A stretch of DNA of 63,977 nt, the filler included, from Ionaspis alba (taxonomy: Eukaryota), in the NCBI GenBank assembly GCA_964255285.1. It is 3 parts of 3 records of this genome, joined end to end, with 100 filler letters (N's around TTAATTAATTAA, not from the genome) between each part and the next. Parts side by side here need not be neighbours in the genome. Positions count along the whole stretch, not along the records: positions 47,048 to 63,977 come from CAXUUL010000331.1; 2 more parts are not named here. The stretch is one strand, 5' to 3'. Under the pieces are notes generated by a model. That model saw only the letters and a program-made list of their open reading frames with translations, searched no databases and had not been told where the DNA came from. This document shows, piece after piece, positions 1 through 63,977 of the stretch; positions within the stretch are counted from its first letter, which is position 1; each line of letters opens with the position of its first letter. The translations under genes were made by a program, and so were the position numbers.

Positions 1-220
1 CCCCTCGCGTGTCAATTTCTGGCCAAAAAACCCCGCCACCATTGGACTTGCTGTAGGCTCCTTCAACCAGCTTTTTCGACCGCACCTGTTCCTACCTGCC
101 TACTGAGCCGGTACAGTCAGGTATATCAGCGGAATTATCAAATCCCAACTTCCGCATTGTCAATTGTACACCTGCTCGCCGGATAACTCCCTGATCAGTC
201 CTCCACCTTCTGCCGCCGAC

Positions 221-829
221 ATGCAGGCCATGCCAGATGCTCGTCAGCAATCCTTTGAAGAAATCTATGGACCTCCGGAGAATTTTCTCGAGATAGAGGT
301 ATACGAATTCTACCTCTTTTGTACTGCGTGGTGACCGGAGCTCCATACACTAACCGCCTTTCTCACCCCCAGGTCAAAAACCCCCAAACTCACGGCACAT
401 CACGTAACATGTACACCGACTACGAGATCGTCTGCCGAACCAACATTCCCGCCTTTAAGCTCAAGCACAGCACCGTCCGGCGCCGCTATTCCGATTTCGA
501 GTACTTCCGCGACATTCTCGAGAGAGAAAGTGCAAGAGTGACCATTCCCCCGCTGCCCGGCAAGGTCTTTACGAACCGATTTAGCGATGATGTGATAGAG
601 CACCGGAGGGAAGGACTACAAAGATTCCTTCAGATCGTCGTCGGGCATCCGTTGCTGCAGACCGGGAGTAAGGTGTTGGCAAGCTTCGTACAGGGTGAGT
701 CAGAGCTTCCCCGTTGTTTCAGTGGAGTCGGAGCGGGAGCTACCTAATGTCCTTGAAGGAGTGGAGAGGTCAAGAAGCTTGTGCTAACTCGCTCTCACAG
801 ATCCCAACTGGGACAGAAACTCTTGGTAA
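221..829 (+). CDS. SNX3: Sorting nexin-3 (PX domain); exons 221-298, 373-694, 801-829
   Basis: [26 protein letters not shown] / VKNPQTHG...[32 protein letters not shown] / DPNWDRNSW*; two GT-AG introns with CTAAC branch sites. Confidence 0.96.
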
Positions 830-1665
830 GAACGGATGGGTTCGGAAGTGCTACTCACAAAATGGGAGTGTTGATAATGGACACGAGACCGAGCGATACC
901 AAGCGACAATGTCGGCGTTACATGGTTGTAAGATTGAATTTATATGTGTTGTTGTACCTGCATGCAACGTGATGCTTCTCCGCTGAACGCTGAACGATGT
1001 CCCCTCAATCCCAACGCTATGTGGTTGCTAGGGACGTTACATCTATCAATCGACGACGACGACATACAAGTGAACAGGAGGATCTAATGTCCGTTCGACC
1101 ACATGCTCTCAAGAATTGTTCCTCATTGTTCCTGGGCCCCTAGACGCCAACACATCTCCAGCTTCGAAGGCGTGTCTTACCAAACTGCCAAATCTTTTGC
1201 GGCCGAATAGTCTTGTTGGAGGGTTGTGCAAAGCAAAAACGACGGGCAGTAGGAGATGTACGAAATTCAGATTCTCGTCACTTAGAGCATAGCGGATGGT
1301 GGAGGAGGGACTTGCTTGGTTCATTCACAGGTTGCTGTACTTGTCACGGCTTTGAGATCCAATAGATCGGACTCGAAGGAAGGCACTGCTGAGTTAGGAC
1401 TTCTGACAAGTTCTGCATTCCAGTTTCCTAGTCCCTCATTTAGAGCTAGATTGAGCAGTATGATGGCTAACAAGGCCAAGGATTCGGAACGCTGTGCTCA
1501 ATAACGTGAATCCGAACGAAACAACCGACGCAGAAACGTCCCTTTCCGAAGTGACGCTTGGAGAGGGCTACAACGGCTTTACTGCTTCCAGCCCAATACG
1601 TGGAAACAGCATGAAAACCTTCCTAGATTGAGCGCCAACAATCGTCAGGCTCCGTTTCTCGAGAC

Positions 1666-3541
1666 CTAGTCTATGTCAAACAAAGGACGAGGCGCCAGGT
1701 CCTCCCAATTCACAGGGGGAAGTGTCAGGCTGTCTGAACCCCATTCGTCGTAGAGATATCTTGAAGGAGGCAACCGGCCAGCTTCTTCTTCTGCTTCCTC
1801 TTGTCTTTCTTCTGCACCGTCTTTGGCGTGATTGTCGTCGTTCAGAAGACTGAGAATACCCAGATTGCGGGCCTCATCTCCCGCAACGGACGACTGCCTA
1901 CTCCTTTCATCCTTCGACTTGTAGAGCTCTGGTGCAACCTCTTTCTCAGGCCGAAATGGAAGATCCGATCCCATGTCCAGTTTCTGTGCGCCTTCCGAGG
2001 CTGACGCGAAGGGGTTGTACGGCGACGGCGGATCAGACCGTTCTAGAAGTGTTGTAGCAGGCGCAATCATAGATATTTGGTTCGAATTTGTAGTCCTTTT
2101 CTTCGCTCTGGGACCTGGTGATGTTTGAGGGCTGATTCTAGCCATATCGGCCAATTGTATAGGCACGCTCGATGCGTAAGCGTGTGGCTGGGTCAGCCTG
2201 AAGCGATCACGTACCTGAGCACCCGTACGACCGCTCAGGTTCAGTTCTCTATCTTTTGCAATCATTGTCCAGGCAAATCCATGCTTTTGGTAACCCTTGA
2301 TCAGGGATGCATCTTCCTCCTTCGTCCAGCGTGGTGGTCTGTTTCGGCGAGCTCTGAAAGGTTCTGATACTGCTAACTCGGTGCTCTGCTCCCTTTGAGA
2401 GTCCTTTACAGGTTGGTTTCTTTCCTCCTCGTCATTAACAGGCGTGAACGTATTACTTACCGAATTTGCTGAACCCATCTGTCCTTGAGCCGGTTTAGGC
2501 TGCGATGCCTGGTCATCTGGCTGATGCTTCGGTTGGAGGTGCGCAGGGCCTGAATTTGGCATCGACGTCTCTTTTTCAGTTATACGAGAGTTGGAGAGTA
2601 AGGACTTTATATGTGGCACAGAAACCTGCCTCGGCCTGACATTGCCTGAACCAAGAACCTGGCGCGCGCCTAGTCGGCTGAGTGTCTTTTCTTCGCTCAT
2701 TTTCCATGTGCGATACCTGCATTATGATTAGTGCCATCGAAGTCTTCTATCATGCCCTTCTTGCCCACCTGTCCTTAAGATCCACTGGCGTTCGTTCTCT
2801 ATGGAAAGAGAATTCCGGATCGTTGATGATCTTCTTCCATTTGCCCACACCATAAAGCTCTACACCCTTGATCAGATCCTTGGTCTCCTCTTCCGTCCAC
2901 CGTCTCCTTAGTCGGAGACACACCCGCTTGGTCTTCTCAATCCGCTCATTGTCTTGCGAGACACGATTAACTGGATTTGCTTGTTCCTTGCATCGATCTT
3001 GAATTGTGGAAGAGTTGCGGTGATAATCATACGTGATATCTTCTTCTCTCCCCTGTGATGCGCCGGGTGTTATAGGTGGGAAACGTGCTGCGCTGGGTGG
3101 AGGTTCGTGGAGCTCGTTGAGTATAGGGACAGGGTTGAATGGTGGCGGTTTCTCTATCTTCGTCTTGGATCTTGGTTTTGGTAGCTTCACAAAGTCTGTC
3201 ATACGACCATTATCTACAATCTTGTGCCGCTTTTGTGATTGATGTGCATTCTCTGTCCCGTCCGCTTTTCAAGTCAGAACAACCTTGGGAAGAGCTTTGG
3301 TATTGCTTGCCTCACTTTCGCCAATCGATTTTGCTTCTGCAAGGGCCTCTCTACGGGAGATCAGCTTGGTGGCCGTGCCGTGTGATGCTTCGTTGATTCG
3401 AGCATTCGGCTCAAGGGGGGAGGGTCGGCTGGACGAACTGAGAGGGAGAGGGTTTTGGAGTGGGGGAATTCGAAGCGAAGGATCATAGGGAAACACGTCG
3501 TGATCATCAAGCAAGGAAAATAGGCGATGGTCTGCCGACAT
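1666..3541 (-). CDS. Double-Myb (telobox-type) DNA-binding protein, Tay1/Teb1-like; predicted introns 3265-3315 and 2717-2768
   Basis: Two TRF-like Myb repeats: RRRWTEEETKDLIKGVELYGVGKWKKI...RTPVDLKDR and PRWTKEEDASLIKGYQKHGFAWTMI...RTGAQVRDRFR; the two introns join three ORF-track pieces in frame. Confidence 0.8.
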
Positions 3542-3800
3542 GGCTTTAAGATTGCACCATGACTGAGCTATAACGCTGTTAGCTACTGGCAATCGTGAGT
3601 ATGCCATGGAAAACATAAGGTGATTGTTGGTCATAAACACGCACAGAAATACTCCGATCAATCAGACAGGCCCTCAAATATACAGCGTTTAGCCCTACAA
3701 GCATGTATAAACACTCTGGAGGAACAGTGTGCTTGTGTTCACGGCTCAAAGAAATGTGAAGCTTCTCGGCTTGTCCTACCGAACCGACGCGCAGGTTCGG

Positions 3801-4339
3801 CCAATCCGCGTAGGGAGAGTCAAGAGTCAGAGTCAAAACTAATCCCAAATAGGATATAATACTTCAATTATTTCATGACTTATATATATTTCATAGTATT
3901 TTCGAAGTTTTGTCGCAAAATCACAAAGGTAAGGTTTTTTTTCCGGATAATTGTACTAACTACTTATCTAGTCTATATGGAAAGCCTCTAATTGAGGCTG
4001 TGATACGTCTTTTAAAAAGACTTCTTTTTAAAAAGAACCAACTCGTTCGGCCAGTCAACGATATCGACAGCCTCATCAAAAAGCGAGAAGGCGGGAAAGA
4101 CAATAAACGAAAAAGAGAAAAAAAAAGGAGACGACAACGGTACCAAAACCAAATAACTTCGTTGAAGGGTCAATCGAGTAAGATAGACGTTTGTAGTCGC
4201 TTTTAAGGGTCACGGGAATAATTTTATCGTAGATTTTTTATATTTGGCCAATCCTCTCGAACTTGTATGGAAACTTCAGTAAGTTACCCTTTCTGTATTA
4301 GTTTTGACCCTGACTCTTGACTCTCCCTACGCGGATTGG
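3801..4339. mobile_element. Non-autonomous DNA transposon (MITE), 539 bp, 43-bp terminal inverted repeats
   Basis: Left CCAATCCGCGTAGGGAGAGTCAAGAGTCAGAGTCAAAACTAAT (3801-3843) matches the reverse complement of 4297-4339 at 42/43 nt; AT-rich non-coding interior; no clean TSD. Confidence 0.85.
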
Positions 4340-4640
4340 GTTTAGCGGGAAGAGCCGCTGCACTGGAACCAAAAGCATTCTACGGCGCAGACGAGATTTG
4401 CAGAATTTCCACTCTCCGTTCAACCATTCTTGTATCTCAGCCAGCACGGGAACCAGAATATGCCTTCAATGTTGTCCACTGTTCGGTTACCACTCATTGC
4501 TCGACCGACTGAAAAGTGACTTGGCACAGCCAAAAACTCTTGCAACTCACCTATGTTATGGGTACCCTTTGAGCTAGAACATTACGTAGTCTCCTAAACC
4601 TCAAGCTCTGATCGTCACACCGCTTGCACAGCACATCTGC

Positions 4641-6131
4641 ATGATAATCATGGCGACCCCGAATCCTACTAGCTCCAAGAACGTTTCTGCCTCACAGGAC
4701 AAGCGTGTCAACGAATACATCCCAAGCTTTATCTCCAAGAAGCCCTTCTATATTGATAGTGACGACGCTCAAAACGATTACCTTGAGCATCAGCGTCTGC
4801 AGAAAGCTGCCACCGACCAGTCGAAATGGTACGACCGAGGCAAACGACTCGGACCTGCGGCGACCAAGTTCCGCAAGGGAGCATGCGAAAACTGCGGTGC
4901 GATGACACATAAAACGAAGGAATGTCTAAGTCGGCCACGAGCGAAAGGAGCGAGGTGGACCGGTCAGGATATCGAAGCAGACGAGGTGGTGCAGGACGTG
5001 GAATTAGGCTGGGATGCTAAAAGGGATCGGTGGAACGGATACAATGCTACCGATTATCAAGCCGTCATTGATGAGTACGAAGAGCTGGAGAGTTTAAAGA
5101 AGGTGGCCAAGGGTGGTGAGCGAAAGGAGGAGGCCCCTTTGACGGAAGGTGACGGAGATACACAAGCTGAAGAAATGGAGGAGGCAAAGTACGCGGAGGA
5201 GTCTGACATGGGAAGACAGCAGAGCACTGCCACGCGGAATCTGCGGCTGCGAGAAGACACCGCCAAATACCTCCTCAATCTAGACTTGGACTCTGCCAGG
5301 TACGACCCTAAGACCCGATCGATGGTGGACATGGGTGCACAGGCAGACCAGGCGGCTGCGTTGGTAGCTGAGGACAACTTCATGCGCGCTTCAGGTGATG
5401 CAGGGGAGTTTGAAAAAGCACAGAAATACGCGTGGGAATCGCAGGAGCGTGGGGACAAGAATAAGACTCATGTCCAGGCCAACCCGACGTCTGGCGAGTA
5501 TTTTTTACGCAAGCAGAAGGCCGAGAAAGATGCTCGCCAAGAAGCGCATCGAGGGATGTTATTGGCAAAGTATGGTGGCGAACAACATCTACAACCTGCA
5601 CCATTGAGAGATGCCGCAATAACGGAAAGTGAGCAGTATGCCGAATATGACGAGTCCGGCGCTATCAGAGGTGCCCCCAACACTATGGCTAGGTCGAGAT
5701 ATCCAGAAGACATCTATATTAACAATCATATCTCCGTGTGGGGTAGTTGGTGGAAAGATTTCCGATGGGGATACTCTTGCTGCCACTCGACAGTCAAAAA
5801 CAGTTACTGCACAGGCGATGAAGGCCGGAGGGCTTTCGAAGAAGCAGATCAGATCAGAACTGGTGGGGAGCTGGAACAAGGCGACTCAAGCCAAGCTCTG
5901 CAAAGAAACTTCATGAATACAGACAAGCCGGCCACGAAAGATCATCCTTTGGATAAAAATTTGACGGCCATGCCCTCAGATGACAGAACGACGAGCTTAT
6001 CCAATAAACGAAGCTTAGCAAATATGAAGGGAGGTGTGAGCGAAGATGAGATTGAGGCATACAAAAAGTCACGAACTGTGGCAGATGACCCAATGGCTCA
6101 GTTCTTAGGAAAAGACGAACTGATTCGGTGA
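4641..6131 (+). CDS. SLU7: Pre-mRNA splicing factor Slu7 (start may be ATG 4650)
   Basis: [14 protein letters not shown], zinc knuckle [56 protein letters not shown]; single exon. Confidence 0.97.
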
Positions 6132-6384
6132 AAACTGTTTTACGGAGCATGACAACGGTGTAAAAGTGTTTCCAGCAGAGGCCAATGTCTAGTACAATTG
6201 TTGATTCGTTACATGTAGATAGCAAATTCTAGCTCCATCATGAACATATTGCAGTTCTCATAGCAATTCGACTGCACATTAATCGAGCTAGAAGAACACA
6301 ATAGATACATTCTCGATGTGTTTCTTCCAGTCACTGAATTGCGATTTTGCAATTTCAATCCGATTCAGATCGTGCTTCATTAAC

Positions 6385-7190
6385 CTATTCGTCCTCTTCA
6401 TCCCCACCTTCGTCGTCCTTCTTCTCGGCGGCCTTAGCCTTCTTGCGCCTCACACGACCAGGACGTCCACCGCCAAACGGAGAAGTCAGAGCGAAATCAA
6501 TGTGCTTTTGCGAGTCGAGGCGAACAACAAAGGAAGGGACATTGACGATCTGTTTGCCGACGCTATAAAAATCTCCGAGTTAGCGACGCAAATCAAATCG
6601 AGTGCTCTGGGAATGGTTCGTACCGGATGTGACGCTGTCTGATGAGAACACGAGCGTGATGAATGCTTTTGGCTAAGCCCAGTTTGTAAACACACGTCTG
6701 CAGACGTCGCTCCAAGAAATCCTCAACCTTGAGGGCCAGGACATAATCGAGCTTCATGCGGGACTCGTCGAGCACACCGACACGAACAAGACGACGGATG
6801 AGCGCATTGCCCTCGAAGAGACGCTTGGGGTCCTTTTCGTCTAAGGTGAGGAGCTGGCTGTAGTACATCAGTCTCTTGCTCATTTGGCATCGTCCGATAT
6901 CGTACCGGGCTGCACGTCGTATTTTGGAAAGCGTCAAGAGCACTCGCCAGACCTCACGCTTATTACGTAGACCATATTCTCCGATAATCTTCAACTCTGA
7001 ATCTCTAAGGATGGAGTCAGAATATGTTCACGACATGAGCCTGGGACAAGCCCAGCTCAGTGGCCGGACGTCACTCACAAACGAGCAGACTCAAAAGCTA
7101 CAAGGCGTTAACGTGAGCTTCGGACAATCTATAGAATCACTTACGACGCCGAGGGACCTTGTAGGTCTTGGAGGTTGAGCGAGGGGCCAT
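6385..7190 (-). CDS. RPS9: 40S ribosomal protein S9 (uS4); 5 exons including a 19-nt microexon at 7079-7097
   Basis: [15 protein letters not shown] / PFESARL / [21 protein letters not shown] / [22 protein letters not shown]...FLERRLQT...[14 protein letters not shown]; four GT-AG introns. Confidence 0.97.
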
Positions 7191-7702
7191 CTTGGAGCTT
7201 CAAGTTGGCAGGTTGTCCCAAGCAAAAGAAGTGCATTCAATTTGAATCGTATTTGCATTTGTGGGAAGTGAAGAGCGCTAGCTCTAGCGTATGATAAATG
7301 ACTACTAGCATAGACTGTACTGTAATCTTTCGATACGCTACGTCTGGAAATCTGTTACCGAACCTCAGGGAACGGCGTTTCCGTACAATGTGAATAACTA
7401 CTCAAGGACACCTAGAATAATAATAATGTTGAGTTGAAGACAGTCTTGCTTACGATCTCCGAAAGACTTTTGCAAGTACACCTTGGTGGCCGTCTCCAGC
7501 GCTCTCGTCAGACAAAAATTTTAAGCTTGCATCGACTTTTCGTGCTCCGAGCAAACGCGTGGCATACAGGCTTTCTCGCGTAATGTAAGTTACTAGCCGT
7601 ACATCAGTACCCGGCTTGGCAAAGCCAACCCACGACAACTTGTCGAAATTCGGATGTCCAATTTTGTTTTCAAATTCAGTCGTCAACGTTCAAGCAGGCA
7701 GG

Positions 7703-8486
7703 ATGGGTCACTCAGGTGGTCTTCGTGCCGGTACCCGGGTATGTATCAGCACCTCTTGATAGTGTCCCCCAGTGTGTTTCTTGTAGTCCTGCAGTGTCCT
7801 TTTCTGGTACTGGTTGGACCACGATCCAAGACCGTCATCAAGTGCCTCGAAATACTTGTTTATAGCCTACGACATTAGACGCTGACTCCTTTGATAGTAT
7901 GCCTTCAGTCGAGATTTTAAGAAGAAGGGCATGATCAAACTATCAACCTATCTTCGCACGTACAAGTCAGTCTCTCCCTTCACATCTTCATTGCTATATG
8001 CTGACAGAATTACAGGACAGGGGATATCGTTGATCTCAAGACCAATGGAGCCGTCCAAAAGGGGTCAGTTCTTACCATCTTTGAATTTACGCGACGATCC
8101 TGCCGCCAATATCCGATGCTGTATATGCAATCCAATAGCTCTAACTTTAGTTCAGTATGCCACACAAAGTCTACCATGGTAAGACCGGGGTTGTCTACAA
8201 CGTAACCAAGAGCGCGGTTGGAGTTATTATCTACAAGAAAGTTGGAAACCGATACATCGAAAAGAGGGTCAACGTCCGCACCGAGCATGTTTCTCTTTCA
8301 CGTTCGCGAGAGGACTTCATCAGGCGGGTCAAGGAAAACGCTGTGAACAAGAAGAAGGCGAAGGAAGAGGGATCACATATGCACTTAAAACGTCAACCCG
8401 CTATGCCGAGGGAAGCAAGGACGATAGACGCGAAAAAGAATGTGCCGGAGACGATCACGCCCATTCCTTACGAGACCACTATTTAA
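7703..8486 (+). CDS. RPL21: 60S ribosomal protein L21 (eL21); 4 exons
   Basis: MGHSGGLRAGTR / YAFSRDFKKKGMIKLSTYLRTYK / GDIVDLKTNGAVQKG / MPHKVYHGKTGVVYNVTKSAVGV...PIPYETTI. Confidence 0.97.
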
Positions 8487-9206
8487 GCTTTGCTTGGACG
8501 TGGATGGCTCGTGGTATTAGCTGATTACTGGCTTCAGAAATTGAATGCAGTTCCTTCTTGCAAAAACCTGTGCTCGGTCTGACACGATGACATTGACCGC
8601 CACTTTGAGTTTACGTCGTGAATCACCAAAAACACAATTTCTCCACAGCAATTACTATGAGCATGTAGAATCTACCGTCCGCATGCGGGGTTGGTGAAAT
8701 ATGTATATCGTGTCCGAGAGTTCCCAATTTCGAGGTGCATTTGATTGGCCACGAACGTCGCGACTGCTAACACCTATACCAGCAGAATGACTAGCAAGAC
8801 CAGTGAACGGCAAGAGCTAACCAACACGCATCGATGCCAAGCGCTGGATACAGCTTATGACCACTTAGAATAGTGGTCAGCATTGGAGCCTCATTTTCGT
8901 CAAAGGTAAAGCAACTTTAACGACGTCATGTGTTTCCGTCTATGCGAGTCTGTACTCCTGAACCGTCGTTCCCAGAATTCAGTATCTCCGATATGTTCTT
9001 GCAAGGGCCACCAGATGTTCTACTTGGAACAGGATGGCTGATTTTGCACCATTCATCCACATCCCGTTCGATATTCTTGAAATCCTAGAACTCTCGCATG
9101 CAGAGAGCACTCCCTATATCAACGTTGACTAATCACGCAACGATTCTCCTTCAAGCGACAGCAATTGACATTGCTATGATCATTAGACCACAAGCATGCC
9201 TCCGAC

Positions 9207-9733
9207 TTAGAGTGCTTTAGTTTTCGCCACCGTCTTATCCTTCCCCAACCAACCCATCAGGTAAGCAATTCGTGAGATGAAAAGCACGAGCGAGGCTCCT
9301 ATGTTCCCCCAGGTCATGCTATTCCAATTCGCCACGTTCACGGCTCGACTCCATCCAAGAACCCACAGGGTAGGAGCCATATGGCCAAGGTCAGCGAAGG
9401 CTAATATTGCAACATAAGCTCTGACAACACGCGCTTCAGTTGTGGTGTTCAAGATATAAAAGCCCAGAAGGCCAAGAAGTAAGTACGTATTGCCTAGTTG
9501 CATGGCAATGATCTGGGCATTAGGAGATGGTGCCAAGGTGTGGACATGGGACAGCGATGGGTATTGCTCTGCAATGAAGTTTTCGGTGTCGAGTAATGCC
9601 CTGAAGAAGCCAAAGGCTCTAGTATCCTCAGTACTATCCAGACGATTTATTGCATGATAGATGATGGCACCCACGTTGCAAGAGGCTCCAACACTGTGAA
9701 AATCAAACGAGGAACGGGAGCTAGAATTGCCAT
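9207..9733 (-). CDS. Small conserved fungal multi-pass membrane protein (DUF7704-like); one intron
   Basis: MAILAPVPRLIFTVLEPLAT, then a GTGGGT intron, then QLGNTYLLLGLLGFYIL...RAYVAILAFADLGH...WNSMTWGNIG; about four hydrophobic helices; family name from memory. Confidence 0.7.
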
Positions 9734-10295
9734 GGTGGTGATGCAAGTGGTCAGAGCAACAGCAGAGTAATGTCAACGTTGTTTCTGATATACGACAAGA
9801 AGAGGACATGTGAACGAATAGCTCGCACAAGAAGCATCAGTAAAGCTGCTTAAGTATCGCCTAGAGCTTAGAAAGTCGAGGCGCAGCACGAGCGTTGCGG
9901 TGTCCAACATGTTGGCGCCATGCCATTATAGATTCAATGCAAGGACAGCATCCTGTTACTAACCCTTTCCTACTTTAGTGTCCAGGCACACGACACAAGT
10001 AGAGGGTGCAGAAATGCTTCGAGACACGTGTTCGCTGCCGAACCAGCCACGCAGCCTTCGAGTAAAATGTACCCGGCCTAGTTTGCCAGCGATCGGGCTA
10101 TCGCGTCATCACACGCACGACATACCAGAAACTTTCCAGACGCGCAGTGATCATCGCATCCTTGCTCTTTCACGGTAGAACCCCACTATCGACAGCTTGA
10201 TTGCTCGGTCGTGCAGATATATCCAATTTAACGCTCCGAGAAATAATGTGCTTACAAACTAGAAACTCTATGAGCTCCCCTCCGCCCATTCTCTT

Positions 10296-13200
10296 ATGGA
10301 TGTCTTTCGTGTGCGCCTAAATTGTCTGGATCACTACCAGGCTGCGCCCACTGTATTCGATCCCAAGCTAAGGGGCCATGGAAAGCTTCAACAGAAGGAT
10401 CTACCTAACGTCCCTGTGATAAGAGTATTCGGTGCGACGGAGTCAGGGCAAAAAGTATGCGCTCATATTCATGGCGCCTTTCCCTATCTATACATCCAAT
10501 ATGATGGGAGCTTGAAGCAAGAAGAAGGCAAGCGACACGGTCTTGTCACTGAAGCCAATGCTGACGATTGATAGTCAATTTGCACATTCATCGCGTGCGT
10601 CTGTCCATTGACCATGCTCTGGCCGTCAGCTATCGCCGAAGCGCCAACGATGGAAAGACTACGTTCGTGGCGCACGTCACGCTTGTCAAAGGCATACCTT
10701 TCTATGGGTTCCATGTTGGATACAAGTTCTTCATGAAGATATACCTCCATAATCCGTTGCATATGACCAGGCTAGCCGATCTCTTGCGACAGGGAGCGGT
10801 TTTGAGCAAACCCATTCAACCTTACGAAAGTCACATGCAGTATCTACTACAGTGGATGTGCGACTACAATCTGTACGGATGTGCCTACCTCGATTGTAGC
10901 ACTGTTACTTTTCGAAGGCCTATCCCAGGCCATGTAGATATCAATAGCAAGATTCATAAATGGCACGATCAAACGATCCCCGAGCCCCTGATTGTGGATG
11001 ATGAAACTCTGCCTCGCCAGAGTCACTGCTCCATTGAAGTCGATGTCTGCGTCCAGAATATCCAGAATCGGCTGGAGATCAAGGAGAGGCGTCTCCACCA
11101 CGGCTTCCTGGAGCACATCAACCCCATCGAACCCAATGAGAAGTTGGTCCACAGCATGGCTGGCCTCTGGCGCGATGAAACTCGAAGACGGAAGGCTCGG
11201 ATGGCAGCGATGAATCCTGAAGGCAGCCCGTTCCCTCCAGAAGTCCTAATCTCAGTTTCCGCCGATCCTCGAAACACCGAGCCTGGAGGGTGGATTCACG
11301 AAGAAGAGTATGTCGAGAGGATGCTGGCCATAATGAAAGAGGAGCAGTTGCTCAATCCGGACGACAAAACAGGCTTTGCCAGTTTTGTGAAGCCTGAGTC
11401 GCTTGAAAGTGATGTTCCAACAGCATTTGAGAGCACAGAGGACTTATTTCCCAGCAATCTATTCAAGATTCTGTCCGCACAAGAATCATCACAAGCTGCT
11501 CTCCAACTCGCCAATGGGGCTGTGCATGAAGAAATAAGTATCGATGTTGACGAAAGCCGCATTCCATCGTCCACCGAGGAGGAACTTGCTTATTATTCAG
11601 ATGCAGATCTAGGTCGGATGTTAGATATCCCCCGTTGTGAGCAAGAAGATCCAATGACTGAGGAATTGAAATATGCCAATATTGAGTTAACCGGGATAGG
11701 GAATAAAGCAGGGTCCGGGTCAGGCATATCTACCAGGCAGGTCAAGGATGTCTCGGACGCTCTTCGTCGTCACGCTCCGGCTGAGAACAACAGCTCTGCG
11801 GAGTGGGCGGCACTCGGCATCCGGGAATCTCAAGACTATATCTATAGGGAGAACGATACCTTCAACGTCCCGAGAGACTACTCGAGTGATTTGGGTTCTG
11901 CTGCTACCCGACGAAAGAGGACAGAATCTCCAGGTCCCGCATCAGAGCGCCCAACAAAACGTCGCAAGAGCGTTCATGCTGACTATCCTCCTGACCTAGA
12001 TGAACCTAACAAGCTACTACCTATCGAGCTTTCTGGTGGCACCAATTTGCTAGACCCCAAGATAGGAGTAAGCTCATCTCCGTACGTGTTGCACGAAAAT
12101 TTGTTGAGCGAGGGGATGCTGTATCCACCACCGTCATTGCCAGACACGAGGACGGAGAACAGCGCGGGCATTCCAAAGGCTTCGACCCAAGATGCAACCA
12201 GAATCGAGAGTAGGAGTAGATTCTACGGCGATAGGACTTTATCCTTTCCGATTTTCAGCTGCCCTCAAGATCTGGAAACAACCCTAACGTCGAAGCGGGC
12301 CAAGTCATCTCATGTCAAGGTCATGCTAAGGTCCAATCAAGAACGCATTTCCTCGAATACACCAACTCATGTACAGTCAAGTGTGGCTAGTTCTTCCAAA
12401 AACCCAGCGTGCCATATAGTAGAGAATGGTACACCCCAATCACCCGAGGTTGCATCACTTGCACCGCGACTACACCACGCCTTTCAGGTTGTTTCGGCCT
12501 CTCAGATTCTACTCTTCGACACGGCAGCGCCTAATCCGTCTGACGTATCGATGAGCATGCATAACCCTGATACACTGTCTGCCATTCATCTGGATGCACA
12601 CTATGGCGATGAACGAGATGTTCCGGAAAGAATCAGGGAATACGCAGGGAGAGGCTTCAAACTTGGAGGCACTTCAGTGCCATTCCTGCCTGATTTCGAT
12701 GCGATGGGCAAAGAAAGTAAGGGATCTATGACCGAAAGGACCGGGAATATCTTCGATAGAATCGCCGACGAGGAGACGTATCGAAGGGAGAGGAGGAAGT
12801 GTGGTCTGCGCACTTGGGAGATTGGGGAGCCTGCTCCTACCTGGCAAGAAGTGCAATATTGGATTGACAGTAGTGATAAGTCGAATGGTATGTCCAAACA
12901 AGAGTCTCGGAAGAGACCTATAGGAAAGCTATCCCAGATTGATGGTTCTACCCAAAAAAATAAACATGGATTCAAATACTCTCAGAAGCAGATTTCTACC
13001 AGCGTAAAACACGAGACGCAATATATGAGCATCATGAGCCTTGAAATTCACGTCAATACTCGCGGCAGCTTACTTCCCAACCCCGAAGAAGACGAGATAG
13101 CTTGTCTCTTCTGGTGCCTCCAGTCTGACGGCGCCGAGCTCGAGACGAACAACAACAACGACGGTATCCATGTTGGTATACTGGTGCTGTCAGAGTCTGG

Positions 13201-15562
13201 GGAATTAGCTCGCAAAATTGGTCAACGGACTGTTGTCCAAGTCGAAGAAGAAGCTAGTGAGCTCGACCTGATCAATAGAATGGTAGATGTTGTGAGGAAC
13301 CACGATCCCGATGTACTGACGGGCTTCGAAGTGCACGGTGGATCCTGGGGATACATGATTGAACGGGCGAGACACAAATACGACTACAATCTTTGCGATG
13401 AATTCTCTCGTATGAAATCCCAGTCGCACGGCAGATTTGGCAGAGAAAGCGATCGATGGGGTTTCAACCACACCTCAACCATTCGAGTTACTGGCCGCCA
13501 CATGATCAATATATGGCGGGCAATGCGCGGAGAACTCAACCTCTTACAGTACACCATGGAAAATGTCGTCTTTCATCTACTGCATCGAAGGATACCGCAC
13601 TACGCATTTGTGGATCTCACCCGATGGTACAAGTCCGGTGTACCTAAAAACCTTAGCAAAGTAGTCGACTACTACGTGACTCGTGTTCAGCTCGAACTAG
13701 AGATCCTAGAGCAGAACGAATTAATTCCGAGGACGAGCGAGCAGGCACGCCTATTAGGCGTTGACTTTTTTTCCGTTTTCTCGAGAGGATCCCAATTCAA
13801 AGTCGAGTCACTGATGTTCCGTATTGCCAAACCGGAGAACTTTATCCTCATCTCTCCGAGTCGAAAGCAGGTCGGCCAGCAAAATGCGTTGGAGTGTTTA
13901 CCCTTAGTCATGGAACCGCAAAGTGCGTTTTACAGCAGCCCACTACTGGTGCTTGACTTTCAATCGCTATACCCTAGCGTGATGATCGCTTACAACTACT
14001 GCTACTCGACGTTCCTCGGACGTGTCGTCAACTGGCGTGGGCAAAACAAGATGGGTTTCACTGACTTTAAAAGAGAAGCACGCCTTCTGGAGCTTTTGAA
14101 AGGAAGCATCAATATCGCTCCCAATGGCATGATGTACGTCAAGCCTGAGATACGGAAGTCTCTTCTGGCCAAGATGCTCGGTGAAATCCTCGAGACTCGG
14201 GTCATGGTAAAAAGTGGGATGAAGGTTGACAAAGATGACAAAACATTACAACGTCTGCTCAACAATCGGCAGTTGGCGCTCAAGCTGATTGCCAATGTCA
14301 CTTATGGATACACCTCCGCGTCATTCTCGGGCCGTATGCCTTGTTCAGAGATTGCAGACAGCATTGTGCAGACAGGTCGCGAAACGCTTGAGAAGGCTAT
14401 CGCCTTGATCCATTCAGTCGACCGCTGGGGTGCTGAAGTTGTATATGGGGATACCGATAGTCTCTTCGTCTATCTCAAAGGTCGTAGCAAAGATGAAGCA
14501 TTCGATATCGGTAGTGAAATTGCAAGGACGATATCCAACGTGAATCCGCGACCTGTCAAACTCAAGTTTGAAAAGGTCTACTTCCCTTGCGTTCTCCTTG
14601 CGAAGAAACGTTATGTCGGCTTCAAGTACGAAAGTAAGAGTCAGAGGGAACCGGAATTCGATGCTAAGGGTATCGAGACTGTCCGACGGGACGGGACACC
14701 CGCAGAGCAAAAGATCGAAGAGAAGGCGCTCAAGATACTCTTCCGTACTGCTGATCTGAGCCAAGTGAAAGACTACTTCCAACGCCAGTGTGCTAAGATC
14801 ATGAGGGGTAATGTTTCCATTCAAGATTTCTGCTTTGCCAAAGAGGTGAAATTAGGTACCTACAGCGACAAAGGCCCACCTCCGCCTGGTGCGCTTATCA
14901 GTACTCGAAGAATGCTCGAAGATCCTCGTGCCGAGCCTCAATATGGGGAGCGTGTGCCATACGTTGTAATCACGGGTGCACCGGGAGCTCGATTGATTGA
15001 CCGATGCGTTACTCCGGAAGTCCTGCTACACGACGAACATAGCGAACTAGACGCCGAATACTACATCTCCAAGAACCTCATCCCTCCACTCGAGCGAATC
15101 TTCAACCTGATGGGTGCCAATGTTCGACAATGGTATGATGAAATGCCAAAGTTCCAAAGGATACGCCGAGTAGAAGGTACCGCAGTACCTGACGGACAAG
15201 ACCTCGTTCTAACGAAGAAGACTCTTGAGTCCTACATGAAATCATCGTCGTGTCTAATCTGTACAGAGAAGCTCGAAGCCGAACTTCCCGTTTGTGACAA
15301 CTGTCTGGACCACCCTGACAGCTCCATGTTGACACTGCACACTAGATTGGGAGCAGTGGAGGCTCAGCGCGTGGCTTTGGAAAAGGTCTGCAGATCGTGT
15401 GCGGGAATACCTTGGGGAGACGAGGTTAGCTGCGATAGCAAGGACTGTTCAGTCTTCTACACGCGCATGCGGCATCTAGCCGGGCTGAGGACTACGCAAG
15501 CCGTGATGGAGCCTCTCATAGGGATGCTTGGAATGATTGATGATGCTTCCATAAAATGGTAA
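10296..15562 (+). CDS. REV3: DNA polymerase zeta catalytic subunit; one GC-AG intron at 10528-10574
   Basis: VPVIRVFGAT..GQKVCAHIHGAFPYLY; family-B motifs LDFQSLYPSVMIAYNYCYST, KLIANVTYGY, VYGDTDSLF; C-terminal Cys-rich Zn/Fe-S module. Confidence 0.98.
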
Positions 15563-15902
15563 TGTCGTAATGATTGACCCGATGGAATCGGGATTGGGAT
15601 TCGAGGGCGGCATTGAAGGCGTTAGATACCCCATGGAACGCTCAGAATATGATGTAGAGTAGATAGCCAAAGGTCAAAGTGTTCAATCTCCATGGTGAAC
15701 TCAAGAGTGCTGCAACTGTGACTCTCCAAGAATCAATTTGCAAAAAGCCGATCATAAGAGGCTGGGGATGGGTTTCGTTTCTGCTGCAACCAAGAGGTTG
15801 CAGGTGGCACCATCGAATTTGCAACAGCTATTCTCCAGCCGCATTAAGATCATCTTACAAGCGCAATGAACCCATCAAATCCATACCGCCCTTCATGACG
15901 TG

Positions 15903-18602
15903 ATGGGCAGCTTCTTGCCTCTCCTCGCGATTTATTTGTTTGGCGGCTTGACGCTCCTGCCCATCGTCCTTGGCCTGGTCATCTTGCACGCTCACCTTAC
16001 CTTTCCTCGAGTTACAGCCTATTCTTCAAATGCTCCAGACCTCCGAAGGTCCCTCTACGATGTGAACGACGACGAGAAAGCCGTTAGCACCGGGTCTGAT
16101 GCTCCTGCAAAGAATCTTCAACGCGGCTATGAAACGGATGTTGCAGAGGGGTACTTTGCTGTCTGTAGAGAATACGTTCCTGGCGGTGTAAATGGCAAAC
16201 CACCAGAGCGAACTACACCTGCGGGAGAGGTGGTCATAGGCGAAAGTCCAAGCGTCTACCAGAGCATGTACAGAAGCCTGTTTGACAGAAAACAACTATC
16301 TACACTGGAGGGAAGTAAAGGTAGTGGCAAGACTACCAAAAGAGCTCGGAATGTTTTCTACGTGGTACTACGACATGGACATCTCATGCTTTACGATGAT
16401 TCAGAGCAGGTAGAAGTCCGCCATGTCATCTCTCTGGCGCATCACACTGTCAGTATCTATGGGGGTGGCGATGAGATTCCCGAAGGAGAGCTCTGGATCA
16501 AGCGAAATGCCATCTGTCTAGGGCGGAAGAAGAGCTTCGGTGATATTGCTACAGACTCGAAACCGTTCTACTTCTTTTCAGAAAATTGTTCGGAGAAAGA
16601 GGATTTTTACTTTGCCCTTCTCCGAAATCAAGATCGAGCAGTGGATGATCCGTATAGTCCTCCGCGAGTTCAGCATTTCGAAGTCAAAGACATCATAACC
16701 CTCGTTCAACGTTTACATTCTTCTGAAGAGCAACTGCAGACGAGGTGGATTAATGCTCTTATGGGACGACTGTTCCTAGCAATGTACAAGACTCAGGAGA
16801 TCGAGCACTTTGTTCGCGTGAAAGTTACTAAAAAGATTTCACGTGTCAAGAAGCCCGTCTTCCTTTCAGGCATCGTGCTGCAGAAGATCGATTTGGGGGA
16901 AGCTGCGCCTTACTTTACCAATCCTCGACTGAAAGACCTCACGGTAAACGGAGACTGCTGCGTGGAAGCAGACATTCGATATGACGGGAATTTTAAGCTA
17001 GAGGTTTCAGCTACCGCTAGAATTGATCTGGGCGCTCGCTTCAAGGTTCGAGAGGTCAATTTAGTCCTGGCGGTTGTAATCAAGAAAGTCGATGGACATT
17101 GCTTGGTGAAGCTTAAGCCGCCTCCAAGCAATCGCCTGTGGGTGGCTTTTGAGGCCATGCCTCACGTGGAAATGAGCATCGAGCCAGTGGTGAGCTCGAG
17201 ACAAATAACGTATGGCATTATATTACGGGCAATCGAGAGCAGAATACGTGAGGTCGTTGCGGAAACTCTAGTTTTGCCCAATTGGGATGACATTCCGATC
17301 ACCAGTACGCTTCATCAACGATATCGAGGTGGCATTTGGGCTGAAGATCGCCAGGAGTCCTGTCAATCCACTCGACCAACCAGTCTGCTAACAGTAGAGC
17401 CAGAAGAAGAGGCGGAAACAGATGGACCTCATGGAGTAGAATCAGCAGTATTGGAAAACTTCAAAGATGATAGGTCTCAGAGTTTGCCAGCCTTGCTGGA
17501 GACTCTAGCACCACATGCTCAGGCACGGAAGGGCCACAAGACCACAATTTCCCTTGCGGAGAACTCCGAGACAGCAATATCAACAGGATTACAGAAACGA
17601 TCTGAGCCGCCAAAAGCAATTCGATCTCGTTCTTTCGCATCTGCAGCAGATCCTGTCCTCAGCATGGATAATGCCAATGTTGATGCGTCGAAGAAGGCGG
17701 AGAACATGAGACAGACTAAAGACGCCGCAAGCACCATGATCGAGATATCGAGTCGTTCGCAGCCAACGTCTCCTGCAGAAACTCAAATGAGTTCATTGAA
17801 CTCGCAGTGCGGCTCCATTTCGGAAGTTGAGAACGAAGGGAATATCTCCTCATCCTCGTCTCATGCCAGCTCTACCAAAGAATCAAATAACTTCCAAGCC
17901 ACAATTACAAATCCTAGCAGTCCATCGGTTCCACATTCTCCAGCGAGCATATGCTCAAGATCTACCACATCAAATTCTAAATCCGGTAGTCATCGCTCTA
18001 TGAAAGCGGACGTTAATGCGCGAATACCTCTAACTTCTAAATCCACGAAGACCTTTACAGGGATTGGAGCTGCTGCTGCTGCTGCTGCGAAGAGTTGGGG
18101 GTGGAACACACTAAGCCGCACCAAAATCAAGAACGAAGATCGTTTGCAGGGTACAGACCGCGCGGGGACACCTGAACATCCCATTGGACGTGGCCATCCT
18201 CTTCCACCACCTGGTCAACCTTTGCCACGCCCGCAGAAGCACAGCTCTACACCAATTAGCATTCCCAAACGGAAGCCTCTACCTCCGCCACTATTGCCAG
18301 ACCGGCGACGATACGAAGCGGAAACATTGTCTGATTCAGCGCCTATTCTACCACAGCGGCAAGAAGCTGCCATGTCAACAGGACCGCAGAATGGGAATGG
18401 CAATCTCCTTGTTGTTGAAGCTCCTCTGGATTCCGAGCCTACAAGCCCTCTGGATGAAGGCTACGGTGAATTTGTTGACAACGTCAGGCTCGATGACGAA
18501 GAAGGAATCATATCATTGACACCGATCCACTCATCAAACCAAGATCTACTGAACCCTTCCTCTCCTCACGATGGTCATCTTCATACTTCTCACGAGGTCT
18601 AG
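15903..18602 (+). CDS. NVJ2: TM-PH-SMP lipid-transfer membrane contact site protein (Nvj2/TEX2 family)
   Basis: N-terminal TM (YLFGGLTLLP), PH domain (VVLRHGHLMLYD...KEDFYFALL), SMP domain (TRWINALMGRLF...IKKVDGH..LKPPPSNRLW...LVLPNWDD), disordered tail. Confidence 0.88.
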   Translation: MGSFLPLLAIYLFGGLTLLPIVLGLVILHAHLTFPRVTAYSSNAPDLRRSLYDVNDDEKAVSTGSDAPAKNLQRGYETDVAEGYFAVCREYVPGGVNGKPPERTTPAGEVVIGESPSVYQSMYRSLFDRKQLSTLEGSKGSGKTTKRARNVFYVVLRHGHLMLYDDSEQVEVRHVISLAHHTVSIYGGGDEIPEGELWIKRNAICLGRKKSFGDIATDSKPFYFFSENCSEKEDFYFALLRNQDRAVDDPYSPPRVQHFEVKDIITLVQRLHSSEEQLQTRWINALMGRLFLAMYKTQEIEHFVRVKVTKKISRVKKPVFLSGIVLQKIDLGEAAPYFTNPRLKDLTVNGDCCVEADIRYDGNFKLEVSATARIDLGARFKVREVNLVLAVVIKKVDGHCLVKLKPPPSNRLWVAFEAMPHVEMSIEPVVSSRQITYGIILRAIESRIREVVAETLVLPNWDDIPITSTLHQRYRGGIWAEDRQESCQSTRPTSLLTVEPEEEAETDGPHGVESAVLENFKDDRSQSLPALLETLAPHAQARKGHKTTISLAENSETAISTGLQKRSEPPKAIRSRSFASAADPVLSMDNANVDASKKAENMRQTKDAASTMIEISSRSQPTSPAETQMSSLNSQCGSISEVENEGNISSSSSHASSTKESNNFQATITNPSSPSVPHSPASICSRSTTSNSKSGSHRSMKADVNARIPLTSKSTKTFTGIGAAAAAAAKSWGWNTLSRTKIKNEDRLQGTDRAGTPEHPIGRGHPLPPPGQPLPRPQKHSSTPISIPKRKPLPPPLLPDRRRYEAETLSDSAPILPQRQEAAMSTGPQNGNGNLLVVEAPLDSEPTSPLDEGYGEFVDNVRLDDEEGIISLTPIHSSNQDLLNPSSPHDGHLHTSHEV

Positions 18603-19107
18603 TAGTCCAGCGAGGGAGCATAAGACAGAACTCTGATAAACTTCTCAGGGTGTCTGGGGATGGATTCTCATACAACAAGAAGCATTCTGAGGGGTATTGT
18701 GGTGTATACGGTGATCACAAGCAGGTGTATGGACTACAATATAGAAATGGATCTTTGGCACTCGGTGCTTGCCTGACCTTTGATCAGAAGAAGTTTTGTA
18801 TCTAGTATGAGATGTGTGAACGGAAACTGTGTAGAATCAGTATGAAGAGGTCATTATCACAGATGTGGAATTCGCTTCGTGAATCTCCATCCGTCAACCC
18901 ATTCTGCTGCCTTATCTGAGTACGCGGCCTGGAATATACCCTGCTGTACTTTAGCGAACATCTAAATGTGAAATCCCAAGGTCCTTCAGAGCCTGTCAGT
19001 GAGAATATTGCTTGCCGTGAAAGCCACGATGTGTAAATACTCTGTGATCAGGTACAGGATTCAATAATTAGACTGCTCCTTCCTCCGGTCACTTGTCTAC
19101 AAGCAAG

Positions 19108-22100
19108 ATGGCCAATGGCTACGGCGGAACAACGGCACGCAACGTCGACCTGGGCAAGTACGTCGTCGGCGATGCTTCAATCCAATCCAAAATGCACCTA
19201 ATGACCTCTGGACAGGTCAGAAACAGATCTTGCTATCAACATCCGGAAAGCTACAAGTATTGGTATGGTGTGACTTGCTTGAGCCGTGGAAGCACCTCTC
19301 TGACAACTGTGTAGAAGAGACAGCTCCGAAAAGTATGCTCTTTCTCCTCCACCGCTACGCTGCATGGTTTGCCATATTGACGCCCTTCAGGAAAGCATGT
19401 CCGAGCGTGCATTGTGTACACATGGGACCATAAATCATCACAATCCTTCTGGGCTGGCATGAAAGTGTGGGTCTATGAACACTCAACCCTGTTGAGTATC
19501 TCCCGTTAGGCACTCCATATCGTGACGCATTGCTGACTCTCACTTCCACTTGTCTCTACAGGCAACCCATTCTTGCCGATGAAGTCCAGACTTTCAAAGC
19601 TCTGATAACGGTTCACAAGGTCCTGCAAGAAGGGCATCCGATCGCAGTGAGAGAAGCACAGCCGAACACGAACTGGCTAGAGAGTCTGACGAGGGGGATA
19701 TCTGGCGATGGAATCAGAGGCACGCCACCCATTTACTTGATCTTTCAGCTTGGAATCATGTCTATCTCGGGCACAGCGTGCGGGACTAGTGCTAACGCGA
19801 TATAGGATATGGTCCGCTCCTGAGAGAATATGTGTATTTTTTACTGGCCAAGCTCGCCTTCCACAAACAGCATCCAGAGTTCAATGGTATATCATGCTTT
19901 CCCTATTGTCCGAGGTCTGCTATTCACACAACTCTCAGGCCTGTTTGAGTACGAGGAGTATATTAGTCTCAAATCGATCAATGATCCTAATGAGGGGTAA
20001 TGATCCCTATTCGCACCGTGATATATAGACTAAGCTGGGCAGGTATGAGACTATATCAGATCTCATGACCCTCCAGGACCAGATAGATTCTTTCCAAAAA
20101 CTTATATTCTCGAACTTCCAGAGCGGCGCGAACAATGAATGCAGAATCTCAGCTCTCGTGCCCCTTGTACAGGAAAGCTACGGGATCTACAAGTTCATCA
20201 CCAGCATGTTGCGCGCCATGCACACAAGTACATCAAATCCCCCACGAGTCATCTGATGATATCCACTGACACGCGATAGCTACGGGCGATGATGAGGCTC
20301 TGGAGCCCTTGAGGGGGAGATATGAGACCCAATACTACCGTCTTTTAAAGTTCTACTACGAATGCTCAAACCTGAGATATCTGACAAGCTTGATCAGCGT
20401 CCCGAAGCTACCGCAAGAACCTCCAAGTCTGCTTGCGGAAGATGAAGATCGGCCAGCTCTACCGCGAAGACCAAAGAACGAAACACCGAAACCAAGGGAC
20501 CCCTCTCCGCCTCGGCAGAAAGTAATTACAGCACCAGAACCGGAGCCAATCAACGAATTCTGGCAAGATAGCCAACGACGACAGCAGGAGGAATACGATG
20601 CTCAGCAGCGTCAGCTCCAAGACCAATGGAATCAGCAACAGTATCAGCAGCAATTAGCACAGCAGCAGGCGCAAAGAGAATTTGAGGAACAACAACGACT
20701 CCTAGCCGAGCAGCAAAGGCTTGCGGACGAACAGCTTATGCGAGAACAGTACCAAGCCCAGACCAGTGGGCGAATGGCGGAGCTCGAGCGCGAAAACCTA
20801 AATGCTAGGGCTCAATACGAACGAGACCAGCTCATGCTCGAACAATATGATCGACGAGTCAAAGATCTCGAGAGTCAGTTTAACCAGCTCAACAACAATT
20901 TTAACCAACAGAATGCCTCGAAAGATGATCAGATACGTGCATTACAAGAACAAGTCAATACCTGGCGATCTAAATACGAGGCTCTAGCCAAATTATACTC
21001 ACAGCTTCGGACAGAGCATCTGGATCTGTTACAGAAATTCAAGGGTGTACAACTGAAAGCTGCATCAGCCCAGGAAGCTGTCGATAAGCGGGAGAAGCTC
21101 GAACGCGAGATTAAGACCAAGAATCTCGAGTTGGCTGACATGATTAGGGAGCGAGATCGTGCGCTTCATGAGAAGGATCGCCTGGTTGGAGGCAACCGAG
21201 AAGAGGTCGAGAAGCTCAATCGAGAGCTTCGACTTGCGCTTGACAGAGCTGACAATTCCGAACGATCAAAAGGTACGGAGCTGTCGAGTATGTTGGCAAA
21301 GTACAATAGGGAGATGGCGGACTTGGAGGAAGCTCTGCGGGTACGCAACCTTCACTGGTTCGTCGTGAACAACCTTGCTTATAGTGGCATAGAACAAATC
21401 TCGAGCACTGGAAGACATTCACTCAAAGTATGGGGAGCGTGACGGTGATCTCGAACGTACCCTTCGAGAAAAGGAGGAGGAACTCGAGATCTCCAAGTCT
21501 GCCATGGATCAAGCCTTGATGGATCTCCACGAGCTGCAGATGGCAAGTTCGCTGCATTGTGTTTGCAATAGTAATGCATCTAACTTGGTGCTAGACTGGC
21601 GGTGACCAAGACAAAGCCCTCGACGAGCAGATTGACGCTGTTCTTTTGAGCAATATTCAGAAGATCAACGACATCATTGATTCTGTGCTCCAGAGCGGCG
21701 TTCAGCGTATAGACGACGCACTTTACGAACTCGACTCAACAATGCAAGCAGGGAATCAGAACGCTTCGGCGCCGTACGTACTGTCGCAGATCGAGAAGGC
21801 TTCCTCGAGCGTTACGGAGTTCTCCACTGCCTTCAACAATTTTATCGCGGATGGACCTAATAGTACACATGCGGAGATTATACGCACTGTCAGCATCTTC
21901 GCTGGATCTATCGCTGACGTTCTATCCAATACCAAAGGCCTGACTCGGTTTGCCACCGAAGAGAGAAAGGCCGATCAGCTTGTAAACGCTGCTCGCCAAT
22001 CGGCTCAAGCAAGCTTAAACTTCTTCCGCAACCTACAATCCTTCCGCCTCGAAGACCTAGAGCCTATTCAGAAGACTGATGTGGTCATCAACAACGCCCA

Positions 22101-23008
22101 TGAGGTACAAATGTACCTCCAGAAATTGTCTAAACTCGCAGACGCATTTGCGCCAAAGTCAGGCAAGATATCCAATCAAGTGGGAGATTTGGGGGACATC
22201 GTCGATCGCGAGCTGACGAATGCGGCGAATGCTATCGATGCTGCTGCTGAGCGATTGAACAAGTTGAGGAAGAAACCTCGCGATGGGTACAGCACATATC
22301 AGCTCAAGATCCATGATAGCATTCTCGAAGCTGCTGTAGCAGTCACGAATGCCATTGCGCAACTCATAAAAGCGGCCACAGCTTCGCAGCAGGAGATTGT
22401 GAAGGAAGGTCGCGGGTCGTCCTCCCGGACGGCCTTCTACAAAAAGAACAACCGATGGACAGAGGGCCTCATCAGCGCCGCGAAGGCCGTCGCTTCCTCC
22501 ACCAACACTCTCATCGAGACGGCCGATGGCGTGATCAGCGGACGCAACAGTCCAGAGCAGCTGATCGTGGCCAGCAACGATGTGGCCGCTAGCACCGCCC
22601 AGCTTGTCGCTGCTTCTCGCGTCAAGGCGAACTTTGGGTCGAGAACACAGGATCGGCTGGAGGAAGCGAGCAAGGCCGTCGGCCGAGCCTGTCGGAGCCT
22701 TGTGCGTCAGGTGCAGGAGATCATCAGCCAGAAGAACAAGGACGAGGGCGAGGACATCGATTACGGTCGTTTGAACGGCCACGAGTTCAAGGTTCGCGAG
22801 ATGGAACAGCAGGTATGTTGAGTATATTTCACCCCAAGCCGACCAGGCCAAGATTGGTGGACGAGCTTCGGGCGTGGTCACTCTGTACGGTCGGTCGATG
22901 CTGACGGGTGGCTCTCTGCAGGTGGAAATCCTACAGCTTGAGAACAGTCTCGCGCAGGCAAGGCAGAGACTCGGAGAGATGCGGAAGATCTCGTATCAGG
23001 AGGATTGA
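19108..23008 (+). CDS. SLA2: Endocytic adaptor Sla2/End4 (ANTH, coiled coil, talin-like I/LWEQ); about 12 exons, 18-nt microexon 19315-19332, two GC-AG introns
   Basis: IRKATSIEETAPKRKHVRACIVYTWDHKSS; Q-rich linker; WRSKYEALAKLYSQLR; FYKKNNRWTEGLISAAKAVA...FKVREMEQQVEILQLENSL. Confidence 0.97.
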
Positions 23009-23455
23009 TGGTCTGCAGCAGGTATTCGGTACTTGAGTGAATGCAGAGCACACGTCTAATGGACAGCAGGGTGTCTCCGGGGTTGTCAACGTATACGGCG
23101 CTTCTTGATCTCGGGTTACCGAGGCATGTCACACAAATACGACGACAGCCAGCGCAGCGCAGCAACAGGAGTGTAGAGTATATTGCTTGTACCTATGTAT
23201 CTCGAACGTCTCTTGCTCGCTCGTGAACGGCGTTTTCTCTCTAGCTCGTAGTTATACCATGCAGCCATAACTCCCTGTTCTCGCATGAACACCAAAGTTG
23301 GCATTATCCAGCAGCAAACAGAGCCATGTCCTGGCAAGCTTTCTCCGGTAGCGGAGTGTTTAGACACCGGCGAACACCAAAGGCTTCGGCTGGCGGAGCA
23401 ACAGTGATACCGAGAAGTAAGAGTGTGAAAGCAGATCCTAAGAGAACGCGTCGGA

Positions 23456-23555
23456 NNNNNNNNNNNNNNNNNNNNNNNNNNNNNNNNNNNNNNNNNNNNT
23501 TAATTAATTAANNNNNNNNNNNNNNNNNNNNNNNNNNNNNNNNNNNNNNNNNNNN
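23456..23555. other. Artificial scaffold-joining linker (N44-TTAATTAATTAA-N44)
   Basis: Six-frame stop spacer at 23500-23511 centred in Ns. Confidence 0.95.
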
Positions 23556-24031
23556 CCATTGACCGATCGAATGTAGAGAGCTGCGCTTATCACCACCGAT
23601 TCTGAACGGGGAATGCAATGTGTAGAGTGGTAGCTTATGGTGTTGACGCTTTGGGCTGTGCGGTTGCATTAGTGCTACTGTGATATGACCGAGGGAAACA
23701 ACCATGTCAAAGCATTATGTAGATAGCCAGAGATTTGCTTTTTAATTACCCACTTTTGCTGTGGCTCGATTGCAGCTCAAGCAATGCAGCCATCTTGCAA
23801 AAATCTTGGCAACCCGAAACTGTAAATTAGTTGACTACCAGTTAAAGCGTCGATTAGAGCCATTATGATCGTGATGAAAAGCTCAACAATGATGTAAAGT
23901 ATAAACACTCGTGCCCCTCAATGCTCTCCGCTTATGCTGGTCCATCATCCATGTTTCCAACTTGACCCTCCAAACGCCGATCTGCAACCTCATATACACA
24001 TATCCAGCTTCTATATCCAACTTCCCTACCC

Positions 24032-26701
24032 TCACCCAACCACAGCCTTCATACTCAGAGCTTCCAAGAAGCCACTCAGATCCTCCTTCTTCACCTCCAC
24101 TACACAATTCTCAAAGCTATCAATCCTCAATCGCGCATTCGTCTCGTCCACCACCTCCTGGAACGCATGACCAAAGCGATTTTTGCCATAGCCCCTTTCC
24201 AGCATCCGCGCGTCGTCCTCAGCATCAGTGTCGTAGTCTGAGTCTTCTTCGCTGTCCTCTTCTCCGCTTTCCTCCTCTTCGTCCCGGCCCTCCTGCTCGG
24301 CTTTCTCTGCCTTGGCTTTTCGCAGCTTTTCCTTTTCGGCAGCTTTTTCCGCTTTCCGCTTGGCTTTTGCGGCGCGCTTCTCTTCCCGTTCCTTCCTGGC
24401 TGCGAAATTAATAACACCGCCTCCGCCGCCAGTACCAACGACGACGTAGACACCTCTGGTTTCGTTTAGACCAGCTAGGACGAGAGGAGTTCCCTTTCCA
24501 CCCTTTCCCGACTCTTTCTCTTGTTCTGCGATTGCTTCACCAACCCACAGCGCTAGTTTCGTCAAAGCTCCGGGGTGAGTGAATAGCATTACATCAGGAC
24601 CTTCTTTGACAACTGCCATACGGAAAGCACGCAGATGCCGGATTTGCTTCTTGGATATGAGAGCGCTGCCTGTCTGAAGAATCGCGCGGTGGAGATGCTG
24701 AGCCATTGGTAGTGCGTGTTTGAGCGCTTCGACACTTTGAGAAGTTAGTAATTCATAGTTTCCTGTAGAGGCTTGCGAATGCAGCATACTTCTCCAACGC
24801 ATCATACGCCTCCCAGAATCTGCCGACAAACTCTTCACCTTCCAACTTCCCTTCCTCGTCGACAAGCTCTTTCTTCTCATTCCGTCCACGATCCCAGCTA
24901 TTTCCCGCCGGAGCGGCATGCACGCCCGCCTTGCCTACCTCTAGCACTGCGCCGATAATCACTCCCACGTCTATTGCACTTAAGCAGGCTTTCCAACCCC
25001 AGCTTCTTACAAAGCCCCAGCCTTCCCTTCGTGGACCAGCTCCTGCCGGTGGAGGTACAATGCCCTCCAGACCGTACACTGGCCCGTACTTGAGTAATCG
25101 CTGTCGTAATCCCTTTTTCAGGTCCATGTCCATGTGCGTGTATATCTGTTGGGACTGAGCCAGACTAACACCCATCTTTGCAAGCAGCTTGTGAAGTCGT
25201 TTTCGACCTTGGTCACTCCATATGTGAAGCCGCGAAGCAAGGTAAGGCGAATGAAGCATGCTGTCATACAACGACCAATGCCGTATCAGCAAGAACCTCG
25301 GTTCCGGAGATAACCGTATTGACGTGTCCGTAGGTGAGCGAGCTGTTGTTGGTATCACACCAGAAGTCTCTCCTCGCGCTGTCTCACCTCTTTTGTCACT
25401 CGGATCTGGTGGATTCAGTCTTCGAACTTCATCACGTAGCACCTGCCGTATCAGCTCCCCTCGAGCACCTCCCCACCCGGCTGATCCGCCTGCTTCGAGA
25501 GCTGCTGAGATACCGACGCCACTCATGGTACGGCCATAGAGTTCAAGAGAACTCACTCCCACGATAGCATGCCACAGAAAGTTGTTGTCGTCACGACCGA
25601 GCTCTCCCGCAAGGGAGTAGACGAGAGAGGAAATGGGTTCGGAATAAGATGCCCCGAGGGAGTAGTAGGCGTGGAGCACGGCTTCGTATTTGCGCTTCAG
25701 CTTGCGAAGCCGCCGGCGATTGCGTCGCGTTTGAGATTGGCCAGAGGTCGGCAAAGCATTCGCTGGAGGCGTAAGAGTAGGAGATCGTGATTTGCGGACG
25801 TCGCTTGATGTCGAGAGCAAGCCACGTCGAGGAGGCTGACTTGGCGTGACTGGTATAGAGTCTTCCTGCGTGGGGGGTCAGTATATCTTCCAATGCTAAG
25901 GGTCTGGGTTGGCTATACCGAGTTACTCCTCCGCCTTTGTCTCGGCCTCCCGTCCTCCTCCTCACTTTCATCTTCATCATCGGCGTCCGACCATGATTTC
26001 CTCTTCCTACTCGTGCTTCTCACTTCAGTATCGCCTCCACCTTCGCTCTCCGTATCTGACCCGTCACTGTCTTGCCCATCGTCTTCGATCACAGGCAGCT
26101 CTTCCAGTTTAAAGTATGCCTCTCTTTCTGCCACCAGCTCCTCACTGATGTCCCCATCATCAAACACGACAACTCCACCTTTTCCGGGCCGGTAGCACTG
26201 TTGGATCTGCCCCTGGTTCACTTCCAGCATTCTGGCTCTCCCATTGACCCTTACGTTCCCGTTCAGCTCCACCAACGGTGTATCTAGCGGCCTTCCCCCA
26301 AAGACATTGCCTAAGTTCCACGGGCGTCGCGCGTCTATGACCCAGACCTCGACTCCCCCTGTTGGATCTTCTGCTTCGTCTTCCGAATCTAGCCCTAGTA
26401 AAGAACCTAGATCTACCAGACCTCCAACACCCAGACATATCACCGTTCCTCCTGCCCCTCCATTTTGTGTCCGTAGAGGTTGGACTTGCGCTGCGCCAGC
26501 CCGCACGAGATCGCTGTAGCCATTGATAGGAATGATGTTATGAGGTATGTAATCCCGTTTGAGAAGGGCAGTGAGAATTCGGCAGGCGCAAAGGGCATCG
26601 GGCTCAAGGGCGACGAGGAGGAGGACGGGAGGTGATTGGGCGTGGTTGGTTCGAATGAGATGATTGTAGAGATGTGAGATGAGACTGCGGGGAAGGTACA
26701 T
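24032..26701 (-). CDS. CDC45: DNA replication initiation factor Cdc45; two introns
   Basis: MYLPRSLISHLY...VALEPDALCACRILTALLKRDYIPH, DARRPWNLGNVFG, RFLLIRHWSLYDSMLHSPY, KNRFGHAFQEV...RIDSFENCVVEV. Confidence 0.97.
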
Positions 26702-26970
26702 AACTTGCAGATCTCCTAGGATTGTGAGAGCTCTCGTGGTCTGGCATCAGGCAGTGGGGTCTTCACAAGAACTTTCTGTTGTGCTGATAGTTGCGCTGGG
26801 GCCGCCTGCGTTAGAAGAAGTGATTTGGAGGGATCACCGAGATGCGATAGCATGAGTACAGAATTTCAGCAACGAGTCCTCAACTTAATGCGCCGTACGC
26901 CAGGGAGTATGACCATGCTCTGATGTATGAATGGGTAGGATAACTTTCCAGCTACGCAAGTGACCGGAAG

Positions 26971-26982
26971 TCGCGTCGCGTC
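26971..26982 (-). promoter_or_regulatory. Tandem MCB-like (ACGCGA x2) elements upstream of CDC45
   Basis: TCGCGTCGCGTC about 270 bp upstream of the CDC45 ATG; MBF/MCB control of replication genes is established in ascomycetes. Confidence 0.55.
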
Positions 26983-27940
26983 TGTCGACGATACGTATTT
27001 CCACCTTGGGTCAAGCGTCTACGAAATCTTGGCACTCATATGCCGAAACGTCGGACAATCCTTCCTCACAAATCTTGATGTGGCAGCAAGGGGATGCTAT
27101 CGAATGCCTTCTATATTGCTCAGAGCTAGATTGAGAACTTGAGTTCTCACAAATTATTATCCAGAAAATTTCTTTGTCACAAAACCGTGTTTTTCTGGGA
27201 GGTAAGCATTCTGCATCAGGGGACCTCCTCCGGACAGAAAAAAAAAAGGGTGGGAAACGATTCGTCGAGTAAACAGTCGTGTTTTTACACCTATGTTCTA
27301 CTTCTATTGGGGAAGGTGCCCCCGAAATCCCGTGCCAACCCCCTCTTCTCCCCCCAAAACATTTTTAGACGTACTTTTATATTTATTGGGGGTGCCCCCC
27401 CATTTCCATGCTTTGGCGGCACCACTTTGCTGATTGAGTGGGGAGGCTTGGAATTAGGGAACTCTTAATCACAACTGGTTGCTTTAAGGGTAGATGACCA
27501 GTCCAATCAAGAGTCAAATCTGCTTGATACCACACTTCTAGTCGTTTGGCAGCGATCGGTTGAGATTGTGACCCAATCTTTCCGTGAAAAAAAGAACTAC
27601 TCGATGCTTATTCCCTAGTCCCCATGAGCGAGCAAGTCACTTCCCTCATCTAGCAAATTGTTCCGACTTTCAATAAGAAGCCAGGTTTTCGGAAGACATG
27701 TCCGCCAAGCGACAGATTAGCTGCATCCAAACTTAAAAGTCATTGTCGACAAAGCCAGGATCTGACTCCGCGGAGGCAAATATAGCGTCTCCAGCACGAT
27801 CATAGTATGTCTTTTGCGAACGTTGTCAAGGGCAAATGAGAGCTTCACTCTCTCGGTGTCTTGACCCCATTTTGGGCTGGACGACCGACCTGCAGGACAG
27901 CGACACCCCGCAGACGATACCTGATGACCATCGCAGATTG

Positions 27941-28954
27941 CTATACTGAAGCCCGGGCCCTGGTAGACAGGAAGTCTTTCACCTTCCAACGATAGTTGTA
28001 AGCCTCGACGCGCCCGTGAGCGGCGTTGTAGAGCTCGTAGACATCCACCGCAAAATCCGTCACGACGGCATTTGCCAAGAAGACGAAGCCAATGTACGTC
28101 GTCGCCAACACGAATCCGGAATATCTGTTGCCGACCAGGGTAGCCATGATAGAGCAGCAAGCGCATGCACTAGCGATGAGAAGCATAATACATAGTTGAG
28201 TCTTAGTGAAATGATTGGTTTCTCCCAAGAGAACCTGGTGGATTACGCATGCCCACATTGTCTGAGCGAAGGTTGTGATCCGGAAGCGCTCCGCACCCGT
28301 TTGAGTCTCAATTGCTCTCGATTGAAGACTATTGAAGATCCATCTTCGTCGTTGTAGTAATATGATTAGTGAGAGAAGTGCCGAGATGGACCCACCGATG
28401 GCTATCCATGCGTTGCGATGGTCGAAGCCTAGATTTCCCACGTCCGTTGCGGCTCGATATCGAATCCCAAAGCGCTGTATGTAGGCGAAGATAGTGGCAG
28501 TAACGGGAATGGCGTTGAGAACAACGAAAACAAGGTGATATATCCATGTAGAGTCTCGAGGCAAGACCTCTTCCTTCAGGTCAGAGCATTCAACTCCAAT
28601 AACCGGCCGATTGAGAGCATAGGGATCTTCAGTTGTCGACACATACATGCCGAGCATTCCAGAGACGTAATATGAGATGGGAGCATCTTTTCGCGCGGTA
28701 CGTGTGTAGTTCAGAAGTACGACGGCAATATCGCAAGAAAGTTTTACTAGAACAAATTCGGGAAAGAGAGCGAATACAATGATTTGCAACATGTCGAGTC
28801 TGCCGCTTCTGTTCCAGGACTGAAGAGCCCCAAGGTGCGCATATGCACAGATAGCAAATATATGAATGGTAAGACCTCGAAATAATATGTCAATGATAGT
28901 CCTTGGATCAGTCACGTAGAGCCCTCCTGATGGAGGCGTATATTGAACGCCCAT
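27941..28954 (-). CDS. Uncharacterised multi-pass membrane protein
   Basis: Long open frame with seven or more hydrophobic segments; ATG at 28954 (AAAGTCATG context) preferred over the GTG at 29005; no family recognised. Confidence 0.7.
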   Translation of the reverse strand: MGVQYTPPSGGLYVTDPRTIIDILFRGLTIHIFAICAYAHLGALQSWNRSGRLDMLQIIVFALFPEFVLVKLSCDIAVVLLNYTRTARKDAPISYYVSGMLGMYVSTTEDPYALNRPVIGVECSDLKEEVLPRDSTWIYHLVFVVLNAIPVTATIFAYIQRFGIRYRAATDVGNLGFDHRNAWIAIGGSISALLSLIILLQRRRWIFNSLQSRAIETQTGAERFRITTFAQTMWACVIHQVLLGETNHFTKTQLCIMLLIASACACCSIMATLVGNRYSGFVLATTYIGFVFLANAVVTDFAVDVYELYNAAHGRVEAYNYRWKVKDFLSTRARASV

Positions 28955-29383
28955 GACTTTGAAATGAGGCTGTTCCAAGGGCTCCGGAGGAAGAAGATAG
29001 CGCACGCCTAGCCAACGACCAAGTTCCGATGGCGTGCTACTGTCAGCTCACAAATGGTGTGGATGTTGACGTGACTATGGGAAGTTGAATCAATCTGGCC
29101 GAGATGTGGCGCAGCTTGCGGCTATTGCCAAGATCTCATTTCACTATTGTGCTAGCATAGCCCTAGCAATTTGACTAAGATAATACAGGACGGCTTGCAG
29201 AATAACTACCAGGAGTTGCCAACCAAGGATATGCATTTTATGCGCATCGAACATAACGGGCTATCGCGGAAGCTGTAAAGGTTGCGCGAGGACAGCAACG
29301 GCAGAACGGCACACGTTCAGTCATCCAATTCCATCTCTATTACGATTATTTAATGGAGATTTCAAGAAGCAGTCCTGCTAAGA

Positions 29384-31687
29384 TTACATAACCCAGCCCT
29401 CCTCTTCCCTTTCCGGCGGCTTGACCTTCTCTCTTCCAAAAAGACGCCATGTTCTTCTCGTGCTGGAGCCCGCCTTCTCATCGGATCCTAATTTGGCATC
29501 ATCGGAATTTCGTCTGGGCCACGGCAGGCCAAGCAGCACCCAAGGGTGCGTTAACGCGTATAATGGCACATACCATTCCGAAGGTTCCAGTCTTTCGTGT
29601 CTGGGTCTAAAGACCTCGAATTGCTCCCCAAGTCTCTTCCAAGAAGGAGCACTGTCCGCTTTCATAGCCCGAATAAGGTGGCGTTTTCGCGAGTCATAAA
29701 TATCGCTTATTGATGTGACGATAGTGTTCAGATTGAAGACGATGAGATAGGTGGATAGGCCAACGGCTATGATTGTGTACAAGAAGCCGTAGATGGGGAA
29801 CATGTTGTTCATGGACCAGAGTGACTTGGGAAAGCTGTCAACGAGCCGATTCATAAGCTCAAGGAGTGCTAAGCAGATACTTACTGTACAGAACGACAAG
29901 GGAAGGAAGAATATGCTGACAAAGGTGAGCAATTTGACATTCTTGCCCAGTCGAGTCGAAGCCCGACTTTCGATGACAGCACTCGCGGTGAACAGCTAAG
30001 GGATACAATATCAGCTGAAGCACGACGCTAGAGCAGAACCATCATAGATCCTACTCACAGCGTCCCTCAGAGCTTTCGTAGATGCAAGCTTCTGACTAAA
30101 GTATTGGCGCTGGTTCTGCAGTATGCGGTAATGCTTCTCGGCGAGTTTGTACTGAAATCTATCGTTCGATGAGAAGTCGACATGCCCAAGGTAATGGTCG
30201 AGGCGAGCTTTCTTCCACAACTCCCACTGCAGCATGTTACCCGTGATGCTGGTCTCGAATTCTGTCAAACAATCAATAGCCCAGAAGTATCTTCGAGATC
30301 TGGAGAAAGCCCCGTCGTCGAATAGCAGATTATCATGTTCAGTTGGTCGCATAAGTGATTCACCATTATCAAGAATGTAGTCAAAGAAGGTTTGAAAGTC
30401 AGCCCATCTTGCGCTTATTCTCTGTAGACCTTGGGAGATCAGGTTCATTTCAGCCCCCAGTTTTGTCAGTCGTCCAATTCTGTGAATCGAGATTAACTCT
30501 GTCTGAGGGGTGTCTGTCATTGGAAAGGACCGATTGGTCTCGTCGAAGAAATGACTAGGGCAGAGAAGCACAATAGTCCAGTGGCCCGGAGTCAGTACTG
30601 TTATCTCGGGGTCGTCACCTCTAACTGTGGGATCCATTGCATACAGCTTAAGAGTTGTCAGTCTTCGACACGTGTATGTATCACGAGTTGCCTACCGTAT
30701 ATGTGCATTTGCGGAAATGGCGTTTCAGAGGATCGTCATAAAGAGGCCCATGCGGCCATCGCTCGGTGAGAGGCTCCTTGTTGGCGTCCGTGGTTTTGAT
30801 GATCTCATAAAACGTGGTGGAGAATCCCAGGCCCGGCTTTGAATACGGGTTGGTCGTGACATTCCTGCTCATGTTCAGGCAGTGTGTCTGGATATGGCTC
30901 CACAATTCTGCCCTCACTCCAAGTCTTCCGAAATAAGGAATCGGCTGTCCAAACCCTCCTTTGCTAGCACGTCTCGAGCGATCGAGAATCTCGCCTGTAG
31001 TCATCCCTTGATAGACACTTTCGCTGGATGAGATACTGTCATAGAAGGGCAGTCTATCACTTACATCAATCTTGACCATGGTGCGCTGTCGCAGTATTCG
31101 CTCTCAACAGTCAACTCGTGCCCAAGGGCAGTCTCCCCCATTCTATAGATTCGATGGTTGTTCTGCGAGTCGAAGTCGATAACCAAGAAATCATTCCCTG
31201 GTGTCCTCCGGTGCATCGAATCATAGACCAGAGCTTCTTTGATCTTGTTCGTTGAATAATGCGTTGGAAGGCGTCCGTCGATCGAGAGAAGGCCATACTC
31301 GTGGAGAGCATTATTGACGTGTTTTGAGAACGAAAGTGGCAATCGAGTATCATAGGGTACCCGCCACCAATCTCCAAGGTGAACTTGAAGTTTTTTACAT
31401 ATCTCATCGTTGAAGTACCCCTCGTGATTCGTCTCTTTCCAGGTTGTGTACGCAATTCTGCTTTGGTGGCGAGAATCGGGTGGCAGAACAGGATCTATGC
31501 GTGTCTCATCGGCGGTCTCAACGTGTTCGATTACGCTCTCGCTTTTAGTGCCCTTGTTCTTGACCAAGGACCCCAATTCTTTGAACTGAGCGTCATGTGC
31601 GTCGAGCTTCTGTTCGATGCTCGTCAGAACTTGCAAGATCTTGGCGAGAAGGTCGCTTGAGGTTTCCATCCACGCAATACCGGACAT
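29384..31687 (-). CDS. Fungal CorA-like domain protein with two C-terminal TM helices; four introns
   Basis: HDNLLFDDGAFSRSRRYFWAID, LRDA/LFTASAVIESRASTRLGKNVKLLTFVSIFFLPLSFCT/SLWSMN; GT-AG introns join the ORF pieces. Confidence 0.8.
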
Positions 31688-33583
31688 TAACCATTGATTA
31701 TGATCACCTAACTAAAGGAAAGGGAAAGACCATCATATAACGAGAGAATTGCTACAAAGCCATGCTGAAGCTGCGCTTCGTTGTCATCTGTTAAATACGG
31801 ACTTATCAGTAAGGGTTGGTTCTTCCCCACTCCTGTACCGTGGCTGTGCAGAGGGAACTTATTGTAACACCTCCCAAATAAATACATATTGGGCGGCCTC
31901 CACCTACTTAAAATTATTACCTTCCACATGATTTTAAGCACAAATTCTTTTGGTTTATCAATTTCTTTGCAAACCGCGTGAATGGTAGGCGGTTGACAAA
32001 ATAAACGATGCACCGAGCAAGATATTTGACAGGCTCACCCGCTAAATCCTTTAAAATACAGTGATCTTAGGTGGCGCGCATTAGGGAGTGAACCAGTCGT
32101 AAATATTCCCCCGGCTGTGCAATAATGGGAACATCACTTTCTGGTGTATCATTTATTTTCTCACCCACGTGGGTCGGAACCCACCATCAAAACCCTCAAA
32201 CAAATATGTATTAGGTGGCGTTCATGTGCTGAAAACGGTTTCTTTCTACGTAACTTTCAGCACAATTTTTCGGTCTGCCAACTCTTTTGCAAAGCCGGGT
32301 GCGACCCCACACGGGGCAAGTCCTCATTCACCCTAACTGCTCGGTAATTATGTCAGGCAAATGCGGCCACCCGAGACGATATAAGCGCACGGCACACACA
32401 GGCCCATCAAGGGCCCCACATGAGAATCTCATCCTTTTTCCGCAAGACACCTCCTTCTAGCCTTTGATTCATCTGTGTCTCAGCTCATTCCCTCAGAATC
32501 GTCGTCTCCCCATTTGCGGGAACAAGAACGAGTGGTTTCCCTTCGCTCTCGCTAGAGTGTTGATCTCCGATTCGGTTTCTCAGGTCCCAGCTCTTCGTCC
32601 ATAGGCGCCGCAATGAACGGCGCCTCCAATATCTACACGTCTTTGCTGATGACATTGCATATGGGAAGAGACTGGTCTACGCGTTCGCCGGTGTGAAATG
32701 CGGTGACGACTACATATCTTTCGACGCCGATCCCTCCGAGTGGGTGTGATAATATACATAGCGATTATCAGATTCCACCACATCCAGTCTGCCAGTGAAT
32801 TATCTTTCTTGTCCGCCTATACTTGTTGCGAATTGCTTCACGCGGCCGCCGGGATCGCCAGGAAGGCAGTCTTCGGCGCATATAGTCGGTTCTGTGGTGG
32901 GCGCTGACTTGTACTCATCAACATGGGGGATCTTCCGCAGGATGACCTGCAAAGGCGTAGACCATGTACTGATCTACCCTTCGAGGCACAGCCTATCAGA
33001 CTCTCGTGCTCGTCCGCCGTTGTTTTCTGGATAAGGCTCTGTGCATGGCTGTCATCCTGGCCCTTGCTGAGTTTTGCTCACCTTTTCCGGAGTTTCTCAG
33101 CTCGCTGTACCTCAAAAGTTGTTTTTCATTCTTTCTCTCTACCAATCTCACCAGTGATTCAACATGAACACCAGCAGACTCCTTCCCACGTGCTATAGCG
33201 GGCTCTCTTTCCATCTTCCTCGGCATCCACGACTTCACTGTTGATGTTATCTCATGGTAGAGCCGATACTGTTTGCTATTGGCAGCCACAATGTGCACTG
33301 CACCTTGATTTGTACAGCGGCAGTTGATTCGCTCGTATATTTGCGCTAGAAGTTGACCCGCAGGAAGCCGCCGCCGTTATCCAAGAGTGGAGTATTATAT
33401 AGGATCTTCCTACGCCATTTTTTTTGTTGAGCCCAATGCGCTGGCGTCGCCGGGTCTTCCTAGTATACTTCTACTGGGCTTTGAGCACGCTTGTCCTCGG
33501 AGATCTACACGAATCTCACATTTGAACATTCATTACACCTTACATTCTACGGCTTGGTAAGCTCAGAAGAGGACCTCACAGTC

Positions 33584-35476
33584 ATGGTACCTGACGCGAT
33601 TGTTCTCGTCTGTTCCCTTGTGGCTATCACCGTCGTAATATTTGCGACTGCGGCCTCGATCTGCAGCTTTCTCTCTGTACGACGGCAGCGCAGATTGCAA
33701 GGGTCTCTGGCTGGGGTTGAAGACAGTCAACTCGTCCGAAAAATGACCATCCACCAGGGTAAGGTGGTGGATATTTCAGTACCGGGCAGAGGACGGCAAA
33801 GCTTCAACATAACTTGGCCAATATCGATGTCGTCTGCAAGAGGGAAAATATTAGGGCATCCCAGACAAACTCGACCGCATAATTCGCAGGGCTTGGCAAC
33901 CAGAGAGGATGGGACCGCTGTCTCGCCGAAGGATCTCGAAGACCAGCCGCTTCATACTTCAGAGTCGAACATGAAGATGCTAGATTCTATTGACGAGCGT
34001 TTTGGTACCACCAAACCAGCACCAGTTCAAATGGCAAAATCTGGAGATATCGGCCAAGACCTGTATTGGCAACAAACTCTGTCTCAGATCATCGGACGGG
34101 AAAGACCGAGATCGACCTCGAAAGGGAATAACGATCTCTTGAATATCGAGAAGGTCAGTGGTTCTCGAGCGGCATATTCGTCCCGGCAAATAGGAGGAGC
34201 ACAGAACAAGAACACCTCTATAAAGAAAACTGGTAACAACCTTCCATTGTCCGTTTGGAATCGACAAAACTACGACCGGACCTCACCGAACTCCTCTGTA
34301 GACTCTGCGCAATCATTGTCTGGGAATTTTTCTAAGATGAACGATGTTTTGCCTCCGCTTCCGCTTGAGGTACACAGCCCAGTAAGAGCAAAGTCTCAGA
34401 AAAGTAGGCCTCTCAAATTGCCTACACTACCGAAAGCGACTGTCGACCAAAACACTATGGGGGCAGTCTCCTTCAGCGCCAAACCAGCATCTGGTCTTGA
34501 TTCCTATCATTTTCCATCGGCCACCCCTCGAAATCCTGGATTGCCAAGGCCATTCAGCAGGAGAAGTGAACCTATTCCAGAACGTAACAAGAATCATGCA
34601 GCGCTCAGTACAGTCCCGAACAATCTGCAGTTCCTCTCACCCATACCAGCACGACCTTTTAATTACAGGACGTCGACATCTCCGGCCTTGAAGCCGCACA
34701 TACCCAAAGCAAAACCACAACCACCGGTCAAATCTCGGCCATCACCGACCACTGCGTCTTTCCCACGTCCAATTCCATTGCCGCACTTAGCACCTCCTCT
34801 TCCCTCCTTCGCCAGTGATTCCGACAGCTCTCTCGCCCGGACGCCTTCCAGAATAAGCCTTCATAAGACCCCGTCGATTGTTACCGTTCTTCAAAGGTCC
34901 AATGCCGAACACCTGCACGGTTCACCTACTCAGTCCTCGATACTCGACCCAAGAGCAACTACTTCTGGCAGCTTGTCACCCCTTTCTTGTTCTTCCGGCT
35001 TCCATTCCGACTACACCATCCGAATCGCTAAGCGTGTACCGCTCTTCTCACCTATTACCAAGGCGCCTTCTACACCAAAAACGACGTCGAAACCATCATT
35101 CAAACCGGCTCCAAGGCTAGCACGAAAATCCGAGTCCAAGCCACCACTACCAAAAACACCTGTCTCCAAATCGCCTCCGCCCCTGCCTTCCTTCGCATCG
35201 ATATCACCTTCACCGCCCAAACCGAAATCCAGACCGATAAGACATCTTTCGAAACGAACTGGCTTCCGCAGTAGCAGCCGCGGCCCAGCCGCTCGGGATT
35301 TGCAAAACGCGACACAGAAAGCACTTCCTTCGACTCCGCTTCTGCGATCTATGCCCGATTACGTCCTTTCTGCAGACCGCGGAGACGACGATAAGGAGAT
35401 GGAGATTGAGAAACTTTCCTTTCATTACTCTCCATTTGTCGTGGACCTCCCTAGCTTTCCATCATCGGCGGTGTAG
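33584..35476 (+). CDS. Orphan single-pass membrane protein with long Pro/Ser/Lys-rich disordered tail
   Basis: 630-codon ORF from ATG 33584; N-terminal TM (AIVLVCSLVAITVVIFATAASICSFL) followed by RRQRR; many PxxP motifs. Confidence 0.72.
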   Translation: MVPDAIVLVCSLVAITVVIFATAASICSFLSVRRQRRLQGSLAGVEDSQLVRKMTIHQGKVVDISVPGRGRQSFNITWPISMSSARGKILGHPRQTRPHNSQGLATREDGTAVSPKDLEDQPLHTSESNMKMLDSIDERFGTTKPAPVQMAKSGDIGQDLYWQQTLSQIIGRERPRSTSKGNNDLLNIEKVSGSRAAYSSRQIGGAQNKNTSIKKTGNNLPLSVWNRQNYDRTSPNSSVDSAQSLSGNFSKMNDVLPPLPLEVHSPVRAKSQKSRPLKLPTLPKATVDQNTMGAVSFSAKPASGLDSYHFPSATPRNPGLPRPFSRRSEPIPERNKNHAALSTVPNNLQFLSPIPARPFNYRTSTSPALKPHIPKAKPQPPVKSRPSPTTASFPRPIPLPHLAPPLPSFASDSDSSLARTPSRISLHKTPSIVTVLQRSNAEHLHGSPTQSSILDPRATTSGSLSPLSCSSGFHSDYTIRIAKRVPLFSPITKAPSTPKTTSKPSFKPAPRLARKSESKPPLPKTPVSKSPPPLPSFASISPSPPKPKSRPIRHLSKRTGFRSSSRGPAARDLQNATQKALPSTPLLRSMPDYVLSADRGDDDKEMEIEKLSFHYSPFVVDLPSFPSSAV

Positions 35477-36048
35477 ATTGCCCAGTGCATTCCAACGAGC
35501 TGCTCGGCAGCACAGGAAGGGCTTTGACGTCCATGGAGCGGATACACAGAGCTGTTCAAATTGTCAGACTTTGTAGGCGGGCTATATGCAGCTTTGGAGA
35601 AAAACTCTCGCCTCATGTCGTGCAGCTCCAGCTTGACAGTGGAGCTTTGAGCTACGAATGCAGACAAATTTGGACGGAAAGGGAAGCTTTCTTGAGATGG
35701 AGAAGACGATCACGGAAGACGAACTGGAATTCGGTACCTCGCCAGCATGACAACAGATTTGTAACCGAGCTAGGCTCTACTTTGGACAACTTTGAAAAAA
35801 ATTGAGATTCTGTTCCAGCGAGATCCGCATATCGAGATTTCTGGTATCTAGAGCTACTCCTTCGCACTCGTCGTAGCAAAAGAACGTGGATAAGGATGTC
35901 ATAACTTCCGTCAATCTGCCTCACTCCCGTAGCTGTAGTCTCATGCTTGTCCGATAACGAGCGAGAGTCCCCTTGTATCCAGTACAAAGATTTTCCTTCC
36001 CGGACAGAATCATAACGCCGCTTGCCTCTACTGCTAACACAGTAAGCC

Positions 36049-37801
36049 TCAAGCCAAGGCCCCCATGGGATCCCAGAGAGGTAGCCTAGAGCAGCATCGT
36101 TAGCACGCGTTCCTCGCATGGAATGGGGTAGGATAGAATCAAAGAATTAGAGGAAACTCACACAATAGGTTCCTTATCAAGGATCTTTCTCACATCCTCC
36201 GACACAAAGCTAGGATCCACGACGGCCTGATAAACATACTCATCCATCCATGAATCACTCATCACAAACCACCCTTCAGTGCCAACTTTCTCACCCCACG
36301 AGTTCTGTACTCGCCATCGAACGCTCTTCCCGTCACTCAGATGCACAGCCGTCAGCACCATCGCATGATTCATGGCGCTTTCCGTCGTCATGAGCTTCTG
36401 CGCCTTGTCCATGCCCAGTTTGATGTTGAAGCCCAGTTCGTAATCCACAAGATTGGTGTCCAGAATGCCGGAAGTTTGGTCCGAGCATTTACTCACGTCT
36501 GAGCCAAAGAATATTGGGATGCCCGCTTCGAGCATCTTGATGCAAGCCACTTTCATGGTCTCCATGTCGACATTGACGTAAGTGACGCCACGGCCTCCAA
36601 TTACGTTACCAAGGCGAGAGACAGTAAGGAGGGAGCCGTAGGGATTGCGAGGGTCATTGACGAGACTGAAGAGGCGGTTCACGTCTGTGCCTGCGTTTGC
36701 AGCGATGGCGGAGGGAGTTGAGAGAGTGGAGGCAAAGGCGAGGGGTGTACTGGTATGCGAATGGAAGATGTCGTCTTTGTCGTGGTATTCCCAGGTGAAG
36801 GGCACACTGGGAGAAGGGGGCTGGCCGAGGAGGACGGTCAGGATGAGATGAATCTCGCGCATCATGGATTCTTTGACGGAGGCAATGGAGGAGGAGGAGG
36901 AGGTGCTGGCGACGGAGCGCAGCTTGAGGGCTCCTTCGCGGAGTTTGGACGTAATGACGTGGTTCATGGTAGTGCTATTCCGGGCGTTGTAAGTGTCGGG
37001 ATAGAGCGCTTGGGGAACGAGACCGTATTTGTGGACTAAATTCTATAGATTGACATGTCAGCATATGGCTGTCTCGGGAATAGCAGAGAAAACAGTTCCA
37101 GAGACTTACCGCAACCATATCCCATTGCCCTCCATCTCCGACTGGTGCGTCCATCAAAGCTTGCACCAGTCGCCCGTCTAAATCCTCATGCACCGTATCG
37201 ATGATCTGCTCAAAGAACCAATTGGCCTTCTCCAGCTTGTCCCAGTAAAACAGATAGGACTGGCTGAGCTCGAACTTCTTCAGATTGTACTTCCGCATGA
37301 TAGCAACACGGAAGACGTTGGTGGCTGCAAATAGCCAGCATCGTCCCGAATGCTGCTGGTACGTGATAGGAGCGCCTTCGAAGGGGATCTTGATACTGTA
37401 ATTCTGGGTGTTACTCAAAGTAGATTCGCGGCTGGTAAGTATTGAATTTGGCTCGTGAGTGGTGAGTGCAGCCAGTGCGAGACGATTCTAATGAAAATTA
37501 GCTTGAAACCATATCCAATTTCCAGTCACCCAAGAGTGTCTTGCCTTTGGATCTTGCATGAGCTGCTTCTCCCATTCCGAAGTCTTTATGACTGAGATTT
37601 GGGACGAGTCCGATGCTGGGACTAGAATCAATACATGAATCGTCAAAAGTGGAACCTCATGGCAGGCGAATATGGCTTACTCTGTCCATCATCTACATGG
37701 ACGAAGCTGTTCTCGGACCCACTCTTGGGTTCGTTGTCCTCGATGTCCATGGCTTGCATGCGTTCGACGGGAGCGGGAGACTCGGATTGGGCAGTACTCA
37801 T
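36049..37801 (-). CDS. LAP3: Bleomycin hydrolase / cysteine aminopeptidase (peptidase C1B); four introns, one GC-AG (37488-37544)
   Basis: QQHSGRCWLFAATN, ELSQSYLFYWDKLEKAN, DGGQWDM, MNHAMVLTAVH, WRVQNSWG, C-terminal LPLWDPMGALA*. Confidence 0.96.
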
Positions 37802-38716
37802 TTCGAAGGGATCTTGAGTCTTCTATTACGGTGGTCACGAAGTCTGGAGAGGGTTATTTATGTTACGAGCTTTGCACTCCAGGGGAGAAAACAATCAAGT
37901 CGCCAGCCGTTGATCTGGGCGGTCGGGCAAAATAGCTTAAGCCAGAACCGCAGAGACGGTATCGTGAGTCCGACGAAGTCGAGCGAAATGTCGTGAACTC
38001 AGATCTTTTTCGGGCATCCTTCACATCGAGCTGCCGGATGCAGTTGGAGTCGATGTTGATAGTCGCAGAGGATATCTCGGCACACTTGTCGCTTATCGCG
38101 GGGTCGGTAAAGGAATGTACGTCAGTCCTTGAAAGGCTTAGTGGGGCCAATGTTAACGATCTCCGTCACCACGGGCAATAGGTACTTAAGTCCCTATCAG
38201 AAGAAAGCATGCGTTGTCCCCTTCCTGCAGCAATGTCGTGATCAACATGGCGTAAAGATTCAACGAACACAATTGATTGAACCGTGGTAGCTACGGAAGC
38301 GGGGAAATGCACATGTTACGAACAGCAGTGTGGCAAGGTGGCCAATACTGTCGGGGTTTGAAGATACATGATCCTCAGCCTTCATCTACCGGCGTGGAGA
38401 CTGCAATTATCCTGCATGTCACGGTCACACGCCTGACAAACCGGCTGCCAGGTGCAAAGACACGTGCAGATGGCGAGGCAGAGGGCCAGGGAAAAGGTTG
38501 GGCTAAAGGATCTACTTTTCAAGGCTTCCAAAGGGCTTTGCCTATTCGTTAACATCGTCTCTTCTCCACAAATTTTTTTTCTATTCCAAAACGATGTGCG
38601 AGCAGGAGAAGATCATCGCTTATCCTGCCTGTAGCAGCTCTTCACTGATGGAGCGTATCTGAAAGGTCTTGTGATTGATTCTGAATATTGATCACGGCTA
38701 TGCTAATTATGAATCC

Positions 38717-39330
38717 TTGGCTTCATCTGAAAGCCTTACCGCCGCTGCCGTGAATGGCACGACTGATAACACATTGGCTTTAGCAAATATAAACTTCGAT
38801 CTTTTGTTGTGCAGAACTGAAGCTCCGGTAAAAATCAGAAGCATTGGAAAGCATAACATCAAAACACTGAAACGACTACGCAAAATATCACAATACAGCA
38901 CTCAAGCTTGGTGCACTATCTGAATTGCTGCTTCCCCTCATCCCGGAAACTACCAAGAACTACAGGCTCCGTACGTGCCACATACCTAGCTCTAGAATCG
39001 CAAGTCCTCAAGGTGTGAGGTCACGCGGCGTCTTCCCGAGCCGGGTCGGGGCGAATGCTACCAATACTGAGATGGGTGCAAACTCTGGCTGGGCGGCTTT
39101 TGCAGCACACACACTAGCTTGCATGAAGGCACGTGTATGAGAAGGTCCGGAAGCAATTTCAATGGGACTGGAGATACATCTGAAAGGAGAGGTAGAGATC
39201 GTGCCTGGTTTTGACCAGAGCAACGTCGAGGATGCCGCGAGAGATATTTCCGCCATGCCAACTGGCAAAATGGAATGCTGGAACCTATACTTGGCTTAAT
39301 GTTCCAGGCGATGTAATAGTACAAACAACA
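38717..39330 (+). pseudogene. Decayed 5' fragment of a large fungal hypothetical-protein family
   Basis: Collinear motifs NTLALANINFD..EAP, LGAL..LLP, GVF..VGA, AAHTLACMKARV*EGPEAIS, QLAKWNAG..WL spread over different frames; TGA at 39138-39140 where W is expected; start appears as TTG; family recognised from memory only. Confidence 0.65.
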
Positions 39331-39604
39331 AATATTAGCAAGACATGGTCAGTGATCAGTGCTCAGGACATCCCAAGAAGAGGCACTAGAAATGCGGTAG
39401 CCCTCGGAAAACTCAATGGCAAGACACAGGGTATAAACAAGACTCTAAACCACCCCCTCCAATGCCACCAACTCATGCTATCCATATCCAAAATTGCACA
39501 TGTCAACCAATCATAACCGCATGGTTGACATGTCCAATACTCTATCACCACTTGCACCACCCAGGTTCCTTACCCTCTACCTCCACAACGCCGCCCAGGA
39601 CGCC

Positions 39605-42600
39605 TCACCGCCGATCGAAAAACCAACTACTCCTCTTCCCCCTTGCCTCACTCGCCTCCTGCGCCTGTAACCCGCTCACAGTCGGAACACTTATCCCCGC
39701 CCCATTGATTCCCAGCCCATCAAACGCTCCACCACCTCTCAAAGGCTTCGCAATGCGTGACCCCGCCCCGCCAAAGCTGAAGCCCTGAGGGCCGTCGGTA
39801 TGAGAAGCCAGACCACGAGTAGATCCCGGTTTCGCAGCTTCGAGACGCTCCTTGACAGCGGCAAGCTGAGCTTCGAACCTATATCCCCGATCGATTAGCA
39901 TTTCGTCCGTATGCAGCCAAAACAGGAACCCAGGTCCACAAACCGATGATTCGCCGCTGTCAACTTCTCCTGACTATCTCCCAGCAGCGCCTCCAGGCTC
40001 AAAATCCGATCATTCCTCGCAATCAACTTCCTCTCCGCAATCGCAACCTCCTTCTTCAAACTCCCATTCTGCTCCACCAACTGCCGCTGCACATGCATGA
40101 GCTGCTCGAGATTTCGCTCCAACAACGCCATCTTCTTCTGCTGAGCGCGATTGTTAGACGTCCGCAGCACATTGTTGTACTGTTCCCTTGTCTCATCGAG
40201 GGAGATCTCTAGCTCGACAACCCGCTCACACCGGTTTTGCAGGTCCCGCATAAGAGATTTCTTCATAATGTCGAAGTCTGCAATTTGTTGCTGGACGGTT
40301 TTGGCAGCAGCAGGAGAAGTGGGGACGCCATTGGTAGTGGGGGATTTGGAGCGGCGTTCGAGGTCGGCGATGCTAGCTCGCAGGCGCTGGTTCTCGTCGG
40401 ATTTTTCGGCCATGTCTTTGCGGAGGTCGGAGACTAGGTCAAGTTGGGCTTCGCGGGTGGTGGTGTAGGCTTTTTCGAGGCGGGATTTCACTTCTGAGAT
40501 GTCGGCTTCGGAGAGGTTGCTTTCGAGTACTTCTTCGTATTCGCGTTGGACGGCTGCGAGTTGGTCTTCCAATTCTTCTCTTCGTCGGGTGTGGTCATCG
40601 CTGCCGTTGGCTTGATTGCTCATGCTGAGTTCGGCTTGTCGGACGATACCTTGTGTCTCTAGCAGTTGGCTTTTCAGAACTTTCAGGTCATCAGGGGCCA
40701 TCATTTCGCCCGCGGAGCTTGTCTCGTGCAGCGCATCAACTTGTTTGATACAACGGCGAATCTTCTGTTCGTTCTCTGAGAAGGTCTCTCCGCCCATGTC
40801 GAAACCTGCCATCATCTGTGCCATGCGTTCCGCTTTCTTCTTTTCCTTCTCATCAAGCACAGCACTATTCTCCTTGGCGCTCATTCTCGCGTCCAGGAGA
40901 TTCTGCTTGACTTCGTCCAATTCGACCGTCAGCTCGGAATTGGCCTCCTTAAGGGCATCCATTGTGATGTTGGCCTCCTTGCTCTCAAATGCAACTCTTT
41001 CAAGCTGCATTTTGAGCTCACTGACCTCGCTGCCCAGTTTCTCGTTGTCCCTACTTGACCGACCTGCAGCCTGTCTCAACGCGGAAAGTTCTTCCTTGAC
41101 TCCCTTTAGGTTTTCCTCTGCTGCGGTGACCTGCGTCTCTTTTTCGGCGAGTTGATCTTGCAACTCGTTCTCTCGTCTCAGGAATTCTTCTCGTTCATCC
41201 TTTTCCAGCATTACACTGGGCGTGCTTGATCGATCTCCCATCCTCGACTCCGATCGGCTGGGTGTTTCAGATCGTCCCATCTCTGCCTGCAGATATGATG
41301 GTGTCCCTGTTCTTGACATCCTTGATTCTGCTTTCATGAAAGGTACCCCATCAGCTGTTAAGGGAGGTGCCCATCTCTCTCGAGGTACAGGTTCTCCACT
41401 TCGCCATGACTGAACCTCTCCCTCCAGACTTGAGACATAATCCTGATACGTCGTTACCTGAGCTTGTGCTTTCTTCAGCAGCTGCTTCAATTCTGTTGGA
41501 CTCAACTCGGCGTTGATCTTCGCTTTGTTCTTGATAGCCTTGGCGCGAACACCAAATCGAAGAGTTCCCAAAGTCTCCTCTCCATTGTAGCTGCTCGGCG
41601 AGCAATTGATGATGAGCGTGGTCCTCGAATTGCCTCCTAAGGATTCTTGTAATATTCTTGTAAGCTTCGAATCTCGATATGGTATATGAGTCGATTTCCC
41701 ATCCGTCAAGGAATTGATGACCATCCCAAGTGCACTCAAACTCTTATTAATCTTCTTGGCTTCCTCGAGAGTCTGTCCACTCGCGCCAGTTTTCCCGACC
41801 TTCTCACTACCTGCCAGATCCACCAAGAAAAGTTGTCCACTTTTCGCCGAGCCAGTCTCAACATTCTTTTGGGTTATCGTGATGACGAATATCGAATGTG
41901 ACCGTGACGACTCCTGATTCATGTTTGTAGCAGCCGTAGCTCTAGCTGTACCTCCTCTTCTCATGACCTCGTAGACCTCTAGCACACTCGAGACATATAT
42001 TTCTAGTAGGCCCTTGACGTAGACGCCTCTGCTCTTCTCTTCATGGACTGGCAGATTGTCATTCGACGGTTGTAGCAGGTCTCTTATCCTCTCCATGTAT
42101 ATCTCCATATAACTGACCCTGACCGTATATTCGATATTTCCTGGGCTTACCAAAATGCTCGCAAATATTTGTTCCACAATACGCGGTATTATACCCTTGG
42201 ACTCTTCATCGTCTATGTCCGATCCCATCATAGTGTATGACTTCCCCGCGCCAGTCTGTCCATATGCAAACACCGTTCCGTTGTAACCGTTTAGAATATC
42301 GTCTACCGTAGAGCGAATGGAGAAGTTGAAGACATCGGATTGTTGAGACGTGGTGTCGAAGACTCTATCGAAAGTGAAGGCGCCTGCTGCATCTTTGGTC
42401 TTTTAGAAGTCAGCATGTCTTGTTCATCTGCGTGAGTACAGGAGTCGAAGTCTAGAGAGCGAGTGTCCCAGAAAGGAGCGAGCGTACCGTCACATTGCAT
42501 GTATCTTCTGTCTCGAAATCCACTATCGACTCTCCACCACTCGCAATCTCTGCTTTGTTGGGTGGCCTGAACCGCGCAACCACTATGTATTCACCATAAG

Positions 42601-42734
42601 CATATCCTTGGGTTACCTTCTCTTGAAGAAGACCGACCTTTGATTGTATTGTAGCTGCCTGTGGTAGTAACACTCCTGTAGAGAACACCTTCATCAGCAA
42701 GGTCCTGAAAACGGTTGAGGACTACTCACGCCAT
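39605..42734 (-). CDS. kinA: Conventional kinesin heavy chain (kinesin-1, Nkin/KinA); four introns, first coding exon 5 nt
   Basis: NTIKVVARFRP, FAYGQTGAGKSYTM, NQESSRSH, LVDLAGSEKV, HIPYRDSKLTRILQESLGGNSRT; tail KSLMRDLQNRCERVVELE and IAKPLRGG. Confidence 0.97.
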
Positions 42735-42792
42735 AATGAAGCTTCTCAGAGACTACGGTGATATGGATTCGGCGATAAAGGTTGATGCGAGA

Positions 42793-43002
42793 GCAAAAAC
42801 AAGAGATCTGTGTGGTTGAGGAAGGTGATTATTGCTGAATTGTTGCANNNNNNNNNNNNNNNNNNNNNNNNNNNNNNNNNNNNNNNNNNNNNNNNNNNNN
42901 NNNNNNNNNNNNNNNNNNNNNNNNNNNNNNNNNNNNNNNNNNNNNNNGCAAAAACAAGAGATCTGTGTGGTTGAGGAAGGTGATTATTGCTGAATTGTTG
43001 CA
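42793..43002. other. Assembly gap (100 N) with 55-nt duplicated flanks
   Basis: 42793-42847 identical to 42948-43002. Confidence 0.9.
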
Positions 43003-43837
43003 ATGTTGACAGCCAGGAGTCGAGGGCGCCAGGTGCGGTTGCACGACAAGTCGCCACCACCGACAGCTGGTCGTCTACTGTCTTACATACAAATGGAATG
43101 GAGGAGATAGAAGTGTATTCAGATCATGCTTGCATGCTCCAAAATGTTGCTTGGCTACAGATTGGCAAGTCGCTCCCAAAAGGGCTTGTTGACTTTCCCG
43201 ATACGACGAGCTAGTCAAGATACTCGCCAAGCCGAAGAACGCGCCGCACCACCACCCCACGGTGGCGGCGGAAGCTTGCAGACACTGAGCATGCCGCTGA
43301 TGCACGATTAACAGGATTTTCTGGGTATCGGTAGCTACACGTGTAGGAGCTCGCAGAATAGATATGCTGGGCAAGAATTGATGAGATGTCGTGATTGGCA
43401 GGGCTATATACACCCTTCCTTCCATAAGAGCGCCATTCAGCGTCCAGCCTGCCTCTCAGTCTCTCTGCGGTCCGCCCCCAAAGGATTCCAACCCCTCTCC
43501 CTGAAGGTGGACTCCACATGCTCCCCAGATTATTCCCTGCCGTGATATGTAGAAGCAAAAGACTCGTGCCTTGCATGGGGATTATCGATCTTGCATTCTG
43601 TGCCAACCAATGCATTGCGCCAGAACCCCACGCTACGCAGTAAGGAGAAATTCATGAGATCATGTTCAAGGAAAGACGACAAATTGTATCTTTAGAGTTC
43701 CCTCCATTTACACCGTTCGCTGCAGGAAGTTGTGGAGTATCACACCTGCGGTGCCATCACTAAGTTTCCAGGCTGCATGATAAGGATCAGCTGGACCAGC
43801 GACAGAACTCCAACGGTGAGACTTACATCGGTATGGA

Positions 43838-44581
43838 CTAATCATCCCAGCTCTTCTCCACCGTTTCCCGAACCCGTTTGGTGTATTCTCTTCGGTTATC
43901 TTTGTACAAATTGGAGGCTTCCACGTTGGCAGGCGAGGAGGTGTTTGGGTCGTTGAGCAAGCTGCAAGAGGGGAAGTCAGTTCTGTGAGTGGCCACTTGG
44001 ATGGCAGCCGATCAGCCTTGTCAGGCTTGGATGAAGGTCTTACCTCTGGATACTGGTCAAAATGGCAGCAACGTCGTAGGTTGGACTCCATCGGTTCTGC
44101 AGGATGTCTAGACATAGCTCGCCTGTGCCGTACACGTTTGGGTGGAACATGGTGCTGATGAACTTTACGCCAGGAGGTTTGTTGGGATACTGTTCTTCGA
44201 AATGCATGACCAGTCGGAAGGTACCATCTTCAAACGGTGTATCTGCAGGACCAATAATGACTGCATTCCTTTGGGGTCATGCTGTGAGTGGTATGCTTGT
44301 CAGAGACGGGCGAGCTGGAAGAAAAATCTTACCATGTCATGACATTATCTGCTATTGGAGATGCTGACACGCCTGCTGGAGGATCGGTTTGCATGCGCTA
44401 TGAGTGAGGATATCAGTAGTAGAAGGGAAAGACAGGATGAACCCTGGAAGAGAGGAGTAATGAATAGTAGGCACGTCTTCCACACGCTGCTGAGTGCGAG
44501 CGGACTGAAATAATGTTGACCTCGTGGCCTTTAACATACCTTGAAGTCACGCATCAGGCGGCGACGGGCTGATGTGGACAT
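43838..44581 (-). CDS. RAD6: Ubiquitin-conjugating enzyme E2 Rad6/Ubc2; three coding introns
   Basis: [14 protein letters not shown] / [14 protein letters not shown] / [19 protein letters not shown]...[27 protein letters not shown] / [12 protein letters not shown]...VEKSWDD*. Confidence 0.97.
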
Positions 44582-45338
44582 TTCTCCTGTTTCCTTCCCT
44601 ATGCGCAGTTCTATGTGGCGATGATGGATAGAGTGGTGTGACGATATGAGGGCTTAGATGAGAAAAGATATTGGGGGGGAGGGAAAAATAATGTGCTGGG
44701 GAAAGTTGTGGTAGGCAGAGATGGGGGAGTCCGATCTCGAGGGCGTCTGAGGGGCAATTTTGAGAGTGCAGCAATCAAATCAATCAGATGAACCGTAGAA
44801 TTATGCACGTTCGTTAGGTTTGCATATAGGCACATAAGGGTCGTTCGTCGAAATCGGCAATCGAAGCTGCCTCTTTAGGCGGACAGGGGCGAGATCGATC
44901 GGGTCAGCACCGAGGATGGAGTAGGGGCCCGGCAGGTAGCATCGTACCATCAGTTCCTCGTCCACCACAATTCCTCTCGTTCCAACCTCCTATTCTTCAC
45001 GGAACCCGTTTTCCTTCCGCAACTTTATTTAGCAGCCGCCCACTGCTGGAAGGAATGGCAGGGGAGCCAATCGCAGCTTTTCAGATGGCAGCTGTCACTT
45101 GTCAACTGTGCATCCAGTTGCCGCTTAGCCCCGGCACTTGAGCCCCCACATCGCCCCCTATTCCGACATTCCCATCCTGGATCCCCCCCAAAAGACTCCC
45201 ACTACTCACCGCTATGACCCCCACCAACCCTCCTCCTTAGATCCGACAATCTATTTTCCTTATTGCTCCTGCACTGCCTCTTCCTTGCGTCATTCTGCAA
45301 CGCCAATGTCGGGCATTATCAAGTCTTGTTTGCATAAC

Positions 45339-46782
45339 ATGCCGCCTTCTAGTCCTACTTCCCGGTCGGTGCTACGTCTGGCTCAAGTTCGGCGGCATAT
45401 CTCCTCGTCGAGTCCTGCCGGTCGTGAGATTCGAGAGGCTTATATACTCAGCGCCGCTCGGACCCCGACGGGAAAGGTATGGCAATGCTCCATCCTGGCT
45501 TCAATATTGATCAAGCCGCCTATCGAAACAGACTGACTTATCCTTGGTTTTAGTTCAATGGTGCTTTCCTCGCAGTGCCGGCCCCTACACTGGCGGCGAC
45601 AGCCATCAAATCTGCCCTCTCCAAATCCACAGTACCAGCCTCCCTCATAACCGCGACCTACTTGGGCAATGTCCTCCAAGCTTCTGTGGGCCAATCCCCT
45701 GCACGACAAGCCTCGATCCTTGCCGGTCTACCACAAACCACAGATGCTATCACAATCAACAAAGTATGTGCCTCTGGCCTCAAAGCCGTGGTATTCGGAG
45801 CTCAGACCATCCAACTTGGCCTCGACGAGGCAGTGGTCGCAGGAGGAATGGAAAGCATGAGTCGTGTGCCATACTATCTACCAAGAGGGAGCGGCATGCC
45901 TCCGTTTGGGGAAATCAAGGCAGAAGACGGCTTGATCAAGGATGGATTATGGGATGTCTACAACCAATTCCACATGGGCGTGTGTGCAGAAGAAACCGCC
46001 AAGAAGCATAATATAAGTCGACAAGACCAAGACGCCTACGCCATCCAATCCTTCAAACGCGCTCAAAAAGCATGGGCAGAGGGCAAATTCTCCGATGAGA
46101 TTGCTCCGGTCACAATCAAGGGCAAGAAAGGAGACACGGTCGTCTCGGAAGACGAGGGATATACCAATCTCCGCGAGGACAAAGTGCCCACTCTCAAGCC
46201 GGCTTTTGTGAAGGACGGAGGAACGGTCACCGCTGCCAATTCCTCCACCTTCAACGATGGCGCATCAGCACTCGTACTGGGTAGCAAAGAGATTGCCCGG
46301 CAATACGGGAAGGCCAGTAGAGTCCTTGCGCGGATAGTCAGCTCCGCAGATGCAGCTGTCGATCCCGTCGACTTCCCGGTTGCACCTGCCAAGGCTGTGC
46401 CCATAGCTTTGGAGAGAGCGGGGATCACGAAAGAGGATGTGGCTGTGTGGGAGTTCAACGAGGCCTTCGCGGCTGTCATCAAGGCAAATGAGAAGGTGAG
46501 TTATATGCTGGATACATAGATGATTACTCTTATTACTCCAGCCGTCCATATCTTCGAAGTTTCTAATCTGGTCTTATCGCACAGATTCTCGGCCTCGAAT
46601 CCGCAAATGTCAACCCCCTTGGTGGCGCCATCTCCCTCGGCCACGCTCTTGGTAGCTCTGGTTCTCGCATCCTTACCACTCTTCTCCATCAATTGAAACC
46701 CGGAGAGTATGGCGTAGCCGCGATCTGCAATGGTGGTGGAGCTGCGACGGCGATGGTAGTGCAACGAGTGGAGGGTGTATAG
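45339..46782 (+). CDS. ERG10: Acetyl-CoA C-acetyltransferase (thiolase II) with N-terminal targeting peptide; two introns; alternative in-frame ATG at 45306
   Basis: [81 protein letters not shown]. Confidence 0.93.
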
Positions 46783-46947
46783 TGAAGTTATTGTATCCCG
46801 TGCATGCAATGACAGTATGGATTTTACCGTTTGTGGATACAATAAAATTGTAACAAAGCTCTGAGATAGGCTGAAAGGAAAAGGGATATCCGAAAAGTGA
46901 GCATTTAGGTAGCGGCACGACTTGATACCGGCGTTTAGTGCTCGTAT

Positions 46948-47047
46948 NNNNNNNNNNNNNNNNNNNNNNNNNNNNNNNNNNNNNNNNNNNNTTAATTAAT
47001 TAANNNNNNNNNNNNNNNNNNNNNNNNNNNNNNNNNNNNNNNNNNNN
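46948..47047. other. Artificial scaffold-joining linker (N44-TTAATTAATTAA-N44)
   Basis: Six-frame stop spacer at 46992-47003 centred in Ns. Confidence 0.95.
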
Positions 47048-48365
47048 ATTTGGATTTCCATTATTTCCATTGATCATTGACAAATAAAGCTCTCTATTTT
47101 GTTTGAAGTGGATAGAATATGCAGGCACGCTCCCCCATGAATAACTATATAAGGGCCAATGGAACGCGATATATATACGAAATAAGGGGACGGGGGAAAC
47201 CCCGTAATGGTCGTAAAAAGTTAGATGTACGGGGTCCTGAACATGAGTGCTCGCTTGACGAGTAGCTCTTCTCGCTGTCGAGGAAATGGTCCCTTAGTAT
47301 TCTGTATTTTGCGATAGCCAAATTTTCCATCGTAATGTATTTCATTGTACATCACCAGTGGAGTCCTCCAAATCAAGCTAGTCCTGTTGACTGCTTGGTA
47401 ACATCTTTCTTCATATTCAGAGGATAAAGAAACGGGACGGATGTCAGTATAACGAATTCCAACCCCTACTGAATCTAGATCGCCCGGGACTCGCAATTAT
47501 CCTTACGCAACATGTGGGAGCTACAACCTCACCTCCCCTATCTGCAGAACTTTCTTATCGGGCCTTCCGACCAGCTTGATTCTAACCGGTGCGCATACCT
47601 GCATTCCACGGCATTAGAATTCGAGAGAGAGCATGCCAGCAACAGGGAGATGAGAGGTCAGGAATGAAGAGAAAGGATAGTGCATGCTGCAATGAAGAGG
47701 AGGAACATGGGACTTCTGGTATGGGAATCCGGGTACCTTCCCGTATTGTTAACCTTATGTGCGACCTTAATCGCTTTCCATGGGCCGGATGGCGGATGCA
47801 CTGGCTTCCATCCTTCGGATCTACCCAATCAAGTGCCAACTCCTTGCAGTAGATTGCTTTGTGGTGCACGGCAGGAGGGGATGTTCAAGAGTGGGAATAG
47901 ATGATCATCCCGCTCTGGGGGCACCCACCTAGTAAGTTGGGGTGTTGCCCGGCAATTGCTGTGCCTCCATGAACTGCTGATGTACCTTGATCTAATGCGG
48001 TTTACAGCCTACCGCCATGCACGTTTGCTGAGCCTCCAGGACTAAGCCGAGCTCACCTGCAGAAACACTTGCATGCCGGCAACTATGATTGGCTATCAAA
48101 CCTTCTGGAAACGAGACAAAAAGTATGGACGGTGCTCCCCCGTACGCAAAGATCAAGCCATTTCGATAAATAGACGGGGCGATGTGCTTTGATCTCAAGC
48201 CCCACCGGTGATACAAACACTAAAGGGGGGTAAGCTTGCTACCAGAGAAAAAGGTATAGTAGATTTCAAGTAGGGCGTTTGATGTTCATGTTTCCCATGC
48301 TTCTCCTTTCATGCTATCTCATGATTTCTCGCGAATTGTTGAATATCGAGAATTGAGTAAAAAGC

Positions 48366-50275
48366 ATGGATAGTTCAGATACCCGCAGTTTCAAGTCTGA
48401 CGTGAGTTGCCAGTTCCGAATGCGAGATATATTGGTTAGCTGATAGGTTCTGTTGAAGCATCGTGGGAGCAATGCTCCCGAAGTCTATTACTCGACGGGC
48501 TTAGAGCTCGCCCATGAACCACAGGATTCTCCATCAGACGCTAAGAACGGCTACGGCCCAAATTCAGCCCATGGCAAACTCAAGGACCACTATCCCGATG
48601 AGAAGGCGCAGTACAACAGCGACAAAGAGCCGTACGCCTTGGGAGAAACGGATTACAGCAACGAGAAGGAACCATATGTAGACCAGAAAGAACCGAATGG
48701 GGATAGCGCTGGATTCCCGAAGGATGAGGTCACCGAAAAGGAGATTGCTCAGGACAAGAAATCTCATAAGAGATCGAGACGGCGACTGATCATCGCCGTC
48801 GTTCTGATTGCCATTGTTGTCATAGTGGCAGCAGTCATCGGAGGCGTTCTTGGCTCACGATCGAAGTTCGTCCCTGTACAATCCGTAAGACCAGGGACTC
48901 AGTACTAAACGTATTCTGTAGAGCCCAATCATCCGAGTCTTCGTCATCAAACCAGACTATCTCTTCTCCTGCTTCTCCAGAGAATTCTCCGACATCTCAT
49001 GGGTCTCTGTTCGTGAACACAACCGTGGCGGCTACGACCTGCCCTAATGGAGATCGCTGGCTATTCGTTCAAAATGCCAATGGCAAGCTCGAAGCATTCG
49101 AGTATCCATCGTCTGCTACTAAATCGAATGCGGTGCTGGCAATCCATCATGAATTTTCAAATGCGGCAATGAGGACCCCCATGAGCGCTTCTTGTGTCAA
49201 TATCTCTGATCCTATAAATAACAAAGGAGACTTGCAATCCGGTCAATACGTATGTGATTTCCGACTCGGCTGATGTTGGGACGAAGCTGAATTAGCCTGA
49301 TCAGCTCCTGACTGACATCCTTTATCCTAGGCTTCTCTCGTCTACCTCGACGTCGATAACAATCTGCAGCAAGGCATTTTGAACGGAGGCAAATGGCAAG
49401 CCGCCTTCGTGCTGCCCCCTTCGCTATCCCCAATCGCTAACACCAAGCTTTCCGTCTCCACGAACGTGCTGCCATTGCTGAATGTTTCTTCTAAGGTGGA
49501 TTCTAGCAACAGCTCTAATGTTGTCGCCGATCTGGTTGGTCCAGCCCTCTCATCTGTTCTGGTGTACCAATCTACGAATTGGTCCCTGGTGATGATTGAT
49601 ATCACACCCTGCACGTATACAACTGCCAAGACCACCCTCAACCCAAACATCTTCACAAGATTTGTGTCACCGAAAGGAGAGGCAGTCTTTACCAACGAGT
49701 ATAGAGGTGTTGGCTTCGCCGCCTCCTACAATGTCTTGAATCCACTCCTTACCAACGAATCTCAGCTCTATGCTAGATTGACCATAGGGGACTCTAGACG
49801 AGGCTCCGATGTTGACTTGGTGGACTACAACTACCACTATAACCAAGAAACACTGGTCAATGGAAACCTTTCTATTCGTCCTGATCCAGTGGCTCGTAAG
49901 TACGCTTCTGCCTATGTGACACCCAATTAGTAACGAGATTTAGCCGTCTTCGTCGATACCAAGTACGGCAGCGAGGTATCGCACATCCAGCTCGCACAAA
50001 ACAACCAGGCTCTCGTGTATCTTCACACGAACAACACCGTCTCAGTTGTCTTCAGTAAGCCTTCTGCATTTACGAAGAATGATCCTAAAGAGCAACCGTA
50101 TCAGACTGCCTCGAATGACATTCTTCCAAGTGACCACTTCGCCGCTGCTGCATGCACGGCGGAATTGACAGAAGTTTGTGTCTACTTCCGGTTCAACGAC
50201 ACCCATCTTGGACAAGTGTCGTATGACACCATAACTTGGAGGTGGACCCCAATGGCTTATATCCAAGTGTATTGA
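48366..50275 (+). CDS. Type II membrane protein with putative fucose-lectin-like beta-propeller ectodomain; four introns
   Basis: MDSSDTRSFKSD / HRGSNAPEV...; RRR followed by TM LIIAVVLIAIVVIVAAVIGGVLG; NTTVAAT..NGDRWLFVQNANGKL and later blades ending VYF..HLGQVSYD...W; domain call from motif resemblance. Confidence 0.65.
48591..48695 (+). repeat. Five degenerate 21-nt coding repeats (Tyr every 7 residues)
   Basis: YPDEKAQ YNSDKEP YALGETD YSNEKEP YVDQKEP. Confidence 0.7.
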
Positions 50276-50452
50276 TGGACAAAAGTTGGTCTGGAATNNN
50301 NNNNNNNNNNNNNNNNNNNNNNNNNNNNNNNNNNNNNNNNNNNNNNNNNNNNNNNNNNNNNNNNNNNNNNNNNNNNNNNNNNNNNNNNNNNNNNNNNTGG
50401 ACCCCAATGGCTTATATCCAAGTGTATTGATGGACAAAAGTTGGTCTGGAAT
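50243..50452. other. Assembly gap (100 N) with 55-nt duplicated flanks
   Basis: 50243-50297 identical to 50398-50452. Confidence 0.9.
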
Positions 50453-51564
50453 GGGAGGCCACTGGGGGAAAGACCTATGGAAGTGCTGGGCGCAAGCGTA
50501 TTCGACTCGGTCGTCTCTAGATTTGGGAAGAAGTGTCAGAGAACTGGTGATATTATGATTCATTCTAGCAGCGGGCGAGATGAGCATCGAGCTCCGGCAA
50601 TATCGACAGCGCAGCTCACCTTCTTTAGCCGCGGCAATGACCTGTCATGCTTCATCGACATACTAATGCAACAGGTTCTTGGAACAGCAACCGCCACGTT
50701 TGGTTCAACTTTGAGAATCTCCCAACACATCTAAGGTCGTCAGGGACGATCTGCAATCTGGCATGTGTCACGACAACGATAGAAGAGCTATTACAGCTAC
50801 TTGTCGGCACGATTAACCAGTAAGCCGGGCGAGCAACCCTTCCCAATTTGGGATAATGTTACCAGATTCACGAGCCCCTCCTGGCCGAGAGACGGGAGTC
50901 GTCATGCCGATACAGCGGCAGCTCACTGAATAATCACAATGGCGATATTTGTGTATGATATGTTATGGAAGAGCTCTCCCTGGGGTCGTTGGTTTAGCAT
51001 ACTAGACGAAATAATGGCAATGGGTCGACGGATTTGTATGAGTATGTAGCATAAGTCATTGAAAGCCTTTAAAAGCCTTTAAAATGTTCCAAGTCCTTTG
51101 TCTACGCTTGACAACCTTCGCGCATTACCATCCTATCCTAATCCTCGCTATGTCGCGAGCAATTTTCACCAAAAAATAAATAAATAAATTAAGAGGATAT
51201 TGCCCGGGCGATGTTGGCAATAATAGTTTTTCAATGTGCATAATTTTTACCGACGATGCAATGCCGGTCGTACGTGGTTGATAATAAATTCAAAAACATA
51301 GACATCTTCGGAGGTCTCCAATGTCTTAGTCGCATATCCCTAGCAAGGGCGAAGGTCTCAAATTAGCCTTACGAACTGCATCTCATTTAAAGACAACGAG
51401 GAACTCTTCCTACACTGTATGACAGATGGTATCTAAGACAGTTCCGGATGCCGCTAGCAAAACCAACCGTCCCATTGCCCATCGACAAGTGCAAATATCT
51501 ACTCCCCAAGCACAACCCAATCCATTCGAGAACTCCGTCCACCTCAAACCCTTATCCACTGCTT

Positions 51565-53174
51565 CTAGAACCGATACTGCGTTGGCCTTCTCCCATCATC
51601 CTCGTCCTCCTCTCCCTCCTTCGCTGCTCCATGCATCGTAAGATTGTTTCCCGAGTGCTCTTGCCTCTTCACATAACTCGGCGTCGCCGTATACCCAGGA
51701 TGATACGCGCTCGACTGTGATCCCTCTTGCGGCAGCGACGGCAGCGCCGCGTTGGTCCCGTTGGTCCTCGGCGGTTGTGGTGGTGCTTGGTTGCTGTCGT
51801 CGAAAGGGTTTTCTGCGGACTCTTGCCTCCTCTGCATTCCCAGACGAGGAGGTGGACCAGGAGGTGGAGTCGCTTGCGCCTCCATCATTCGTGATGGCGG
51901 TGGGCCCGGTGGTGGGAAGGGACCTGCTTGGGTGCCGTTGACGGGCCCAGTCGCTGGGCTGGTAGATGGAGCAATGCCGTTTTGATTCTGCTGAGGTGTT
52001 GCACCTCGTGGAGGCAGTCCTGGAGGTGAAGGGGACGCTTGCCCGGTGATCCTTCGCGCCTGCAACACCGCGCGCTGATGTTTCGACATGGCCATTGCGA
52101 GCTGGTCATTGGTCTCAATCAGCGTCAACAGCGTGTCTTCATCTGGCGGCGGACTGTCCGACCCGATATAACCTTGTATTGACCGCGACGCCGATTGGCA
52201 TCGGTCTGCAAATTCTTTGATCAGCTCGTTGCCGAGGATTTCGTTCGGAGGAGTGGATTGCACAACTTGGAGGAGCAATTTGGCGGATGTTTTGGCTTCT
52301 TCGATCCGGGAGGCGAGCTCGTGAGGTGGGGGGAGACCGCGTGGTTTATGAGAGCGGGCGAAGTAGTTTTGTTGTTGATTGGGATTGAAAGGGGGTGCGT
52401 TCATGGGATGTGGCATGGGCTGGCGGCCGATGAGTTGGCTGAGCGCTGGAGTCATGACTGGGGGACTCACAACTGCGGGACCGCCCTTCTTTGCCATCTT
52501 GGCTTTCTCGTTTTGCCACATTGTTATCAGCGGTTGAAGTGTCTCCTCTTGCGACTTTTCTATTTGGAAGGTATCCAGGGTCTCCCGCAATATCTGCTGG
52601 ACACTCATGTCTCGCCCCTCCCGTAAGAGCTCCTTCGTGGTTATTACGAACTTGCCATCCAAGTTTCTTGTAAAGGTTTTGCCTGGGTTATCGGCCAGTA
52701 TTCGTACCAGCATGATAGCATTGTATTGGAGGTACGCTCGTTGGTAGTTGTCTTTAGAGAGAAACTTCCTTATTACGTTTGCGGCTTCTTTCGCCGCGGC
52801 GGGACTCGACTCGGCAGCTTCCACTATGACAGGGAGATGAAGGACTTCTTCGCCCTGGGCGAACAGTCAGCAAGATGCTGGGCTGCTAGACAGGTAGGCA
52901 TAGAATATACCGCATTATTTGGTCCCCCTGATTCGCAGAACAGTCGCTGTGGAGTGTATGAGCATACTAAACAGTATTCCCCAATTCAAAAGACGAGACT
53001 GACCACACCACGAGCCACACTAACTTCTGGTGGTTCTCCATCTACGGCAGTATTATCAGAGGAACCTGGTGTTGCAGTCAGCTACGATGTAAACATAAAC
53101 AACCGGTCGGAGACTTTAACATGGAGGCTTGACTCACTACTGCGCTTAGTCAGAAGTCCAGTGAAACGTTTCAT
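51565..53174 (-). CDS. VHS/ENTH-GAT domain trafficking adaptor (Lsb5/Tom1-like); four introns
   Basis: RLFCESGGPNNA/GEEVLHLPVIVEAAESSPAAAKEAA...QYNAIMLVRILADNPG; GAT region EEAKTSAKLLLQ...LIETNDQL; ENPF (EH-binding NPF) in the Pro-rich tail. Confidence 0.85.
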
Positions 53175-53744
53175 TGCGACTGCTCCTTCAGCGAGGCTCT
53201 TCGGATTGGAAAGACAAACGTTCCAATATACTGAGCCTGAAATATGCCGACTGTTAGAAGGCAGCTCCGGGGTACGGCTCAGCCCTACGACAACGGCGAT
53301 TGTGATAATGCTCCGAGATCTGGGGATGCAGCCGCCCCTGAAGACAAATTGCGGCTAGATATATCCAAGGTTGCACTGCGGGGTGACACAAACCGCAGCA
53401 AACTGCAGTAGGCTCAGATGAATGATATGGTCAAACACTATTTCACGAAAGCTGCCGGCATGCTCTCACAGAAAGATGATATGGGAGCGCCAAGCAATAC
53501 ACTGCACAGCCCCTTTTTGTCTGTTACGGATTCGTCACCCCCAGTCGTAATATTTCATTGATCATGAGTTCTGTCACGGATAATTCCGCCGAGAGAACAT
53601 AAAGATACAGTGATGATGTACCGAGAAAGCCCCAGACTAAAAGGGACAACGACACCTTTAAGTGTAGTGGGGATGTATTAGGATGGATCAATCCTAAACT
53701 GCCGAGAAGTACTTGCACCTCTTTCTTCTTCTTCTTCTCCTCCT

Positions 53745-55809
53745 CTTACCCACCCGTGTCCCACGACAGACTGCGGAACTCTTCAAAAGACAATGCCTCG
53801 GGCACCCAAGGCCGCCCTGCCATCCAATCCATGAAGAGATCTGCCTCAAGCATCTCGCACACACGTCCACTAGATATGTCACGAAGTAAAGCTTCGGGCG
53901 GTCGCCTCAATGGCCAAAAGGCAATGTTATAGAGCCTTGTACTTGATACTGTAACAAGTGATGAGCATACATTAGCAGAGCTGGACTGCTGTCACTTACC
54001 CGAAGGTGCAGGTCTGATCTGCCATCGAGCAACAACAAGATATAGCTCAAAGTCCATTTCAGTCCCGGTCGAGTTGCTAACAGAATCTTTTGGAGCGAAG
54101 CCATCAAGTTTGTGCATATTTCTTACAGGAGGTTCAGCAGATGACTTCCAAGCCGAGCGATAAGCATCCAGTAACATCTCCAATGCACTCAGTTCCCTCG
54201 AAGATCTCTGCTTCTCGGAATCGCATTTTCTCCACGCTTCACATGGTAATCTGTTGCGGGAATCAACGATCCACTGTCTTCGAAGTTGCGGAGCGGACTG
54301 TATCGATTCATGAACATTGAGCGCTTCGGGACAGAAATGACAGTCGAGCACCACATTCACGAGCGCAGGGAATTTTTTCAGGAGAGGACAATGATGCTGA
54401 GGAGCCTCGTTAACAGCATGTGTCTTCGGGGTGTATGTGAAACCTCGCAATGTTTTCGATACAGGCAAAAGCTTCGTAAGGAGCCCGTAGATAGTAATGT
54501 TCAGAGAATTACCTCCCGAAATCTCAACAGCTGTAAGGTTCTTGAACATTGAGCCTGACAACAGATTCAGAATATTGTCATCCACATATGGCCACGGCCG
54601 AAGAGGCTCGTCATCTACGCTCTTCAACAGCACATCAAATTTCCTGCACAAGCCGTCGCGTTGACGTGCTGACCTAGTCTTTGATGAACCGGCAGAAGGA
54701 ATTACGAGCGGCTTTCTGCGCATTTGGCGCTCGAAAGTCTGGAAGGCAATCCAAAGAGCATGCTGCACCCGAGTGTCAGTGCGCTTGAAAGAATGGCAGC
54801 GATCAACAAGACCGAATAAGTCATGGCAAAAGTCGTTCATATGGCCGTGATCGAGGCCGGCAAATTCACGAACCACCAAATGCTCACAAATTTGGGTCAG
54901 AGACGTAAATATATCCCAAGCACTGGCGGTGCCGACTTGAAGAACGACAGCAGGAACTTGCATATAGGGCATACGAGAGACTGATCTTAGGATAGCTGCC
55001 TGGAGCGAGAAGTGTGTTTGAAGATCGTCCTGCTGTTCGCGGAGCCAGACAGCCGAAAGTCTTTTCACTATTTTAGGATTGAGAGCCAAATCGCCGTCCG
55101 GTGCAGGCGTGTTCATCACGAAAATGGGTCCGAAGACACCTGTGCTGATAATATCAAGGACCATACTCCGTCTGGGGCCTTTGACTGAGTACCTCAAATT
55201 CCAGAATGAAACGCCGCCAACTATGGATCTGGCCGCGATAGATACGCATTGATGGTGTAGCATATCCAGCACGAGCCGAATGTTTGGCATATGCCCAGGA
55301 TTTCCGAGGTACATAATCAGACTCTCGCGTGCTATTGAAGGGAAGTCTCTGCAGAGTCTGCGGAGAACATGTCTTGTGCGTGTCCTGAGACGGTATGCTA
55401 GCGCTGCTATATCTGAGAAGTCGATTTCGAGCCTATCTCTTTGGTCTGGGTGCACAATGCGATAAAGTGCCCAAGCATGAAACTTGGAGCATGTGCTTCT
55501 CACAGCGAAGCTGTCCACGATGCGATGGGCGAACGAAATCCTCCCTAGAGCCTCATAGGAGGTTTGGGGTCTTGAGCAGCAACATAGTCCCCGTGAAGCA
55601 GTACTCAGCTCAAAAGCCTTGTCAAGGATAATGTAGAGTAGTTCGGTAGGAAGCAAGTCCAGTCGAGCTCGCGAAGTCAACGGGTCTCTACCTCTATCGC
55701 GAGAAGAAGCTGACATTTGCCGGGCACGGGTTATCACCATTGTTTGCTCGAATTTTCGGCCGCAACTGCAACAGGTAATAGGCGGTGGAACTGATTTGAT
55801 TACTGCCAT
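53745..55809 (-). CDS. Orphan protein with F-box-like N-terminal motif and LRR-like C-terminal region; one intron at about 53949-53999
   Basis: 605-codon ORF; LDLLPTELLYIILD F-box-like motif; FKNLTAVEI / LRGFTY / FPALVNVVL repeats; a GTAAGT..CTAAT..CAG intron opens an in-frame terminal exon ending WDTGG*. Confidence 0.65.
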
Positions 55810-56704
55810 ATTGTAGAAACTCGAGTAGCAGTGATATATCTGGAAACAAGCAGAGATGTGGGGAATTAGTCCTTCGTTCAGGAACCTTTGAATGACTCAT
55901 GACAAGAAAGGCGTTTGACAATTTCGCAATAAATCTTTGCTCTGCCTATCTACTAATAACAGGAACCACCGTTGCCTGAAAAGGAGGGAAACACAGGGAA
56001 CACTCGCCGTAATAGCAAGCGACTCCTGCATCAAGGAGATCCACTTTCATCATGTAAGGAGAGAATTGAACTCGGCGGTGTCGAGGGAGGGAGCGGCAAG
56101 GGGCAAGGGGCCGGATCGGTACGGAAGTAGTTTAGGCCGAATAGATACTTAGTACCTTCTTTGTAGTTGACAAATCAGCGGTATCGACGCTAGCCTCTCA
56201 TTCCTGCGCGGCAACTTGACCCAAGCGGCTAAGGCGCTTGGATTCGGCATCAAACTTGGGTTTACACATTCAACATGAGAACAAAGCGGGAGGTCTCTCC
56301 ACAGTCCCGTCCAACTAGGAATCACGCATCTTGTGTCTTGTCTTGCTACCAATTCAATCTCGTCGATTCGTTTGATATAGCATAAGTACAAAGGTGTGGA
56401 CTTCCTAGAAATATGTTCTCAAGGTAAATTAAAACTTCTGTGCTTTTCATTCGTTTCGACTTATCATTATTGACCGATATTTCGGTTATATTCTGTGCGC
56501 CATTAGCTATCAACGAAAGTCATATTGCAACTAGGCAAGATTTTGTCACATTTGTTTACGTATGATGGCACCGTGGAACCCAAGGGTCCTGCAACGTTTG
56601 AAAGTCCGGCTTTCAATTGATCTTCGCAGTCTACAGACCCGGATCTGACTACATGGTCCATGTCTATCACTCCATTACCCAAGACACCATCAACCTTTCC
56701 CATT

Positions 56705-57601
56705 CTACTGGCCTCCTATGATTTGTTCAACAAGCTCTTTCAACTCCGCGAAAATCTCTTCTTTAGGACGCTCACAGTCGATCTAGCGTATCGTCAATAT
56801 TGTTTGCGTGCCTATTTTCTCTAAGCACTTGCCTTTACAAATTTCCCCTTTGTGCGCAGATGCTCCATGACTGCCGGACTATTGTCCATGAATCTGTCCT
56901 CCCTTTTCCAAAAGCCTTCTTCTGTATCCTTTGCTCTCCCCGAGGTCTTTCCACGTATCAAGACCCGTTTCAGCCGGGTCTCCGGAGAGCAGCAAAAGTA
57001 CAGAGTTGTTGTTTCTTCAGAACGAACCTGCGCTCACGATCAGTATGCAAATAGAAATCCCGAAGGTTCCGAAATTACCTCGCCCTCGAACGCCTGGATC
57101 TGAGCCATGTACCTGGGGAATCCGTCGATCAAGACGCATGACTTCCCCTGGTGCAGACTTGCAGCGATATGCTCTTTCAAGATAGGGAGAGTGATGTCGT
57201 TGGGGATCATGGTACCGCCATTCATGCAAGATCTCGCCGATTTGCCATGTGGCTCGTCAGGAAGCTTTCGGACCAGATCGCCGAGAGGAATGTGCGTGAA
57301 GTTGAGAACTTTCGATAGTTCGTTGCACTGAGTGCCTTTACCAGCACCGGCTCCCCCTGTTGTGCGAGTTACTATAGGTACTATGGGTCAAGATTCGCCC
57401 TCGTTCAAACTTACCAATCACAAACACGATCCGCGGTTCGAGTTCTTTATGCACACTCTGTCTGCCTCGATCCTCTGACGACGAATCTGCCACAGCCTCC
57501 TCTCCAGGTCTGCTGACAGCGACTCCGTCGACTGTCTCCAGGGCATCCTCCGCCAGAGAGGAGCTACCCTGCGTCTCCGCTTCTGCTCTTGGACCAGCCA
57601 T
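56705..57601 (-). CDS. Divergent UMP-CMP/adenylate kinase family protein (Ura6-like); three introns, the last GC-AG (56783-56832)
   Basis: IVFVIG/GAGAGKGTQC P-loop, HIPLGDLVRK, LIDGFPR, RGKTSGRAKD LID, VK/IDCERPKEEIF. Confidence 0.85.
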
Positions 57602-57934
57602 ACTTGATTTATTGGTTGTGAGAAAAGGAGAGAAAGAATGATATCCAGTATCATACAGACAGATATGAAGGGAGTACCAGACTCAAAAGATGAAGTGGAA
57701 TCGCACCTGTCCTTCTGCATGGCCACAGAAGGGGTTCTTATAGCTTTCCTCCATGGCCAATGTGCGTCAAAGGGAAGATCGGAGAACATCTCGTCACTTC
57801 TATGGACCCTATGGTCTTTGAAATCCCACTCCCAATAGATCTTTCTCGTTGTTTGCAGTCCAGTTTCGGCGGTTCAAGTGTATTGTGGTAAACAAAGTAT
57901 CAGGCTCATAATGCCCTGTATCGTTTCATGTTGT

Positions 57935-58144
57935 ATGACTTTTGTGTGCCCGACCTCTGACAATGTTCTCGGGCTTTCGATTGATTATTNNNNNNNNNNN
58001 NNNNNNNNNNNNNNNNNNNNNNNNNNNNNNNNNNNNNNNNNNNNNNNNNNNNNNNNNNNNNNNNNNNNNNNNNNNNNNNNNNNNNNNNNATGACTTTTGT
58101 GTGCCCGACCTCTGACAATGTTCTCGGGCTTTCGATTGATTATT
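57935..58144. other. Assembly gap (100 N) with 55-nt duplicated flanks
   Basis: 57935-57989 identical to 58090-58144. Confidence 0.9.
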
Positions 58145-58580
58145 CCATGTCCGAGCTTAGTAAATCAGAAAACAAAGAGTTGCGTCTCGCTCCCGAGACG
58201 GGCAAACGCAATAGTGTTCAACAGGAATGGTCTCTAGTAACCAAATCCTTTATTTGTAGATAATCATCCAAAGCGAGGCCCAGCCCGAGAAAGTGGTTGT
58301 GCTTGCAGAAAATTGCAGCTCACATTTTTTCAATCGAACATTGGTCTACATCAAACGTTCAGGACAAGGGCGTGAATCTTTGAAGACAAGATGGCATTCT
58401 CCAGCTTACAACGATTGATTCACCTTCAATCGGGTGTTGGCTGCCTATACACAGCTCTTCCTTTAGATACCGGAATTCAGGTCTTTTACAGATTCTGCCA
58501 ACGCCAAGGCTCAATGCAGCAGCATGCCTCTCCACCTACCGATAAGTATAGACTGTAATGATAATTTATCCCCTTCAGTA

Positions 58581-60180
58581 TTACTCTTCGTCCTCCTCGT
58601 CATCTTCAGCGATTGGTTCCACGATTAAGCTTCCACTCTTGCCAATCCTCTCTCCTACGGTCCCTCCACTCTCCAAATCGTAAACGATCCTGGGCATCGG
58701 GGCCACCAAGTGGAAAGCATAGACATGTTCATATCCCTCTGGTTTCTCTGTCTTTCTCTCGTCACCTGGTGTCGACAGGATATCAAAGCACTCCACCAAA
58801 GCATAAACCTCCTCCAGATCCGCCCCGGCTGCGAACTTTCTCACAACCCGTTCTCCACTAACCAACCGAATACTGACCCTCGTCGTATCCTTCGCCTCCA
58901 CCCCGGGCTCAGGCTTCAGTTGCCCGGCCCGCCACCTCTTCCAGGCTTCTAGCTTCCTAGCAGCATCCTCTTCCCTCTCCACTCGCGCCCTCTCTTCTTT
59001 CTCTGCTCTCGCCCGCTCGGCCTCCGCTTCTCGCCGTTGCCTTAATCGCTCCCTATCCTGCGCCAGGGACCGCTCATATGCAGAGTTCTGCTCTTGCCGT
59101 ATATTACGAGATGCCAATTGTTCCGCTCGTGTGGAACGGATACGCTCGAGCTGGGGATTGTATTTGAAAATCGCAGCTTGCAGCTGTGCGAGGAAGGCGG
59201 AGGGCGGAAGCAGTCCAGAGAGCCGCGCGATGGTCGACATCGAGGTCGAAGAGTCGTTCGGTGTTTGTGCTATCAGTGCTGCAAAAGGGAATTTGGTGCA
59301 ATCGAGAGAGGAGGCGACTTGATAGGCTTCGGAGTCCTGAACTGTGCCTGCCCAGAGGATGATATTTTTTTGAGGATTGCTGAGATAGCTTTGGGTCTCT
59401 GGGGATAGGAGAGTGCCGCGGATGAAAGTGGACGTATCATCGTGCTCAGGGGAGATGAGTACCGCCAGTAAAAACTTGGTATGGTTCTTCGCAGCATCCC
59501 ACGCGCTGGCATAACTTCCTTCGTGGAAAGGGAGGGTATGCTCGCCATATTCTTCCTCAAACTCACGGATAAAGCGGGCGGCAGTGTCGCGGCCTGATAG
59601 CGGCCGGCGGCCGGAAGTGTCGTGCCTCCTCCGGGGCCCGGATGTGGTCGAGTTGAGACGAGAAATGGTGCGTGGCAGGAATGGGAAGAGGTAGGCGAAG
59701 AGGTTGAAGGAGCTAGAGAGGAGACGGTAGAGCAGATTGAACGGTGTTAGGAGGACTTGGACAAGGAGAGGTGGTTTGTAGCGCATTCGGTCTTCGGGTT
59801 GCGGTACTATACGAGGTGCCGGTACGTGATTAGATGATCTGCTTGTGCGAGAGAAATTCAGGGAGTCATCGAGGAGGGTTTCACGGTAGGCGGTATGTTG
59901 GGGGGCCGGAGCATTCAGCGCGGCTCGAGCTTCCTCGACAGGATCTGGGGCTTCTCCGTCGAAGAACTTGGCTATAGCGATCTACGCGTCAGGTTAACTC
60001 TGGGCAGCTTCACAGATATTGGCTTCGAGGAGTAATTCTACCCACCTCGACATTCCACTGAGATCGTCGAAGCAGAGAAATAGCTGCAGATGGCTCTTGA
60101 TTTGTGACAGATGTGTACATCTGTAGTGCTGCTCGTTGTGAGTCGTTCAGACTTTCGGTATCCATGTCTGTCTCTGACAT
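58581..60180 (-). CDS. UBA-UAS-UBX Cdc48 adaptor (FAF2/Ucp10-like); one intron
   Basis: UBA-like ALQMYTSVTNQE..AISLLRRSQWNVE/IAIAKFFDG; hydrophobic hairpin; UAS (KFLLAVLISPEHDD...CTKFPF); RQEQNSAYERSLAQDRER; UBX (RVSIRLVSGERVVRKF...PMPR). Confidence 0.9.
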
Positions 60181-60702
60181 TTTGAACAATAGAGAAGCAC
60201 AGCAGTAGAGAAAGATGTTAGGTGATGCTCAAAGCCTTGAGGGAAGAGGGTCCCTGGACGGTAATGAAAGTGGATACCGAGATGCATGCACAGAGGCAGC
60301 CTTACCCGTACCTGGTCCTCGGGCGGCTTGGTCCGGCCAAAATCAAGCACCCGGGGGCAACCAGTCAGTCCCGTACCAGACTTTGGACACAGATCCCCAC
60401 CACTCCCCACACTCCACTTGCTACTTATTGTCTGAGTTCAGCGTCTTTCCAACTTTCTTCCTTCCTTCCTACTCTCATTCATAGTCTGATTCTTGCGTGA
60501 CTGGCTTTGTACAGTATTGTTTTGGGCTTCGTATTAATATGCCGTGAACACATATCAATCTCATCACCAATATCAAGTCCGTGAGCTGCCCCAAATCCTA
60601 TCGTTCTTTGTCGCTCTTCTTTGTCTTTCCCCCTGCTGACCGACGTAGTTACACCAGAAGCCCGATGGACTTGCTGTGACAAAACGCTCCGAGTCAGTGG
60701 CG

Positions 60703-63700
60703 ATGACCACGCGAGGAACCACGGACGATGTGCGGCGGGCCGCACTCTCCCCCAAGCCTAAGGGACGCGGTAAGTTGCCTCGAATACCACGGCCGCTTCA
60801 TCAATGTCGAAACCTCAATTGGACTCAAGCTTGGCGGAAGGCTCATGGAATGGTGTGAAACAGAGAATGCGAAGGATACGCTCTGCCGGAACGTGACCAT
60901 TTATGGTCATTGCCGGTACAAGGATTCAGGTAGTCTACCTCGCAGATTAGAATTATGGGGTCAATTCTGACAAGAATTAAAGGCTGTGCATTCAACCATG
61001 ATCCTGTCAAACCTCATGCGGCTCCACCTGCGGAAATGTGAGCTTCTCTAACTTGACTATGAACATGGAGTTCTCCGCTTACAAGACGTCTGTTTGATCA
61101 AAGTGTGAAGAAGCGCCTCAATGTAGATTCTCCAAGCTTTACGCCATCGCTCGCCGTGAACAGTGCACCGACAAAGGTTGGCGGGCTCTCCCCAAAGGCA
61201 GCAAGTGCCGCTCCATTTAAGCCTAAGGGCATTGGTTCAAGTATTGCGCGCTTTTATTGACCTGTGAGCAACGGATACTGATTCTTGTGATAACAGACGT
61301 CGAGGCACCATTTCAGAAGAAACAATACAACCCGGCCGCTCCTGACTGGGCAATGGGACCTGCCCAGGAAATTCCAGAGTTCCTTCCTCACTCTCAAAGC
61401 ACAACTCCTGCCATTGTAAGTCTCACATTTATATCTTCATAACATTGCACTATCTATCGGAATGGAGACGGACCCCAGAAGAGAACATCCATGGATTTCC
61501 TCAATATCAGAACTCAATTCCGTTCTCCCGAACGCTTGGACTCGTCCTCCAACGATGGTTCTAGCTCCGCCACTCCTATGTCCGTACAGTCCCAGCAAAG
61601 GCATCGTGGGCCCCTCCATGCGGCGAGCCGCCCTGTACGCGAACCCTCGGCCATGACGCCACTCCAATCTGACAAACCATCTACATGTCCAAGAGAAACC
61701 CTGGTCGTCATCAGACTGCCAAATTCTGCTGGGAGACGGAAATCCGTGAGCAAGGTGCTCAACAGTGCTAAGTCTCTCAGTATCGAGGCTACACCATTTG
61801 TTCCTGTACCTTCACAGCCAATGATACGCCCTGTACGCCGCAATCTCAGTGCCGATGCTATTCCTTTCCGACCAATGAACTCAAGTCCTGGCCCTTGCTC
61901 CACATTTCGTGATATATCGCAAGTCCGTGGTTACTCGAGTCCTCCAGGCTCGCGCGCCTCATCTTCTGCAAATTCCCTGAGATGTCCACACCCGGAACAT
62001 TGCAGCGATCCTGGCCGAAGATTCACACCCAGTAATGGACTACCACCTACATCACTTCGGCCACCTCGTTTTCCTGACATGGGAGGAGAATTTCGCTCAC
62101 ATCTTGCACAGAATGAACCCAACGGTAGCCTTACGCATGGTCTCTACGATCCATACGTTACCAATACTACCACGCTGGCAAATCCTGCACTAGGCACACA
62201 TCAGGCATCCATAAATCCTTATGCTCAAGATACGAATACTACCGGAGGTGCTGCATACTACCAAACTCCTTCCTACGCTCAACCGATCCAGTATCATCTT
62301 TACTCTTCTCTCGGACCGCACAGGGAAAATCTATTACCTTATCAACGAACAGCTCATGACTTCTTCATACCTGATGGGCTTCGTGAAGAATTGCAGCGCA
62401 AGTCTGCAGCTACATTACAAACTTTACCCAGTACGTACTCGTTCGTTACGACGCCCTATATGCCTTTTATGACTAATGGTACTAACACATCCAGACTCTA
62501 CATTGCCTCCACAGATAGAACACTTTCACTCTCTCGTACCATTAGACACAACGAATCAGAAGAACGCAGCTCTTTTTGGATATCCTAGCTGGATCTACAA
62601 GGCTGTTTCTAGTAAGGACGGACATACGTACGCCCTGAGGAGACTGGAAGGTTATAAATCCATTTCACTCCTACGACTGGATCTCTGATGCTGACTCGGA
62701 CATATAGGCTATCGGCTTACTAATGAGAAAGCCATTCGGTCTGCTCAGAGCTGGAAACGCATCAGTAACAGTAACATTGTTACCTTCATTGATGCTTTCA
62801 CCAATCGAAGTTTCGGGGACAGCTCGTTAATGTTCGTCACTGATTATCATCCCCTCTCGAAAACTCTGGCAGAGGTTCATCTCACTTCTTCTCGTTTCAA
62901 CGGGAATACTCGTAATCAAGCTGCGCATGTGACCGAGCAGGTTCTGTGGAGCTATATTGTCCAAATATCTAATGCCCTCAAAACAATTCACGGAGCTGGC
63001 CTTGCGGCGAGAATCCTCGAACCCAGCAAAATTTTGCTCACAAGCAAGAATCGTATTCGCCTTAATGCCTGTGCAATTCTCGACGTTGTGCAGCACGAAA
63101 TTTCGAAGTCACTGATTGACCTCCAACGAGAGGACCTTCTCCACTTCGGCCACTTGATCTTATCCATCGGGACCAACAACACCTCTGCCATCCACAACCT
63201 CCCCAAGTCCACCGACCAATTCAGCCGTTCCTACTCGCCCCAGCTCAAAGACCGCCTCTTCTATCTCCTCAGCATGATCGACACCACCAAAACCGCCAGC
63301 ATCGACAAATTTATCAATGGCCTCGATTCCCACCTCATGACTGCCTTCGACGCCTCTCTTCATGCTGATGATCAGCTCACCTCGGATCTCAACCGTGAAC
63401 TCGAAAATTCCCGTATCGTCCGCCTCATGACCAAGCTCAACTTTATTACTGAGAGGCCCGAAAATGGCCAGCAGTGGTCAGAAACGGGAGAGCGGTACCC
63501 GATCAAGCTCTTCCGGGACTATGTCTTCCACCAAGTTGATGCACAAGGGAATCCGGTTCTTGATTTAGGACATGTGATCTCTTGTATCAATAAGTTGGAC
63601 GCCGGGAGTGAAGAAAAGATCGTGCTTACTACTCGAGATGAGCAGATCTGTATTGTGGTCTCGTTCCGTGAGATGAAGAGGGCAGTTGAAGGTGCGTATG

Positions 63701-63744
63701 GGGATTTGGTCAAGGCTGCTAGAAGCGGTGGGAGGGGCGTCTGA
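60703..63744 (+). CDS. PAN3: PAN2-PAN3 deadenylase subunit Pan3 (CCCH finger, PAM2, pseudokinase, C-terminal knob); seven introns
   Basis: CRNVTIYGHCRYKDSG/CAFNHDP, RLNVDSPSFTP, QYHLYSSLGPH, FHSLVPLD, YALRRLEG, VTDYHPLSKTL, WSETGERY..KLFRDYVFHQVD. Confidence 0.97.
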
Positions 63745-63977
63745 GAAATGGGGCTGCTAAAGAGGAGGATTGGATGCGGGAGAGGGAAGGGTTGATGAGT
63801 TCATTGGAATCGGGGTCTGACTTGGTATATAATGTAGGATTCCCCAGTTCGCAAGAGTCCATACTTGGTTAGGATGTCGTAATTCTGTAGTTGATGAATT
63901 GATTAAACAATATCTGATTTCAGTCGAGGACTTGTGGAGACTGTAGATACTACATGCCATTTTTCTCATTACGAGTT

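Follow-up and report, generated by a model that had tools for sequence, protein, structure and literature searches.

Within the window, i.e., the whole 63,977-nucleotide stretch of Ionaspis alba DNA that was analysed, a PAN3 gene is present, the features of which are collected in Table 1. Depending on the gene model, it encodes a compact product of 649 aa, a long product of 860 aa, or a product of 710 aa with an internal start. Pan3 membership is evident from 97 matches, mostly named PAN3, and from a Pfam match of the last exon to Pan3_PK (PF18101; window 62695-63741, E=5.7e-59, 198.5 bits against a cut-off of 25). The N-terminal zinc finger is read as C-x8-C-x6-C-x3-H across exons 2 and 3, a spacing equal to that of Cys14/Cys23/Cys30/His34 in yeast Pan3, according to the available part of PMC4158885. 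In the same part of that source, canonical fungal Pan3 is composed of a CCCH zinc finger, PAM2, a disordered linker and the pseudokinase/coiled coil/C-terminal domain, an architecture matched by the compact 649-aa model, and weak PAM2, zinc-finger and PKC contacts are argued to add up by avidity (PMC4158885).

Two N-terminal PAM2-type stretches are found. The first, LNVDSPSFTP in exon 4, scores 13.1 bits against the Pfam PAM2 model (E=0.079), which is under the cut-off of 20, and has tblastn matches in 29 metagenome loci; the second, LSPKAASAAPFKP, is kept as ISPKAA.AAPF.P in named relatives.

Table 1. Features of the PAN3 locus, with positions counted along the window
Feature	Position	Strand	Basis or remark
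PAN3 gene, start to stop codon	60703..63744	+	each joined model has a single terminal stop
Exons 2 and 3, CCCH zinc finger LCRNVTIYGHCRYKDSGCAFNH	60864-60929, 60983-61037	+	sequence reading
Exon 4	61104-61234	+	
N-terminal PAM2-type motif LNVDSPSFTP, exon 4	61117..61146	+	Pfam and tblastn
Second N-terminal PAM2-like stretch LSPKAASAAPFKP	61186..61224	+	sequence reading
Exon 5, end EIPEFLPHSQSTTPAI (..STTPAI), phase 0	61297..61415	+	sequence and joined models
GTAAGT donor common to both candidate introns	61416..61421	+	phase 0, after ..STTPAI
Candidate proximal intron, 63 nt, GTAAGT..CAG	61416..61478	+	sequence and script
In-frame TAA within the 63-nt candidate intron	61440-61442	+	
Out-of-frame ATG upstream of the internal start	61462..61464	+	context cggaATGg; ORF 61420..61656
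In-phase CAG, candidate proximal acceptor	61476-61478	+	sequence
211-codon segment, 633 nt; translated in the long and internal-start models, spliced out in the compact one	61479..62111	+	open frame and conservation
In-frame ATG, candidate internal start (MDFLNIR..)	61491..61493	+	base -3 is T
Basic RRKS site in ..GRRKSVSKV..	61734..61745	+	aligned with GKRKSV in P0002
PAM2-type motif 1, SLSIEATPFVP, in the segment	61773..61805	+	alignment and pattern scan
PAM2-type motif 2, NLSADAIPFRP, in the segment	61842..61874	+	the conserved motif
GCTCAC branch-point motif of the long intron	62095-62100	+	branch A 12 nt ahead of the intron end
Distal acceptor CAG, also the Gln211 codon, then NEPNGSL..DPYVT	62109-62111	+	sequence
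Common exon NEPNGSL..QTLP, conserved linker toward the pseudokinase	62112..62430	+	protein and tblastn comparison
Exon, followed by intron 62651-62707	62495-62650	+	joined models
Last exon: pseudokinase, coiled coil, C-terminal domain, stop	62708-63744	+	Pfam and joined models

Open frame and splice signals between exon 5 and the common exon

The stretch between exon 5 and the common exon measures 696 nt (3 x 232) and has a donor, a branch point and an acceptor with the phase kept. An earlier note on this DNA had called this intron unusually long, which holds within PAN3, where the six other introns span 53–94 nt; the positions it gave for the donor, the in-phase CAG, the in-frame ATG and the distal acceptor were likewise confirmed by sequence and script. 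Its description of a stop-free segment of 211 codons was borne out as well: the PAN3 frame is free of stops for 223 codons from 61443, the other two frames contain six stops each across the 696 nt, and at least 211 open codons in the PAN3 frame were reached in only 3 of 5000 dinucleotide-preserving shuffles.

The donor may also be joined to the proximal CAG. The sole CTNAY of the resulting 63-nt candidate intron lies 10 nt from the donor, as opposed to 9–22 nt from the 3' end in all six other PAN3 introns. Regarding the internal start, an ORF-type database protein (P0001) begins at ATG 61491, while the out-of-frame ATG at 61462 lies in good context and opens an overlapping frame of 65 codons. 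The starts of Xylographa-type ORFs align 13–14 residues ahead of a PQxL anchor; such an aligned start methionine is a hint only, because ORF callers force a start M and MAFFT aligns ends.

Third-position GC content (0.44 in the segment, 0.35 in an undoubted neighbouring exon, 0.58 in the last exon) is without discriminating power, since undoubted exons themselves span 0.35 to 0.58. Strain-level differences (four in the segment, two synonymous and two protein-changing; none of five protein-changing in exons 4 and 8) are too few to weigh. Two runs aligned to the locus consist of contigs that pass through every intron with no joints and are, hence, genomic. A search of positions 61300-62300 against Rfam for a hosted RNA returned MIR8139 as the sole match (E=0.3), which, at 19.5 bits, stays below the gathering score of 90; there is thus no sign of one.

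Comparison of the segment, its motifs and its distal end with relatives

PAM2 is defined, in the part of PMC2854688 available, as a motif of 12 residues with a hydrophobic residue at position 3, N/S at 4, P/V at 5, invariant A7 and F10, and P12. Both KSLSIEATPFVP and RNLSADAIPFRP agree with this definition at L3, S4, A7, F10 and P12, while position 5 is I or A instead of P or V. The earlier designation of the segment motifs as PAM2-like is, hence, backed by the published definition and by their rarity—a strict PAM2-type pattern has three matches across all six frames of the whole window (127,950 positions), two of which are these motifs—but not by the Pfam model PF07145 (PAM2), which scores neither of them at E up to 10 and matches one of 36 ORF-type sequences (E=0.22), the model being 18 positions long and weak matches being dropped by the HMMER filters. 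With the two-motif peptide as query, a sequence search of the PDB yielded only mitoribosomal uL4m at E ~1, i.e., noise. By inference, the segment motifs would bind Pab1.

The ORF-type set comprises 36 sequences, namely the window and 35 cluster representatives, and in all 35 relatives an equivalent extension runs through the segment; P0002, for instance, aligns over query positions 20-317 with 52% identity in an all-against-all HMMER comparison. A PAM2 pattern upstream of the junction is found in 22 (strict) or 28 (loose) of the 36 sequences. In motif 2, A127, F130 and P132 are invariant in 11/11 sequences of the first alignment, and S136, F142 and P144 (the same residues in a numbering from 61443) in 10/10 sequences. 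Of the two additional motifs that had been claimed, both are present, but only motif 2 is conserved outside the window; at the position of motif 1, most relatives have a different conserved motif, RRAVSFESGL. Taken together, the comparison supports a coding role of the segment, which is conserved together with one PAM2-type motif. A word-indexed search with the 211-aa segment alone against longer proteins gave no match, and one with an alignment, in the length band of 1032-2945 aa, gave a single Tilletia protein. In the metagenome scan, tblastn with the segment had no match at E<=1e-3, and an open segment was present in none of 35 PAN3 loci, which served as the non-coding comparison.

The distal end of the segment follows a pattern of its own. 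Gln is the last segment codon in 33 of the 36 aligned sequences and lies one position further in two of the remaining three, and a dipeptide of the [ASTP][QHY] type, as would be translated from GCT-CAY or GCT-TAY, occurs exactly at -6/-5 in 23/36 sequences against 14/6430 background positions, both being kept within an otherwise unconserved disordered stretch. In ORF-bearing relatives, these signals were scored on protein, so that the CAG codon and CTNAY are deduced from protein alone, and the 36 sequences are related by descent, their counts being non-independent events. Within these bounds, selection seems to act on the distal branch point and acceptor in ORF-bearing species.

In the phylogenetic tree, the window groups with the PAN3 of Ptychographa and Xylographa (support 99/93), and this group is sister to Squamulea, Wetmoreana and Fulgogasparrea (support 93/96). 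All seven rows of this clade carry the ORF; the feature is, judging from these sequences, common to the Xylographa/Ptychographa and Teloschistaceae lineages. The six annotated gene models of the clade comprise one compact model, four that start inside the segment and are without the zinc finger (two Xylographa, Wetmoreana, Fulgogasparrea), and one, Squamulea P0101, that joins exon 5 to the segment. The compact one is Ptychographa P0151 (..VPPTI|GETNGSL), whose downstream sequence is shared with ORF P0011. The compact Pan3 splice, which the earlier note had given for other Pezizomycotina, is therefore real in relatives, both in Ptychographa and in the loci L015-L020, where a non-coding intron occupies the matching phase-0 PAN3 position.

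The introns of L015 (735 nt), L017 (539 nt), L019 and L020 (542 nt each) resemble that of the window (696 nt) in their phase-0 position, length range, donor (GTAAGA in L015, GTAAGT in L017-L020) and branch motif; they differ in their closed frames with many stops, the lack of PAM2, and their tree placement with Aspergillus and Penicillium. These loci have intron ends of GCTCAT, ACTCAC or GCTCAC plus 9 nt plus CAG, with the GCTCAY-type motif 12–13 nt ahead of CAG, and L015, L017 and L019 share the branch-point module of the window. Read in frame, such ends give AHVDYQ|GD, THVELQ|GD and AHVDLQ|GD, with a stop 6–7 codons upstream in L017 and L019. Since the Q|GD pattern is present in closed, non-coding introns, the amino-acid pattern reflects a nucleotide-level signal; compact relatives have L or M, not Q, before GD, and this residue derives from exon 5.

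Readings of the locus

Because the long intron also reads as conserved coding sequence with PAM2-type motifs, the gene probably makes two Pan3 forms in this lichen-type fungus. With a probability of roughly 0.55, we regard the 633-nt stretch as a dual-use region inside an ancient phase-0 PAN3 intron. Use of the donor together with the distal branch point and acceptor would remove all 696 nt and result in the compact 649-aa Pan3 with the zinc finger, two N-terminal PAM2-type motifs, the pseudokinase and the C-terminal domain, while in another transcript the same DNA would be translated. Two routes to the latter are conceivable and are rated about equal. Via the proximal acceptor at 61478, the 63-nt intron would be removed, giving 860 aa with four PAM2-type motifs; alternatively, translation of an internal transcript from ATG 61491 would result in a 710-aa product that has its own PAM2 motifs, but neither the zinc finger nor the N-terminal PAM2. 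Against the proximal acceptor speak the lack of a usable branch motif in the 63-nt candidate and the four of six gene models that leave exon 5 unjoined to the segment; against the internal start speak the good-context ATG at 61462 and the T at -3 of ATG 61491. That both Pan3 products are made is what we infer from these sequence features; the likely effect would be a changed number of Pab1 molecules per Pan2-Pan3, or the removal of poly(A) recognition by the zinc finger, by which deadenylation would be tuned. It also counts against dual use that a CTNAY followed by CAG could arise by chance (by rough estimate, 5–10% per sequence). Furthermore, exon 5 frequently ends in Q[LM] in compact relatives, and a Gln near the junction could, accordingly, conceivably be required at the protein level.

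The main rival reading, rather doubtful but not negligible, is that the segment is a constitutive exon, with 61416-61478 as the only true intron and the 211 codons always contained in an 860-aa Pan3; the compact model would then result from faulty annotation, and GCTCAC..CAG at the distal end would be a remnant or coincidental. The 63-nt GTAAGT..CAG intron is of usual size for PAN3 and takes out the sole in-frame stop with the phase kept, the segment is conserved coding sequence, Squamulea P0101 has just this joined structure, and the exon 5 tail of the window has lost the F[DE]xxQ[LM] ending of compact relatives. Yet a constitutive exon accounts poorly for the missing branch motif at the place where the six other introns have theirs, for the retention of Gln and the branch-shaped dipeptide in unconserved surroundings, and for the same end pattern in truly non-coding introns; moreover, five of the six public gene models do not choose this structure.

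Improbable is a split gene, in which splicing of the long intron does not occur at all, exons 1-5 encode a small protein with the zinc finger and PAM2 that is terminated by TAA 61440, and pseudokinase-bearing Pan3 comes solely from a separate transcript with ATG 61491. The stop eight codons past the donor, the start within the segment in four of the six annotated relatives, and the need of a protein without N-terminal PAM2 motifs for those of the segment would fit such an arrangement, whereas the kept consensus donor, the apparently conserved distal branch point and acceptor, the phase-0 end of exon 5 as in compact relatives, and the out-of-frame ATG at 61462 do not. That the stretch is a plain long intron, with frame and motifs arising by chance, is the least credible reading, even though L015-L020 have non-coding introns at this position (539-735 nt) and the stretch is annotated as intronic in Ptychographa. 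The rarity of such an open length in shuffled sequence, the fall of two of the three strict PAM2 matches into this stretch, and the open extension of 35 relatives, in which A, F and P of the motif are conserved, all oppose it; conservation refutes it unless the ORFs of the relatives are artefacts of one assembly pipeline.

Relation to known Pan3 systems and significance

Poly(A) shortening is started by Pan2-Pan3, the recruitment of which proceeds via weak, additive contacts (PAM2-MLLE and zinc finger-poly(A)). The mammalian long and short isoforms invoked as a precedent are in print as human Pan3L and Pan3S, which, in the part of PMC5558910 available, were shown by RT-PCR, bind PABP differently and have opposite effects on deadenylation. 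Like the window, the human system has one PAN3 gene with an optional disordered N-terminal segment beside a PABP-docking motif; the human element, however, is described there as a cassette exon of 55 aa that itself lacks a PAM2, located just upstream of a single PAM2 (PMC5558910), whereas the window segment, known from sequence alone, would add 211 aa downstream of the N-terminal motifs, contributes PAM2-type motifs of its own, and is part of an intron otherwise removed whole. It is, thus, no human-type cassette exon, being contiguous with the downstream exon and lying past the N-terminal PAM2.

Canonical Pan3, as far as the available part of its description goes, has one PAM2 region per chain, in contrast to up to four PAM2-type motifs, or a zinc-finger-less form, that would be possible in the window. 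Additional PAM2 copies raise MLLE affinity or give redundancy, e.g., in eRF3, where two overlapping PAM2 motifs have one MLLE bound (available parts of PMC2854688 and PMC4829321); the segment motifs, 23 residues apart, could instead engage two MLLE domains. In the literature on Pan3 with PAM2, isoforms, lichens or Lecanoromycetes, the feature was not found among the matches listed.

At this place, the PAN3 models publicly available for lichen fungi contradict one another, with three structures among six models. The locus would exemplify splice signals that persist within codons and can be recognised from an amino-acid pattern. If a lineage switches PAM2 number or the zinc finger from one gene, it would offer a natural experiment on how valency sets deadenylation and a counterpart, of independent origin, to the human Pan3L/Pan3S switch. 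Tentatively, in the ancestor shared by the Xylographa/Ptychographa and Teloschistaceae lineages of lichen-forming fungi, an ancient PAN3 intron may have gained a PAM2-bearing frame, which would since have been kept as both an intron and an alternative first coding exon. If this is true, a Pan3 with the zinc finger and one lacking it, both with a separate site for docking on PABP, would come from a single gene, and the codons of the form lacking the finger would at the same time spell out the branch point and acceptor.

The PAN3 gene and its three models

The PAN3 gene lies on the + strand at the 3' end of the window; it encodes a CCCH zinc finger (C-x8-C-x6-C-x3-H) in exons 2-3 and the N-terminal motifs LNVDSPSFTP and LSPKAASAAPFKP in exon 4, with a Pan3_PK (Pfam) match on the last exon (E=5.7e-59). 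The splice and start positions of the earlier note were all borne out by the sequence, and three models are distinguished (Table). Apart from the long intron, the remaining six introns measure 53-94 nt. Intron 4 (61235-61296) has two in-frame donors 6 nt apart, GTTCAA at 61235, used in the models, and GTATTG at 61241, giving ..KGI/DVEAPF.. or ..KGIGS/NVEAPF.., respectively.

Table. Models and features of PAN3 in the window
Feature	Position	Strand	Description
Compact model		+	696-nt intron removed; 649 aa, translates cleanly
Long model		+	63-nt intron removed; 860 aa, translates cleanly
Internal-start model	from ATG 61491	+	710 aa, translates cleanly
LNVDSPSFTP	61117-61146	+	canonical fungal motif
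Donor GTAAGT	61416	+	phase 0
Long intron	61416-62111	+	696 nt
Candidate short intron	61416-61478	+	63 nt
Candidate proximal acceptor CAG	61476-61478	+	in phase
Segment	61479-62111	+	211 codons
Motif 1	61773-61805	+	SLSIEATPFVP
Motif 2	61842-61874	+	NLSADAIPFRP
GCTCAC	62095-62100	+	8 nt before distal CAG
Distal acceptor CAG	62109-62111	+	followed by NEPNGSL..DPYVT
Common exon	62112-62430	+	NEPNGSL..

Conservation and motifs of the segment

Searched exhaustively with HMMER, the 317-aa translation of the exon matched 169 proteins, many of which are ORF-type calls on fungal contigs running from within the segment across its junction with the common exon; database protein P0002 shares 52% identity over query positions 20-317. 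Eleven aligned sequences all share A127, F130 and P132 of motif 2 as well as Gln211, and among 36 sequences (the window and 35 cluster representatives) a PAM2 pattern occurs upstream of the junction in 22 (strict) or 28 (loose), those lacking it being mostly short calls. Pfam reports no domain over the segment, which looks like a disordered linker with short motifs. Judged from sequence, the segment is coding. The observation of the earlier note is borne out, and its proposal of Pan3 isoforms with more PABP-binding sites, or lacking the zinc finger, is supported in part. Motif 1 shows no conservation; its place is taken in most relatives by RRAVSFESGL, a conserved motif of another kind.

Both motifs fit the 12-residue PAM2 definition of PMC2854688 at L3, S4, A7, F10 and P12, whereas position 5 is I or A instead of the P or V described there. 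The 18-position Pfam PAM2 model reports neither motif and matches one of the 36 sequences (E=0.22); hence, the resemblance stands by the published definition, not by the HMM.

At 61842 the window has A, while two genomic contig runs matching this region both have G, so that motif 2 reads DLSADAIPFRP; this D, outside the core PAM2 positions, matches P0002. LNVDSPSFTP carries Ser where PAM2 reputedly has an invariant Ala, which motifs 1 and 2 possess. The Phe-to-Phe spacing of the N-terminal pair (26 residues) and the segment pair (23) is alike and might reflect duplication. In P0016, an ORF-type relative of 496 aa, a KSFS[AD][DE]AEPF.P-type unit is repeated 4-5 times; in some lineages, the PAM2 module has multiplied.

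The long intron and its distribution

A phase-0 intron occupies the same PAN3 position in the metagenome loci L015, L017, L019 and L020 (735, 539, 542 and 542 nt), with GTAAGT or GTAAGA donors, many stops and no PAM2 in its frames, and GCTCAT/ACTCAC/GCTCAC plus 9 nt plus CAG at its 3' end; by this comparison the long intron appears to be real. Translated in frame, these non-coding ends read AHVDYQ/GD, THVELQ/GD and AHVDLQ/GD; in L017 and L019, a stop precedes them by 6-7 codons. At the last position of the segment, 33 of 36 ORF-bearing sequences have Gln (in two of the remaining three it follows one residue later), and 23 of 36 carry [ASTP][QHY] at -6/-5, against 14 of 6430 background positions; in compact relatives, the residue preceding GD is L or M, supplied by exon 5, not Gln. 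The simplest reading is that the dipeptide and Gln are the branch point and acceptor seen via the genetic code and still under selection, and the long intron would thus still be spliced out in species keeping the frame open, as far as the relatives' protein sequences indicate.

By maximum likelihood on the C-terminal domain (a tree of 40 rows), the window clusters with Ptychographa and Xylographa (99/93), a group whose sister is formed by Squamulea, Wetmoreana and Fulgogasparrea (93/96), and all seven rows of this clade have the open segment; the L015 group falls with Aspergillus and Penicillium (98/90). For Ptychographa, ORF P0011 is identical downstream to the annotated model P0151, a compact one (..VPPTI/GETNGSL), but also has an upstream extension. 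Since the intron recurs at this place in other loci (short in L002, L004, L013 and L014), it is old and its coding content lineage-specific.

In locus L032, ~1095 nt separate the PAM2 exon from the common exon, exceeding the window's gap. Penicillium models disagree at the homologous spot (P0171 vs P0035, P0177-P0179, P0182, P0186, P0197 and P0210), with 649 aa and ..EFVPQGFEHVTPLQGNGNGG.. vs 653-718 aa and added residues before ..PLQGNGNGG, which suggests an intron read through by some annotations. The Sarea resinae model P0166 (621 aa) probably also reads through it, with ~67 residues between ..FDTLQM and ..THHQ/GDASATGNF and a branch-point-like THHQ at their end.

Alternative readings and Pan3 function

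The best reading, at a probability of roughly 55%, is a dual-use intron/coding region that would yield two Pan3 forms. That the segment is a constitutive exon is less likely, if still a serious alternative; a split gene is improbable, and chance is most improbable of all. The PAN3 frame is open for 223 codons through the segment, with six stops in each of the other two; at least 211 open codons arose in 3 of 5000 dinucleotide-preserving shuffles, and the strict PAM2-type pattern has three matches in 127,950 six-frame window positions, two being motifs 1 and 2. Antisense to the segment, the minus strand carries two long open frames of 124 and 138 aa (61437-61930), probably as a by-product of stop-poor composition.

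Under the dual-use reading, two routes to the segment-bearing form are about evenly balanced. Splicing to the in-phase proximal acceptor would remove the sole in-frame stop together with an out-of-frame ATG in good context (61462), and the Squamulea model P0101 links exon 5 to the segment. The internal start is favoured by the position of the only CTNAY in the 63-nt piece, 10 nt from the donor, whereas each of the six other introns has one 9-22 nt from its 3' end. It is also favoured by the annotated relatives, since four out of the six (two Xylographa, Wetmoreana and Fulgogasparrea) start within the segment, without the zinc finger; related ORF starts align as well, which could be an artefact. 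A Pan3 form without the N-terminal PAM2 would require another copy of its own, and this would account for retention of the segment motif.

The closest known case is human Pan3L/Pan3S, which, according to PMC5558910, differ by a 55-aa cassette exon directly upstream of PAM2, in PABP binding and in their opposite effects on deadenylation; in contrast, the optional part in the window is larger, carries its own PAM2-type motifs and is nested in an intron. The avidity of weak PAM2, zinc-finger and PKC contacts, argued by Wolf et al. (PMC4158885), offers a plausible reason why an altered motif number or loss of the zinc finger would matter.
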